Assembly: GCA_047947115.1 (NCBI GenBank)
Contig: CP170459.1
Location: 3,040,001 to 3,104,000, forward strand
Length of the DNA stretch: 64,000 nucleotides
Source: Verrucomicrobiota bacterium
GTDB taxonomy: Bacteria; Verrucomicrobiota; Verrucomicrobiia; Limisphaerales; AAA164-E04
Direction of reading: 5' to 3'
Below, piece after piece: positions 1-64,000 of this stretch; the first letter of the stretch is position 1, and every line of letters begins with the position of its first letter. The translations under genes were made by a program, and so were the position numbers. Under the pieces are notes generated by a model. The model was not told the DNA's origin, did no database searches, and was given only the letters and a program-made list of their open reading frames with translations.

Positions 1-267
1 GGCGTCGCAGCGCACTTGGTTTATATCCCGGTAGTGATCGAGGAGAACGTGGAACGAAACCGCAATGGAGGTTTGGGCCTTCCATGGGAGAAATTGCTCC
101 AGCATGGGCTTGAAGCCCTGAGTGGAGCCAAACAGAACAATGTTGAATTTCAGATGCATGACCCAGCTTGGCAGAACTTGGGTAAGATAGACGGGGTCAA
201 CCGAGTGGTCTTAAACATCCTGGCCACCTCTTACGTGAAACCCGTCGCAACGGGAGGAACCTTATGA
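1..267 (+). CDS. Phage structural protein, 3' part (possibly tail completion/terminator)
   Basis: Frame open from position 1; ATGA overlap with next gene; position upstream of tail tube gene. Confidence 0.5.
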   Translation, partial: GVAAHLVYIPVVIEENVERNRNGGLGLPWEKLLQHGLEALSGAKQNNVEFQMHDPAWQNLGKIDGVNRVVLNILATSYVKPVATGGTL

Positions 268-563
268 AGCATATCGAACGATTTCAAAAACTCACTCACC
301 TGGCTATCGGCCTGTGGTTGATCCACGGGGTGACGCTCTTTGCCGCCGTGACAGAGACCATTACCCCGGTTGTCCGGGCGGCTGACATCGCCCGGGAAAA
401 GGATGTGGTGTGGTTGAGTCTTGTCACTGCCATCGTGTCGCTCCTTTTCAGCGCCTGGCTGGTACGGCAGATGGTCAACCAAACCGCTGAAACCATCCGG
501 GCCATTAACGCTCTTACCCAGGAACTGCGTCAACGTTCTCGGGATTCCAAAACTCAATCATGA
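264..563 (+). CDS. Small membrane protein, holin-like
   Basis: 99 aa, two hydrophobic segments, C-terminal amphipathic/charged tail; ATGA-coupled on both sides. Confidence 0.45.
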   Translation: MKHIERFQKLTHLAIGLWLIHGVTLFAAVTETITPVVRAADIAREKDVVWLSLVTAIVSLLFSAWLVRQMVNQTAETIRAINALTQELRQRSRDSKTQS

Positions 564-769
564 AACGTGCAACCATGCCCGAGGGCAAGCGCCCCATGCA
601 AATCGAGTTACTCAAAGATCACTGGACCAATGGGAGAAAGTTTGGGGCGGGAACTGTCCTAAGCCTTCCAGAGTCCGTGGCTCGTAACCTGATTGATTGG
701 GGTGCTGCCCAGGAGGTAGGCAAACAAGCCAAATCCAGCAAACTCACCAAATCTGAAAAGAAAGCATAA
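560..769 (+). CDS. Small phage virion-associated protein
   Basis: IELLKDH..GRKFGAGTVLSLPESVARNLIDWGAA pattern typical of small proteins in head-tail gene blocks; Lys-rich tail. Confidence 0.55.
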   Translation: MKRATMPEGKRPMQIELLKDHWTNGRKFGAGTVLSLPESVARNLIDWGAAQEVGKQAKSSKLTKSEKKA

Positions 770-772
770 GCC

Positions 773-1522
773 ATGTCTACACCCATTACTTTGGGGCACA
801 TCGAGGCCCATGAAAAACTAACTGCCCGACTCTTTGTCGAACCAAGCGGTGAGAGCGGATTTATCGACTGCGGGAACGTGGCCGATTACAAGCACGCTCC
901 CGAAAAGCAGTACAAGACCCGCATGGTGGCCGAGGGTGGCTATCGCCGGGTCAATGACGAACAGGTCGACACGATTCATGATCGCTGGGAGTTTACCCTC
1001 GATGAGATGGACGTGTTCAACCACCGCCTCCTGCACCTGGCCCAATCTCCGACGGCCGTCGTCCAAAGCGCCACCACCGCTCCAGCCGGAACGGCCAGCA
1101 TCACCGGTATTACCAAAGGCCGGTGCTATTTCATCGGTGCGGTCGGCCTGGACACGGTCGTTGTGACCAAGGATGTCACCACGCTCGTTGAGGGAACCGA
1201 CTACACGATTGATCTCAAGGCCGGTGTCATCACGATCTTGCCTGGTAGTGTCACCTTGGTTGATGGGGATGACATTGCGTTGACCTTCGGCAACGTTGCA
1301 GTGGACTTTGAAAGCTACACGGCAAATAGCCAAGTGTTGTTCCGGGGCACGGTTCGCATCCTTGAAACCAACCAATTTAGTGGCGTGCCGCTTCGAGAGA
1401 TCAGTTTTTCAGGAAACCTGAGCATCACCGCTTGGCCTGAGCAGTCCGGTGAGTTCGGCAAATACACAGTCCGAGCCACACCAACCACCGTTCCCACCAT
1501 CAAACGACGTGAGCAGATTTGA
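773..1522 (+). CDS. Major tail tube protein
   Basis: 249 aa beta-rich; GNV..K..PE N-terminal motif, WEFTLDE, internal LVEGTDYTID..AGVITIL module; directly upstream of chaperone and tape measure. Confidence 0.8.
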   Translation: MSTPITLGHIEAHEKLTARLFVEPSGESGFIDCGNVADYKHAPEKQYKTRMVAEGGYRRVNDEQVDTIHDRWEFTLDEMDVFNHRLLHLAQSPTAVVQSATTAPAGTASITGITKGRCYFIGAVGLDTVVVTKDVTTLVEGTDYTIDLKAGVITILPGSVTLVDGDDIALTFGNVAVDFESYTANSQVLFRGTVRILETNQFSGVPLREISFSGNLSITAWPEQSGEFGKYTVRATPTTVPTIKRREQI

Positions 1523-1532
1523 TTGAACGATT

Positions 1533-1943
1533 ATGAATAACCTCATTGAACTTTTAAACCCCGTCCAGACCGTTGACCTGGGCGATGAACAGATTGAGGT
1601 CCGTGAAATGCGCTGGGTCGATACTCTTGCTTTCTTGGATAAACTCGCCGGCAGCCTGGAACAGGTGATCGGGTCCCAGAGCATCGGAGATGATGGATCG
1701 CTGCGCCTCAATGGTGAGAAGCTACGCGAGGCCGTCCTCTCAGGTGGAGACCTAGCCAATACGCTGCTTTCACGCTCCACAGGCTTACCTCAGGAACGAC
1801 TCGGCCAACTGACCGCCTCACAGGCTTTGACGATCTTAGAGGCGGCTGTGGCCATCAACTTCCGGGAGCACCTCTTGGGAAAATTTCAAGCGGTCGGAAA
1901 GTCCCTGCAAGGAATGCTCACCGTAGCCAAGCCCACCCGCTGA
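1533..1943 (+). CDS. Tail assembly chaperone (lambda gpG-like)
   Basis: Between tail tube and tape measure; contains in-frame slippery heptamer G GGA AAA at 1877-1883. Confidence 0.8.
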   Translation: MNNLIELLNPVQTVDLGDEQIEVREMRWVDTLAFLDKLAGSLEQVIGSQSIGDDGSLRLNGEKLREAVLSGGDLANTLLSRSTGLPQERLGQLTASQALTILEAAVAINFREHLLGKFQAVGKSLQGMLTVAKPTR

Positions 1944-2095
1944 TCGCTGCGGTGGATTTCCTGGTCTGGCAGGGTTATCCGGCCCCCTGGATCATGGAGC
2001 TGACCTTGCGCCAGTTGATGGCCTACCTGGAAGCCGCTTCCCAGAGGTCGGCCATGACCGCCAAAGCCCTGAGTTCAAATCTCCCCATCGCATAA
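1877..2095 (+). CDS. -1 frameshift extension of tail assembly chaperone (gpGT-like; fusion about 187 aa)
   Basis: -1 frame open from the slippery site to TAA 2093-2095, 9 bp before the tape measure ATG; reads ...LIAAVDFLVWQGYPAPWIMELTLRQLMAYLEAASQR. Confidence 0.8.
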   Translation, partial: GKISSGRKVPARNAHRSQAHPLIAAVDFLVWQGYPAPWIMELTLRQLMAYLEAASQRSAMTAKALSSNLPIA

Positions 2096-2104
2096 TAAAT
2101 CAGC

Positions 2105-4534
2105 ATGCCTGCCGATACGGTTGAAGTCGTCGTCAAGTTAAGCGGCCTAAGCGCCGTTCAGGCAGGCATGCGCCGATTGAGGGAAGTGGTCTCCGAGCCA
2201 CTGACCCAAATGGTTGCCCGAGCCCGTAACCTGGTCCTTGGATTGGGGAGCGGGCTCATTGCTGCCTTGTCCCTTCGCCGCCTGACCGCTGAGTTAAACA
2301 AGGCCAGTAACGAAATGGATCGAGCCGGTAAGGCTGGCGAACGTCTCGGTGTCGCTACCGATTACCTGACTGGTCTCGAATACGCCGCCGGTCTGGCTGG
2401 GGCAACAACCGAGAAGCTTCACAATGCTCTGAAGTTCCTGGCCCAATCTATCGAAAGAGAATCGGACGCCTTCGCAACCCTTGGGATCGATGTCCGGACG
2501 GCCGATGGGCATTTCAGGTCCCAGATGGAGATCATGGATGAGGTGGCGAACCGATTCCACTCCATGCCCGATGGAATCCAGAAGACCTCACTTGCCATGA
2601 AAATCTTCGGCGAGGAGGGCCTTAGCATGATCCCGATGCTCAACGCCGGAGCCGAAGGCATCGAACGTCTCAACCAAGAGGCACGCTCCTTTGGGTTGAT
2701 TGTATCACCCCAAGCCGCTGCGGGAGCGGCCGCATTCAACGACAACGTCAGCCGGTTACGTCTGGCGGTCCAGGGATTGGTCCGAACAGCCCTTGCCGAT
2801 CTGCTTCCAGCCTTGGTGCAGCTTACCAACCAGTTGATTGAGTGGATCCGGCAAAATGACGCCATCCAGAAGGGAGCAGAGGCCCTTTCTGAAGCCTTGC
2901 GCTATCTCCTCTTTGACATCCAGGCCATCGTGATCGTTGCACGATTCGCTTGGCGCAGCGTCATGTCTTACCTGCGCGATACCTGGGAGGCTTTTAATGC
3001 CTTTAGCCGATTGTTGGTGCGTGTCTGGCAACAACCTGTCGAGGTCCTGAAACTATTGATTGATCATTTGAAGGTGGCTGTGGCCTCGGTTGGTGATTTA
3101 TCGCAAGCCCTGTTTCTGGTCGCTACGGGAAAGTTCGGGCAGGCCAAGTCCAAGGTCAAGGAAGCGGGAGCCGAGATTGCTGAGTCTTTCAAGAACACCG
3201 GCAAGGGATTGCTCGAAACGTTCTCTGAAACGGGCAAGGCAGTCGGGGATGTTATCTTTGCCAACCTCGACCTGGTCGGTAATCGCTTCACTACGTTCGC
3301 CCAGGAATCCAAAACGGCCCTCCAAGAACTTTGGGATGCCTACGTGGCGATCTGGAAACCCAAACCACTTCCACCATTGACCGAAGGGGATAAGGGGCCG
3401 GTGGATCCTCTGGCATCTATTGGAGACCAGAGGAAGCAGATTGCCGAGCAACTGCGTGAGGCCGAGTTCCAACTGCGCCGACGTAGGCAGGAAATTGCTG
3501 GCCAGATTGCCAAGTTGGACAATGATTTTTCCAAGCGTGAGGCGGACAAGCATCAGCTTCGGATTGGGCTGCTCAAACAAGAGATCGGGCTCCTGGATCA
3601 GGAAATCCGAAAGCTGGAGGAACGTCTTGCGTTGGAGAAGGACGACCAAACCCATCAGGCCCTGACGCAATCCATCCGGGGGCTTGAGGATGAACGTCAC
3701 TCGGTTCAGGGACAGGTCAACCAACTCGAAGGTGCTCCCGATCCTTTTTCTTTTCGCCAGCAGTTCGTGGCCATGATCACGGAGATGGAAGATCGACTCG
3801 GGACTTTTGCTCAATCGATTGCCAGTCATTTTTCCAGTGTCATCGGTAGCGCCATCGATGGCATCGCTCAAGGGATTGAGGGCCTCATCCGTGGGACGAT
3901 GGATTGGGCCGATGCTCTTCGTCATATCGGTTCCTCGATCTTGAACGGCGTCATCTCGGCGATTAGTCGGATGTTCGCCGAGTGGATCGTTAAACGTGCA
4001 CTCATGGCTGCCAAGAACATGGCGTTCAGTCAGGCTGAAGGGGCGGTTGATGCGACAGCCAAGGCCCCCGGTGCGTTGATGACCTCCATCTCCAGTTTCG
4101 GAACCGCTGCGATCCTGGGGACCGCTGCTTTGATTGCCGCCGTGGCCGCCATCAGTGGCGCCTTCGCCGAGGGTGGCATCGTGCGTGGTCCTGGTGGGCC
4201 GAAGGATGACAGCATATTGGCGAGGTTATCCAACGGTGAAGGCGTGCTCAATGCCGAGGCAGTACGCTTCTACGGCGAGGGCCTGGTCCATGCCATGAAC
4301 CAGCGCACGGCTCGATTCTACGCTCCGGATCAGCCGGGAGGATCGTCCCAAGCAGGTAGGCCGTCGGGAACACAGGGAACAGCATTCACTCAGACAAGCA
4401 AAGGTTCGTCCGTTTCCCTGGTTCTGGTGGATGACCGAAAACAAGCCAAGCAGTTCATCGCTTCCAGCGAAGGCGAATCGATGATCATGGACATCGTTCG
4501 ACGCCGACGCCTGGAGGTTGGCATTCCGGGATAA
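2105..4534 (+). CDS. Tail tape measure protein
   Basis: 809 aa helical, Ala/Gly/Leu-rich; LGIDVRTADG.FRS motif; C-terminal FAEGGIV.GPG..KDDSI.ARLSNGE.VL motif. Confidence 0.92.
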   Translation: MPADTVEVVVKLSGLSAVQAGMRRLREVVSEPLTQMVARARNLVLGLGSGLIAALSLRRLTAELNKASNEMDRAGKAGERLGVATDYLTGLEYAAGLAGATTEKLHNALKFLAQSIERESDAFATLGIDVRTADGHFRSQMEIMDEVANRFHSMPDGIQKTSLAMKIFGEEGLSMIPMLNAGAEGIERLNQEARSFGLIVSPQAAAGAAAFNDNVSRLRLAVQGLVRTALADLLPALVQLTNQLIEWIRQNDAIQKGAEALSEALRYLLFDIQAIVIVARFAWRSVMSYLRDTWEAFNAFSRLLVRVWQQPVEVLKLLIDHLKVAVASVGDLSQALFLVATGKFGQAKSKVKEAGAEIAESFKNTGKGLLETFSETGKAVGDVIFANLDLVGNRFTTFAQESKTALQELWDAYVAIWKPKPLPPLTEGDKGPVDPLASIGDQRKQIAEQLREAEFQLRRRRQEIAGQIAKLDNDFSKREADKHQLRIGLLKQEIGLLDQEIRKLEERLALEKDDQTHQALTQSIRGLEDERHSVQGQVNQLEGAPDPFSFRQQFVAMITEMEDRLGTFAQSIASHFSSVIGSAIDGIAQGIEGLIRGTMDWADALRHIGSSILNGVISAISRMFAEWIVKRALMAAKNMAFSQAEGAVDATAKAPGALMTSISSFGTAAILGTAALIAAVAAISGAFAEGGIVRGPGGPKDDSILARLSNGEGVLNAEAVRFYGEGLVHAMNQRTARFYAPDQPGGSSQAGRPSGTQGTAFTQTSKGSSVSLVLVDDRKQAKQFIASSEGESMIMDIVRRRRLEVGIPG

Positions 4535-4539
4535 CGTCT

Positions 4540-5514
4540 ATGTTGGTTGAAACGTATGACAATCATGTAGTGATCCCGCACTTACCAGACTGGTCCTCGC
4601 CGGTTGAATGGACAAGGGGCTGGCAGAATGAGGTCGGCGATTGCCTCGATGGATCGGAAGAACGCCTGGCCATGCGCTCAAAGGGGCGACATGCCTTGAG
4701 GTATCTGGTTCAACCCTACGACCTGGTTGAGCGTGCCGCTTTGGTGGAACGTCTGCGTGCAGCCAAGAAGACCGGTTTGATGGCTGTTCCCTTTTGGGGA
4801 CGTGGGATGCGCTTACAAGAAGCCAGCGAAGGATCGGATACCCTCACACTGTCCGCTGAACCCGTCTGGGCCTTTGGGGATAATGATCCCATTTTCTTTT
4901 GCTCGCCCAATGCCGATGAACACGACCTGTGGGAAGTGAGGCAAATCATTTGGTTGGATGGTGTGACCATGACCTTGGATTTGCCGCTGACCCGCTCCTA
5001 TTCATCGGGTTGGTTCTGCTGGCCTATGATCCTGGGGCACGGGAGCTGTTCTGATTTTGAACTACCCAGCGACTGGCATTGCGCCGTGAGTATCGAGGTG
5101 CGCCAATTGAAGGTGCGCGATAATCCAGTCCTGACATCACTTGAACCAGATGGTTGCGAGATCCCCATGACCTTGCCTGGAGGTGGGGATAGCTTTGATT
5201 GCTACACCCCAGAGAATCCCGTGTTCACGCCGCTCGATCATGGTGCTGGCTGGACGGGGGCTTGGGCATTTGAACAATCACCCTTTGGTGTCATTGCCTT
5301 GGATGGCTTTGATACTTACTCGCCCCAAGATCCGGTGACACAGCCACTGCAAGGCGGTTCGGGTTGGCTGACTGCCTGGGCCTTTGAAGACCAGCCGCAG
5401 GAATTTAGCGCATTCGACTCTTTTGAAACCTACTCGCCCGAGAACCCCATTACCCAAACCTTGAGCGGTGGGGATGAATGGAACGGTTCCTGGGCCTGGG
5501 AACCTGAAATATGA
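4540..5514 (+). CDS. Distal tail (Dit-like) protein with three C-terminal 38-aa repeats
   Basis: First gene after tape measure; PDW..PVE...W....G.EER.A.R N-terminus; repeats encoded at about 5188-5505. Confidence 0.65.
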   Translation: MLVETYDNHVVIPHLPDWSSPVEWTRGWQNEVGDCLDGSEERLAMRSKGRHALRYLVQPYDLVERAALVERLRAAKKTGLMAVPFWGRGMRLQEASEGSDTLTLSAEPVWAFGDNDPIFFCSPNADEHDLWEVRQIIWLDGVTMTLDLPLTRSYSSGWFCWPMILGHGSCSDFELPSDWHCAVSIEVRQLKVRDNPVLTSLEPDGCEIPMTLPGGGDSFDCYTPENPVFTPLDHGAGWTGAWAFEQSPFGVIALDGFDTYSPQDPVTQPLQGGSGWLTAWAFEDQPQEFSAFDSFETYSPENPITQTLSGGDEWNGSWAWEPEI

Positions 5515-6257
5515 AAGCCATTGTTAATCGAACCATCGCCGGAGTATCGGACAACGTCTTACGCCTCTCCCAAGAAGGCGCCATCCGCCCATTGGAAGTC
5601 GGATCAAACTGGACCAAGCTCTGCGTGGGTGTTCGTTGGTCCATAGGTGATGACGTCAACGTCCCGACCGGGTTTCGAATCCATTTTGGATTGGCCTCAG
5701 CCGGTGTGGGCATCTTCGGAACAACGGGGCACGCACTCTTTGCCCGATCCAACCCGGCAACCGCCTGGGCCAATTACGCGGATGGAACTTGCTGGCATGA
5801 TTACATCAGTTCCTTCTTTGCCCGTGCGTTCGGCAACCTTTACAAACGTGTCAATACCACTGAAACGAGTCTTGTGACCAAAGTCATGACTTCCACCAAC
5901 GGCATCATCGCAAACCGGATGCCAAGGCCTACGCTTGGGGTTGCCACAGCCTGCTTCCTGGTTTTTACCAAGGGCGCCACATGGACGCTGGACACGATCT
6001 TTAACGCAGACGCGGAAACTGTGACCACATGGAAGACCAAGTTCAATTGCAGTCAACAGACTTTCATCGAGGCGGGGGAAGCGTTGTCCGTTTCCAATGC
6101 TTTGACGTTCCTTGGCTCAGGTTTTCAAACCAAGCAATACACTGGGCTATCGGTCAACGAGGCCGCCGATGGTTACCTGACCGAGGTTGTGGTCGGAGCG
6201 ACGCACTCGGGAAGTTACCTCGATGTGTCGGACATCATGGTTGCCAAATGGGCATAA
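5511..6257 (+). CDS. Tail-associated beta-sandwich protein, putative adhesin/lectin-like
   Basis: 248 aa, Thr/Gly/aromatic-rich strand pattern; ATGA-coupled to upstream tail gene. Confidence 0.5.
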   Translation: MKAIVNRTIAGVSDNVLRLSQEGAIRPLEVGSNWTKLCVGVRWSIGDDVNVPTGFRIHFGLASAGVGIFGTTGHALFARSNPATAWANYADGTCWHDYISSFFARAFGNLYKRVNTTETSLVTKVMTSTNGIIANRMPRPTLGVATACFLVFTKGATWTLDTIFNADAETVTTWKTKFNCSQQTFIEAGEALSVSNALTFLGSGFQTKQYTGLSVNEAADGYLTEVVVGATHSGSYLDVSDIMVAKWA

Positions 6258-6261
6258 GCAA

Positions 6262-7707
6262 ATGACCTATCTAACCCGACAAGTTTTTGACTATCCGATT
6301 GACTGGGCTGTGATTCCGGTTAGCCGGATCGATTATGATCTGCGCGAGATCGATCTTGGGTTCGGGGCTGAAGCCTACTGGAGCGATCAAGTCCATGTCG
6401 TTCGAGGCTGGCGTTTTTCGTTCCATTTGGATGACGCAGACTCTATCGCCCAGTTTGATGATTGGATCGAGGCGCTGAACGGACGCTTGGTCGGGTTTTG
6501 GCTCCCGACACCTGAAGCAGCGTTTGAGATCGTTGCCGGGGTTGATGCCAGTTCCTTCAAGATCCGGAGCCAAGGGCTGACGGAGACGTGGACCGAGCAA
6601 CCTGAACTCCATGTATGTTTCCAGAAGGAGGGGGAGACCATTCAATGCGGGAAGGTGATCGGTGTTGCCGACAATGGGGACGGAACCGAGACCGTTACCT
6701 TGGAATCCGCTCTTGCCGTTCCTGTCGATGCGACCTGGCAAGCCAAGGTCCTGGCTTATGTCCGCTTGGCCGATGACGTGGAGCGAGGACAGTTTGATGC
6801 CGAGGGGAGAATGACCCGCCAGTTGAGCGTGGTGGAACTCCCCCTCGAATACGCTTCTTTTGAAACCGGAACCAAACCCGTTTACCTTTACCATTTCTAC
6901 ACCTTGGATGGAGGTTCGCAGACCGATTGGCGTTACACATCCTTTGGCTGGGACATTGCTAATGCGGAGACGACGTGGACATCCAAGCGAATTACCCACA
7001 AACAACTTCATCAAAGCACGCGGGGGGATCGTCAGGAGCTGGAGATCGAGGCTGAGTTTGAGCCCGAGAATCCGCTCTATCAGCTTTGCCCATGCGCCAT
7101 GGCCATGGCCTTGTATGTCGAGGTTGTGAAGGCCGATTACAGCGATTTGGGCAACCAGACGGTGCTCTTTCAAGGTCGGGTGTTGTCGGTCGATGTCAAA
7201 GGCAGAATCGCCACGGCCAAGTGCGCTTCGTTCTTGGATGCGTTTGGGGCAGCCGTTCCTCACTTTTTCCTTCAGCCAAGGTGCAACTTCAGAGTGTTTG
7301 AACCGAACACGTGCCGGATTGCTCAATCGGCCTTTGAACATGCGGGGAGCGTTGTCAGTGTCGATGGAACATCGGTCGTTGTCTCTGGTCAAACGATTGG
7401 GGGATTGCCTGCCAACTGGTTTGCTGAGGGGCTGTTTCAGTCGGGCACAGGACCTGAGTTTGAGCAACGCACCATCCTGGCCAGCACTGCTGAATCTGGA
7501 GGATCGATTACGCTCACGCTCAACCATCGGCTTTTCTACACGAGCCAAGGGGCGGATTGTGTGGTTGTCCCTGGATGCGATGGCAGGCCTGAAACCTGCT
7601 CTGGGAAGTTTGCCAACTTCGTCAACTTTGGGGGCCATCGTTATGCCTTGAAAAACCTCACGCTGAAGGCCCTTGAAATCCCTCAAACCGATACCGCCAA
7701 GAAATGA
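6262..7707 (+). CDS. Baseplate hub protein (DUF2163/BR0599-type) with N-terminal Dit-like domain
   Basis: KPVYLYHF..WRYTS start of DUF2163; C-terminal QPRC..C..PGCDG..ETC..KFANFVNFGG four-Cys motif; ATG 6262 chosen as start. Confidence 0.85.
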   Translation: MTYLTRQVFDYPIDWAVIPVSRIDYDLREIDLGFGAEAYWSDQVHVVRGWRFSFHLDDADSIAQFDDWIEALNGRLVGFWLPTPEAAFEIVAGVDASSFKIRSQGLTETWTEQPELHVCFQKEGETIQCGKVIGVADNGDGTETVTLESALAVPVDATWQAKVLAYVRLADDVERGQFDAEGRMTRQLSVVELPLEYASFETGTKPVYLYHFYTLDGGSQTDWRYTSFGWDIANAETTWTSKRITHKQLHQSTRGDRQELEIEAEFEPENPLYQLCPCAMAMALYVEVVKADYSDLGNQTVLFQGRVLSVDVKGRIATAKCASFLDAFGAAVPHFFLQPRCNFRVFEPNTCRIAQSAFEHAGSVVSVDGTSVVVSGQTIGGLPANWFAEGLFQSGTGPEFEQRTILASTAESGGSITLTLNHRLFYTSQGADCVVVPGCDGRPETCSGKFANFVNFGGHRYALKNLTLKALEIPQTDTAKK

Positions 7708-8159
7708 TCCGACCCTTTGTGCAATCTGAATCCGGCCGCCAACGCCTCCTCGCCGTTATGGAATCCTGGCTCGGGACGCCATTCCATGCTCATGCCGGTA
7801 TTAAGTCGGTCGGAGTGGACTGCGTTCATCTGGCTACGGAGATTTACCGGGAAGCTGGGTTGCTCAGGCAGTGTCAGTTTCCAGCCTACACCATCGATGC
7901 AGGACAGCATCTCCAGGATAGCATGCTTTTGGAATGGCTTGATCAGTCGCCTCATTTTGAACGAATCGAGGAAGGCGGAGAAGTCGGCGATCTGTTCTGC
8001 TTTCGCTTCGGACGCTCTGCCCATCACCTGGGCATCTGCGCCGGTGGGGGCAAGTTTGTTCACGCACTGCTTCGACGCTCTGTCCGTTTAGCCTCGCTCG
8101 ATGACCCAACCTACGGCCGCCGCCTGGTTGCCACCTATCGCCCTGTCATTGATACCTGA
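7704..8159 (+). CDS. NlpC/P60 phage tail peptidase
   Basis: WLGTPF.H...GVDC catalytic Cys; GDL..F...HHLGI...FVHA His motifs. Confidence 0.92.
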   Translation: MIRPFVQSESGRQRLLAVMESWLGTPFHAHAGIKSVGVDCVHLATEIYREAGLLRQCQFPAYTIDAGQHLQDSMLLEWLDQSPHFERIEEGGEVGDLFCFRFGRSAHHLGICAGGGKFVHALLRRSVRLASLDDPTYGRRLVATYRPVIDT

Positions 8160-8160
8160 T

Positions 8161-10470
8161 ATGTCCTTCGGAGCCTCAGCCGATAATCTGCCCACCGAAA
8201 AGCCCAAACCCCTGGGAGTCGACGCCACTCGTCTGGATACACACGAACAGGGGCGTGTGCTGCCATACGTGGCCGGTGTGTTCCGCATCGGGGGCACGTT
8301 CCTGTGCGAACCGTGGAATGTGCGCTCCGAGGAAATCCGTCAGAAGGTGGGCAAGAAAAAGCAAACCGTTGGCTACAACTATTTCTGCTCCTTTGCCGTT
8401 GCCTTCTGTCTTGGGCCGATTGATCGATTGGATGCCATTTATTTGGATGACGATGAAATCTGGTCTGGCGGTGTCGTGCGGGGCGTTGAGGATTACCTGG
8501 ACATCACGATCTCAAGCCGGGGGACGCTGCGGCTATACTGGGGAACGGATACGCAAACCCAAGACGGCGACCTGGCTACCAGTGGAACCACGCACCCAGC
8601 CTACCGAGGGCAGTGCTATGCCGTGTTCCTGGATTGGTCGATTGGAAGCCGCACCAACATCCCTAATATCGAAATCCAGGGGAAACGCATCCCGACATTC
8701 CCTTGGATCGTGGTGGATGAAGCCATCGGCGATGACGTCAACCCCGTGGCGGTGTTGGCCGATCTTTGGCAATCGCCATTCTTCGGGCTCGGGCTTTCGG
8801 CTGATCGATTGAATCAACCCTTGCTCAATGCGACAGCCACGACGCTGGAAGCCGAAGGCCTGGGGCTTTCGCCCATCATCAACTCTGCTGGATCGTTCCT
8901 TCAGGCCTTAGCTGTGCTTCTCGATCACATCGATGGGTATGTCAGCTATGATGCCCAAGGCCGGTTTGGGATCGGTTTGGTGCGAGGTCCTGCCGGAGGA
9001 GAACCGACTTTGAGTGAAGCCGATTTGACTGATTTGCCGGATATTGAATCCGTTTCGTGGTGGGAGACCTATAACGAGGTGTTTGTCCGCTTCCGTAACC
9101 GGGACCGGAAGTTTGCTGATGAATCGGTGTCATGGCGGGACCGAGGGAATTTTGCTGTGGTCGGATCCACTCGCAGCTTGTCCGTTTCCCGGCCTTGGGT
9201 GACAAAGCAGAAGGTTGCTTGGTTGATCGCTGCCGGTCTATGTCGTCAGAAAGCCTTGCCGTTCCTGCGTGGGACGATCCGCGTGAAACGGAGTTCGGCC
9301 GATGGGTTGGACGCTGCCAGCTTGTTCAATCTGAGCTATGCCAACTCGAACGTGAACAGCGTTCTCTGTCGGGTTCAGGAAAAGACACAGGCCGCCCCTG
9401 AAGCTGCTGACGTCCTTATCTCCTGGCAGGAGGATCGAGGATACCTGAACGCCAACCTGGCCGATGTGGCCGAGGATGTGGTGCCTGTTGAGACGACTTA
9501 TGAAACAGAAGCACCTCACGACCAACGTGTGATCGAGCTGCCCTATGCCTATAAGCAGAGCCTAGATCCTTGGATGTTGTTCCTGGTGGCCCGAGGTGAT
9601 GCGCTATCTAATGGTTTTAACGGCTACCGAGAGACCTCGCCATCGAGCTTCGAGCAGGTTGGTTCGTCAGGCGTGTTTGCACTGCGAGGAACCTTGCAGG
9701 CTGAATTTGATGAGTCGGTATTGCGGGAGGACGACAACGCCGAACTGGATGTGCTCTTTGATAGTCCGGACAAGGCACTGGAATCAGTGGCTCACGAAAC
9801 GGCCTTGACCAGTGCGCCGCTACGGATGTTTGTCGGGGACGAAATCATGGTTGGCTACACCGTGACCTTGGTGGCTACGGGACGTTATCGGATCAAAGTC
9901 CTGCGAGCCCGTTACGGAACCAGGCGACGGACGCACGTATCCGGGGCTGAGGTGTTTGCTTTGGTGATCGGCCAGAACGCTCCCTTTGAATATCAACTTC
10001 CCTGGAATCCAGGGATGACATCGGCCAAGTACAAGATTCAGCCCTATCTGATGCACAATGAGCTGGATTTGGGAAGTTGTCCCGAGGTGACGGAGGACGT
10101 CCAGCGTCGGGCTTACTGCCCACCTCCACCTCTGAATCTGCGTGTCAATGGGGATGGCTACGCCCCGACTTACACGACAGGGGAGGATGTTACGGTGAAT
10201 TGGGATGCTGTCAGTGGATTGAGGGCTGTCACTCCGGCGACTCAGGACCTGGCTCCTGATCCGGATCGGATCGTCATCGCTGTCCATGACAGTTCCGGTA
10301 TCTACAAGGGGGAGGTGTCGACAGCTTCCGCCACGGGGCCGTTGATAATTTTAAACGCCGACCTTGTAGCCATCCTTGGTGCGGAAACCGATTTCATCCT
10401 CCGTGGCTTCTCCGAACGCGGAGGATTTCGAAGTCTCGATTACGATCAAATCTCAGTAAAGAAAGAATAG
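8161..10470 (+). CDS. Tail tip / host-specificity protein (gpJ/megatron-like)
   Basis: LPYVAG..RIGG, YFCSFAVAFCLGPID, PAYRG.CY, NP...LADL, NEV.V.F.NR, LRARYGT motifs. Confidence 0.85.
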   Translation: MSFGASADNLPTEKPKPLGVDATRLDTHEQGRVLPYVAGVFRIGGTFLCEPWNVRSEEIRQKVGKKKQTVGYNYFCSFAVAFCLGPIDRLDAIYLDDDEIWSGGVVRGVEDYLDITISSRGTLRLYWGTDTQTQDGDLATSGTTHPAYRGQCYAVFLDWSIGSRTNIPNIEIQGKRIPTFPWIVVDEAIGDDVNPVAVLADLWQSPFFGLGLSADRLNQPLLNATATTLEAEGLGLSPIINSAGSFLQALAVLLDHIDGYVSYDAQGRFGIGLVRGPAGGEPTLSEADLTDLPDIESVSWWETYNEVFVRFRNRDRKFADESVSWRDRGNFAVVGSTRSLSVSRPWVTKQKVAWLIAAGLCRQKALPFLRGTIRVKRSSADGLDAASLFNLSYANSNVNSVLCRVQEKTQAAPEAADVLISWQEDRGYLNANLADVAEDVVPVETTYETEAPHDQRVIELPYAYKQSLDPWMLFLVARGDALSNGFNGYRETSPSSFEQVGSSGVFALRGTLQAEFDESVLREDDNAELDVLFDSPDKALESVAHETALTSAPLRMFVGDEIMVGYTVTLVATGRYRIKVLRARYGTRRRTHVSGAEVFALVIGQNAPFEYQLPWNPGMTSAKYKIQPYLMHNELDLGSCPEVTEDVQRRAYCPPPPLNLRVNGDGYAPTYTTGEDVTVNWDAVSGLRAVTPATQDLAPDPDRIVIAVHDSSGIYKGEVSTASATGPLIILNADLVAILGAETDFILRGFSERGGFRSLDYDQISVKKE

Positions 10471-10475
10471 ACCAC

Positions 10476-11021
10476 ATGGCAACCATACCTCCACACACAC
10501 GACTTAAAGACGTTGAAAACGCCGCCAACTTCATGGCCCTGGTTCAGGACAATTTCGAGGTTCTGGCCGCAGAAGCAGCCAAACGAGAACCGACTTACCA
10601 GAACGGGATGCCGACCACGGTCATTGGTCCGCCAACGACGGGAGATCACGTCACCGACGAGTTCTGGCGTGATGCCCTGGATGGGGAATGGGTTTGCTCC
10701 GTTGCCGGGACTCCTGGGACGTGGAAACAAATCCGGCCAGCAGCGGTGACTGTTGATCCGTCAACAGGGACGATCCCGACGGGGTATTTGATTTGGAACG
10801 TCACCGACGGGGCGTTGAAGCGACATGCCGGCAGCTATTCGTGGGAGATTGGAATCGGGGCGGATACCACTGCCAAGGTGGGGTTTCATGGCGCCACGCC
10901 AACCGGGCAGAGGGCTGGAGCGGATCAAGTCTCTGCAACGGACCTCACAAGCGTCATCACCTTGGCCAATGAACTCCGTGCCGCTCTCGTGGAAAAGGGG
11001 TTGATTAAGGGGGGAGTTTGA
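10476..11021 (+). CDS. Short phage fibre/decoration protein
   Basis: Thr/Gly/Trp-rich; C-terminal VGFHGATP...LANELRAALVEKGLI trimer-type motif; last + strand gene of the module. Confidence 0.55.
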   Translation: MATIPPHTRLKDVENAANFMALVQDNFEVLAAEAAKREPTYQNGMPTTVIGPPTTGDHVTDEFWRDALDGEWVCSVAGTPGTWKQIRPAAVTVDPSTGTIPTGYLIWNVTDGALKRHAGSYSWEIGIGADTTAKVGFHGATPTGQRAGADQVSATDLTSVITLANELRAALVEKGLIKGGV

Positions 11022-11106
11022 TTGGGGCGGTATCGTTAAACTACACGTCTCCAAATCTTAAGTCACCAACAGCCCCCTACGGGAAAATGGTCCCTTGTAA
11101 AGCTAG

Positions 11107-11607
11107 CTATTTTATCCAATCACTATAAGCGGCTTGTCCCCTGACACTGCTTGCAATAGGTGGCAGGTAGTTTTTCATGGATGATTGGTCGATGCGCACT
11201 TTTATGTCAAATGCAGTATCCTCTTCGTAAAAAAATGCCTTCAAACGCCAACGTGTTCCAATTAGAGGTTTAGGGATCGAGACATTACCGGTCGAACCTG
11301 GACTGACTCTTAAATCCCCAACAGGCGCCAAAGAAATGTTAGTGACAGTGCCATCTTGGAATTCCATAAACCAGCTATCCGGGCACATTATCGGCGAAGT
11401 CCCATTGTTAACAAAATCAAAATTGAGATGGGAATTTGTCGGAGGTTGGTTTTTGCTTTTCTTCAGCATAACTGCTTGCACTGAAGAGGAATTTGCAGTG
11501 GAGATCAGATAAGCTAAAAGGTAAAATATTAATAATATGAGAGTAAGGAAAACCACCACTTTGGCTATTCTCTTATTACTGAAACCTAGCTTATTCAAAG
11601 TTTCCAT
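11107..11607 (-). CDS. Prophage accessory membrane-anchored protein, unknown function
   Basis: N-terminal TM helix then beta-rich domain; visibly AT-richer than tail genes; opposite strand. Confidence 0.7.
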   Translation of the reverse strand: METLNKLGFSNKRIAKVVVFLTLILLIFYLLAYLISTANSSSVQAVMLKKSKNQPPTNSHLNFDFVNNGTSPIMCPDSWFMEFQDGTVTNISLAPVGDLRVSPGSTGNVSIPKPLIGTRWRLKAFFYEEDTAFDIKVRIDQSSMKNYLPPIASSVRGQAAYSDWIK

Positions 11608-11754
11608 AATTCATGAGTAGGGGAAACACCAATATTCGTCAAGTCAGACAAAGACCAACGAGAGCTTCGGGCGGCGCTGGTGGGCGTTCAGTCTTGAACT
11701 TCATTTGATGGCTCAACTGCGCAAAGCATCAATGCATCATTCTTTGTTAGGTTT

Positions 11755-12210
11755 TCAATTTTTGGGTGGCTGGTAGTTAGAAAGAAATCCATGAAGTAAC
11801 CGGTTCAACTCAATGCTACAGTCGCTGAACTTGTCGGCAGCATCTTCGAGGTCCTTCACCTCGAAAATCGATTTGGAACTGAGACGGGATTTCCCGTCGT
11901 CGTTATTACAAGGCTTCCCATGGAGAATACTGTTCCGCAGTGGTACGAGCTTGGTGAAGGTGTCGGCTGCTGCTTGTAATTCGTCTCGCTCCTCTGATTT
12001 GGGCATGTTCCGAACGAGTTCGTTCAGCTTCTTGGCAATTCGCCCTGCGGTGAGCTCATCTTTCAAGAATCTCTGGAGAGATCCAGGTTTGATTCGTTGA
12101 GCACAATAGACTACGTTCCATTCGCAAATAGCGAAACAAAACATCGCGACCCCCAGCGCATGGGAGTAGTCATTATCGATTGGCTGCCGAAGGCGTGATT
12201 CTTTCATCAT
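11755..12210 (-). CDS. Prophage accessory protein with HEPN-like Rx4H motif
   Basis: 151 aa all-helical pattern with LRNSILHG; RBS-like AGGA before ATG. Confidence 0.7.
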   Translation of the reverse strand: MMKESRLRQPIDNDYSHALGVAMFCFAICEWNVVYCAQRIKPGSLQRFLKDELTAGRIAKKLNELVRNMPKSEERDELQAAADTFTKLVPLRNSILHGKPCNNDDGKSRLSSKSIFEVKDLEDAADKFSDCSIELNRLLHGFLSNYQPPKN

Positions 12211-12446
12211 TCCTGTCTATCGTTTCTACCTAAAGGATATGACGATCAGTTGTCAATTCCTTGAATAACGGAGCTCTCCAGCCCCCTCCAAACCCCCAAA
12301 TATTTGGCAATTATTTGGTTTCCGGCCATACCGCACCAGAGTAGACCACGGTGAACCCAAATTTGGACTGAAAACGCAATGCGGTGCGAAAGTTTCTGAG
12401 AGTCAGGTGGTTTTTGAGCCAAAAAGGGCTGAAAATCGAAGAAAAT

Positions 12447-12523
<77 letters not shown>

Positions 12524-12539
12524 AACCGAGTGAGTGGCA

Positions 12540-12569
12540 AATATGTTACGTTCGCCGAGTTGTTTGCAA
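12540..12569 (-). promoter_or_regulatory. sigma70-type promoter of tRNA-fMet
   Basis: TTGCAA-N18-CATATT; the two boxes are conserved in the duplicate (12700-12729) while the spacer is not. Confidence 0.65.
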
Positions 12570-12606
12570 GCGAATTCTTGCGACAACTTAAAAATCTTTT
12601 TTATTA

Positions 12607-12682
12607 GACAGGGATTCGAACCTGTGATCCCGCGACTGCGGGATTATGAGCCTGCCGAGCTACCGGGCTGCTCTACCCCGCT
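12607..12682 (-). pseudogene. Degenerate tandem copy of tRNA-fMet with hairpin insertion and lost 3' acceptor strand
   Basis: AGCGGGGTAGAGCAGCCCGGTAGCTCGGCAGGCTCATAA-TCCCGCAGTCGCGGGA-TCACAGGTTCGAATCCCTGTC; matches intact tRNA apart from the replaced segment. Confidence 0.85.
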
Positions 12683-12699
12683 AATCGAGTGAGGTGGCG

Positions 12700-12729
12700 A
12701 ATATGCAGGTTTCCTTACGTGGACTGCAA
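12700..12729 (-). promoter_or_regulatory. Duplicated sigma70-type promoter of the pseudo-tRNA
   Basis: TTGCAG-N18-CATATT, 160 bp from the equivalent promoter of the intact tRNA. Confidence 0.6.
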
Positions 12730-12766
12730 GGGAATTCTCAAATTAATTACAAAAAAGTTTTGATTC

Positions 12767-13012
12767 CTATGCTGTTTCCTTTTTAGCAGCCATTTCTTTG
12801 ATGCCCAGGGCCAGAATGATGATTCCCAGGACGGCGATGACGCCGAGGAGGCCAAAGTATTGGCTTTTGGAGATTTCCTTGCCGAAGAGGATCAGGGTTT
12901 GGCTTTGTTGAAAGGTTTCGCCTGCTTCGCCTGACATTTTGCTGGTGTGGTAAATAAATGGCGTCAGCATCAAACCTGCGCCCACGATGATCCGGATGAT
13001 TGCACTGCTCAT
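12767..13012 (-). CDS. Small two-TM membrane protein
   Basis: 81 aa, two hydrophobic helices, basic C-terminus. Confidence 0.7.
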   Translation of the reverse strand: MSSAIIRIIVGAGLMLTPFIYHTSKMSGEAGETFQQSQTLILFGKEISKSQYFGLLGVIAVLGIIILALGIKEMAAKKETA

Positions 13013-13163
13013 GATGGCTGTATTGGATGGGTTCGAAGGGGTTTTGTCAATATGGGGGTGGTTCTATTTGTTTTCTCGTTCGGAAATTTCTTTTTGTCGA
13101 TATAGTCAGGCGACGGCAACCATTGACGTTAATCAACAGGCTGTGCATACTTGGCAAAGATTG

Positions 13164-13397
13164 ATGATTCATCCAGAAGACATGATCGAACCGGAATGGC
13201 TGGAGTGGTATCAGATGACACCACTTCAACGTTTGGAGGCATCGGAACGACTCCGACAAGATTACCTCGCCATGGGAGGCAGCCTCGAACCTGACCCTGA
13301 CCCTCAGAGCCCGTTCTGGAGCAGGGAAGAAATCGAGGCCTTTGCCAAAGTCCACGCCAAAGCCCGCGAACGCGCTTTCAAATTAAATAAGCCATGA
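13164..13397 (+). CDS. Small partner protein of nucleotidyltransferase (putative antitoxin)
   Basis: EWYQMTPLQRLEAS motif typical of small genes preceding Pol-beta-type NTases; ATGA overlap with next gene; ATG 13164 chosen. Confidence 0.65.
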   Translation: MIHPEDMIEPEWLEWYQMTPLQRLEASERLRQDYLAMGGSLEPDPDPQSPFWSREEIEAFAKVHAKARERAFKLNKP

Positions 13398-14149
13398 CTC
13401 GTTCCGGACTTCAAACAGTTCTGAGTGTCATGAGACGGCATGACGTGAAATGTTTGCTGATGGGAGGGCAGGCATGTGTGCTTTATGGGGCTTCAGAGTT
13501 TACCAAAGATGTAGATTTTGCAGTCCTCGCTGAACCTGACAATCTCAAACGAATTGGTCTTGCCATGGAAGAATTGCAGGCAATCGTTATTGCAGTGCCT
13601 CCGTTTTCTGATGAATGCCTGGATCAGGGGCTGTCTGTTCACTTTCGGTGTCAGGCGGTGGATGTAGAAGGTTTAAGAGTGGATATTATGTCCCGTATGA
13701 GGGGAGTGGATTCGTTTCAGACTTTATGGAATCGACGTAGTATCATTCTCGATACCCATGGAAATGAAATATCCGTCTTAAATGTCCGGGATTTAGTAAA
13801 AGCAAAAAAAACGCAGCGAGATAAAGACTGGCCCATGATCCAACGTCTGATGGAAGTGCAATACTTGAACGGCATTGAGGACTGTGCTCGTCAGGATATT
13901 GACTTTTGGCTTCAAGAGCTTCGAACCCCTGAATTGTTGATTGAAGCTGTTCAAAAGTTCTCAAAGGAGGCTGATGTGCTTTCACCTACGCGTCCTTTAC
14001 TCAAAATCGCAATGAACGGGGATGTTGAGAAATTGGATCGTGCGTTGATGGAAGAAGTAGCCCGTGAGAAGGAGAAGGATCGTCAACACTGGGCGCCCCT
14101 TCGTGAGCGATTGGCTCAGTATCGGCGTGAGGCGAGAGGAGACCATTGA
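13394..14149 (+). CDS. Pol-beta superfamily nucleotidyltransferase (DUF6036/AbiEii-like)
   Basis: LMGGQACVLYG..EFTKDVD (GG..DxD), RVDI, K.T.RDKD motifs. Confidence 0.8.
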   Translation: MTRSGLQTVLSVMRRHDVKCLLMGGQACVLYGASEFTKDVDFAVLAEPDNLKRIGLAMEELQAIVIAVPPFSDECLDQGLSVHFRCQAVDVEGLRVDIMSRMRGVDSFQTLWNRRSIILDTHGNEISVLNVRDLVKAKKTQRDKDWPMIQRLMEVQYLNGIEDCARQDIDFWLQELRTPELLIEAVQKFSKEADVLSPTRPLLKIAMNGDVEKLDRALMEEVAREKEKDRQHWAPLRERLAQYRREARGDH

Positions 14150-14364
14150 TAACACCTAAGAAACAGGATTGTTTTGCGTTTGAATACAGGTTGTTGCACA
14201 ACTTGCTGAAATAATTTGAGTCAAGGTGGTATCATGTTCATGGACCTGCGGCCGCAGGTCCCTGCCACAGGGTGGCTAATCCGGTTGAATGCGCTTTGGG
14301 ACCAATATTCTTCGATTTTTCTATGATTGGCTTCCAGTTTTTCATACTAAATGGGCTGCAATAA

Positions 14365-17106
<2,742 letters not shown>

Positions 17107-17204
17107 GCAGGAGTTTTTTTTTGACGGGATTAACAGGATGGACTGGATGATATCCTTTTGATAAGTGTCAATAGTCAGTTTACGTTCTGACTCGTTTAAG
17201 AAGG

Positions 17205-17498
17205 ATGAAAATGATTATGCACAATCCAGCCCATCCAGGTGAATTGGTTAAGCATGACTGTTTGGATGCCCTGGGGCTGAGTGTCACAGAAGGCGCGAAA
17301 GTTCTTGGAGTGACACGACAGGCGTTGAGCAATTTGGTTAACAAACACGCCGGTTTGTCACCGGAAATAGCCATCCGATTGGAGAAGACCTTTGGAAGTT
17401 CAGCTCAGGCATGGTTGAAAATGCAAATGCAATATGAACTTTGGGTGGCTCAACAGAAAGCTTCCGAGATCAAGGTCGAGCGTTACCAAATAGTCTGA
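17205..17498 (+). CDS. higA: HigA-family antitoxin (XRE HTH), no adjacent toxin
   Basis: [32 protein letters not shown]...SPE.A.RL...FG..A..WL.MQ..Y. Confidence 0.9.
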
Positions 17499-17546
17499 AT
17501 CTTATATCAACCTTGTCTTGGGAGGGCGTTTGGATAATATCCGCGG

Positions 17547-20500
17547 ATGAACCCTCATCAGGATGGATATGGTCACAGAGCCCTTCGGCTTTCCTGTATT
17601 GTTTTCTTTTCCACGCAATTGATCGGTCTGGGCGCCACGCAGCAGATCGGTATTCATGAATTCACACTTCCGGATGGTTTCGTGATCGAGCGGGTGGCGG
17701 GATCGCCATTGGTGGAACGTCCGATTGTCGCTGATTACGATGATCAGGGGCGTTTGTATGTGGCGGATTCATCCGGATCGAATGACAAGGTCCAGCAACA
17801 GTTGGAAGACAAACCGCATCGAATCGTTCGACTGGAGGACACGGATGGCGATGGGGTGTTTGACCAAAGTGTTGTCTTTGCAGAAGATCTGATGTTTCCG
17901 GAAGGGGTGCTTTACCATGATGGCGCCATCTATTGTGGAGCGCCTCCTGAGATCTGGAAGTTGGAGGATACCGACGGGGATGGAGTCTGTGATCAGCGCG
18001 AAGTCTGGTTTGATGCGAAGACATTGACCGGTTGCGCGAATGACATCCATGGTCCGTATCTGGGGAAAGACGGCTGGATTTATTGGGCCAAGGGCGCCTT
18101 TGCCGAGCAAACCCATACTTTGTTCAACGGTCAAACCATCCGTGATTCAGCCGCTCATATTTTCAGATGCCTTCCTGATTTGAGCGAATTCGATTCCGTC
18201 ATGAGCGGGGGCATGGACAACCCGATCGAGGTGGTGTTTGATGACGCTGGCGAAGTGTTTTTTACGACGACCTTTTATGCGCATCCCAGAGGGGGGAAAC
18301 GGGACGCGCTGGTGCATGCCTTGTATGGAGGGGTGTATCCCAAGGAACACGGAGTGCTGGATGGCTTGACCCTGACCGGTGCCTACCTGCCTGCCATGAC
18401 GCATCTGGGACCTGCTGCTCCCAGTGGTTTGGCTCGCTATGAGTCAGCGGTGTTTGGAGATAATTTCCATGGCAACCTTTTCAGTACCCAATTTAATCTG
18501 AGAAAAGTTCAACGTCATCAGCTTATTCCAGATGGAGCGACCTTCCGTACTTTGGATTCAGATTTTGTTGTGTCGTCACATCATGATTTTCATCCAACCG
18601 ATGTGCTGGAAGCAGGGGACGGATCCCTTCTGGTGGTGGACACCGGCGGGTGGTATAAACTCTGTTGTCCAACCTCGCAGCTTTACAAACCTGATGTATT
18701 GGGGGCGATTTACCGGGTGCGAAAAGTGGGGCAGCCAGCGTTTGCGAATCCGTTTGGGAACGACATGGAATGGCGTTCAATCCACGTGTTTCAACTGATT
18801 GCTTTACTGGATGATCCGCGGCCGCAAGTCAGAGAGCGAGCCATTCAGGCTCTGGTAAAAATAGGAGAAGCTGCCGTTGCTCCTTTGTCTACAACCCTAT
18901 TGTCGGAACAATCTACACTTGTTGCCAAGCAACATGCTATTTGGTCGCTGACCCGCATGGATTCCAAAAATGCGAGAGCGGCCGTCAGGCGGATGTTGAG
19001 GGAACGTGAGCCAAGGCTCGTTCGTACCGCCCTTCATTCTGTGAATGTTCGGAGGGATAAGGAGGCTGTCGGGGATCTACTCACTCTTATCGGACATCAG
19101 GATCCTCACATCGCTCGGAAAGCGGTGGAAGCCATTGGGCGAATCGGTGAGAGCCAGTTATCGGATGCTTTGCTATCGCGTGTTCATCATGTCTATGACC
19201 GTTCTCATGAACACGCGCTGGTTTTTGCGTTGATTCAATCAGGAGCGCATCCCGACAGTCTGAAAAAAGTCATGCATGAGGAGGAGAATGAAGCTTTGCG
19301 TCGGGTGGCATTGCTTGCTTTGAGTCAGATTGCCGCAGAACAATTGGCTGCTGGCGAAGTTGCGGAACTATTTGGTTCGGAGTCTGACATATTGAAGGAA
19401 ACGGCCTTGTGGGTGGCTGGTTTCCATCCGGAATGGGGTGGTGAGTTGGCTGACCATTTCGCCAGACAATTGCAACACGCATCATCAGATGCCGAGAGGA
19501 TATCCGAGCTTGCCTCTCAGGTGAATTTGTTTGTGTCGAATCCGAGCGTTCAACAGCGATTGGCTGCCTTGCTGGTAGATTCGGATATTTCACTGGATGT
19601 GAAAGAGGCGGTGCTGAAGATCATGCAATCCGGAAATCTGCGTCAGGTTCCAGCGAGTTGGGTCAAAAGCGCCGCGAACGTATTGGTGAATGAATCCTCC
19701 GAATTGAAGCAACTTGCTGTTGAAACGTTGAACCATTGGCCGCTCAATGACAGTCATGCCGCGACGTTGATTCCCGTGACAACGGCGATTGACGCCATAC
19801 AGCCTGAGTCCGGAGCTTACCGGCTTCAGGTATTGGGAATCCTGGCGCAATTGCAGAAGGAATTGAATGATGAACAGATTGCTCAGCTCACTTCCCAGTT
19901 TCGGAAAAGTGATGACAATGCCTTGCGGGATCAAGTCGTGGACACGCTGAGAGCGTGTCGTTTGTCGACCACGCAACTTCGGAGTGTCTTACCCGTGTTC
20001 GACCAATCCGGGCCGCTTCAATTGGCAAGTTTGGTGGAGTTGTTCCATGGGGCGGCGCTATCTGAGCTGGGGATGAGCCTGATGGATCGACTGGACACGG
20101 CTCCGGCCAAGTCCTCTGTTCGCCCCGATCTCCTGTTGTATGCCATTGAATCCTTTCCCGACGAGGTCAAAGCCCGTGCGAGAGCGTGGCTTCAGTCCAT
20201 GGAAATTGATCTGGACGGCCAGCGTGCCAAATTGGACGCACTCGCTGCCAGTCTTCCCCCTGGAGATGTGCGACGCGGGCAGGCTGTGTTCAAGCACGAA
20301 TCGACCGCCTGTTCGGCATGTCATCAAGTGGGATATGTGGGGGGGCAGGTTGGTCCTGATTTGACTCGGATTGGTTCCGTTCGAACGGAGCGGGATTTAC
20401 TGGAGGCCATTGTTTTTCCGAGCGCGAGTTTTGTGAGAAGTTACGAACCCATGATGGTAGAGACCAAAGATGGAGAGCTTTATTCGGGTGTGATGCATTT

Positions 20501-20678
20501 GATGGCTGACGATCAAATCCGCATAGTAACCGGTGCGCATTCTGAAGTAATCCTGAATCAGGAGGACATTGAAAGCATGCGTCCGGGACAAGTTTCCATT
20601 ATGCCGGCTGGTTTGGACGAGGTCTTATCTCCACAGGAATTATCCGATTTGATGGCATTTTTGAAATCACGAAAGTGA
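17547..20678 (+). CDS. PVC-type heme-binding CxxCH protein (beta-propeller + HEAT repeats + cytochrome c)
   Basis: LPDGF.IE.VA start, EDTDGDG repeats, HEAT-like middle, CSACH, GPDLT.IG, S.MP.GL. Confidence 0.92.
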   Translation: MNPHQDGYGHRALRLSCIVFFSTQLIGLGATQQIGIHEFTLPDGFVIERVAGSPLVERPIVADYDDQGRLYVADSSGSNDKVQQQLEDKPHRIVRLEDTDGDGVFDQSVVFAEDLMFPEGVLYHDGAIYCGAPPEIWKLEDTDGDGVCDQREVWFDAKTLTGCANDIHGPYLGKDGWIYWAKGAFAEQTHTLFNGQTIRDSAAHIFRCLPDLSEFDSVMSGGMDNPIEVVFDDAGEVFFTTTFYAHPRGGKRDALVHALYGGVYPKEHGVLDGLTLTGAYLPAMTHLGPAAPSGLARYESAVFGDNFHGNLFSTQFNLRKVQRHQLIPDGATFRTLDSDFVVSSHHDFHPTDVLEAGDGSLLVVDTGGWYKLCCPTSQLYKPDVLGAIYRVRKVGQPAFANPFGNDMEWRSIHVFQLIALLDDPRPQVRERAIQALVKIGEAAVAPLSTTLLSEQSTLVAKQHAIWSLTRMDSKNARAAVRRMLREREPRLVRTALHSVNVRRDKEAVGDLLTLIGHQDPHIARKAVEAIGRIGESQLSDALLSRVHHVYDRSHEHALVFALIQSGAHPDSLKKVMHEEENEALRRVALLALSQIAAEQLAAGEVAELFGSESDILKETALWVAGFHPEWGGELADHFARQLQHASSDAERISELASQVNLFVSNPSVQQRLAALLVDSDISLDVKEAVLKIMQSGNLRQVPASWVKSAANVLVNESSELKQLAVETLNHWPLNDSHAATLIPVTTAIDAIQPESGAYRLQVLGILAQLQKELNDEQIAQLTSQFRKSDDNALRDQVVDTLRACRLSTTQLRSVLPVFDQSGPLQLASLVELFHGAALSELGMSLMDRLDTAPAKSSVRPDLLLYAIESFPDEVKARARAWLQSMEIDLDGQRAKLDALAASLPPGDVRRGQAVFKHESTACSACHQVGYVGGQVGPDLTRIGSVRTERDLLEAIVFPSASFVRSYEPMMVETKDGELYSGVMHLMADDQIRIVTGAHSEVILNQEDIESMRPGQVSIMPAGLDEVLSPQELSDLMAFLKSRK

Positions 20679-20700
20679 TTGGGAATGCCAGGGACAACAA

Positions 20701-20810
20701 AGGGGTAAACTCCGTCTGACGCCCACTTCAAACCCCGGAGCTGTGGAAGCTTTTTCACGCAGCAAAGGAAATATCTCGGTCATTCGTGTAACGACAGAAT
20801 TCCCGCGTTC
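20701..20810 (+). repeat. Dispersed intergenic repeat family A, copy 1
   Basis: Aligns over about 110 bp with 29901-30012 and over about 35 bp with 48952-48990. Confidence 0.75.
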
Positions 20811-20882
20811 GAAGTCGTTTGGTCAGGTTATAGTGATTGCCAAAAGCATTTGCGCATAAGGGCTCGCTGTTGCTTCTTTTGC

Positions 20883-20918
20883 TCACGCCCGCTTCGCTAG
20901 GGACGCGGAGACGCGGAG
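20883..20918 (+). repeat. Dispersed repeat family B, copy 1
   Basis: TCACGCCCGCTTCGCT...GACGCGG shared with 33424-33459. Confidence 0.7.
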
Positions 20919-21214
20919 ATTTTTCTGAAATTACTTTTGGCTAACGGTATCATTGTTTTGGCGAAAACTTGTGATAGGGATTAGGCCTCCTATTCATTTT
21001 TGTGGTCTCGAATATTGACCGGAGTATTTCGTTGAGCTAGATTTGCTAACTGCTTGATCGTGCGAACAGGTCCCGCCTGAGTGCCTGTTCTGACATCGAG
21101 TGATCTGGGTGTACTGATAACCGTTTCGAGGAAATCACCTGAAAAGCATTATTTGATTTGTTTTCCCTTTAATCAAAGGGAAGCGATTCGCCGCGCTTGG
21201 AAGGATTGAATAAT

Positions 21215-21580
21215 ATGAAGAATCGAATACGCCAGACATGGATTTATCAGGTCAATGGGCAAACATTAGAACACCCTCCCCGGGGTAATGTGGTTTATGA
21301 ATCGCCACCCGAAGCCGAACCTTTGTCCAGGCTGCAAATGAAGAAGAAGTTATTGATATTTCTGGGCATTCTAATGGTCTCAGCGATATCCGTGCAGGTG
21401 ATGTTTTGGTTGGCGGGTGACAATGGTCGTTACGATCAGGAGGTTTTCAAAACCGATCTGACTCAGATATCGGTTTATTATCGCAAACTTGTTTCAAAGG
21501 ATCCGCCGCCGGGCGTATCAGCTGAAGTCGACGTCGGCAAGCAGAAGGAGGGAGTGGTTCAGCATCATCCATCAGAATGA
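21215..21580 (+). CDS. Single-pass membrane protein, hypothetical
   Basis: KKK followed by hydrophobic helix; AAGGA upstream. Confidence 0.5.
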   Translation: MKNRIRQTWIYQVNGQTLEHPPRGNVVYESPPEAEPLSRLQMKKKLLIFLGILMVSAISVQVMFWLAGDNGRYDQEVFKTDLTQISVYYRKLVSKDPPPGVSAEVDVGKQKEGVVQHHPSE

Positions 21581-21612
21581 TCCGTGTAGAAGGAGGACGG
21601 AACTTGCCTCGT

Positions 21613-21948
21613 TCATTGAAGCATTTGTTGGATGCTCAACAGCAGATTTTTCAACCAATGGAATTGGATGATTTTTTCCGAGTAAGCCCAAAAGCTTGCC
21701 GCAAAGAAGGTGTAACCCAGTATCCAGCTGAAGCACATTCTCTTTTCTCGTTTTGTGCGGGTAAATTTCCAATAGATCACGGCATTGACGATCCATCCCA
21801 ATCCAATGCCACTCAATGCCAGCATATGCCAGATCGGTCTTGACGCGATTTGTAAAGACCCGAATCGGAGTGAACTGATGGCCGGAACTCCAATAAAGAT
21901 GATCACCAACCATATTCCATTTCCCAGTTGAATCAGCCAGGATTTCAT
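21613..21948 (-). CDS. Small multi-TM membrane protein, hypothetical
   Basis: Three hydrophobic segments; ATG 21948. Confidence 0.6.
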   Translation of the reverse strand: MKSWLIQLGNGIWLVIIFIGVPAISSLRFGSLQIASRPIWHMLALSGIGLGWIVNAVIYWKFTRTKREKRMCFSWILGYTFFAASFWAYSEKIIQFHWLKNLLLSIQQMLQ

Positions 21949-21972
21949 TTTCGGGGAAGAAGGAGCAAACGT

Positions 21973-22007
21973 AAAAAAGGCGGATGACCTCAAGTCACCC
22001 GCCTTTT
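21973..22007 (-). terminator. Intrinsic terminator after secretin gene
   Basis: AAAAAA-GGCGGATGAC-ctcaa-GTCACCCGCC-TTTT. Confidence 0.75.
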
Positions 22008-22023
22008 CAGTAAAAAAAACGTG

Positions 22024-24582
22024 TTATCGCTTACCTCTTTTTTTGGTTTTGAGTAATTTTTCCGAGCGTTCCTGTGCGTCCTCTTTCAGGTCCTCTTCGA
22101 GATTCCGGATGCCAGGCAATGCCTCGCGTTCTTCCTGAGCCACAATGGCGGCTTCTTCGGGGGTTTCCAGAACCGTTGCCCGAAGCAGAATGATGAGTTC
22201 TGTCATGTCATTACTATCTGATTTGGAGCGAAACAAGCCTCCCAGCAGGGGAATGTCTTTGAGGATGGGGACACCAGACTTGCTCTTGTTCTTGGTTTGC
22301 TTGATGAACCCGCCCAGCATGATTGTGTCGCCATCTCTCACGGACAAGGTGGCCTGTGCGGCGCGTTGGTTCACGACCGGGTTCGGGTTGCCGTCAATGA
22401 TGACATCTCCGCCACGTTGATCCACGTTTTGGCTGATTTCCATGACGATGTATCCTTCCGGTGTGATGAAAGGTTGGACAGAAAGCTGGATGCCGATATT
22501 GATGTATTGAACAAAAGACTGGCTGCCGACCGAGCTGAAACCTCCCGTGAAACCACCGGTGACAATCGGTACGCTTTCGCCTAGAGTAAAGAAGCCGGGG
22601 ATACCATGAGACGTTTGGATGCGCGGGCGCTGCACGACCTGTACGGAGCGGTCGTTTGCGATGGCCGAAACGGCCACGTTTAGCGAGTCATTATATTGGC
22701 CGAAGTAGCTGAAACCGCCAGGCAGTCCTCCGAAGCCATTGGTGGAGGTTCCTCCCAGGTAGTTTGAGCCAGTATCGAGATTGGAATTATTGGACATGGC
22801 CCCGCCATAGGTGAATTTCCCTGAGTTTTTGGGGTTCTGAGCCATGCTTACGCCGACAGTTTGATCATCCCCGATGCCGACTTCCAGTACGATGGCTTCG
22901 ATCAGCACCTGCGCCAACAAAACGTCCACTTTGGAAACCATGTTGGTGATCATGGTCAGGTCCTGCTTGTTGGCGAAAATCAGAAGCGAATTGGATCGTT
23001 CGTCCGGGACAATGCGGGCGTTGGCCAGCAGTTCGATTTCCTCTTCGCCGTCCGCCGCACGATCGATGACCTGGCGCAACCGGTCCTGGAAACTGCTGCG
23101 ATTGCTGGTGGTGGAGCTGCGATTGACGGCAACCGGAGTGGAGGCCTGGTAGGGGCGATAGCCGCCACCAAAACCACCCCCGAAACTGCTTCCGTAACCC
23201 CCTCCAAAACCTCCCATGGATGACCTGCCAAACGATGACGAACGACCTCCCAGTCCACCCCCAAATCCACCCATGCCACCGCCGAATCCGGAATTGATCC
23301 CACCACCGAATCCGGAATTAAATCCTGAACCCGTGTTGCCCGCACCCGTGCCGGTTCCCGCTGCGGCACCTCCTCCGCTGATGAGCGCCGCCATGGTGTT
23401 GTATAATTCGCCGACCTTTCCATAGCGAATGGGGATGACTTCGAGTGAGTAATCCAGTTCGGGTTCGATGTCGATTTTTTCGATGACCTGTAACATTTGT
23501 TTAATGTTTACGGCATAGTCATGGATAATCAGGATCTGCGTGGAATCGATGGGGATCAACCCGTCCGGGTTGGCGCTCATCGGAGCCAGGATCTCGGCGA
23601 CTTCGGATGGAGCGGATGAATTGAGCTTGATGGTTCGAGTCAGGAACATGCCGGAATCCGGAATCTGGGATGCATCTTCCGAAGTGGCTTCCGGTGCATG
23701 TTGCATGGCTTCCTCTTTCGGGACAGCCTTGACGAATTTTTCTCCCATGGGAACCATGACTACATTTGCCAGGGCAAGACTTGTCGTGATGGCTTCGATG
23801 GCCTCTTCGGTGGTGAGTTCAACACCCGCCGCGGTTACCAGATTCACCGTGCCCTCGAGGGTCGGGGCGTAAAGGACCATTTTGCCGGTCAATTCACTAT
23901 AAATGGTGAAAATCGGCTCCAGCGGCATGGCTGGGAAGTTGAAGGTGTGCATGTTTGGTACCTCCGCGTCTGCTCCGGCCGCTTTACCCCCGGCAGCCGC
24001 CAAAAGTCCGGCGATGTCCGGAATGCCGTTCTGCGAACCGGCGTTTCCGGTGCTTGTGGTGTTGGCGTTGTTCCCTGCTGCAGTGCCACCCGGTGCCGGA
24101 ATGGTTCCTGTGGAACCTATGTTCGGGACGCCTTGTCGCAAAGGGACGTTGTTACCAGGAACAGGCTGCGGTGTGGTGCGGTTGCTGCTGCCGGTGGTTC
24201 CCAAACTTGGAATGGTTGCGGGTGGTCGGCGTGTCACGTTATTCGTGTTTACGGCAGAGGTGCCGGTTGATCCGGAGCCCGTGATGGATGGGAGTCGTGT
24301 GAGTGGTTTCGGGATTGCAGAAGGCGAAACCAAAGGTGTGGCTGAAGAATCGTCTTCCTCCGCAGCGGCGGACGCTTCCTCGGTGGATTCCGCCAAAGGC
24401 TTCAGGGGTTGGTTGATGTTCTTATCCTGTTGCATGGCCTGACGCAGGACGGCTCTCAACCTGGCGTCCAGTTCCTCGGGGCTTTGCCCGCGGACAGGGA
24501 GGGTCAGGATGGGGAGGAGCAACAACAGCCAAGCGTGGCGGATGCTTGCTGTGCGGAGTGATTTATAAATTGGACGAGACAT
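22024..24582 (-). CDS. gspD: Type II secretion secretin GspD-like
   Basis: Signal peptide after ATG 24582; N domains, IVPDERSNSLL, QVLIEAIVLEV, DG.T..LGG, SGVPILKDIPLLGGLFRS; start could extend to 24702. Confidence 0.92.
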   Translation of the reverse strand: MSRPIYKSLRTASIRHAWLLLLLPILTLPVRGQSPEELDARLRAVLRQAMQQDKNINQPLKPLAESTEEASAAAEEDDSSATPLVSPSAIPKPLTRLPSITGSGSTGTSAVNTNNVTRRPPATIPSLGTTGSSNRTTPQPVPGNNVPLRQGVPNIGSTGTIPAPGGTAAGNNANTTSTGNAGSQNGIPDIAGLLAAAGGKAAGADAEVPNMHTFNFPAMPLEPIFTIYSELTGKMVLYAPTLEGTVNLVTAAGVELTTEEAIEAITTSLALANVVMVPMGEKFVKAVPKEEAMQHAPEATSEDASQIPDSGMFLTRTIKLNSSAPSEVAEILAPMSANPDGLIPIDSTQILIIHDYAVNIKQMLQVIEKIDIEPELDYSLEVIPIRYGKVGELYNTMAALISGGGAAAGTGTGAGNTGSGFNSGFGGGINSGFGGGMGGFGGGLGGRSSSFGRSSMGGFGGGYGSSFGGGFGGGYRPYQASTPVAVNRSSTTSNRSSFQDRLRQVIDRAADGEEEIELLANARIVPDERSNSLLIFANKQDLTMITNMVSKVDVLLAQVLIEAIVLEVGIGDDQTVGVSMAQNPKNSGKFTYGGAMSNNSNLDTGSNYLGGTSTNGFGGLPGGFSYFGQYNDSLNVAVSAIANDRSVQVVQRPRIQTSHGIPGFFTLGESVPIVTGGFTGGFSSVGSQSFVQYINIGIQLSVQPFITPEGYIVMEISQNVDQRGGDVIIDGNPNPVVNQRAAQATLSVRDGDTIMLGGFIKQTKNKSKSGVPILKDIPLLGGLFRSKSDSNDMTELIILLRATVLETPEEAAIVAQEEREALPGIRNLEEDLKEDAQERSEKLLKTKKRGKR

Positions 24583-24723
24583 GATCCTGGATGGATATGG
24601 ATTCGGGTTGAGCTTGTTCCTGGCTGGAATGTTCTGGCTGGCGGTCATGCTTTTTTTCGAATCCTCGGTTTTGTTTTTTAATGTTTTGGCGGTTTTGCTC
24701 AAATGATTATTTGTTTCAACACT

Positions 24724-25296
24724 TTATTCTTCCGAAGGTTGCTTTTGATAATTGGCAACCAGTGTCATGTTGCAGGTTAATTCGGAGTTTTGTGGTGGCT
24801 TTGGTTTCAAATCCAGGTCATGTACTCGGACCATGGATTCGCCTGAGCCGATCGAAACAAGAAAGTCGATGAGTTCCATATCGTCGGTTGTCACGGTCAG
24901 GCGGTATGCCTTTTGATCGAAGAAGACGTTGTTGGTGCTGTGATCATTGGAAATACGGACCGGACTGATGTTTGGTGTGGGCAGTTTGCTTCGACGGGCC
25001 TGGTCCTGGATGAGGCGGATCAAATCATTCGCCTGGGATTCGGTCGAGACATTCGAGCCAATCCCTTCCAGTTCCGTCAGCTTTGCCTTGAATTGAGTTG
25101 ATTTGCTGATCAGGCGGTTGTAGGAGGCAATTTTCTGACGGGCTTGTTCCATTTTCTGTCCCATCTCACCCCAGTCACTGAAACGCGGCCAGACGAGGGC
25201 CATGTTCAGGATGATAAACACCACCAGACCAACGACCACAACCAATCGTCGTTCAAAGGCGCTCAGATTATAACGATCGAAAAAGGCTTGCATCAC
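24724..25296 (-). CDS. GspM/PilO-like alignment protein
   Basis: LSAFERRL + TM + coiled coil + ferredoxin-like C-terminus; operon context. Confidence 0.75.
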   Translation of the reverse strand: MMQAFFDRYNLSAFERRLVVVVGLVVFIILNMALVWPRFSDWGEMGQKMEQARQKIASYNRLISKSTQFKAKLTELEGIGSNVSTESQANDLIRLIQDQARRSKLPTPNISPVRISNDHSTNNVFFDQKAYRLTVTTDDMELIDFLVSIGSGESMVRVHDLDLKPKPPQNSELTCNMTLVANYQKQPSEE

Positions 25297-26726
25297 TCGA
25301 ATCCTGATCTTCTCAGTTCACAATTAAAACTCCAGGTGGACATTTCGGATGTATCTCCGCGTCGACGTCCGGAAATGGCGCTGATGGTCGGGTCGCTGAC
25401 ACTTGAGAACAATGGCTTGTCGGCAACGGTGGCCGCAATCAAAGCTTCATGGTAGTCCGTCACCTTGTGGGATTGGTCCGTCGGGACGTTTCCGCGCAAG
25501 GTCAAAACCTTTCCCTGTCGAAAGTTGAAGGACAAAAGGGACAAACCGTCCGGCATCAGTTCGGAAATGACACGCAGGCTGTCCAGTGCCGAATACTTGA
25601 GGTCGACCTGTTCCTGTAGAATCTGGACTTTGGCCTGAAGCTCCATGGTATTGGTGTAGGAGTTGGCCTTGCTGCGCATGACGGTTTGCAACTCGATGCT
25701 TTCGCCGCGTCTCCATTCAAGTGCCACGAAGTAGAACAGAACGGCGAAAATGTAGACCAGCAGGACTCCTCCCAGACTGCTCATCCATAAGCCATCGACG
25801 TATTGTTGGCGGTATTTGGTCCGGATCTCGGACGGCATCAGATTGGCATTGCAACGGCTGCGTGTGGCGCGTTCGGCGCTTTCCTGGGCCAGTTCGTCGA
25901 TGCTTGCCGGGGTGGATGTTTCAATCCCCTTGGAAGACCAGCCTTGCAAAGCATCCTGCCAGGCGGCTGGAACTTGTTCATGACCGACCAGGCGAATCAC
26001 GGGCGCTTCCTGCATCCAGCCCTCCAGTTCACCAACCCAGGCAGTGTTGTTGAGATTGTCGATGATCAGCTTGGCTCCATGATCGGTCTTGGGAAGAGTG
26101 GTCAGTCCCACGTGTTGGGTCCATCCGTTGAAATGCCATGAGATCAGACAGTCGCAGGTATTCTCATTCCGTTCGATTACCTCGATCCGCACACGGTCGC
26201 CGTCTATCGGATCCGAAGCCAAAGCGTGCAGCCGGGGAAATTCGATGCGGTCCGACTGATAGCCCACCTGTTCCAGATCCCCGAGCAATGTTTCGATGGC
26301 CGAGCGTTCCGCCAACACCAGAAGGACGGTTTGTTGTGCCGGATCAGGGCAGGGGAGTGTTTCAAAGGTCCACACGATTTGTCCCACGGGAACGGGACTG
26401 AGTTTTTCGAGCTGAAACTCGAGCATCTGCCGGGTTTCAGCAAGGTCCTCACCTTTGGGGAGGTGAACAATGCGCAGGAAAATGTGCTCGGCGGGCAGCC
26501 AGGCGATGTTCAGTCGTTTGTGGAGAAATTGCCGCCAGGTTTGTTCGATCTGCCGTGGTGGCAGGGGCGTTTCTTCCGAGTGCTTCAGCTTGGATTTCTG
26601 GGCAACCTGTTTTTCTGAAACACTGAAATACCAGAGCTGTTTGGCGTCAGGGGTGACATGCATGACATTGCAGTCGGTCCACTTCTGCTTGCGCGCTTTT
26701 TTCTTTTTTTTGGGAGAGGTTGCCAT
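25293..26726 (-). CDS. GspL/PilM-PilN-like protein
   Basis: Cytoplasmic actin-like region, NLMP motif before TM, coiled coil, SELMPDGL..L.LRG periplasmic domain. Confidence 0.8.
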   Translation of the reverse strand: MATSPKKKKKARKQKWTDCNVMHVTPDAKQLWYFSVSEKQVAQKSKLKHSEETPLPPRQIEQTWRQFLHKRLNIAWLPAEHIFLRIVHLPKGEDLAETRQMLEFQLEKLSPVPVGQIVWTFETLPCPDPAQQTVLLVLAERSAIETLLGDLEQVGYQSDRIEFPRLHALASDPIDGDRVRIEVIERNENTCDCLISWHFNGWTQHVGLTTLPKTDHGAKLIIDNLNNTAWVGELEGWMQEAPVIRLVGHEQVPAAWQDALQGWSSKGIETSTPASIDELAQESAERATRSRCNANLMPSEIRTKYRQQYVDGLWMSSLGGVLLVYIFAVLFYFVALEWRRGESIELQTVMRSKANSYTNTMELQAKVQILQEQVDLKYSALDSLRVISELMPDGLSLLSFNFRQGKVLTLRGNVPTDQSHKVTDYHEALIAATVADKPLFSSVSDPTISAISGRRRGDTSEMSTWSFNCELRRSGFE

Positions 26727-26752
26727 GAAAGGGGTTTCGACTGTGTCAGTGA

Positions 26753-28480
26753 TTAATCCGCCAGTAACTCCATATGTTCTTCGCTTTGAGTCACTCGAAG
26801 CACTTCTTCAATGGTGGTGACACCATTCTTGACCTTGTCCCATCCGTCCATACGGAGTGTGCTCATTCCTTGTTCCATGGCTTTTTGGGCCAGAGTGGAT
26901 GCGGCGGAGCGATTGAGGATAAGTGGTCTCAACGCTTCGGTCAGCACGAGCAGTTCGTAGATGGCGATACGTCCCTGATATCCGAGTTGGTGGCATGTTT
27001 CGCATCCGGCGCCGTAATAAAATTTGGCCTTACCGATGTCTTCTTCGGGAAAGCCGATTTTGCGGAGGTATGTTTCATCGACTTTTTGTTCGGTTTTGCA
27101 TTCTTTGCAGATGGTTCTGACCAGTCGTTGAGCCATGACCGCTTCGACCGAGGATGCGACCAGGAAGGGTTCGATGCCCATGTCGATCAGTCGGGTAAAA
27201 GCGCTGGGTGCGTCGTTCGTATGCAGGGTGCTGAAGACCAAGTGACCGGTCAAGGCGGCTCGGATGGCGATTTCAGCCGTTTCAAGATCTCGAATTTCCC
27301 CGACCATGACTACGTTGGGGTCCTGACGCAGGATGTGGCGCAATCCCATGGCAAAGGTCAAACCGATGTCTGAACGCACTGGAATCTGGTTGATGCCCTT
27401 CAATTCATATTCCACCGGATCTTCGATGGTGATGATGCGTTTCTGAACGGAATTGATGGTGCTTAGAAACGCGTATAGCGAGGTGGATTTACCCGAACCG
27501 GTCGGTCCGGTCACCAGAATGATGCCGTGTGGTTTGACGATGAGTTCCCTGAGGGCGGATTCGTGATCGGGATCGAATCCCAACTTGTCCAAACTCAGGA
27601 AAATCTTTCCGCGAGTCAGGAGGCGCAGGGAAACACTTTCACCGTAAACCGTTGGAACCGTGGAAACACGGATGTCGATTTCCTCGCCCTTGATGCGGAC
27701 ATTGATACGACCGTCCTGGGGGAGCCGTTTTTCCGCGATGTCCATGCCCGCCATGACTTTAACGCGTGAGATAAGGGCTGACTGAAAGCGTTTCAACTGC
27801 GGCGGCATCGGAGCCTGGTGAAGGATGCCGTCCACTCGGTAACGGATGCGCAACTCATCTTCCGCCGGTTCGAAATGGATATCTGTGGCACGGTCCTGGA
27901 AGGCTTCCCAGATGATCTGGTTCATGAACTTGATGACGCTGGCTTCCTGGTCGCCATCAGTGATCTCTTTGTCTTCGCCGACAATGAGTTCGAACGGTTC
28001 ATCCTCCTCCAGTTCATCGAGTGTTTCCGCACCCACTCCGTAGTATTTCTTCAGCGCTTTTTCAATTTCCGCTTTAGGGGCCAATCCAAACTGCACCGGC
28101 CCTGAAGCTTCGTATTGAACGGCATTGATCATGCCCGGTTCGAAAGGATTGCTGACTGCGACCAAAAGTTCTCCGTTCTCTTCGGTGGCAGGCATGATGG
28201 AATATTGAAAGGCCACCTTTGTGGAGATGCGCGCCCGGACTTCGGGGGGCACGCTGACATTCTGGAGCTGAATGAAGGGCCAATCCAGGGTTTTGGCCAG
28301 TTGTTCAAGGAATTGCTCCTCGGTGATCCCTTTTTCACGGGAGAAAAATGACAACAAGGAATCGACCGAACCGCCGTCGACTGCGGTCCGCCACTGCTTG
28401 CTCCAGGTGTCAAATTGCTCCGGTGAAACCAGAGAAGCCTGATTGAGAAGCGTTTTAATGGATAGAAAAGGCGTTGCCAT
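26753..28480 (-). CDS. gspE: GspE/PilB secretion ATPase
   Basis: ATDIHFEP, EKRLPQDG, GPTGSGKS Walker A, LRQDPNVVMVGEIRD, TGHLVFSTLHTND, CxxC..CxxC. Confidence 0.95.
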   Translation of the reverse strand: MATPFLSIKTLLNQASLVSPEQFDTWSKQWRTAVDGGSVDSLLSFFSREKGITEEQFLEQLAKTLDWPFIQLQNVSVPPEVRARISTKVAFQYSIMPATEENGELLVAVSNPFEPGMINAVQYEASGPVQFGLAPKAEIEKALKKYYGVGAETLDELEEDEPFELIVGEDKEITDGDQEASVIKFMNQIIWEAFQDRATDIHFEPAEDELRIRYRVDGILHQAPMPPQLKRFQSALISRVKVMAGMDIAEKRLPQDGRINVRIKGEEIDIRVSTVPTVYGESVSLRLLTRGKIFLSLDKLGFDPDHESALRELIVKPHGIILVTGPTGSGKSTSLYAFLSTINSVQKRIITIEDPVEYELKGINQIPVRSDIGLTFAMGLRHILRQDPNVVMVGEIRDLETAEIAIRAALTGHLVFSTLHTNDAPSAFTRLIDMGIEPFLVASSVEAVMAQRLVRTICKECKTEQKVDETYLRKIGFPEEDIGKAKFYYGAGCETCHQLGYQGRIAIYELLVLTEALRPLILNRSAASTLAQKAMEQGMSTLRMDGWDKVKNGVTTIEEVLRVTQSEEHMELLAD

Positions 28481-28615
28481 GAGTTTCTCTACTTGCCCCT
28501 AAAAACGCCGCAAGATAGGGAAAGTTGCGAAGGAGGTCAAAGGAAATGCGGAATCTGTGCTTTGAATGGGGATATTGCTTGCCTCAAACCGGATTTGAAG
28601 GCTCTTATTATTCTC

Positions 28616-29467
28616 ATGGCTTCCATGCATGTCGGAACAATTACGGTGATAGGAAAAGACAAAACCGGAGTAGTAGCTCGGGTCACAAATTTTCTGTTTG
28701 AGCATGGGGCCAACATCGAAGCCCTGGACGAACAGGTTACTCGCGGGCACTTCAGCATGAATCTGCAGGCTTCCTGGCCCGCCAGTCGGTGGTCTCCCAA
28801 AATGATCGAAGCTGGTCTGGCTGATCTGGGGCGCGCCCTGGCCATGGAGATCAAGGTCAAGTTCACATCTCCCAGTGGTCGTAAACGCATGGCCATCTTG
28901 GCTTCCTTGGAGCCTCATGCGCCTGCCGGGATACTTGAGGCGGTTGCCAAGAACACGCTTAAGGCGGATCCGGTCGTTCTGGTATCCAATCACACCGCCA
29001 TGAAATCCCTTGCCAAAAAGCACAAGGTGCCTTTCAAACAGGTGAAATGGGACAATCGAAAACAGGGAGAAGAGGAATCCCTGGCATTGATGGAGCAATA
29101 CGGAGTTGATTTCATTGTGCTGGCCCGGTTCATGAAAATTCTGTCGCCGACCTTTGTGTGGCATTTCAAGAACCGGATTATCAATATTCATCCCTCCTTG
29201 CTTCCCAGTTTCCCGGGACCGCAAGCTTATCGTCAGGCTTATGAGCACGGCGTGAAAATTGCCGGTGTGACCGCTCATTTTGTGAACATGCATCTGGACG
29301 AGGGCCCGATCATCGCCCAGGAATCCTTTGCGATCAAACCAACCATGACGCTGAAAGATGTGGTGGCTGCCGGTCAAAAGTTAGAAACCCGCGTGTTGAT
29401 CCGTGCCGTCCGGCTCTTTTTAAGCAAACGCCTCGATGTGCATTGGGGGACGGTGAAGGAAGTGTGA
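28616..29467 (+). CDS. purU: Formyltetrahydrofolate deformylase
   Basis: N-terminal ACT (GKDKTGVVA), VLARFMKILS, INIHPSLLPSFPG, GVK..G.TAHFV..LDEGPII.Q. Confidence 0.93.
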   Translation: MASMHVGTITVIGKDKTGVVARVTNFLFEHGANIEALDEQVTRGHFSMNLQASWPASRWSPKMIEAGLADLGRALAMEIKVKFTSPSGRKRMAILASLEPHAPAGILEAVAKNTLKADPVVLVSNHTAMKSLAKKHKVPFKQVKWDNRKQGEEESLALMEQYGVDFIVLARFMKILSPTFVWHFKNRIINIHPSLLPSFPGPQAYRQAYEHGVKIAGVTAHFVNMHLDEGPIIAQESFAIKPTMTLKDVVAAGQKLETRVLIRAVRLFLSKRLDVHWGTVKEV

Positions 29468-29473
29468 GCAGTC

Positions 29474-29887
29474 ATGTGGTTCAAACGTCTCATCCGATTG
29501 TTGTGGGCCGTCTTTGGCAGGTTGTTGCTTTACGGGGTGGCGATGATCATCATCCTGAACATGATTGTCCGGCATCAGATGGAACAGCGAGGGCGCTCCT
29601 GGCGTGGTGGTGGAGGCGGAGGATGGCGTCGGAACAATGAACCCACCGACCGTTTTGCGCCCCGTATGAATCGGAAATATGATCTGTCCATTCGTGAGCA
29701 GATTGAGCATTATCCGCTGCACGTTTGCGTGGCGGACGGCAATGCTCTGGATCGATTCGGAGATCCTGTCGACTACGATCACCAGGGAATGGTTGTACGC
29801 TTGTGTTCGGAAGATTGTGTGCGGGAATTCAGAACGGATCCTTCACACTATACGAAGCAACTGTTGGATGCCTCGCTGACCCAGTGA
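29474..29887 (+). CDS. Membrane-anchored YHS-like metal-binding protein
   Basis: TM, Arg/Gly linker, CV.DG...YDHQG..V.LCSEDC..EF..DP..Y. Confidence 0.7.
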   Translation: MWFKRLIRLLWAVFGRLLLYGVAMIIILNMIVRHQMEQRGRSWRGGGGGGWRRNNEPTDRFAPRMNRKYDLSIREQIEHYPLHVCVADGNALDRFGDPVDYDHQGMVVRLCSEDCVREFRTDPSHYTKQLLDASLTQ

Positions 29888-29900
29888 TGATTGATACTCG

Positions 29901-30012
29901 GGAGGGGCAAACTTCTGCTTGAACCCACTTCAAACCTCTGTGCTGTGGACACCTTTTCAAGCTGCAATGGAAGCACCACAGTCATTCGATGAACGATCGT
30001 CTCCCCGCGTTC
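29901..30012 (+). repeat. Dispersed repeat family A, copy 2
   Basis: GGAGGGGCAAACTTCTGCTTGAACCCACTTCAAACC...GCTGTGGA...GTCATTCG..AACGA...CCCGCGTTC. Confidence 0.75.
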
Positions 30013-30221
30013 CATTTCTTTTGCTCAGCAACGTTTTCAAGGGGAAAATTTGGGGCGAGTCCCGTATGCGGGATCTCCCCTCCTTTGAATAAATAGTGAA
30101 CAGTTCCAGGCATGACTGAATCAGGGCTGGTCATGTTTGAAAGTTGTTGGTATAGGGTTGTCGTCCTCTTTGATTGAAATAAAAACCTGCGGGTTGAATT
30201 CCAATGGAAATGGGGGGACAC

Positions 30222-30257
30222 AAAAAAAAGCGCCGCTCGACTGGCATCGAGCGACGC
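30222..30257 (-). terminator. Intrinsic terminator after HtrA gene
   Basis: GCGCCGCTCGA/TCGAGCGACGC stem next to A8 (U-tract on minus strand). Confidence 0.8.
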
Positions 30258-30286
30258 GGGTCAAGAATGCGCCGGCCTTGGGGAGG

Positions 30287-31825
30287 CTACAGGTCGCGAT
30301 CCTTGAGAATCACAAAACCGCGATGACCTTCGGCATTACGGTAAGAGACGACCATTCCCTTGCTGAGGTCGGCGTCGCGGTAAATTTCGGCAAAATCAAA
30401 GGGACTTCGGACCGGTTTGAAATTGACTTCGGTGATGATGGTTCCGGGCAGCAGGATTTGGTTGTCCGCCAGGCTTCCTTTTTCCACTTCCCACACCATC
30501 AGGCCCTCGGCGAGGTCGACCCCGAACATTTTGGCGCCGGATTCGTCGGCTTCCCTGAGCTTGAGCCCCAACGGGAGGTTTTGCGATTCCCGGGGTTCGT
30601 TGGCGGTGATGGCTGCGACGGGGGGGCGGGTCCATTCGCGCGGCTTGATGACCACCTGCAATCGTTCGTCGTTCCGTACCACGTCCAGTACGAGTGGTTT
30701 TCCAATACTTTGCGAACGAACCTGGTTCTTGAGTTGTTGAGCGCTGGCTACGGCTTTGCCGCCGACGGCAATGATGATGTCGGCTGGTCGCAAGGTTGAT
30801 TCGGCAGCTGCGCTTCCGGCTTGCACGGAGGAGACGATCACTCCCTGGGATACGGAGGTCACCAGATCGTTCAGTTCATAGTTTTCGATCAATGTTTGGA
30901 TGCCGATTCCCAGCAAAGCTCGTTTGAATGTGCCGGTTTCGATGAGTTGATGGCCGATTTCCATGGCCATGTTGATGGGGATGGCGAACCCGATGCCTGT
31001 GTTGAGTCCGCGAATCATGGTGTTGATGCCAATGGCTTCCCCCCGGATATTGACCAGCGGGCCACCTGAGTTGCCGGGATTGATGTCAGCGTCGGTTTGA
31101 ATGAAATCGTGATCCAGATTGCTGGACATGGCGACGGCGGATCGTCCCTTTGCGCTGACGTGACCGTAGGTGACGCTGTATTCGAGTTCGAATGGTGCTC
31201 CGATGGCGATGGCGAACTCGCCGACTTTAACTGCATCGGAGTCCCCGATCTTGATGGGGATCAAAAGAGATTCGGGTGCATCCACAAGTTGGATAACGGC
31301 GACATCGGATTGAGAATCGTAGCCCTTGACCAGTGCCTTGAAGATGCGGCCATTCATCAGGCGCACCCGGATCCGGCTGGCTGCTTCGATGACGTGGTAG
31401 TTGGTCAGGATGTAGCCTTCCTTGGAAAGTATCATGCCAGAACCTTTTCCATCGAAACGATCCCGAGGCCGCTCCGATTCGGAAGAGTCATTCCGCTCTT
31501 CCTCCTGGCCCTCGGGAGCGGGGCTTTGGTTGCGGAAAAACTCTTCCCATCGACGGCGCTGTTCCTCCGGCAAGTTGTCCAGTTCCGGATGGTTTTCAGG
31601 ACTCAGCAGGCCTGTTGCTGGTTTGACAGGATGAGCCACCTCCACCACGACCACGGATGGCGCCACCTTGTCGGCAACTTCAATAAACGCCTTGTTGAGC
31701 TTCTGTGCCCAACTTAATACATCAGACACCGACTCATCGGAACCGTCCGCATGCACGTGCCATGTCAGGGTGCTCCAGCAGATCCCGGTCAACAAAATGG
31801 TTTGTATGGTTATCCAGCGCTTCAT
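30287..31825 (-). CDS. HtrA/DegP-family serine protease with two PDZ domains
   Basis: Signal peptide; GSG, TNYHV, SDVAV, DADINPGNSGGPL; two PDZ-like regions. Confidence 0.95.
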   Translation of the reverse strand: MKRWITIQTILLTGICWSTLTWHVHADGSDESVSDVLSWAQKLNKAFIEVADKVAPSVVVVEVAHPVKPATGLLSPENHPELDNLPEEQRRRWEEFFRNQSPAPEGQEEERNDSSESERPRDRFDGKGSGMILSKEGYILTNYHVIEAASRIRVRLMNGRIFKALVKGYDSQSDVAVIQLVDAPESLLIPIKIGDSDAVKVGEFAIAIGAPFELEYSVTYGHVSAKGRSAVAMSSNLDHDFIQTDADINPGNSGGPLVNIRGEAIGINTMIRGLNTGIGFAIPINMAMEIGHQLIETGTFKRALLGIGIQTLIENYELNDLVTSVSQGVIVSSVQAGSAAAESTLRPADIIIAVGGKAVASAQQLKNQVRSQSIGKPLVLDVVRNDERLQVVIKPREWTRPPVAAITANEPRESQNLPLGLKLREADESGAKMFGVDLAEGLMVWEVEKGSLADNQILLPGTIITEVNFKPVRSPFDFAEIYRDADLSKGMVVSYRNAEGHRGFVILKDRDL

Positions 31826-31928
31826 GGATGAATTACATCACGAACCTTTGGAACGCGACAATCGGAAAATGTTCAAACTTTCTTTGCATTGTCACTTGCT
31901 TCCGGTTGGGGTATAGATGTCGTGTCCC

Positions 31929-33404
31929 ATGCAAAACCGATCTCACATATCCAGGCGCGATTTTCTTTGGCAATCCGGAGGCGGGTTGGGGGGGATAGCC
32001 CTGGCCGCCCTCCTGAAAGGAGACGGGTTGTTGGCCGGAACCGGAACGAATCCTGGTCCGGAAACCTTCATGCGCTTTCGTCCCCGCGCCAAACGTGTCA
32101 TTCAGTTGTTCATGGCAGGCGCAGCGAGTCATGTGGATACATTTGATTATAAGCCTTTGTTGATCAGGAAGGATGGGCAGCCCTGGGATCCGGGTGAATC
32201 GGTGGAATTGTTTCAAAGCAAACCAGGCAGCACGTTCGCCGCGCCGTGGAATTGGCGGGCATTTGGCCAAACCGGAAAACGCCTGAGCGACATCGTTGCC
32301 CCTCTGGGAAGTTGTGTGGATGACATGGCATTCATTCACAATCTGGTGGGCAAAACCGGAGTGCACAGTCAGGCGACCTATCTGCAGTCTACCGGATTTC
32401 AACGCCCCGGATTTCCGGGGATGGGGGCCTGGATCAGTTATGGGCTGGGGAGTTTGAATGAAAATCTGCCGGCTTTTGTGGTTTTGCCTGATCACCGAGG
32501 TTACGCCTCCAATGGGCCAAAGAACTGGGATGCTGCATTTTTGCCAACACACCATCAAGGGACCGAAATTTTTCCAAATCGTGAAAATCCCATCAACGAT
32601 TTGTTTCCGGCGAAGAACGGTTACATCACCTCAAACAGCGAAAAGGACGGACTCGCCTTATTGCAGGCAGCCAATCGAGAGCATCAAAAGGAACGGGAAG
32701 GGGACGAACGATTGGAAGCAAGGATTCGGGCTTACGAGTTGGCGGCGCGCATGCAGCTAAGTGCTCCGGAAGCCATGGACATATCGAAGGAGCCGGAATA
32801 TATCCGAAAGATGTACGGGCTGGAACATGGCTTGCAAACCTTCCCCACCGAGATCAACGATGTCGAAGAAACCGACCATTGGGGGCGGAAATGTCTGGTG
32901 GCTCGACGGCTGCTGGAGCGGGGGGTGCGTTTTGTGCAGATTTGGTCGGGTAATGACAATGGTTTTCCGCGTCGTAATTGGGATTCACACGAGGATATTC
33001 ACCGTGACCACGGACCTTTGGCTTTGGGAATGGCGCGCGGTACAGCCGCCTTGATCCAGGATTTGAAACAGCGTGGTATGCTGGAGGACACTCTTATTCT
33101 CTGGACCACCGAGTTTGGACGCATGCCATGCGCACAGGGTGGTAAAGGACGGGATCATAATCCGTTCTGTTTCACCAACTGGCTATGTGGTGGAGGTATC
33201 AAAGGTGGCACGACTTTCGGGGAAAGTGACGAGTGGGGTTTCAAGCCTGCTGATCGCAATCATCCCACCACGGTCTATGACATTCATGCCACCATGCTTC
33301 ACCTTCTTGGCATCGATCACGAAAAAATGACTTTCCGACACAACGGTCTGGACCGGCGGTTGACCGATGTGCACGGGGAAGTGATTCGGCCCTTGTTGGG
33401 GTAA
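31929..33404 (+). CDS. DUF1501 family protein (Tat signal)
   Basis: SRRDFL; RAKRVIQLFMAG, SHVDTFDYKP, LERGVRFVQ, WDSH, EFGR.P, GRDH, RLTDVHG. Confidence 0.95.
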   Translation: MQNRSHISRRDFLWQSGGGLGGIALAALLKGDGLLAGTGTNPGPETFMRFRPRAKRVIQLFMAGAASHVDTFDYKPLLIRKDGQPWDPGESVELFQSKPGSTFAAPWNWRAFGQTGKRLSDIVAPLGSCVDDMAFIHNLVGKTGVHSQATYLQSTGFQRPGFPGMGAWISYGLGSLNENLPAFVVLPDHRGYASNGPKNWDAAFLPTHHQGTEIFPNRENPINDLFPAKNGYITSNSEKDGLALLQAANREHQKEREGDERLEARIRAYELAARMQLSAPEAMDISKEPEYIRKMYGLEHGLQTFPTEINDVEETDHWGRKCLVARRLLERGVRFVQIWSGNDNGFPRRNWDSHEDIHRDHGPLALGMARGTAALIQDLKQRGMLEDTLILWTTEFGRMPCAQGGKGRDHNPFCFTNWLCGGGIKGGTTFGESDEWGFKPADRNHPTTVYDIHATMLHLLGIDHEKMTFRHNGLDRRLTDVHGEVIRPLLG

Positions 33405-33423
33405 CCTTTCGCCGTTTTATTTG

Positions 33424-33459
33424 TCACGCCCGCTTCGCTGGAGACGCGGTGGCGCAGGG
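33424..33459 (+). repeat. Dispersed repeat family B, copy 2
   Basis: 16-bp identity plus flanking similarity to 20883-20918. Confidence 0.7.
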
Positions 33460-33489
33460 GCGGGGTATCTTTAGGATGAGCTCAGTCAA

Positions 33490-34272
33490 TCAATGAGTGA
33501 AGTCGCGTCGATCTTTTAACGCGGGGAAGGTTTGCCGCCATTCATCGACTATTTGCATATTGATTTCGCTTTCGATGACACATTCTTCTGCATCTGCTTT
33601 CGCAATGGTGGCCCCATGGGGATCCATGATGGCGCTGGCGCCGTCGTAGCCCAGGTAGGGATCCGACCCGCATCGGTTTAAACCGACGACATAAGCCAGG
33701 TTTTCAATCGCGCGTGCTTCGAGCAGGCGTGACCAGTGCATGGTTCGTTTGTTGGGCCAGTTGGCGATGACGATGAATGCATGGGGAGCTTGTTCCCTCA
33801 GCATGGCTTTGCGGAAAATTTCGGGAAAACGCAGGTCATAGCAGATAAAAGGACAAATCCTCAACCCACCGGGCAGTTCAAAACATTGAATGCTCTCACC
33901 GGCAGCGTAGTGCTCGCCTTCTTTGCCCATGGAGAAAGGATGAATTTTCTGATAACTTCCGGCGATCTCACCATCAGGAGTCAGCAGCATGGCTTCATTG
34001 GTTGGTTTACCGGATGTTTGGGATTGAGTCAGACCTGCCAGTACGTGGCATTTAGTTTCACTCGCCCATTTCCTGAGGAATGCGTTGGTAGGACCATCCG
34101 GCTGCTCCTGGGTCAGGGGGGCATTCATGGAAAAACCGGTTGCAAACATTTCGGGAAGCACCAGAAGGCTGCCCTCAACTGGTGAGGTTTGGTCGGTTAA
34201 TTGCTCAATTTTTCGGAAGTTGGCTTCCTTGTCTTCCCAAAGGATGTCTGTTTGAAATGCGTAGGTTTTCAT
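33490..34272 (-). CDS. Carbon-nitrogen hydrolase, omega-amidase (YafV/MtnU-like)
   Basis: LPEMFATGF, Y.KIHPF, ICYDLRFPE, ANWP, ARAIEN (Glu-Lys-Cys triad). Confidence 0.92.
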   Translation of the reverse strand: MKTYAFQTDILWEDKEANFRKIEQLTDQTSPVEGSLLVLPEMFATGFSMNAPLTQEQPDGPTNAFLRKWASETKCHVLAGLTQSQTSGKPTNEAMLLTPDGEIAGSYQKIHPFSMGKEGEHYAAGESIQCFELPGGLRICPFICYDLRFPEIFRKAMLREQAPHAFIVIANWPNKRTMHWSRLLEARAIENLAYVVGLNRCGSDPYLGYDGASAIMDPHGATIAKADAEECVIESEINMQIVDEWRQTFPALKDRRDFTH

Positions 34273-34280
34273 TTGATTTA

Positions 34281-35462
34281 TCACATGCCTTCATCTCTGA
34301 GTTTTTTCAAACCCTTCAGCAATCGTTCGACCGCCTCATTGGCCGTCTCCTCTTTTAATGCTCCAAACGCTATGCGCAGATAACATCCATCATTCAGACC
34401 GAATGCTGTTCCGGGAATGATCGCCACTTGGTGTTCCCTGATCAATTTTTCCACGACGTGGAGCGGTTCCGCATCCATGTCCAGTTCGATCAGGATATAG
34501 AACGCTCCTTTTGCCGGAATGATGCGTACGAAAGGTGTCAGGTCTTCCAGTCCGTCCAGCAGATGGCGGCGTACGTGGTTCATGGACGGAAGATGTTGGG
34601 TGCAGTAGGATTTGCCGGCTGCCAGGGCCGAGACCGCCGCAAATTGGGAGATGGCCGGGGCACAGATCAGATTGGTGTCCTGAATCTTTTTAACCGAAGG
34701 CATCAAATCAGCCGGCATGACCATGTAACCAATCCGCCAACTTGCGAATCCAAAGGCCTTTGAAAGCGAGAACAACGAAAAAGTATGACCCTCACTGCCA
34801 GGCAGGCTTCCCGGAGAAAAATGAATGGCATCATCGAAGAGGAAATACTCGTATGCCTCGTCCGAAATATGGTAGATGCCGCGTTCTTTGCAGAGGTGGT
34901 TGATCTCGGTAAGAAGTGATTCCGGGAAAACCATGCCGCTTGGATTGTTTGGGGAAATGGTGACAACGGCGCGTGTTTTTGGCGTAATGGCTGCTTCGAT
35001 GCCTGAAAGAGTGGGCAACATCCGGGTGTCCGGCTCGATGCCCTTCGGGACGGCTCCCAGCATGGTGATGGCCATCTCATGGTTGAAATAATAGGGCTTG
35101 GGCAGAATGATCTCATCTCCGAAATCCGCAATGGCCATAATGGCGTTCATGAAAGCCATATTGCTGCCGGCAGTGATCATGAGTCGATCTGCTGGATTGA
35201 TCCGGATCTTGTTGTCGCTTTGAAGCTTGTCCCTTACAGCGGACAACAATTCCGGTATCCCTTGAACCAATTTGTATTTGTGATGAACTGGATCGGATTG
35301 AAATGTCTTGATGCCTTGCTGAACTTCAGGCGGCGGAGGGTAATGCACCACTCCCTGGCCAAGAGAAATGGTGCCAGGATGTGCTGCCACCCACTCTCCC
35401 ACGATGGGGATGACCGGTGATTGAACTTCTTTGATACGATTGGCAATTGGAAACGACATCAT
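34281..35462 (-). CDS. PLP-dependent aminotransferase class I/II
   Basis: ISLGQG, SPNNPSG, SDEAY, SLSKAFG..SWRIGY. Confidence 0.95.
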   Translation of the reverse strand: MMSFPIANRIKEVQSPVIPIVGEWVAAHPGTISLGQGVVHYPPPPEVQQGIKTFQSDPVHHKYKLVQGIPELLSAVRDKLQSDNKIRINPADRLMITAGSNMAFMNAIMAIADFGDEIILPKPYYFNHEMAITMLGAVPKGIEPDTRMLPTLSGIEAAITPKTRAVVTISPNNPSGMVFPESLLTEINHLCKERGIYHISDEAYEYFLFDDAIHFSPGSLPGSEGHTFSLFSLSKAFGFASWRIGYMVMPADLMPSVKKIQDTNLICAPAISQFAAVSALAAGKSYCTQHLPSMNHVRRHLLDGLEDLTPFVRIIPAKGAFYILIELDMDAEPLHVVEKLIREHQVAIIPGTAFGLNDGCYLRIAFGALKEETANEAVERLLKGLKKLRDEGM

Positions 35463-35708
35463 GTCATGACTCTAGGGAGCATGTCCCCATTTGAATTGAA
35501 TCCATCATCCAGATTTGCCCAAGGGAAGGCAAGGAAGAGTTGGTCGGGACACCCTATCGAGCCCTGCCATCGCAACGGTCTTAAATTGTCCGTTTTGTGA
35601 TTTGCGTCAGATATTTCGAAGCAAGCAGTCATCGCAGGCCCCGCTTTCGTGTGGCAGGAGCCAGCTCCGGGATCCTGTCAAACCCGGCTACCTGCTGATG
35701 GGCCGGAA

Positions 35709-36587
35709 TCAAGCGGTTATCCTGTTCGATCTGGTCAGGAACGCGGCTCTATCCCTGTTTGTCTTGCGTGCCTCATTCAAATGCTTATCGAGGAGATCCA
35801 GAAAATAGGCGACATCCAAAGGCTTTGATAAATAACCAAGCGCTCCCAATGCGATTAATCCCTCGCGTTTTTTAATCATGACATCGGCTGTCAGAATGTA
35901 GACCGGTATGTCTCGGCTAACATCGTTTCGCTTTAGCTGCATGAGGACTTCTTCACCATTGATGTCGGGAAGATTGAGATCCAGAATAATGAGGTCGGGG
36001 TGTTGAGTCTTTGCCATGGTTACCCCTTCTTGCCCCATGGCTGCGGAGATGCAATCGATACTCGGGCGGAGTGCTATGATTTCCCGGAGCAGGAGCAGAT
36101 TGTCCCTGTTGTCTTCCACGTAGAGCACTTTGAATTCCCGTTTTTTTTGGTTCGTTTCTGTGTCCTTTTCCTCGCTATGATACTCCAGTTGCTTCTTTGC
36201 CTGTTCCTTGATATTCTCGGTCGGATTCAATTCCACTGAAAAAACCGAACCCTCTCCCTCTTCAAAGGAGCCCGCACGTTAGTCGTTCACTGTCGACGCG
36301 AAGGAGTAGATGGCGGGAAGAAACACTTCCTCATTCTCTTTCCTGAACATGGCAGGATCGTGTGAGCCTGCCATACGGATGTGCTCAAGCCATTCATCTT
36401 TGAATGTTAAAAAACCATCCTTCAGGTTTTTCAGTATGGCTAATTCTTTCTCTTCTAGACCAACTTCTTCTTCTCGCTCGGTTGAATCCTCGATATAATT
36501 GTAAGATTTAATTGCAAAAATCCCGGTCGCAGCCGGCAAAAGGCACATGCTGAGAAAAGTGGCGAATAATTTACGGCGAATGGTCAT
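35709..36587 (-). pseudogene. Hybrid sensor histidine kinase with internal deletion; receiver domain (35709-36236) still open
   Basis: Sensor-type N-terminus (MTIRRKL+TM), TAA at 36279-36281, then in the same frame EEGEGSVFSVEL (last HATPase strands) and a full receiver (VLYVEDN, DLIILDLNLPDING, LTAD, YLSKP). Confidence 0.75.
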
Positions 36588-36719
36588 ATTACCGTATGAT
36601 TTGCTGAATTCTTCCATGAGAACTTCATCGCATTTAACCTTAGCGAGCGATTTGCAGTATAGGCTTTACAGGCGCTTGGAGAATTTATTTCAAATTCATG
36701 ACAATGTTCGATTGATTGC

Positions 36720-38354
36720 CTATGAATTCCTTCTTCTGCGTAGAGTGTCGAGGATCAGGCAGATGGAGAATAGGCAGCATACCATGCCAAAATAGTGGCC
36801 TCCTTGGCGGTAAACCGTTCTAGGCATCGTCCAGCCCAACGGGATTCGAAATGTTTTAAATCCCTTGCCGTAGATTTCCGTCTCGTCGCTTATGGATTCA
36901 ACCCCTTGCAGATGCCCTGCCGGATCAATCCAACAGGTCAAACCGTTGTTCCCACACCGGATCATCGGGAGACCGTTTTCAATGCAGCGAAAGGCTGCCA
37001 GTGAGCCGTGCTGCAACTGGGCTGCGCTGTTCTTGAACCAACCATCATTGGTGAGGTTGATTAATAGGTCTGTCTTTTTTTCGCCGGATGCCCGGGCCAG
37101 ATAAGGCATGACATCTTCGAAGCAGATAAGTGGGTAAAGTCTGGTTTCCGGTTTATTTAACTCGAACCACCGGGGAGCCGATCCGGGAGTGAAAAGGCTT
37201 TGGATGGGTGTCAGCATTTTCAGGAACGGGAACAGATCCGCCAAGGGGACATATTCCCCAAAAATCACCAGGTGCCGTTTGTGGTACGTTCCCTGAACTT
37301 TTCCAGCAGGATCCATGAGAAATGCCGTGTTGTAGAAAACCGGATGGTCTGTTTGGAGTGTTTTCTCTTCGGCGTCGGTTCCATTGAAGCACAACCAGAC
37401 TTCATATTTTGCCAACAAATCCCATACCGGGGCAAAGGAATCTATGTTGCCGGGGAATGCACCTTCGGGCCAGACGAGCAGATCAGGATCCGTTTGAACC
37501 GCTGCTTCGGACAATCTCAGCAGTTCCTCAAATCTGGTTTGATCTTCAGCATCATCCCAAATCAAGTCTTGCGGAAACGCCGGCTGAATCACAGCCACTT
37601 TCAATGTGTTTGCGGGTTTGGATGCCTCGATGCTGCCTACTCTCAACAAGCCAACATACGCCAGCAACAGGACTGCAATGACGGGAAGTATCATGTCGGG
37701 GATCCATTTCCATGGTTGGGGACGTTTCCAGTCAATCCGACTCAAGCCCACAACAGCCGCTATGGAAACCCATGCGATGAGGGTTGAAATAAACGGGATG
37801 CCTCCATAAGCCGCCCCTTGCGCAATGGGCGTCCATGGAAGTTGGGTGGCTCCCAGCAAGAGCCATGGGAATCCTGTCAGGAAATGGGATACAAAACATT
37901 CCAGACCACCCCATAGGACGGCTCCTCCCAAGGCAAACCGAAGCCCTCCCAGCAGCGTCAACTGTCGAATGCCAAAGATAGGATAGGGGGATTGCTCTGG
38001 TGGGGATGGTTCACCCAGGCGTTTGGCATATTTCCACATGATCCACGTCCATGCGGCGGGAAACAGGCCAAGATAAGCCGTCAAAGACAACCAGGCGGCC
38101 ACGGCGCCCGGGGGGTAGGGCATGTTCAACAGCCAGTAGAGGGTGGCTGCAGCATGTATCCAGGAGGTAAGGTAGCTCCATCCAAACGCGGCCTTTGACC
38201 GCGTGGTCAGGCCAAGAGCCAACAAGCCTCCGGGAGCCAGCCAGGCGAACCCGCTCATGCCCCACTTCGGATACGCCAACGCCCAAAGAATTCCCAGAGC
38301 GAAAGCGGCAACAAGGCGCAGCAAACAAGTCTTTCCGTTGGCGTTCGGCAACAT
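36720..38354 (-). CDS. lnt: Apolipoprotein N-acyltransferase
   Basis: Multi-TM, GFPW, VWPEG, KRHLVIFGEYVP, LICFED, NLTNDGWF, R.IENG. Confidence 0.95.
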   Translation of the reverse strand: MLPNANGKTCLLRLVAAFALGILWALAYPKWGMSGFAWLAPGGLLALGLTTRSKAAFGWSYLTSWIHAAATLYWLLNMPYPPGAVAAWLSLTAYLGLFPAAWTWIMWKYAKRLGEPSPPEQSPYPIFGIRQLTLLGGLRFALGGAVLWGGLECFVSHFLTGFPWLLLGATQLPWTPIAQGAAYGGIPFISTLIAWVSIAAVVGLSRIDWKRPQPWKWIPDMILPVIAVLLLAYVGLLRVGSIEASKPANTLKVAVIQPAFPQDLIWDDAEDQTRFEELLRLSEAAVQTDPDLLVWPEGAFPGNIDSFAPVWDLLAKYEVWLCFNGTDAEEKTLQTDHPVFYNTAFLMDPAGKVQGTYHKRHLVIFGEYVPLADLFPFLKMLTPIQSLFTPGSAPRWFELNKPETRLYPLICFEDVMPYLARASGEKKTDLLINLTNDGWFKNSAAQLQHGSLAAFRCIENGLPMIRCGNNGLTCWIDPAGHLQGVESISDETEIYGKGFKTFRIPLGWTMPRTVYRQGGHYFGMVCCLFSICLILDTLRRRRNS

Positions 38355-38383
38355 GGTGAGGGGTTCCCGAATCGAGTGTTGGA

Positions 38384-39736
38384 TCAGGCTTTTTCCTGAC
38401 GATAGGCTTCTGCGAGCAAGGAAATCGGGTGACGGATTTCCATGCGCAGTCCGCGCTCACGCGCTCCATTCAGGATCTGGAGCAGGCAGCCGGGATTGCC
38501 TGTTGCCAGAATGGATGCTCCGGTTGTTTCCACGTGATCGAGCTTTCTTTGAAGGAGCAGGTCGGCCGTTTCTGGTTGGACGATGTTGTAAATGCCTGCG
38601 CTGCCGCAGCACCAGTTGCTTTCCGGCAGTTCGCATAATTCGACACCCGGAATGGACTGCAGGATTTGACGTGGTTGCGCGGTGATTTTTTGTCCGTGCG
38701 CCAGGTGGCAGGCTTCATGGTAGGTCACCTTGGCTTGGGTCTCGGGAGTGATTTCCGGAACGTCCCAACCGATTACTCCCAGCCATTCGTGGATATCCTT
38801 TACCTTTTGATCCCATTCCCTTGCCTTGGCCGCATAGGCAGGGTCATCCTTTAGAAGTCCCGTATAATGTTTCAAATGGGAACCACAACCTGCGGCATTG
38901 GTGATGATGGCGTCATACTGGTCAGGCGGCAACAGGTCGATCATTTGTCTCGCCATGCCTTGAGCAAGTGTCCACTCACCATTGTGAGCGTGCAGGGAGC
39001 CGCAGCAATTCTGTTCGGGAGGAGTGATGACTTCACAGCCGTTTCTGGCCAACACTTCGGCAGTGTCGAGATTGACATCGCTGAAGATCAAGTCCTGTGC
39101 ACATCCTGTCAAAAGGGCCACTCGATACTTTTTCTCCTTTTTGGGTGGAGTCACCCTGTCCAGCAGTTCGTTGGAAAAACGAGCCTGGATGGTGGGGGTC
39201 ATTTTTTCGAGTTCCCGCAGACGCTTCGGCATGAGTCGCATGATGCCGCTGCCACGTATCAAGGATTGTAATCCGGACTGCTGATACAGGCGGATCAATG
39301 TGCCGAGGAATTGCAGGTTCCGTTGATCACTGAACAGCCAACCGATGGCGAACTGACGGATCAACGTCCGTTTGGGGGATTTGAGAACTTGTTTGGATTC
39401 GACTTCAGCTCGGGCGTGTTCGAAAAGTTCCGCATAATTCACCCCGGCCGGGCAGGCGGTCATGCAGGCCAGGCAGCCGAGGCAATAATACATCTCGTCG
39501 GCAAAACTCTTGGAAACCTCCAACTCGTCGTCCGCGATGGCGCGCATGAGTGAGATGCGGCCGCGTGGGCTGTGCTTTTCCAGTTTGGTCAACTCATAGG
39601 TCGGGCAAGTGGGCAGGCAGAGGCCGCAATGCATGCACTGCTGAACAACCGAGTAATCCAGATCCTTCAGATGTGATCCGGTGCTGGGGAGCGATTGGGC
39701 CGATGGCGATGGCGTGCAGCTGCTTAAATTCGACAT
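38384..39736 (-). CDS. glcF: Glycolate oxidase Fe-S subunit
   Basis: CMHCGLCLPTCPT, SPRGRI, CLGCLACMTACP, two CCG domains. Confidence 0.88.
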   Translation of the reverse strand: MSNLSSCTPSPSAQSLPSTGSHLKDLDYSVVQQCMHCGLCLPTCPTYELTKLEKHSPRGRISLMRAIADDELEVSKSFADEMYYCLGCLACMTACPAGVNYAELFEHARAEVESKQVLKSPKRTLIRQFAIGWLFSDQRNLQFLGTLIRLYQQSGLQSLIRGSGIMRLMPKRLRELEKMTPTIQARFSNELLDRVTPPKKEKKYRVALLTGCAQDLIFSDVNLDTAEVLARNGCEVITPPEQNCCGSLHAHNGEWTLAQGMARQMIDLLPPDQYDAIITNAAGCGSHLKHYTGLLKDDPAYAAKAREWDQKVKDIHEWLGVIGWDVPEITPETQAKVTYHEACHLAHGQKITAQPRQILQSIPGVELCELPESNWCCGSAGIYNIVQPETADLLLQRKLDHVETTGASILATGNPGCLLQILNGARERGLRMEIRHPISLLAEAYRQEKA

Positions 39737-39772
39737 GTTAAATTCAATGGGAAAGGTTTCTTGGTGGGGGCT

Positions 39773-40240
39773 TCACTCATCGAGGGAATTGTTCTCTTCA
39801 TCCCGTTGCAGGAAACCGACGACTTTGAAAAAGAAAAAGAAGGAGATCGACATGAAAAAGACCGCGATGGCCACGCCAATGCCTACTTCCTTGAGTTTCT
39901 GGGGTGAGATGCCTTTCAACGCAAAACCCATGCAACAAAGAACAGCCACCATCATGGTAGCTCCGAAAAAAATGAGTGCTTTTTTGCGACGATTTGGATC
40001 TTGTTGATCCAGGTTCTCATTGAAGATCACCCTGTGAATCCACCAGGTCGCCACAAATCCCGTTACGAAGCAGACAAGAGTCAGGAGTCCGAAATGGAAC
40101 TCCAGAGTGGGGTTGATCTGTTTGAGTGAGGCTGCAAACGCTGTCGAGAGACCGACCGAGAATGAGGAGGCCAGGCCTGCCAGTTTCTCGAAAGAACCCG
40201 TATCGGGTGTTGCTTCCTTGGAAGTGGATAATGCACTCAT
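39773..40240 (-). CDS. Four-TM membrane protein, hypothetical
   Basis: Four hydrophobic helices; packed between glcD and glcF. Confidence 0.7.
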   Translation of the reverse strand: MSALSTSKEATPDTGSFEKLAGLASSFSVGLSTAFAASLKQINPTLEFHFGLLTLVCFVTGFVATWWIHRVIFNENLDQQDPNRRKKALIFFGATMMVAVLCCMGFALKGISPQKLKEVGIGVAIAVFFMSISFFFFFKVVGFLQRDEENNSLDE

Positions 40241-40244
40241 TGTT

Positions 40245-41636
40245 TTAACTTGGATCAAATATTTTTCCCGGATTCAGGATGCCCTTCGGATCGAGCGCTT
40301 TTCTGACCTCCCGTAAAACCCGCATCTGGGCCTGCCCTGCAAAGTCCGGAAGAAACCGTTTCTTGGCCACACCAATGCCGTGTTCTCCCGTAATGGTGCC
40401 TCCTACTCGAATGGCTTCTTTGAAGATTTCTTCAAACGCCTCCTCGATGCGGTGCATTTCTTCCTTGTTGCGTTCGTCTGTGAGAAAGGTCGGGTGAAGG
40501 TTGCCGTCTCCCATATGACCGAACGTGCCGACCCGAAGTTTGTACTTTTCTGCGGTGGAAGCCACATATCGGATCATGTGACCCAGTTCGCTGCGTGGTA
40601 CGGTGGCGTCTTCGAGGATGGTTGTGGGTGAGAGACGTGCCAGGGCTGAAAAAGCCGTGCGCCGTGCACTGGCTAGTTTGGTGGCCTCGGCGTCATCTTT
40701 TGCCACACGGATTTCTTTGCATCCGTTTTCCCGACAAATCGCCTCCATTTTCTCGGCTTCCTCGGTTACTACGGATGGGTGGCCGTCGGTTTCAATCAGC
40801 AACAAGGCATCGCAGTCCAGCGGAAGTCCGATCTTGGCAAAGTCCTCCACGCAGTGAATGGTGGTGCGGTCGAGGAATTCCAGGGTGCAGGGAATGATTT
40901 GTGCCGCGATGATGGCTGAGACCGCTTCGGCCGCTCGGTCCATCTGCTCAAAAGTGGCCACCATGGTTTTTTTGGCCTGGGGTTTCGGGATCAGGCGCAA
41001 TAACACTTTGGTGATAACCCCCAAGGTGCCTTCCGAACCGATGAATATATCTTTCAGGGAATACCCGGCCACGTCCTTGACGCATTTGTTACCCATCCAG
41101 CAGATTTCTCCGTCCGGCAAGACGACTTCCATGCCCATCACATAGTTGCGGGTGACTCCGTATTTGAGCCCGCGCAGTCCGCCGGAGTTTTCGGCAACAT
41201 TTCCGCCGATGGTGGAAATTTTCATGGAACCAGGGTCAGGCGGGTAAAAGAGCCCGGCCTTGTCGACGGCTTCGGAAACGGTCAAGGTGGTGACGCCGAC
41301 TTCTGTCAATAAAGTCAGGTTGGCCGCGTCCAGTTCAAGGATTTGATTCATCTTTACGGTGCACAGGACAATGCACTGGTCCGATGGCAGGCTGCCTCCG
41401 CTCAGGCCGGTTCCCGAACCGCGGGTGACCACCGGGATGTTTTCCTGGTTGGCCAGTTTCAGCACGCGGGACACCTGTTCGGTTGTCCGGGTTAATACCA
41501 CGCAGCCCGGGTATTGTTTCAGGGCGGCGGTGCCGTCGAAAGAGTAGGGGATCAGGTCCTCTTTGCGATCCAATACCTCTTTCTCACCCACGATTTCGCG
41601 TAACCGGGTAATGATTGATTTGTCTAGCTGCATCAT
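40245..41636 (-). CDS. glcD: Glycolate oxidase FAD subunit (FAD-linked oxidase)
   Basis: RGSGTGLSGG, YPPDPGS, STIGGNVAENSGG..GLKYG, GSEGTLG, GHMGDGNLH, TGEHGIG, LNPGK. Confidence 0.9.
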   Translation of the reverse strand: MMQLDKSIITRLREIVGEKEVLDRKEDLIPYSFDGTAALKQYPGCVVLTRTTEQVSRVLKLANQENIPVVTRGSGTGLSGGSLPSDQCIVLCTVKMNQILELDAANLTLLTEVGVTTLTVSEAVDKAGLFYPPDPGSMKISTIGGNVAENSGGLRGLKYGVTRNYVMGMEVVLPDGEICWMGNKCVKDVAGYSLKDIFIGSEGTLGVITKVLLRLIPKPQAKKTMVATFEQMDRAAEAVSAIIAAQIIPCTLEFLDRTTIHCVEDFAKIGLPLDCDALLLIETDGHPSVVTEEAEKMEAICRENGCKEIRVAKDDAEATKLASARRTAFSALARLSPTTILEDATVPRSELGHMIRYVASTAEKYKLRVGTFGHMGDGNLHPTFLTDERNKEEMHRIEEAFEEIFKEAIRVGGTITGEHGIGVAKKRFLPDFAGQAQMRVLREVRKALDPKGILNPGKIFDPS

Positions 41637-41723
41637 GCGTCGGCATTGAGATTGGATAAACACGTCTTTCTGGTCAATGAACTTTCTTGAAAGGGGCCGG
41701 ATTGCATGCTGGAATATTCCGAC

Positions 41724-42329
41724 ATGACGGATCAACCCAATCAATCATCGTTAAACGTATTGCTCGTTGTTGGCAACCGAAGCGCCGAGTCCACCACCCG
41801 AGCGGTGATTCAACACCTGGGGCGCCTGTTGAAAGAACATGGCTGCACCGTGGATGTGTTTGATTATGCTCAGGAGGATCTTCCATTGTTTGATGTTCAA
41901 ACCGCTTTTTCTGGAGATGTTTATGCTTCCTTGAAAGCGCGTGTTCAAAAAGCCGATGCGATTGTGCTCGGCACGCCTGACTACCACGGGAGTATGAGCA
42001 GTGCCTTGAAAAACTTCCTGGATCATTTCTGGAAGGAGTTCGCCGGCAAGTTGTTTGGTGCCATCGTCGGTTCGTATGAAAAAGGTCTGACTGTCCATGA
42101 TCAAGTCCGTACCGTCATGCGACAATGCTATGCCTGGTCCTTGCCTTATGGGGTGAGTTTTCAGGAGAAAACGGATCTGGAGGATGGAAAAGTAGTATCC
42201 GACGGATTGAAAGCCCGTTTGGAATCCATGGCGCGTGATCTGCAAGTTTATGGATCCCTGCTGGCTGCACAACGCAATGACGACCTGGCGGGGCAGGAGC
42301 CCGGGTTCCTTGCACATTACCGTTCTTGA
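41724..42329 (+). CDS. NADPH-dependent FMN reductase
   Basis: GN.S..STT, ADAIVLGTPDYHGSMSSALKNFLD. Confidence 0.9.
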   Translation: MTDQPNQSSLNVLLVVGNRSAESTTRAVIQHLGRLLKEHGCTVDVFDYAQEDLPLFDVQTAFSGDVYASLKARVQKADAIVLGTPDYHGSMSSALKNFLDHFWKEFAGKLFGAIVGSYEKGLTVHDQVRTVMRQCYAWSLPYGVSFQEKTDLEDGKVVSDGLKARLESMARDLQVYGSLLAAQRNDDLAGQEPGFLAHYRS

Positions 42330-42390
42330 GAAAGGGGATATTCTTCAGACTTTATTCAGCTAACAAAGATTTATTCAGGACAATCAACCT

Positions 42391-43257
42391 ATGAGTGAAA
42401 ATCCCTATGCCCAACTGGTGTCCGGTTACGCCAAAGCTTTCCGAGATGGAAAACAGTTTCAAAACGGCGGTTTTCCCGCTCCTTCGCGGCCAGCGCTGGC
42501 TCCCGATGCGCCTAAAGCATTGATCTTTTCTCCCCATCCGGACGACGAATGCATCATCGGCGGACTGGCCTTGAGGTTGCTCAAGGAATCCGGTGTGCGT
42601 GTGATCAATGTTGCCGTCACCCAGGGAAGCAATCGTGAACGTCAACAAGCCCGACTCGAAGAACTGAAAGGAGCCTGTGATTACATGGGCTTCGGATTGA
42701 TCACCACAGGTGAGAATGGTTTGGAGGGGATTCACACCAAACGACGTGAAAGTGATCCGGTAGGTTGGGCCAAGGATGTCGAGGTGATTCGAGGTATCCT
42801 GGATAAAGAAAAGCCAGCCGCGATCTTTGTGCCGCACGCCACTGATTGGAACTCCACTCACATTGGAGTGCATTGGTTGGTGATGGATGCATTGGAGAAA
42901 ATGCCTGCTGATTTTATAACCCTCTTCATCGGTACTGAATATTGGGGAGCCATGGACGATCCGAACCTGATGGTGGCGTCCAGCGAAGAAGATGTGACCG
43001 AAATGGTCAGTGGCACTTCGTTTCACGTCGGGGAAGTGACGCGTAATCCATTCCACCTCCTTCACCCAGCCTGGATGCAGGACAACGTGCGTCGTGGTAG
43101 TGAATTGGTCGGCGGGCAAGGGGAGGCCGCTCCGGATTTTTCATTTGCAACCCTCTACCGAGCCAGCCGTTGGCAGAACGGATCCATTCAACCCGCATGG
43201 GAAGGCGGACGGATGATTCGGCTGGAAGAGGACCCAAGCGTGAGCTTGGGAATTTAA
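42391..43257 (+). CDS. PIG-L/LmbE family deacetylase
   Basis: SPHPDDE, VTQGS, R..E...A, PH..D.NSTH. Confidence 0.88.
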   Translation: MSENPYAQLVSGYAKAFRDGKQFQNGGFPAPSRPALAPDAPKALIFSPHPDDECIIGGLALRLLKESGVRVINVAVTQGSNRERQQARLEELKGACDYMGFGLITTGENGLEGIHTKRRESDPVGWAKDVEVIRGILDKEKPAAIFVPHATDWNSTHIGVHWLVMDALEKMPADFITLFIGTEYWGAMDDPNLMVASSEEDVTEMVSGTSFHVGEVTRNPFHLLHPAWMQDNVRRGSELVGGQGEAAPDFSFATLYRASRWQNGSIQPAWEGGRMIRLEEDPSVSLGI

Positions 43258-43458
43258 AATAGTGAATGGTGCGCCGAAGGGTGGCTGCAGGTAGATTCCT
43301 GATGATATCGGGATCTCGGTCCGCCCGCTAGCGTCAGCTATGCGGATGTGGGGTGATTGAATACCGGAGGCTTCCCCAAACGGATGGCAGTTTTGGTGAT
43401 GGAGGCCACAAGGAGACGCGCCGAGACACCACGTTCTACCTGGGGGAGACTGCTGCGT

Positions 43459-43671
43459 TTAATCTTTGTTATCCTGGTAATCGAGCAGGTCGCCCGGTTT
43501 GCAGTCGAGGTGTTTGCAGATGGCTTCGAGGGTCGAGAAGCGGATGGCTTTGGCTTTGCCTGTTTTCAGGATGGAGAGGTTTTGAGGAGCGATGCCGATG
43601 GCGGCAGCGAGTTCGTTCAACCTCACTTTTCGTTTCGCCATCATGACGTCCAGGTTAATAATGACTGGCAT
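43459..43671 (-). CDS. XRE/YozG-family HTH regulator
   Basis: NLDVMMAKRK...NLSILKTGKAKAIRFSTLEAIC..LDCKPGDLL. Confidence 0.95.
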   Translation of the reverse strand: MPVIINLDVMMAKRKVRLNELAAAIGIAPQNLSILKTGKAKAIRFSTLEAICKHLDCKPGDLLDYQDNKD

Positions 43672-43708
43672 GTCTGTTTTCTAATTTGAAACTTTCCGCG
43701 CAGCTTTC

Positions 43709-44329
43709 TTAAACCGTCAGTTCCTGTTCTTCCCGAACCTTTCTGCCTTCATCAATCACACCAATAGCGATGAAGATCATCAGGGCGACTGCGATGGGTT
43801 CGAGGTTGATGCCATTGAATTGGAGACCGAACATACCGAAGCCAATATAGGTGACATGCACCGCAAGAGACTCTGCCAATTCAGGCCCAGGCAAAGCGGG
43901 CACAGTTGATCCCATGATGAAGTGAGAGAGGATTTGATTGAACAGGCCGAATGCCGCAAAGAAGAGGAATAGTTTTCCAATCTTTTGCAGAAGACTCAGG
44001 GAAGATTCTGAAAAAACCATCCCGGTTTCACATAACTTGAACAAACGCGCCACTAGCCAATACCACCAGCATAGCAGAAGGGAGGATGCCGTATTTAAAG
44101 CCAGATATCCCAATGTTGAGAAGGAGTAGTCCATTGGGAATTGATATCCCATAAATCTTGGATTGAGTATCGACAGAACTCTGGAAGCAAAATTGTTGTC
44201 AGACACTGCCATGGTGTAGGCAGCGTATGCGAAATACCCTAAAAACAACAACCGACCAGCTCGGCTGAACCAGAACAGTCGTTCCTGGGAATTGCTGAGT
44301 GAAATACCGAAAAAGGACTTTGTTGTCAT
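43709..44329 (-). CDS. DUF2975 membrane protein
   Basis: Four TMs, G.VFS, C-terminal EG..VREEQELTV; canonical pairing with YozG-type HTH. Confidence 0.88.
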   Translation of the reverse strand: MTTKSFFGISLSNSQERLFWFSRAGRLLFLGYFAYAAYTMAVSDNNFASRVLSILNPRFMGYQFPMDYSFSTLGYLALNTASSLLLCWWYWLVARLFKLCETGMVFSESSLSLLQKIGKLFLFFAAFGLFNQILSHFIMGSTVPALPGPELAESLAVHVTYIGFGMFGLQFNGINLEPIAVALMIFIAIGVIDEGRKVREEQELTV

Positions 44330-44332
44330 AGG

Positions 44333-44385
44333 AGTATCTATATTCCGATAAATCTGATTATCAAGAAAAAATTAATGATAAACAT
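44333..44385 (-). promoter_or_regulatory. Probable autoregulatory operator/promoter of DUF2975-HTH operon
   Basis: AT-rich with repeated TTATC/GATAA half-sites just upstream of ATG. Confidence 0.4.
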
Positions 44386-44473
44386 GAATTAAAGCATTTT
44401 AAACATGTGGTTTTGCTTGGTTGCTGTGTTCAGCTGATCTTGGTGAGCGGCCAGTTAAAGACAGCCAGGAGCT

Positions 44474-44659
44474 CTCTGGAGTGCGGTGAGCATCACCGCT
44501 TTGGATAAGGTCCGGCTTCACAAACAGTGATCAAATTTTTACAACGAGAACTTTCGCGTCGAGAGATCCCTTTTGGAGCGATGGTTTGGGTTGTGTCTTT
44601 AGGAAACCATCACGTTTCCCTGGTGTATCCAGAGCGGTGTTGATCACCGTATTCCAGAG
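44474..44659. repeat. Inverted pair of REP-like hairpins (BIME-like)
   Basis: 44474-44507 CTCTGGAGTGCGGTGAGCATCACCGCTTTGGATA matches the reverse complement of 44626-44659 at 29/34 positions; each has an internal hairpin. Confidence 0.8.
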
Positions 44660-44745
44660 GGCGTTCGGGTTTTTGTTGTGAAAGTAATGGCTCGTCTCGA
44701 GTTTGGTTTCCGGTTACCGTTGATTTGAATCCAGACAGCAAGGTT

Positions 44746-46233
44746 ATGAAACGTTATCTCCGCATTTTGTGGTTGGGACTTTTGATCAGTGTGGCTGCGC
44801 AGACGGCCGATCGTCGTCCCAATGTTCTGTTCATTATTTCTGACGATCTCAATACGTCTTTGGGGTGTTATGATCATCCTTTGGTGAAAACGCCGAACAT
44901 CGATAAATTGGCGGCGCGCGGGATTCGGTTTGACAAGGCGTATTGTCAATTTCCGTTGTGTGGGCCCAGTCGAAATTCCATGTTGTGTGGACTATATCCC
45001 AACGCCACTGGCATTCATCGTAATTCCGAGATCTTTCGCCAGACCATCCCATCGCATCATAGTCTTTCACAAGCCTTCCGTCTTGAAGGATACTTCGCGG
45101 GGCGGATTGGAAAGCTCTATCATTATAATGTTCCCAAATCAGTTGGTACAAACGGTCATGACGACCCGGGTTCATGGGAGCTGGAACTGAATCCTGCCGG
45201 TTGCGATCGTCTGGAAGAGGAAGGAGAGATATTCAGTCTGAGGCCGGGGAATTTCGGGGGAACGCTCAGTTGGTACGCCTCTCCACAATCGGATGAAAAA
45301 CATACCGATGGCATGCTCGCCAACGACGCTGAATGGGTATTGGAACGTTGTGCGCGTGACCAGGATCGTCCCTTCTTCATTGCGGTGGGGTTTTATCGAC
45401 CGCATACACCTTACGTCGCTCCGGCCACTTATTTCGAGGGGTATCCTGAAGCCCGAATGCCGGTGGTTCAAGGTGTGGAAGAGGATGTTAAGGATCTCCC
45501 CTCAATGGCGCTGGGCAGTCATAAGAAGGAACACGATCTGTTGAACGATGATTTACGGCGCAAGGCGGTGCAGGCCTACTTTGCCAGTATTACCTTTATG
45601 GATGCCCAGGTCGGAAAGGTCCTGGATGCTTTGGAACGTCTGGGCTTGGCGGAGAATACCATTGTCGTTTTCACCAGTGATCATGGTTATCACCTGGGGG
45701 AACATGGTCTATGGCAGAAAATGAGTTTGTTTGAACAAAGCGCGCGCGTTCCCTTGATCATGGCAGGGCCGGGGATTCCGTCCAAAGGCGCCACAGCCGA
45801 AACACCGGTTGGTTTAGTGGATCTGTATCCTACCTTGACCGAAATGTGCGATGTTCAGGCTCCCGGAAATTTACAGGGGCAGAGCTTGGTGCCTATTCTT
45901 AGTAATCCTTCCGAAAAGGGACGTGGTTGGTCATTGACCCAGGTGACCAGAAGACGCACCGGCCCCAAAAAGGATTGGGTGTATGGCTATACCTTGCGAA
46001 CAGATCGATGGCGCTACACCGAGTGGGACAACGGAGACGAAGGTCGGGAACTCTATGATCACCATCAAGACCCTTTGGAGCAGTCCAATTTGATTGGATC
46101 CGGTGATCACGCTGAAACGATTGAAAGCCTCGAATCTCTCATGAAGGAGGCCATGGCGACCACTTTCCCTGCTTCCGGAGAGATTCCCGAACTCAAGACG
46201 CAGGTGTGGGCGCCCAATCTGACGCATCCTTAA
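44746..46233 (+). CDS. Sulfatase (iduronate-2-sulfatase-like S1 family)
   Basis: Signal peptide; PNVLFIISDDL, CGPSR formylglycine motif, GFYRPHTP, TSDHGYHLGEH. Confidence 0.95.
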   Translation: MKRYLRILWLGLLISVAAQTADRRPNVLFIISDDLNTSLGCYDHPLVKTPNIDKLAARGIRFDKAYCQFPLCGPSRNSMLCGLYPNATGIHRNSEIFRQTIPSHHSLSQAFRLEGYFAGRIGKLYHYNVPKSVGTNGHDDPGSWELELNPAGCDRLEEEGEIFSLRPGNFGGTLSWYASPQSDEKHTDGMLANDAEWVLERCARDQDRPFFIAVGFYRPHTPYVAPATYFEGYPEARMPVVQGVEEDVKDLPSMALGSHKKEHDLLNDDLRRKAVQAYFASITFMDAQVGKVLDALERLGLAENTIVVFTSDHGYHLGEHGLWQKMSLFEQSARVPLIMAGPGIPSKGATAETPVGLVDLYPTLTEMCDVQAPGNLQGQSLVPILSNPSEKGRGWSLTQVTRRRTGPKKDWVYGYTLRTDRWRYTEWDNGDEGRELYDHHQDPLEQSNLIGSGDHAETIESLESLMKEAMATTFPASGEIPELKTQVWAPNLTHP

Positions 46234-46287
46234 GGGTATTTGTCCTTTTATCCGCAGATGGAATGAATTGAAAGGGATATTAAGTTT

Positions 46288-47931
46288 ATGAAACACGTTT
46301 TTTTGACTCGTTGTGGGCTCTTGGCTACTTGGGTGGCATTGGGGCTTGGTTTGTTGATAGTTCGATCGGAAGCCGCTGATCGGCCGAATATCATTGTCAT
46401 TCTGGTGGACGACATGGGGTATTCGGATATCGGATGTTATGGCGGTGAAATTCAAACGCCGAACATTGATCGCCTGGCCAGAGGAGGTCTGCAGTTTACC
46501 CAGTTCTATAATACGGGGCGTTGTTGTCCGACCCGGGCGAGTTTGATGACGGGTTTGCATCCGCATCAGGCTGGTATTGGTCATATGACGGAAACGCCCC
46601 AGGGACCCAGTCCGCTCAGTGATCACCCATACCAGGGATTTCTTAACGAGCAATGTAATACGATTGCAGAAGTGTTGAAAAAGGGGGGCTATCATACCTT
46701 GATGACCGGTAAATGGCATTTGGGATACCACGACAAGGGCAACTGGCCCCTGCAACGCGGGTTTGATAAATATTTCGGTATTATTTCAGGGGCCTCGCAT
46801 TTCATGAACCCTCAGCCACCGCGCGGATTGACCTTCATGAACGAGCCGTTTTCACCCGGCCCTGGATTTTATACGACTGACGCTTTCACCGATTACGCCA
46901 TGCAGTTCATTCGCGAATCACGTCAGAACAGTGAAGATCCCTTTTTCCTTTATCTGGCATACAACGCGCCTCACTGGCCCTTGCATGCCAAGTCTGGTGA
47001 CCTGGCCAAATACGAAGGGAAGTACCGGGGAGGGTGGCATGCCCTGATGGAACAGCGTTTGTCCAGGCAGCGTGAAATGGGGCTGATCGATCCTTCCTGG
47101 AATGCGGCTCCTCATGAGGGCCCTGAATGGGATTCACTGGATGAAGAAACCCGCCGATTGCTTGACCTGCGCATGGCGGCTTATGCGGCTTGTATTGATT
47201 CAGTGGATCAAAATGTTGGCAGATTGGTGGCATTCCTGAAACATCAGGGGTTGTATGAAAACACATTGATTTGTTTCATGTCCGATAATGGGGCCTGTCA
47301 GGAAGGGGGCATTCTGGGAAGTGGCACGGAAGAGCAAGTTCGGGATCCGTTGCTCAGTAAGGGAACGGCCGGACCTCGTTGCGGTCAAGCCTGGGCCAAT
47401 GCTTCAAACGCGCCTTTTCGATATTACAAACATTTCGTGCACGAAGGCGGGATGGCAACTCCGATGATTGCGCATTGGCCGGCCGGGATTCCATGGCAAT
47501 CCCGGGGTTCATTTGTGAGAGAGATCGGTTATCTTCCGGATTTCATGCCCACGTTCATCGAATTGGCCGGTGCGGAGTATCCTGAAGTCCGCAAGGGGCA
47601 AAAGGTGCACCCCATGGCAGGGACCTCCCTGTTGCCTCTTTTCAAAGGAGGCAATCAACCGGTTCATCGTCAACCTGTGTATTGGGAACATGAAGGTAAT
47701 CGTGCCATGCGGGACGGCAAATGGAAACTCTCCTGGTCGGGGAAAGGACCCTGGGAACTTTATGACATGGAAGCGGACCGCACAGAAATGCATGACCTGG
47801 CGCAATCCTTGCCGGACCGCCTAAATGCCATGGTTCAAAAATGGGAGACCTGGGCCAAAGGAGTGGGTGTGAGCTTTCCGGATCCAATCAGTTATTACAA
47901 AGTCTTCAACGATTCGAGGAAGCAGTATTAA
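46288..47931 (+). CDS. Arylsulfatase (S1 family)
   Basis: Signal peptide; DDMGYSD, CCPTRASL.TG, GKWHLG, APHWPL, SDNG. Confidence 0.95.
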   Translation: MKHVFLTRCGLLATWVALGLGLLIVRSEAADRPNIIVILVDDMGYSDIGCYGGEIQTPNIDRLARGGLQFTQFYNTGRCCPTRASLMTGLHPHQAGIGHMTETPQGPSPLSDHPYQGFLNEQCNTIAEVLKKGGYHTLMTGKWHLGYHDKGNWPLQRGFDKYFGIISGASHFMNPQPPRGLTFMNEPFSPGPGFYTTDAFTDYAMQFIRESRQNSEDPFFLYLAYNAPHWPLHAKSGDLAKYEGKYRGGWHALMEQRLSRQREMGLIDPSWNAAPHEGPEWDSLDEETRRLLDLRMAAYAACIDSVDQNVGRLVAFLKHQGLYENTLICFMSDNGACQEGGILGSGTEEQVRDPLLSKGTAGPRCGQAWANASNAPFRYYKHFVHEGGMATPMIAHWPAGIPWQSRGSFVREIGYLPDFMPTFIELAGAEYPEVRKGQKVHPMAGTSLLPLFKGGNQPVHRQPVYWEHEGNRAMRDGKWKLSWSGKGPWELYDMEADRTEMHDLAQSLPDRLNAMVQKWETWAKGVGVSFPDPISYYKVFNDSRKQY

Positions 47932-48005
47932 GATCTCGCAACACATCATCCAATTCCGAAATGCATTGTCGATGGAGGCCTGTAGCCAGACCCCCTCGTC
48001 GGTCC

Positions 48006-48890
48006 TTACCTTTTTGCGCGTTTGGTCCACTCCGGAGCCAGTTCAACCAACAGCATGGATGCGAACATCAATGCACAGCCAAAATATCCCTTAACCCCCA
48101 TTCGCTCCCCCAGAAAAATTGCTCCAAACAAGGCCGCAAACAAAGCTTCTGAAGACAGGAAAATTGCCGCTTGGGATCCGGTGGTGAATCGTTGTGCCAC
48201 TGCCTGCAGTGTAAAGGCCACTCCACTTGAAAAAATGCCGGCATACAAAATCTCCTTCATGGCAGCTTGGATTGCTTCCCACTTCCAAGGTTCAAGGACC
48301 ATCGCCACCGTCAATCCCAAAAGGGCACACACGCCAAACTGAACGGCTGACAAGGTGAATGGACGTGCTGTGTCCCGACTGAACTTGCCAATCATGATCA
48401 CCTGCACTGCCCAGAAGCCAGCGCACAAAATCGTCAGCAGATCTCCTGTCCGCAACTTCGAAAAATCCCCTCCGCTCAACAAGTAAATTCCTCCCAAAGT
48501 CAGGGTGGCGGCAGGCCATACAATGAAATGCGGACGTTCTCTCAACAGCGCCACCGCCAGGAACGGCGTGACGATCACATACAAGCCGGTGAGAAATCCC
48601 GAGTTGGTTACGGTGGTGGTCAGTAGCCCTGTCTGTTGAGATGCCATACCTAGAAACAGCACCACACCAATGGCAGAAAGCCCAAACCAATCCTTACGTT
48701 GAAGTGTGCGCGGGGCGGCCTGGGATTCACGCCATGCCAGAGGCAGCAATATCAGCGTGGCGATCAAGAAACGTAAGCCAACGAACAGAAAAGGCCCCAG
48801 ATTATCCATGGCGCTGGACTGAGCCACAAAGCCCATCCCCCAAATGGCCCCGGCCAGCAGCAAAGACAGATTGGCTTGTTTTCTTGTCAT
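48006..48890 (-). CDS. DMT/EamA family transporter
   Basis: Ten TM pattern; IWGMGFVAQ, GDLLTILCA, SEALFAALFG..FLGE. Confidence 0.92.
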   Translation of the reverse strand: MTRKQANLSLLLAGAIWGMGFVAQSSAMDNLGPFLFVGLRFLIATLILLPLAWRESQAAPRTLQRKDWFGLSAIGVVLFLGMASQQTGLLTTTVTNSGFLTGLYVIVTPFLAVALLRERPHFIVWPAATLTLGGIYLLSGGDFSKLRTGDLLTILCAGFWAVQVIMIGKFSRDTARPFTLSAVQFGVCALLGLTVAMVLEPWKWEAIQAAMKEILYAGIFSSGVAFTLQAVAQRFTTGSQAAIFLSSEALFAALFGAIFLGERMGVKGYFGCALMFASMLLVELAPEWTKRAKR

Positions 48891-48951
48891 GCGGATCGAG
48901 CAGCCATCTACCCTGGATGGACGCAGGACAAAAAAATAGATTCCTAACAAC

Positions 48952-48990
48952 GGAGGGGCAAGCTCCGTCTTGAACCCACTTCAATCCTTG
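48952..48990 (+). repeat. Dispersed repeat family A, short copy 3
   Basis: GGAGGGGCAAGCTCCGTCTTGAACCCACTTCAA. Confidence 0.7.
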
Positions 48991-49169
48991 AGGCATAAGA
49001 ACCGCTGAAGAGACACCATGGAAACCCTAAAACATCACAAATACCTATACCTTCCAAACAAGCAATGTGCCGTGTCTTGGGAACCTTCGCGATAAAAGTT
49101 AGTGAAGCAGCCCTTTCCTCCACCAACTTCCAAGTCTTTATATGATTTTAAAACCTTCGCGTCCCTGGT

Positions 49170-49553
49170 TTAGGAAAGCCATTTGCGTAGCAGGTGGGCA
49201 AGTTCTTTGCGATTGATTTGCTGGTTGGCAATTTGAATCATTGCTTCGTGGAATTGCAACGTGATGTCTACAGATGTGTCTATACCATTTAGTTTCAGAA
49301 AAGTTAAACCTGCTGCGACGGCCGTTCTTTTATTCCCATCGAGGAAAGCTTGAGCTTGGGCAATATGGAAACAATAGGACGAGGCAATATCAAAAAGGTC
49401 TCCATTTTCGTAAAAATAGACTTGCAGTGATTGTGCGACAGCGCTTTAAAGTGCTCCTTCATCCCGAATGCCATCAGTGCCGCCAAAAAGGTCCAAGCCC
49501 TTTCTGTGAAAGAGAATTATTTGATCCAGTGTCAGAAACAATGGCGAACTCAT
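49170..49553 (-). pseudogene. Doc/Fic family toxin with one in-frame stop
   Basis: MSSPLFLTLDQII.FH...FGG.DGIRDEGAL*SA...IAQAQAFLDGNKRTA; TAA at 49448-49446 (codon 36); otherwise open for 127 codons; not in the ORF track. Confidence 0.88.
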
Positions 49554-49735
49554 TGAGCCAATTTCCGAAAGAGTGCCGAGTGTTCGGACATGATCTCATC
49601 CACCGCTTTATGAGCGGATGCATTTGTGGCATAAGTCGGGCCTGATTCCGGCTCCTGGCTCAGGAAATGGATTACCTTTTCCTGTTCGTTGACAGGCATG
49701 CGCTTGAATTCGCTGATGAGTTCTTCTGCTGTCAT
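49550..49735 (-). CDS. Putative antitoxin of the Doc toxin
   Basis: Small protein ending ...DEIMSEHSALFRKLAQ (Phd-like Doc-binding helix); ATGA overlap with doc. Confidence 0.75.
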   Translation of the reverse strand: MTAEELISEFKRMPVNEQEKVIHFLSQEPESGPTYATNASAHKAVDEIMSEHSALFRKLAQ

Positions 49736-49817
49736 CACTTCCAAGTGTCCTATTCCTACATAGAAAATTCAATTTATTTGTGATCGTGATTTCAACGTTC
49801 CTGTAAGTATTGAATAT

Positions 49818-50336
49818 TTATTTATTTGTTGTTTTCCAGCGGGCGAGGGCTTTTTGCATGGAAGGGAAGGCGAGATCGGATTCGGATACCAGCCATGGAT
49901 CGAGCCAGTGGTATCCGGCGACTTCGGTTTGGTCCGGCTTGATCCGTGTGTCCTCGCAGGTTGCGGTGTAAAAGAAATCCAGAACAGGGTAGGTGATGTT
50001 CTTGTAGTTGTATTGGTTTGGAAAACAGGCAAGGTATTGAATGTTGCTTACGGTGAGGCCCACCTCTTCCCTGATTTCCCGTTCCAGCGCATCCTCTGCG
50101 ATTTCACCATTATCGATGAATCCACCCACAACTGCCAGTTTGCCCTTGGCGGGTTCTTTGGCACGTTCAATGAAGAGCATTTGGCCTTTCGTATTCAGAA
50201 TGAGTCCCGCCGCCGCGATGGTTGGATTGAAATAGTAGGTGTATTCGCAGACTTCACACTCGAAAGGGATCTTATCCTCTGGCGTTTTTGGGTGCCCGCA
50301 TTGGGGGCAATGCTTGAATGTGAGGTTTGGCTTCAT
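49818..50336 (-). CDS. NUDIX hydrolase with N-terminal zinc ribbon
   Basis: CPQCG..CEVC, Y.NP, GGFIDNGE.AEDALEREIREEVGL Nudix box. Confidence 0.92.
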   Translation of the reverse strand: MKPNLTFKHCPQCGHPKTPEDKIPFECEVCEYTYYFNPTIAAAGLILNTKGQMLFIERAKEPAKGKLAVVGGFIDNGEIAEDALEREIREEVGLTVSNIQYLACFPNQYNYKNITYPVLDFFYTATCEDTRIKPDQTEVAGYHWLDPWLVSESDLAFPSMQKALARWKTTNK

Positions 50337-50447
50337 GCTCGTGCGAACCTTCCTCAATGGGGAGGGGACTGGCAAGGGCGAAGTTGGAATTGGAAAACAT
50401 TGCCATTGATTTTGAATTTGGATCTTGCTTAGGTCGTCGTTTCTCAT

Positions 50448-52097
50448 ATGAGAAGTTTCAAGGCCATCCTGTTTCTTTTGCTGGGTGTGGTGCTGATTGT
50501 CGGCGCCATCCTCACTCCGGCGTATCTGCGCGCCGTTGATCGTGGCGTGTTGGAAACAGCCGGGGGTGAACCCGAGTTGGTCAGCGAGGCTTTTTCTTTG
50601 TTGAGTTTGGAAAAACCAGGTGTTGCCGAGTTGCTCTACCGCGCTGCGGTTGTCTCTCAATTGGCCGATTTGCCGAAAGTGGAAACGGCTCTTGGGAATG
50701 CTCGCGGTGAACAGGTCGCGGCCTTTCAACAAGGTGATACCGATCCTTTGATCCAAAACTGGATCCAGCTTCACCGCTTGCAGGGAACAAACGTGGTTTC
50801 TTGGTTTGTGTCCAGTGGGTTTCGTGGTTCTGTCGTGGAACATCTGGAGCAATCCAATCGCCCTGGCGTCCGTGAATTGATGCACAATCGATCCCTTCAG
50901 GCACTGGCGTTGTTTTTCCCGGTTTCAAGTGCTGGAGGGCAGGCTTTTGATTCGGCTATTTTGATGACAGGCCTGCTGTATCAAGAGGATCATCTGAATG
51001 CTTCATTTAGAAAAGAATTGGAAACCCTGGCTGCTGAAGCCAATCGGGGATTGGATACCCGTCCTTTGGAGTCGGTTTATCTGGATCTATTGTCGCTGTC
51101 CAAGCGGCTCAATTGGGGGCAGTTAACCGCCTTTATTCAAAAAGTGGACTCAGCTGCCACGCTTAGAACCCTGGTCCATCATGCTTCGCGGTCCGATGAG
51201 ATGCTGGCCACCGTCTTTTCCGGTGTTTGGTTTGCGGAATCAGGTTCTCAGGTGGCGACTTACCTGCGTCGCTATGCGGAGTCCGGTTCGAAGGACCTGC
51301 AAACTGCCGTTGGTTTCGGGCAAGGTTCGGTGCGGTATCTCATGGCGCGTCAGGAGCCGGTATACGTGAGTTCGATGCGTGAGAGTCTCAGAAGTTTAGG
51401 ACTGTTTCAGCCAGTTGCCCATGCGCTGACGGGTATGACGTTTCGATTGCCCATGATCGGGCTTTTAACCAAGTACCTGTTGTTTCTCTTCGGTAGTTTC
51501 TTTGTGTTTCGTTTGATTTATATGCTGAAACCTGGTCCCGATAAGGTGGAAGCTTCACTTCAGGTGGAGGGGATCGGTATTTTACGGCAGCAGATCATGG
51601 CCTTGGTGGCCTTGATCTTCCTGATCGCGTTTGGCGAACCTTTTCTTGCGCAGGATTCCAAAAAGATGGAAAATCCGATCAATTGGAGATTTCCCGTGGT
51701 CGAATCCGCTGTAACGGAGAAAATTGATAAAATTATGGATACAAAAATCACGCAAATTACCATTCTGGCACTGGTCGTTTTCTTTCTCGTCCAGGTGAGT
51801 ATTTATGCCTTGTGTCTGGTCAAGCTCAAGGAGATCAAAAAGCAGGAGGCAAAGAGCCGGCTCAAGCTCAGATTGCTCGACAACGAAGACAACATGTTCG
51901 ATGCCGGACTTTACGTAGGTTTGGGTGGTACCGTTCTGTCGCTGGTGATGCTGGCCTTGGGGATGGTGAATCCCGGTTTGATGTCCGCTTATGCATCGAC
52001 CTTGTTCGGGATCATCTTTGTTTCCGTGCTGAAGATCTTTCACGTGCGTCCCTATCGGCGCAAATTGATTGTTGAAAACGAGATGGAGTCCGCATGA
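50448..52097 (+). CDS. Polytopic membrane protein with C-terminal MotA/TolQ/ExbB-like helices
   Basis: N-terminal TM, about 300-aa soluble domain, five further TMs; GLGGTVLSL and SAYASTLFGI motifs. Confidence 0.7.
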   Translation: MRSFKAILFLLLGVVLIVGAILTPAYLRAVDRGVLETAGGEPELVSEAFSLLSLEKPGVAELLYRAAVVSQLADLPKVETALGNARGEQVAAFQQGDTDPLIQNWIQLHRLQGTNVVSWFVSSGFRGSVVEHLEQSNRPGVRELMHNRSLQALALFFPVSSAGGQAFDSAILMTGLLYQEDHLNASFRKELETLAAEANRGLDTRPLESVYLDLLSLSKRLNWGQLTAFIQKVDSAATLRTLVHHASRSDEMLATVFSGVWFAESGSQVATYLRRYAESGSKDLQTAVGFGQGSVRYLMARQEPVYVSSMRESLRSLGLFQPVAHALTGMTFRLPMIGLLTKYLLFLFGSFFVFRLIYMLKPGPDKVEASLQVEGIGILRQQIMALVALIFLIAFGEPFLAQDSKKMENPINWRFPVVESAVTEKIDKIMDTKITQITILALVVFFLVQVSIYALCLVKLKEIKKQEAKSRLKLRLLDNEDNMFDAGLYVGLGGTVLSLVMLALGMVNPGLMSAYASTLFGIIFVSVLKIFHVRPYRRKLIVENEMESA

Positions 52098-53668
52098 ATC
52101 GACCCTTGCTTATCATTATCTGCGACTTTTTGCTGATCAGCCTGCTCTCGTTGGCGCGGTTTGATCAACAACCGCCCATTGAATCCGAGCAGCCCGAGAT
52201 GACTGAGGCGGAGGAAGCACAGGGGGCGCAGGACATGATGGAGGTACTGCAACTGGCCTTGGAGCAGGAACGTCAGTCGAAAGAGGATCTGGCGCGTGAG
52301 TTGCAGGATATGCAGGACAATCTGCAGAACAAGGAAACCGCACTTCAGGAAAAGGACACTCGGATCGAGGGCATTCAGGAAAACCTGGAAGACGTCGAGC
52401 AACGTGCCGCTCAGTTACAGCGGGAACGGGAGATGTTGCAGCGTCAGTATGACGACACCCAGAAGAATGTGGCGTTTCTGCAGGAGCAATACGTCAATGT
52501 GAAACAGGAAGCCAGGCAGCTTCAGGAGGATTTGACCACGACTTCCGTAACGGCGACCGATTCCAGGGCGCGTCTGGAAACCATTGAATCCGAACTTCAG
52601 GTGCGGCGTCAGGAAGCCCAGCGCATGCAGGATAAGATGGATGAGCTGGAAAAGGAGCGTCAGGAAGCGGAAGAACAAAAATTTCAATTGGCGTTGGAGT
52701 TGAAGCAATCTCAGACCACCGAGATCATCATTCGCGAGCAATTTGATGCCGCCAAAGATGAGATCAAGACCGCCCGGGCCGATGTGGAATATTCTCGTGA
52801 TCAGGTGGATCTGGCTCGTAAGGAAGTGGATCTTGCCAGGGACGAGGTCATGATTGTGCGTCAGGAGAAGGAGCGTATTCAAGAACACGCCGAAGAATTG
52901 GCTGAAGGAGTCGATCAATTGGCGCAGAAATCGGAAGCCATTCGTCAGGACATCAAGGATAACACCCCTCTGGCCGCAAACACCATTTACAATGATTTCG
53001 TGGAGAATCGCATTCGCACGCGATTTTTCGCCGCGCGCAGCGGACTCTTTGGTCAGACCATTGACAAGGAATCTGAAACCAACAGTGTTTTGGTGTCCGA
53101 CGGGACCAATGTCTACGCTCTCTATCACGTGGAAGGCACTCCTTTTCAATTGTGGCAAGCCGAATCGGATTGGGAGCAACTGACGGGAGTGGTGAATCGT
53201 GGGCAGAAGGCTTACAGCATTGCTTTGATGTCCTTCATCAAAGCTGATCCGCGGTTGCTGGTTGTACCGGTGGGAGCGCAGCAGGCAGAGACCTTGGGTG
53301 CCAAGATTTACACCTTGGCGGCTGATCCATTCAAATTCCAGGAAGCGGTCCTGGTCGGGGCGCAGGAGGGTTACTACGGAGAAGCGGAATTCAAGCTGGA
53401 CCCGGCCAATCCCAATTATGTCAAAATGGAAAAGAGGGCCTTTCGCAAACTTGTTGGCAAATTTTCCCCGTCCAAAGGGGATCTGGTCTTCAGTAAGACG
53501 GGTGAGCTGTTGGGGATGATGGTGAACAATGACTACTGTGCAGTGTTGAGTTCCATCGAAACCACACAGAAATTTCGTTTTGGCATGAGCGTCCTTTCGG
53601 AAGGCACCGGACGGATCATGGCCCGGCAGGCTGTGTCTGTGAGTGCGCTACCCTTGCATTTTCAATAA
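52094..53668 (+). CDS. Single-pass protein with MotB/ExbD-like Asp-containing TM, coiled coil and degenerate trypsin-like domain
   Basis: IIICDFLLISLLSL; about 250-aa E/Q-rich coiled coil; ALYHV, DPRLLVV, PSKGDLVFSKTGELLGM. Confidence 0.65.
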   Translation: MNRPLLIIICDFLLISLLSLARFDQQPPIESEQPEMTEAEEAQGAQDMMEVLQLALEQERQSKEDLARELQDMQDNLQNKETALQEKDTRIEGIQENLEDVEQRAAQLQREREMLQRQYDDTQKNVAFLQEQYVNVKQEARQLQEDLTTTSVTATDSRARLETIESELQVRRQEAQRMQDKMDELEKERQEAEEQKFQLALELKQSQTTEIIIREQFDAAKDEIKTARADVEYSRDQVDLARKEVDLARDEVMIVRQEKERIQEHAEELAEGVDQLAQKSEAIRQDIKDNTPLAANTIYNDFVENRIRTRFFAARSGLFGQTIDKESETNSVLVSDGTNVYALYHVEGTPFQLWQAESDWEQLTGVVNRGQKAYSIALMSFIKADPRLLVVPVGAQQAETLGAKIYTLAADPFKFQEAVLVGAQEGYYGEAEFKLDPANPNYVKMEKRAFRKLVGKFSPSKGDLVFSKTGELLGMMVNNDYCAVLSSIETTQKFRFGMSVLSEGTGRIMARQAVSVSALPLHFQ

Positions 53669-53745
53669 CATTTCCACGGAGAATTTTCCGCATCCTGATG
53701 AGATGTCTTGATCTTCTCGTCTAATGCGTGAAGGGTTCCTGTGTG

Positions 53746-55203
53746 ATGGATCTCCAAGCATATCTTCTGCCTGGGTGGCAAATCTTTCTGATTTTCCTTG
53801 GTTTGCTCCTGGCTGGGCTGACCTCTTCCCACGCGGTGATGTACAAGCGGGATGCCCGGTCTGCCCTGCTTTGGGTGGCATTCATCTGGTTTCTTCCCAT
53901 TGCCGGTTCCCTGCTTTATGGCGTTCTGGGTGTGAATCGTGTCCGACGTCGCGCCTTGATTCTCCGCGGGGACATGGAACAATTCACTTCATGCCCGGCG
54001 GTGACTCCGGGGGATCCTGAAAACCTTCAATCGGCTTTTGGAGAAGAACTCGATCAATGGAGACCGCACTTTCATGCGCTCAGGCAAATCACCTCGCGAC
54101 CGCTACTGCCAGGTAATTCCATGGACGTTCTTGTCAATGGTGAAGAGGCCTATCCGGCCATGGTGCATGCCATAGATCAAGCACAAGAAACAGTTGGATT
54201 CGCTTCCTACATTTTTGATCATTGTCCGGCGGGAATCGAATTTGTGGAAGCATTTCGCCGAGCCAAAAACAGGGGAGTGGAGGTGCGTGTTCTGGTGGAT
54301 TCAACAGGATCCTTGTATTCCTGGCCGACCATATTCAAAGCGCTGCATGAGGCCGCGATACCTTGTGCCAAATTTCTTTCGTTCAGCGCCATCAAGCGTC
54401 CCTTGACTTTGAACCTGCATAATCACCGCAAGTTGTTGGTTGTTGACGGCAGGATAGGATTCACGGGTGGGATGAATATTCGCCAGGGGCATATGACCAA
54501 AAGTGCGGAAAAGAACCAGGTGCAGGATCTTCAGTTCAAATTCACCGGCCCGGTGGTGGCGCACATGCAAGAAGCCTTCGTGAATGATTGGTATTTCAGC
54601 TCCGATGAAAGATTGAGTGAAGATTTGTGGTTTCCTTCTTTGGGGCAAACAGGTGAGGTTTACGCGCGTGGCATTACGGATGGACCAGATGAAGATCTGG
54701 ATAAACTTCTCTGGACACTTTTGAGCGCCTGCCACACGGCACGTAAATCAATACACATCATGACACCTTACTTTTTGCCCGACGCTTCCCTTATTTCGGC
54801 GCTGTGTCTGGCTGCCATGCGCGGGGTGGAGGTTCATATATTGCTGCCAGCCAAGAACAACCTGCCGTTTGTTCAATGGGCCACACATGCGATGCTTTGG
54901 CAGGTGTTGGTGAAAGGTTGCCGTGTATGGGAATCTCCTCCTCCCTTCGAACATGGTAAGCTCATGCTCGTGGATGGCCACTGGGCTCTGGTTGGTTCCT
55001 CCAACTGGGATGCGCGTAGTTTGCGCTTAAATTTCGAGTTCAACGTGGAATGCTATCACCCTGGAACCGTGCGTCATCTCGAGCGTATCCTGGACTCGAA
55101 GATCGCGCAGTCAAAGGAAGTCACCTTGGAGGATATGGACGCCAGATCTGTTCCAGTCAGGATCCGTGATGGTGTGATGCGATTGGCGACTCCTTACCTC
55201 TGA
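53746..55203 (+). CDS. cls: Cardiolipin synthase
   Basis: Two N-terminal TMs; two HKD motifs (NHRKLLVVDG, EHGKLMLVDG); GSSNWD.RS..LNFE. Confidence 0.93.
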   Translation: MDLQAYLLPGWQIFLIFLGLLLAGLTSSHAVMYKRDARSALLWVAFIWFLPIAGSLLYGVLGVNRVRRRALILRGDMEQFTSCPAVTPGDPENLQSAFGEELDQWRPHFHALRQITSRPLLPGNSMDVLVNGEEAYPAMVHAIDQAQETVGFASYIFDHCPAGIEFVEAFRRAKNRGVEVRVLVDSTGSLYSWPTIFKALHEAAIPCAKFLSFSAIKRPLTLNLHNHRKLLVVDGRIGFTGGMNIRQGHMTKSAEKNQVQDLQFKFTGPVVAHMQEAFVNDWYFSSDERLSEDLWFPSLGQTGEVYARGITDGPDEDLDKLLWTLLSACHTARKSIHIMTPYFLPDASLISALCLAAMRGVEVHILLPAKNNLPFVQWATHAMLWQVLVKGCRVWESPPPFEHGKLMLVDGHWALVGSSNWDARSLRLNFEFNVECYHPGTVRHLERILDSKIAQSKEVTLEDMDARSVPVRIRDGVMRLATPYL

Positions 55204-55350
55204 GTTTGATTCAATTATTTTTCCCCGGATTTGCACAGCTGAAAGCAGATATATCGATAAAAGAATTTCTGAGCGAATGTGCGATTGATTCACTTTTTTT
55301 GGCGATCGCCAATTTCAATGTTTTTTTCGTTCAGTTCCTGCGGATAAACA

Positions 55351-55388
55351 AAAAGCCCGACAGGAGAGAGTCCTGCCGGGTGTTTTTA
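55351..55388. terminator. Probable bidirectional terminator between cls and flagellin
   Basis: AAAA-GCCCGACAGGA-gagag-TCCTGCCGGG-TGTTTTT. Confidence 0.75.
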
Positions 55389-55413
55389 TGCCGTTGATTC
55401 AGGTGGAAATCAC

Positions 55414-56223
55414 CTAACCGATCAAGCGCAGCGCCGATTGTGGAATGGCGTTGGCTTGCGCGAGCATGGCTGTTCCGGATTGAACCAGGATGTTTTGACT
55501 TGCAAAATTCGCGCTTTCCTCGGCAACGTCCACATCCTTGATGCGGCTGTTTGCTGCGGAAATGTTGTCTTTCAACACGGCCAGCTGTGAACTGGTACTT
55601 TCCAGACGCGAGATGTTTGCTCCCACAGATGCACGATCCGTGGCCAGCTGATTGATGGCAGTTTTCACCGCCGTCAGAGCAGACGAAGCCCCGGCGGTTG
55701 TTCCGACCGCCAGTGAATTCAATGCGGTATAACTGCCTCCTGCGGCCAGATCGACGCCTGAAGCAGCAAACTTGGTTCCGTCACTGTCAATGGTCACATT
55801 CAGACCGGAACCATTGAACAAACTGACACCGTTGAAATCTTTTTTTGTGATATCAACGATATAGCTATCCAAGGTCTGGAATTCCTTGTCGTACAAACCG
55901 CGATCCGTATCGGATTTGGTTTCGTCCTGCGCCAGCATGGCCAGCTCACTCATGCGATCCAGCGCCTTGCCGACTTTGTTGAGGAAACCGTCCTGCGTCT
56001 GGGAGAACGAAACGGCGTTTCCGACATTGTCCTTTGCTGCCTGGATGCGGCTGACTTGGGCGTCGAACTTCAGCGATACCGCAGTACCTGCCGCATCGTC
56101 TGCGGGTGAGTTCAGCTTTGACCCTGAAGATAATCGTGCCAGTGATTTCTGCAATGATGTGGTCGATTCGCTGAGAATACGAGAGGCCATTGCAGCCGAT
56201 GGGTTGGTGTTGATGACTACCAT
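55414..56223 (-). CDS. fliC: Flagellin (short, about 269 aa)
   Basis: INTN, RLSSG..NSPADDAAG, FNG..L, RA.VGA..SRL, SRIKDVDVAEE, QSGTAMLAQAN. Confidence 0.97.
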   Translation of the reverse strand: MVVINTNPSAAMASRILSESTTSLQKSLARLSSGSKLNSPADDAAGTAVSLKFDAQVSRIQAAKDNVGNAVSFSQTQDGFLNKVGKALDRMSELAMLAQDETKSDTDRGLYDKEFQTLDSYIVDITKKDFNGVSLFNGSGLNVTIDSDGTKFAASGVDLAAGGSYTALNSLAVGTTAGASSALTAVKTAINQLATDRASVGANISRLESTSSQLAVLKDNISAANSRIKDVDVAEESANFASQNILVQSGTAMLAQANAIPQSALRLIG

Positions 56224-56227
56224 TTTT

Positions 56228-56272
56228 AACTCCTTCCTATGAGTTATCGTTTGCGCGACATCCATGCCGCGC
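56228..56272 (-). promoter_or_regulatory. Two GGA-loop hairpins in flagellin 5' UTR (CsrA-type sites)
   Basis: GCGCGGCAT-GGA-TGTCGCGC and AACTC-ATAGGAAG-GAGTT, the second overlapping the Shine-Dalgarno. Confidence 0.7.
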
Positions 56273-56336
56273 GGAATTTTTAATGAGGATGATTCCGAAC
56301 CTTTGTTCTAATGCGGTTGAACCGCCTTCATCACGT

Positions 56337-56363
56337 GTATCGGAAGAATGGAGTTAAACTTAA
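56337..56363 (-). promoter_or_regulatory. sigma28 (FliA) promoter of flagellin
   Basis: TTAAGTTT-N11-TCCGATAC versus consensus TAAAGTTT-N11-GCCGATAA; AT-rich tract upstream. Confidence 0.8.
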
Positions 56364-57079
56364 GTGTTAATTAAAAATAAATATATATTGCAAAAAATAC
56401 GTATATAACAATATAAAAAAAAAGCAGGTCGATAAAAGTTGAGTTAAATCGATCCGCGCTCAAGAAAGGTTCGGGAATGAATCTTTGACCTTGCTTGATT
56501 TCTTTTTGATTTGTTGGGTGGATGTCCTGATATCTTGGTCTGTTTTCCGGCTGTCCAATATGATTTTGTTCGTTTGAAATTTCCATTCCAAATCAATGAT
56601 GCAGTTTTGCTTTAGTTTGGGGGTGGTCGGCAGAAGGCCAAAGTTGGGGAAGTGCCATCGAGGTGCCATGCCAGTGCAGTGATTTCGTATGGCGTTCTCG
56701 ATCAGGCCTGCTTCATGTTGGTCCATTTTCCTCATCTAAAACGTGGAGAAATTCTGCCGTCACCAAGTCTCAATCGGGAGGCCTGTCCAGATGTGGTAAT
56801 TTCGAAACAGCGACAGGACCAGGCGGATGCAGGTGACTGCATGGCTGATCTTCGGGTAGTACGTTGATGATCACGATGACTCCTTCCATTGAGTTTAGCT
56901 CCAAAGAGATGACTTCCTTGTCAAAGAGGTTCAGGGAACCTCCGCCATTCATCCTGCTGAAATCATGTCTTCCAGCACTCCATTGATCGGCATGCCTGCC
57001 CGATTCTTTAGAGGTAATTTGGGAAATACCGTGAATTTGGTGTGTCACCAAAACCTGTTTGCGTCGCTCACAGGCTCAT

Positions 57080-58339
57080 TCAGGTCTTTTTGGCTGCGCC
57101 TGTTACCGGATCAATGGGCCATGCCTTGATGATGGAATTAACCAGTGTGGCCAAGGGGATGGCAAAGAAAACGCCCCAGAATCCCCAAAGTCCTCCAAAC
57201 AACAGAATCGCTGCGATGATGGCGATTGGATGCAGGCTGGTGGCTTCGGAAAGCAACACAGGAGCCAGCACGTTGCCGTCAAGAGCTTGAATAATGGAAT
57301 AAGCAATGAGCAACCAAACGAAGGTGGAGGTCATGCCGAACTGGTAGTATCCGATCACAATAATGGGGATGTACATCAATGTCGCTCCCACATAAGGGAC
57401 CAACACGGAAAGTCCGACGAACAGTGACACCAACAGAGTGGCTCGTAATCCAAACAACATCAGAGTCAGGTAGGTGACGCCCCACACGATGATGACTTCC
57501 CAGAATTTTCCACGCACGTAGTTGCTGGTCTGGATGTTGACTTCTTCCCACACTTGACTGGTCAGAGTGCGATCATGTGGCAGGAATTTTGAAAACCATT
57601 TCAGAATTGCTTCCTTGTCTTTGAGGATGAAAAAGACCAGCACGGGAACCAACACCAGGTAAAGCATCCAGACGACGACATTTTTCAGAGATGAAATAGA
57701 CAGGGTGATGGCCTGTTTGCCGATTTCAGTCAATTCCTGTTCGACGGTTCGAGTCAATCGTTCATAACTGGATCCATCTGAGGTCGAATCGGCCGGAGGC
57801 ATAAGACCTCCGGTGAAACGCGTATCGTCGAAAAACTGTTGTGGCCCGTGCAGTTCATTGGTGGATGCAAGAGATGTGTTGACATCGTTCGACGCAATGT
57901 CGGTTTCGTTCGTTTGTGAGAGGCTCGTCGGAGAGTTGTTGAAAAAGGCTGGCAGACGGCGGTTTCTAAAGTCTTCGTATCTTTGGTAAGTACTGCGCAT
58001 GTTGTTGGAGACATCCTTCACAATGCCCGGAACATCGTTCCGGACAAACTTGTCCAGCTCGGAAACCAAACTGGGAAGCACCACGAAAAACAAGAGGAAT
58101 ACCGACAGTAGAAATAGCACGAATACCCCACAAACAGCGACAAGTCTGGGCACGCCATGCTTCTGAACCCGCATGATAATACCGTCCAAAAGATAGGCGA
58201 CCACCACCGAAGCGAGGATGGGCGCCAGGAAATCTCCGAAGAAGAAAATGGTCAAGAATACTGTCAGCAATAATGATGCTAACAGAACTATCTGTGGATT
58301 AGATAGTTGGCGTTTCAGCCAGTCCTTGATAAGATCCAT
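57080..58339 (-). CDS. AI-2E/PerM family transporter
   Basis: LAPILAS.V.AYLL, YVRGK..E, VPYVG, IQALDGNVL.P.L, LHP, GG.WGFWGVFFAIPLA. Confidence 0.93.
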   Translation of the reverse strand: MDLIKDWLKRQLSNPQIVLLASLLLTVFLTIFFFGDFLAPILASVVVAYLLDGIIMRVQKHGVPRLVAVCGVFVLFLLSVFLLFFVVLPSLVSELDKFVRNDVPGIVKDVSNNMRSTYQRYEDFRNRRLPAFFNNSPTSLSQTNETDIASNDVNTSLASTNELHGPQQFFDDTRFTGGLMPPADSTSDGSSYERLTRTVEQELTEIGKQAITLSISSLKNVVVWMLYLVLVPVLVFFILKDKEAILKWFSKFLPHDRTLTSQVWEEVNIQTSNYVRGKFWEVIIVWGVTYLTLMLFGLRATLLVSLFVGLSVLVPYVGATLMYIPIIVIGYYQFGMTSTFVWLLIAYSIIQALDGNVLAPVLLSEATSLHPIAIIAAILLFGGLWGFWGVFFAIPLATLVNSIIKAWPIDPVTGAAKKT

Positions 58340-58545
58340 GGTTCCAACATAGGGCGTCCACGGTCCATCAGCAAGTCTTTAGGAAATATACGCTCAGGAT
58401 TTTTCTTATCACTTTGCTACTTGACCGGATCGGAGAATGGATGCATGGATTTCTGAACTGAATCGCCCGGACCTTATGCTGAAGAAGACACTTAATGTCT
58501 ATTTTCTCCAGCGGTTGTGGCGTCATCTCAAGAATGCCAAAGGAT

Positions 58546-61467
58546 ATGAAAAAACTGTTTCGCATTGGTTGCTGTCTGTTGCTGGTATTGACAGCTTTCA
58601 CACACGACGTTCAGTCACAGGAGGGTGGTGGTGCGTCTTCGCCTTCCGGGAAACCGGCGCCCAAACCGGAGTTTCCACCTTACAACGAGGTGTTTGAAGG
58701 TTATGAGCAGGTGATCTCCACGATTGACAAGAGTCCGACCTTGTTCGGTTTGTTCGTCAATCGGAAAGACAATCAGATCCTTGCTGCATTCCCCAAAAAG
58801 TATCAGTCCAAGAAATTTTTCATTGCCCTGACCGTTGCCAGTGGTGAGTTGTATGCAGGATTGCAACAAGCGGACATGTATGTTTACTGGAAACAGATTG
58901 GTAAACGCATGGTGCTGATTCAACCCAATGTGGAAGTGCGGAGTACTGGTGACAGTGAATCCCGTTCTTCGGTTGAACGTTTGTTCACGGATCGTGTGCT
59001 GGCAGACATCCCTATTGTCACCATGCATCCCCAATGGGGGCCTGTTGTGGATCTGGATGGGTTTCTCTTGGGCGAAGGGGCCAGCTTTTTTGGTTCCAGC
59101 GCAAGGGGATTGAAACGTCAATTGGCTGTTATTAAAAACGCCAAGGCTTTTCCGGAGAACATCGAAATCGCGTTCGAGGTGCCTGTCTCAAGTGGCTTGC
59201 TGAAAACTTTCCACTACTCCATAAGCGAAATCAAACCCAATCCATCTTATCGCCCCCGCAAGGCTGATGAACGCGTTGGTTATTTCACTACCGGATACGA
59301 TGACCTGGGCAAATTCCAACAGGACGATGTCCGGACCCGATTCATCAACCGCTGGCACTTGGAAAAAGCAGCCCCAGAACTGAAAACGAGCCCGGTTAAA
59401 AATCCCATCGTGTTCTACGTCGAACATACCACACCGATTCGTTACCGCCGCTGGGTGCGCGAAGGAGTCATGATGTGGAACAAGGCATTTGAGGAAATCG
59501 GGTTGTTGAACGCCATTGAGGTGCGCTATCAGGATCAAAGCACAAACGCTCACATGGAATATGATCCGGAAGACGTCCGTTACAATTTTATCCGTTGGCT
59601 GAACAACAACGTCGGCACCGCCATCGGTCCCAGCAGAGCCAATCCGATTACCGGTGAGATTTTGGATGCGGATATCATTTTGACCGATGGATGGATCCGG
59701 CATTTCTGGCGTAAATTCAACGAAGAGTTGCCGAAGTTGGCGATGGAAGGATATTCTCCTGAGACCCTGGCATGGCTGCAAAAGCATCCCGAATGGGATC
59801 CTCGCGTGCGTCTGGCTCATCCTTCGAATCGTGAAACCGTTGCCGAAGAAATAGCCCATCACTCACATCAGTCCTACGGAGGACATCCTTTGGCTCACAG
59901 CGATCCTTCCATGATTGGAGATGATGAATTCGATGGTTTGGTGGGGCGCACCAGCCAGGTGAATGGATTCTGTCAGGCCGCCGATTTTCGTGCGCTGGAT
60001 ATGGCCGTGATGCGCTTTGCATTCGAGCTGATGTCTCAGAGTGAAAACGAAACAGGCGAAGGTGCTGAAGGAACTGATCCTGCGGATGACAAAAAAGACT
60101 CTGAAGAGCCCAAGAAGGAGGAAGATCTTCTGGACGGAATTCCGGATTGGTTCGTCGGGCCATTGATTGCTGATCTTGTGGCCCACGAAGTCGGTCACAC
60201 ATTGGGATTGCGCCACAATTTCAAGGCTTCCAGCATTTACAGTCTGGAAGAAATCAACAGCAGTGAAGTTAAAGGTAAAAAACCTTTTGCCGGTTCCGTG
60301 ATGGATTATCTGCCGGTGAACATGAACATCGAAGGATTCGGTGAAGAGCAGGGCGACTATGGCATGATCGAAGTGGGACCTTACGACCTGTGGGCCATTG
60401 AATACGGATATTCCATTGTCAAGAAGGACGACGAGTTGAAAAAAGTGTTGGCGCGTGTGAATGATCCTTTGCTCGCTTATGCTACGGACGAAGATACCTA
60501 CGGACCGGATCCATATGCCCGACGCTATGACTTCGCGCAGGATCCAATCAGCTACGCCAAAAGCCAGATGAAACTGGCCAATGATCATCGCAAGAACATC
60601 CTCGATAAATTCGTGAAAGATGGAGACAGCTGGGCCAAGGCACGTTATGGCTACGGGCTGACCTTGAGCATTCAGATGCGTTCTCTGAGCATGATGGCCA
60701 ACTGGCTGGGTGGGGCACAAATCAATCGGGCCAAGAAAGGGGATCCTGATTCCACGGCTCCTATCCAGGTTGTGGATGCTTCCAAACAGCGCGAAGCTCT
60801 GCGTTTTGTCATGAAAAACGCGTTTTACGACAAAGCCTTTGGTCTCACTCCGGAATTGCTACGCCACATGTCCATGGATAAATGGATCGACGATTTCAGC
60901 TCGGCCATTCAGGACAGTACCTGGCCAATTCATGATCGGATCATGGGTATACAATCCTCGGCACTCACCATGCTGATGAATCCCACCACCATGGGACGCG
61001 TTTACGACAACGAATTCCTGACACCGGAGGACGAAGACATGATCACCCTGCCGGAGATTCTCGGTGAAATCCGTGAAGCCATCTGGACCGAACTGGAAGA
61101 TCCCGACGAGGGCAAATTCACCGCGCGTCGTCCGATGATCTCCAGTCTGCGCCGTAATCTCCAGCGTGAACATCTGGAGCGCCTCATCGACCTCAGCATG
61201 GGACAGAGCTTCTCCAGTGTCTCCTATAAACCCATCTCGAACCTGGCAACAGCCCAACTGAGAGATCTGAAGAAGCAGATCGACCTCGTGTTGAGCGACA
61301 AGGAATTGAATGCGGATCCATACAGTGCGGCACACTTGTCCGAGGCATCCGTTCGTATTGAAAAAGCCCTGGACGCTGGCTTCATTTACAATACATCGGA
61401 CATTGGCGGCGGTGGAGCTTCCGTTCGCCTGATCCTTGGAGATGAACTCAAACGATCTGCGAATTAG
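58546..61467 (+). CDS. Secreted zinc-dependent metalloprotease (metzincin, DUF5117/DUF4953-type)
   Basis: Signal peptide; PR.ADERVGYF, RFINRW.LEK, NP.TGEILDADI, HEVGHTLGLRHNF, Met-turn SVMDY. Confidence 0.93.
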   Translation: MKKLFRIGCCLLLVLTAFTHDVQSQEGGGASSPSGKPAPKPEFPPYNEVFEGYEQVISTIDKSPTLFGLFVNRKDNQILAAFPKKYQSKKFFIALTVASGELYAGLQQADMYVYWKQIGKRMVLIQPNVEVRSTGDSESRSSVERLFTDRVLADIPIVTMHPQWGPVVDLDGFLLGEGASFFGSSARGLKRQLAVIKNAKAFPENIEIAFEVPVSSGLLKTFHYSISEIKPNPSYRPRKADERVGYFTTGYDDLGKFQQDDVRTRFINRWHLEKAAPELKTSPVKNPIVFYVEHTTPIRYRRWVREGVMMWNKAFEEIGLLNAIEVRYQDQSTNAHMEYDPEDVRYNFIRWLNNNVGTAIGPSRANPITGEILDADIILTDGWIRHFWRKFNEELPKLAMEGYSPETLAWLQKHPEWDPRVRLAHPSNRETVAEEIAHHSHQSYGGHPLAHSDPSMIGDDEFDGLVGRTSQVNGFCQAADFRALDMAVMRFAFELMSQSENETGEGAEGTDPADDKKDSEEPKKEEDLLDGIPDWFVGPLIADLVAHEVGHTLGLRHNFKASSIYSLEEINSSEVKGKKPFAGSVMDYLPVNMNIEGFGEEQGDYGMIEVGPYDLWAIEYGYSIVKKDDELKKVLARVNDPLLAYATDEDTYGPDPYARRYDFAQDPISYAKSQMKLANDHRKNILDKFVKDGDSWAKARYGYGLTLSIQMRSLSMMANWLGGAQINRAKKGDPDSTAPIQVVDASKQREALRFVMKNAFYDKAFGLTPELLRHMSMDKWIDDFSSAIQDSTWPIHDRIMGIQSSALTMLMNPTTMGRVYDNEFLTPEDEDMITLPEILGEIREAIWTELEDPDEGKFTARRPMISSLRRNLQREHLERLIDLSMGQSFSSVSYKPISNLATAQLRDLKKQIDLVLSDKELNADPYSAAHLSEASVRIEKALDAGFIYNTSDIGGGGASVRLILGDELKRSAN

Positions 61468-61495
61468 TCTTCATTCAAACTAAATTTGCCATTTC

Positions 61496-61529
61496 AAGTC
61501 CCGTCGTTTTTCAAACGACGGGACTTTTT
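61496..61529 (+). terminator. Intrinsic terminator
   Basis: AAGTCCCGTCGTTT-ttc-AAACGACGGGACTT followed by TTT. Confidence 0.85.
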
Positions 61530-61547
61530 CATGAGCCCTTGCGCCAG

Positions 61548-61574
61548 GTAGAACGTGCCGTCCCCGGCGCGTCC
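61548..61574 (+). repeat. Single GTAG-type REP-like hairpin
   Basis: GTAG-A-ACGTGCCG-tccc-CGGCGCGT. Confidence 0.45.
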
Positions 61575-61718
61575 TTGTGGTGTTCGAATTGAGATCACCT
61601 ATCGTTTGGGAAACCTGTGGATTTGATGCCCCCCGTCATCCGTTTGATCAAACATGAGGGGTTATTACTTTTCGGATACCCAAGGATTTCCATTTGGGGG
61701 GGGCATGCCACTTCAATT

Positions 61719-62699
61719 TCAGGGGAACTGTTCCAGAAACTTTTCAAGATGTTCCATCACTTCCTTCTGCGTGACGCCTGTCATGCAGTGAGGTGTGTCG
61801 AATTGGCAGCTGTCGAAGCAGGGTTTCTGGGGGCAGTCTTTGCCTTCTACCACCATGCCGAGCGGGTGTGCGGGGCGGAACCACTCGGTGCGTTGGGGGC
61901 CGAATATGGTGAACGTAGGTTTCTTTAATGCCGCAGCCAAATGTCCGGGGCCCGAGTCGTTGCCGATGAATGCTTCTCCTTCCGATAATCTTTGGATCAA
62001 TTCGGAAACGGTGCTGGGAACAGAAGGTTTTCGCCCCTTTTCTTCCCAAAATGAAGTTTGGCTGGCGTCGCAAATGAGGCTGACTTCCATCCGGCGTTTT
62101 TCCAGGTGTTCCAGCAGGGACGCGTAACCTTCCAGTGACCAGACACGGACCGGTTGGGCAGCTCCGGTGTGCATGACGACGTGTTCAATGGGGGATCGTT
62201 CGGCCTTGGTTGAATCGTTCTGTTTCCAATCAGGAATATCCAGATCGAGCGCCTTTCCCAATGTACGCCATTGATCATAGCGATGACAGAGGTCCCCCGG
62301 AATGGTCAGGGATCGGGTCAGTAACAGATTGCTTCCGGAACGAGGAAATCCAATGCGCTTTCGTGCACCCGTCAGTCGCATCCAGGCATGATCCCGCGGG
62401 TCCCAGCGGCCCGATGCCGCTATGTCGAACTTTTCCTTTCGAAGCTGCCTCAGGGTTGCCAGCACTCTGCGCCAGGGCCAACGATGCAGTTGGTATTTGC
62501 CCTTGAAAGCAGTCCAGGGGGCGATGAAATCAATGACCTTTACCTGTGGCCAGAGCTTTTGTTGAAGGTCATGGGCATACGGTTTTGCAAGCAGGGTGAC
62601 GTCATACTTTTCCGATGCTTTCTCCAGGAAACGGGAAGCGATGGCCAAGTCTCCCAAGCCCCAGAGTTCCAGGATCAGCAACTTGGGCCGTGAGCTCAT
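61719..62699 (-). CDS. Glycosyltransferase family 9 (heptosyltransferase-like)
   Basis: GLGDL, FIGNDSGPGHLAAAL..PT..IFGP, C-terminal C..C..C..C. Confidence 0.9.
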   Translation of the reverse strand: MSSRPKLLILELWGLGDLAIASRFLEKASEKYDVTLLAKPYAHDLQQKLWPQVKVIDFIAPWTAFKGKYQLHRWPWRRVLATLRQLRKEKFDIAASGRWDPRDHAWMRLTGARKRIGFPRSGSNLLLTRSLTIPGDLCHRYDQWRTLGKALDLDIPDWKQNDSTKAERSPIEHVVMHTGAAQPVRVWSLEGYASLLEHLEKRRMEVSLICDASQTSFWEEKGRKPSVPSTVSELIQRLSEGEAFIGNDSGPGHLAAALKKPTFTIFGPQRTEWFRPAHPLGMVVEGKDCPQKPCFDSCQFDTPHCMTGVTQKEVMEHLEKFLEQFP

Positions 62700-63349
62700 G
62701 GTTTGCGCGCGATGAGGTAGGCCGACCAACCGATCCAGTGAATTTGTGAGGTGAACTTTTGACGGCTCGCCGGCATCCATTTGTAAAGGGGCCAGGCGGC
62801 GGCAAACATCCAGTTACGGGAAGTGCCCGAGCGGTCAATTTCAAACCCGGCCAGGCGACAACGTTTGGCCAGGGCCCCCATGCTGACAATGTGCGTATGG
62901 GTCAGGTCATCCCAGAAGTTCATGGTGAAGGTGCCCGTAGCGGAGCCTGAGACGCTGCCCAATGCGACTGTTTTGGGGTGTGGAGTTTCCACATAAAAAC
63001 ATCCTCCTGGTTTCAGGAGGCGAAAAGCTTCGGCGATGAGCAGTTCCAGGTCCTCCAAATGTTCGACCAGGTGCATGCAGGATATGGCGTCCAGTGTGCC
63101 CGGTTCCCAGGGCAGGGCTTCTTTGTTCAGGTCGCCTCGGTGAAATTGGCACCCCTTGGGATAACGATCCGGTTTGCCCTCGATGTCGGTCGCATAGAAT
63201 TGAAGGTCGGGTCGCATTTCATGAAAATGCCCAAGGGTTTCACCGTCGGAGGAGCCGACATCCAGCAGCGCACCACCTTGCGGCACGCGGGCGAGGAACG
63301 ATGACCGGGTGTCCACCCAGGGTATGTTGCGCAACAGTTTCCAATTCAT
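62696..63349 (-). CDS. Class I SAM-dependent methyltransferase
   Basis: LLDVGSSDG, D.I...HLVEHL, RLLKPGG..Y.ETP, DLTH. Confidence 0.9.
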   Translation of the reverse strand: MNWKLLRNIPWVDTRSSFLARVPQGGALLDVGSSDGETLGHFHEMRPDLQFYATDIEGKPDRYPKGCQFHRGDLNKEALPWEPGTLDAISCMHLVEHLEDLELLIAEAFRLLKPGGCFYVETPHPKTVALGSVSGSATGTFTMNFWDDLTHTHIVSMGALAKRCRLAGFEIDRSGTSRNWMFAAAWPLYKWMPASRQKFTSQIHWIGWSAYLIARKP

Positions 63350-63365
63350 GACAGGCGTCCAAGTA

Positions 63366-64000
63366 TCACGATTTCAGCCGATGCGTCAAATCCGGGTTCA
63401 GTTTTTGATACAGGTCCTTGTATTGACCATACACTACCGATGCGGCCCGCATGGCGACCGAAGCACGGATTTGTTCGGGGGTGAGCGGACAAAAGGAACC
63501 GTTCAGGATGGCTCGCAGCTGCTCGGCAAGTGAGGCGGGATCGTCGGGTTGAAAGTGCAAGCCGCAACCGGTTTGAACCAGGTCGATGTTGCCGCCGCTT
63601 TCGCTGACCAGAGCAGGTAATCCCAGTGAAAGCGCTTCCATCAGGGCCACCGAACAGGGTTCGTTGGTGGAAGGAAGCACGAACCAGTCGGATGCATGGA
63701 GTTTGGATTTGACGTCTGTGGTGGCGCCTTTGAGGTGGAATTGTGAACTGACTCCTGCGGATTTGATGAGCTGACGGAGTGATTTGTCGAAAAATTGGGC
63801 TTCGGGCAATTCCGGAGTCGGACCCCAGACTTCACACTGAATGCGTGCTTGTTCCTCGGGGGAGAGTTGACCGATGGCCTTGACGATCAAATCCCATTTT
63901 TTCCACCCGATGACGTTGCCGACGCCCACCAATCGGACCGGATCATTTCCTTCAATAGATCGTCGGGAGACGAGTGGTTCGGTGAGGAGTGATTCGCTGA
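63366..64000 (-). CDS. Glycosyltransferase family 4, 3' part (runs off window)
   Basis: VGN...WKK, FVLPSTNEPCSVALMEALSLGLP (EX7E); frame open to window end. Confidence 0.88.
   Translation of the reverse strand, partial: SESLLTEPLVSRRSIEGNDPVRLVGVGNVIGWKKWDLIVKAIGQLSPEEQARIQCEVWGPTPELPEAQFFDKSLRQLIKSAGVSSQFHLKGATTDVKSKLHASDWFVLPSTNEPCSVALMEALSLGLPALVSESGGNIDLVQTGCGLHFQPDDPASLAEQLRAILNGSFCPLTPEQIRASVAMRAASVVYGQYKDLYQKLNPDLTHRLKS

Follow-up and report, generated by a model that had tools for sequence, protein, structure and literature searches.

Two overlapping genes on the chromosome of a Verrucomicrobiota bacterium, here called A and B, raise the question of what they encode; the members of their families are named hypothetical or called after a coiled coil. 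They lie within the window, the 64,000-nucleotide stretch of DNA that was analysed:

50448..52097, + strand: gene A, encoding a 549-aa protein for which six membrane helices are predicted; candidate subunit of a ring (MotA/ExbB/ZorA-like).
52094..53668, + strand: gene B, encoding 524 aa with a membrane helix, a coiled coil and a trypsin-fold head; candidate dimeric shaft subunit.
52094..52097, + strand: ATGA overlap of the A stop and the B start; a 4-base overlap at 77 of 97 loci.

The first-pass annotation had described the two ATGA-coupled genes correctly, and every motif that it quoted from them was found at its position. Searches of Pfam, NCBIfam and PADLOC gave nothing above cut-off for either protein and returned coiled-coil matches only for B, and a single-sequence search of the PDB gave no significant match for either. 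We favour, with somewhat better than even confidence, the reading that A and B are a self-contained membrane motor of the 5:2 type (MotAB/ExbBD/ZorAB/GldLM), driven by ions, with B as a periplasm-spanning shaft.

A search with A as query returned 119 relatives, and one with the last 245 residues of B returned 795 (120 listed). GTDB genomes held at least 544 stretches encoding a relative of A, 80 of which were kept for locus comparison. B followed A immediately at 77 of the 80, and the remaining three stretches end 57-167 bases past A. The same arrangement was found at all 20 distant loci chosen from a phylum search. A downstream single-helix partner with a membrane Asp was thus present at 97 of 100 loci, and the synteny comparison that had been proposed across Verrucomicrobiota supports A-B as an obligate two-gene unit.

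Among 121 genomes of the order (completeness at least 92%), a profile of the A core and a profile of the B head picked the identical 50, and the pairwise identities of core and head were correlated (Spearman 0.81 over 50 rows, the pairs not being independent). Of the 19 families listed that have at least two genomes besides the source genome, 17 were all-or-none for the pair. Matches were found in 115 of 301 genomes across the phylum, one of these matches being weak and outside the A core; several entire families in this sample gave no pair (for example, 0 of 23 genomes). Carriers span three classes, Verrucomicrobiia, Kiritimatiellia and Lentisphaeria, and include the cultured Kiritimatiella glycovorans (AKJ63733/AKJ63734) and Tichowtungia aerotolerans (QHI69303/QHI69304). 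In a tree of 50 cores, all 31 rows of the window's group fell on one side of a branch with 100/99 support. Three of 95 record titles named other phyla and one an odd genus; the titles are the submitters', and mislabelling or transfer could explain them. No relative of the pair was found on the viral contigs and plasmids searched, and the source genome has one copy. A-B is a real, undescribed, phylum-specific two-gene module.

Single metatranscriptome contigs from four runs of four studies span the A-B junction, which indicates presence, not a transcript. In contigs of three RNA runs, 223-232 bases were skipped near 49180-49405 of the window, upstream of a NUDIX gene; relatives probably differ here by strain. 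At one locus (L064; genome G005, contig C40), A is broken into frames of 252 and 303 aa with an intact B behind, by frameshift or assembly error.

No third gene was conserved in 120 loci, in agreement with the earlier remark that TonB/TolA or Zorya C/D/E genes are not adjacent. The first frame after B was on the same strand at 46 of 90 loci and on the opposite strand at 44. Cardiolipin synthase does follow B directly in the window, as had been pointed out, but a cls-like ORF was clustered at only 6 of 120 loci. The claim that no flagellar gene is adjacent needs qualification: a flagellin gene (55414-56265, opposite strand) lies 1.7 kb downstream, although this link is not conserved. At all eight loci of one distant family (L101, L102, L104, L106-L109 and L113), a Ser/Thr kinase gene closely follows B on the same strand; its product has 770-870 aa and an FGE-sulfatase domain.

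For A, hydropathy predicted six membrane helices (residues 4-22, 336-354, 383-401, 439-457, 489-507 and 510-528), not the four counted in the first-pass annotation. The predicted structure (pLDDT 86, pTM 0.79) is all-helical. The charge distribution would place a 313-residue domain in the periplasm, and the link 458-488 and the C-terminal end, about 20 residues past the last helix, in the cytoplasm.

50514..51452, + strand: A residues 23-335, all-helical domain from helix 1 to helix 2, predicted periplasmic; missing from short forms.
51753..52094, + strand: membrane core of A (residues 436-549), conserved, with three helices and a predicted cytoplasmic link of 28 residues.
51930..51932, + strand: A Thr495 in the GxxGTV motif; Thr at 93 and Ser at 2 of 95 loci.
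51990..52001, + strand: A Tyr515 to Thr518 in A-Y-x-S-T-x-x-G; Tyr at 95 and Thr at 93 of 95 loci.

The extra soluble domain of about 300 aa had been noted before. It is present in the window's A and is dispensable in the family: at 17 of the 20 distant loci A has 169-213 aa, that is, one helix, a linker and the core. Because these loci keep little more than the core, we regard the core as the essence of the A family. Three distant genomes (L117, L118 and L119) have a long A of 560-580 aa with the periplasmic domain. Their cores group with the short forms in the tree, suggesting that the domain was gained or lost repeatedly, or is ancestral. Some relatives titled Opitutae or Opitutales (among P0106, P0107 and P0110-P0121) carry an A that is extended by 200 residues, to about 760 aa.

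Conservation is concentrated at the end of A. Entropy was 2.0-2.4 bits in the first three helices and 0.92 and 0.61 bits in the last two (98 rows). In a set of 95 cores (97 pairs minus three near-duplicates, plus the window), Q449, D485, Y489, G491, Y515 and G521 were invariant. The segment GLGGTVLSL begins at 51918 with G491, and SAYASTLFGI contains Y515 and T518. The last two helices are joined by a turn of two residues; in the model T495 and T518 stand 9 and 7 residues from it, which would put them at similar depth.

For B, the predicted structure (pLDDT 82) has three parts:

52103..52159, + strand: the one membrane helix of B (residues 4-22), in which Asp11 (52124-52126) is invariant; conserved on every face.
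52208..52963, + strand: coiled-coil stalk of B (residues 39-290), which would span about 37 nm when straight; 7-residue repeat at 52799-52840.
52970..53665, + strand: B residues 293-524, HtrA/trypsin-fold head with H345 (53126), R387 (53252), K461 (53474) and G462-D463.

The lone Asp reported in the B helix is at 52124-52126, and the conservation of this residue and of the Thr residues had been proposed as a check. Asp11 was Asp in 115 of the 115 homologs that have a residue there, all found through the far C-terminal domain of B, and T495 and T518 were kept in 98-99% of 116 homologs. Conservation of these motifs is therefore beyond chance. The reported coiled coil is real, with DQVDLAR/KEVDLAR as residues 236-249. 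Across the family the stalk measures 27-46 nm, stepped by heptads, and B has 440-650 aa.

A and B could be an envelope sensor: the head would bind peptides that are unfolded or exposed, at a distance from the inner membrane within the periplasm, the stalk would relay this to the membrane, and A's conserved cytoplasmic link would signal, or the pair would be a gated ion channel, with no sustained rotation. We consider this unlikely. Across the window's own group (80 loci), no sigma factor, kinase or effector gene was linked, the strand of the next gene was about evenly divided, B has just 3-4 cytoplasmic residues, and the Asp, the Tyr and the two Thr are all conserved, as in ion-coupled motors.

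The predicted structure of the B head showed the trypsin two-barrel fold suspected in the first-pass annotation, and ALYHV, DPRLLVV and PSKGDLVFSKTGELLGM are all present. The HtrA encoded in the window (30287-31825, minus strand) carries PGNSGGPLVNIRGEAIGI; hhalign paired K461 with its catalytic Ser, as had been proposed, at a probability of only 1% over 16 columns. In the head, R387 stands at the apparent place of the catalytic Asp and K461 at that of the Ser, G462-D463 are near-invariant, and the GxSG motif is absent (PSKGD where GNSGG is expected). A triad with GxSG was not found, and the head is probably non-catalytic, as had been suggested.

There is one pattern for which an active protease would account. 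Residues H345, D385 and S460 were present in 31, 31 and 30 of 31 Verrucomicrobiia rows, and among 121 homologs they were kept in 99, 100 and 96%, so the Verrucomicrobiia form of the head might have a remodelled site, be borne on the stalk and be regulated or powered by A. The ungapped register, however, puts K/R461 on the nucleophile, and R387 takes the Asp strand position (by eye). Furthermore, 19 distant rows keep the His in 3 and the Ser in none, though their heads are homologous to those of the window's class (97.6%). We regard an active protease as very improbable.

Does A belong to the MotA/TolQ/ExbB family (PF01618)? That A is a MotA/ExbB homolog or forms a 5:2 ring, as the first-pass annotation had supposed, is not established. 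The window's A did not match PF01618 above the cut-off; among the 95 cores, 2 gave a match (best E 0.0034). The same search of the source genome found five other genes, A not among them. Profile comparisons of A with MotA/ExbB-type families gave probabilities of 1-17%, Foldseek with A returned nothing at E<=0.001, and the structural match to ZorA was within the range of unrelated three-helix bundles. This lack of significant profile or fold proof speaks for a passive tether or spacer between the membranes, whose motor-like motifs would be convergent helix-packing glycines and a structural Asp. So does the stalk length, which varies freely by heptads, and triad-less HtrA folds act as scaffolds (PflC, described in PMC12222027). 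Nevertheless, an invariant membrane-buried Asp with near-invariant partner Thr and Tyr over three classes is hard to square with a passive strut, and the source genome already has a canonical tolQ-tolR-tolA-tolB-like-pal run, its last gene Pal-like. A tether thus seems to us rather improbable, if less so than a protease.

Thr or Ser is conserved in both of the last two helices of A, with a Thr spacing of 23 versus 33 in the ExbB type. ExbB T148/T181 and TolQ T145/T178 line the pore around Asp25/Asp23, as described in PMC12905483, and A Thr495 may be equivalent to ExbB Thr148. For CjMotA, F186 and T189 are described as gating and binding MotB D22 (bioRxiv 10.64898/2026.04.14.718414); Tyr515/Thr518 of A have the identical i/i+3 spacing.

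In the motor that we favour, the last two helices of five A subunits would form a ring around a pore. Two B helices would lie inside it, with Asp11 facing Thr495 and Thr518 mid-membrane; as the two Asp11 are protonated in turn, the ring would move stepwise against the B dimer. The 28 cytoplasmic residues between the core helices of A are too few for a MotA-type gear, which suggests output through B; with so little cytoplasmic A and no linked transducer, work would pass along the stalk to the head. The route would be a parallel coiled coil of B. At its far end the protease-fold head would hold on to a protein of the periplasm or the outer membrane and leave it uncleaved. GldM is likewise a periplasm-spanning shaft. 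The 313-residue domain of A may be an optional collar or anchor. The fuller proposal, to which we give slightly less than even credence, is that A-B is an ancient phylum-specific branch of 5:2 motors whose ring is minimal, whose drive shaft is a coiled coil of 27-46 nm and whose dead HtrA domain grips the target. It would power a process of the outer envelope in Verrucomicrobiia, Kiritimatiellia and Lentisphaeria, with no transducer of the TonB/TolA kind.

To our knowledge, the known 5:2 ion-motor families are few, and each drives a major envelope process: flagellar rotation, nutrient import, outer-membrane constriction, gliding or phage defence. If our reading is true, A-B would be a family missed by profile searches, with a new output part, and would point to an undescribed energised process. 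It would also probe the lower size limit of a motor core, given an A of 169 aa, a turn of two residues and hardly any cytoplasmic domain. The pair spans three classes of a phylum widespread in soil, sea and gut, and its cultured carriers make it directly testable. Literature searches by description and by five accessions yielded no description of it, subscription papers and bioRxiv supplements being outside their reach. In the accessible parts of the supplements of two surveys (PMC12505986 and PMC11890865), the accessions tried were absent, though one survey had sampled K. glycovorans and Opitutus terrae.

Besides the Tol run, the source genome has five ordinary ExbB/TolQ genes and normal wall-building genes. 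Its FtsZ (2856399-2857802, dcw cluster) is very divergent (E 3.7e-7), with an altered glycine-rich GTP motif and a transposase-like frame (by eye) after it. The FtsZ E value was 3e-8 to 7e-7 in two genomes of the same genus versus 4e-15 to 1e-46 in the remaining order; FtsZ does not track with the pair.

How does A-B compare with known systems? Kiwa was rejected: 7 of 95 cores matched the KwaA model PDLC00210 (best 4.5e-7), but the reciprocal test failed, as the model found 1 A in 301 genomes and one KwaA-like protein scored 0.1 bit against the A profile (a single sequence). KwaA is described as forming tetramers and as having a cytoplasmic beta barrel (PMC11785009). Locus L154 (genome G179, contig C11) is an ordinary defence locus, where a KwaA-like gene and its neighbour, probably KwaB, lie next to a gene that resembles a restriction-modification specificity gene (by eye).

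Zorya was also rejected, as PADLOC and NCBIfam gave no Zor match and no ZorC/D/E neighbours were conserved. Unlike ZorA-ZorB (Zorya I and II; PDB 8vvi, 8qyh), A has no ZorA cytoplasmic tail and B no OmpA-like head, and A-B is all-or-none by family and absent from the viral contigs and plasmids searched.

Compared with MotA-MotB, the short forms of A share four helices with MotA, Tyr515/Thr518 mirror F186/T189, and C-D-F of B resembles A-D-F of MotB. Unlike them, A lacks a torque-generating cytoplasmic domain and B has no plug or OmpA domain match. A flagellar stator was rejected on this ground and because the source genome gave no match to a flagellar rotor (FliG, MotB plug, FlhA and rod proteins searched). 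FliG was found in 30 of the 50 genomes that carry the pair and in 35 of the 71 that lack it. The window's flagellin gene (minus strand) and another at 1671611-1672438 of the source genome are short and 90% identical. That genome is one contig, 95.8% complete, with no FliG match, and two same-genus genomes have FliG; the two flagellins are orphans, or the flagellar cluster is missing.

With ExbB-ExbD and TolQ-TolR, A-B shares the adjacent A-then-B order, the GxxGTV and A-x-x-x-T-x-x-G motifs in the last two helices of a predicted three-helix core, and the single-helix partner with Asp mid-membrane. It differs in that A has no family match and so short a cytoplasmic link, that B bears a coiled coil and a trypsin fold and gave no match to the small ExbD/TolR domain, and that no TonB/TolA gene is linked in the 120 loci, although a transducer encoded elsewhere may exist. 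The head differs from HtrA/DegP, PflC and the RsgI9 S1C domains in its Arg and Lys/Arg at the apparent Asp and Ser positions, in having no PDZ and in being carried by a coiled coil that follows a membrane helix with an Asp.

Further parallels are GldLM and the pairs of a TolQ-like protein with a transpore-helix vWA protein (PMC12204202): two-gene 5:2-type motors in which the B subunit itself bears the output domain, and for the vWA pairs the work is proposed, in that source, to leave via B. The head of B has a trypsin fold, not a vWA or Ig-like one, and the TolQ family model does not detect A. In brief, A-B lies outside PF01618, ExbBD/TolQR, MotAB, Zorya and the S1 proteases by membership tests, yet on this reading it works like the PF01618 group and is probably a new variant among 5:2 ion motors.
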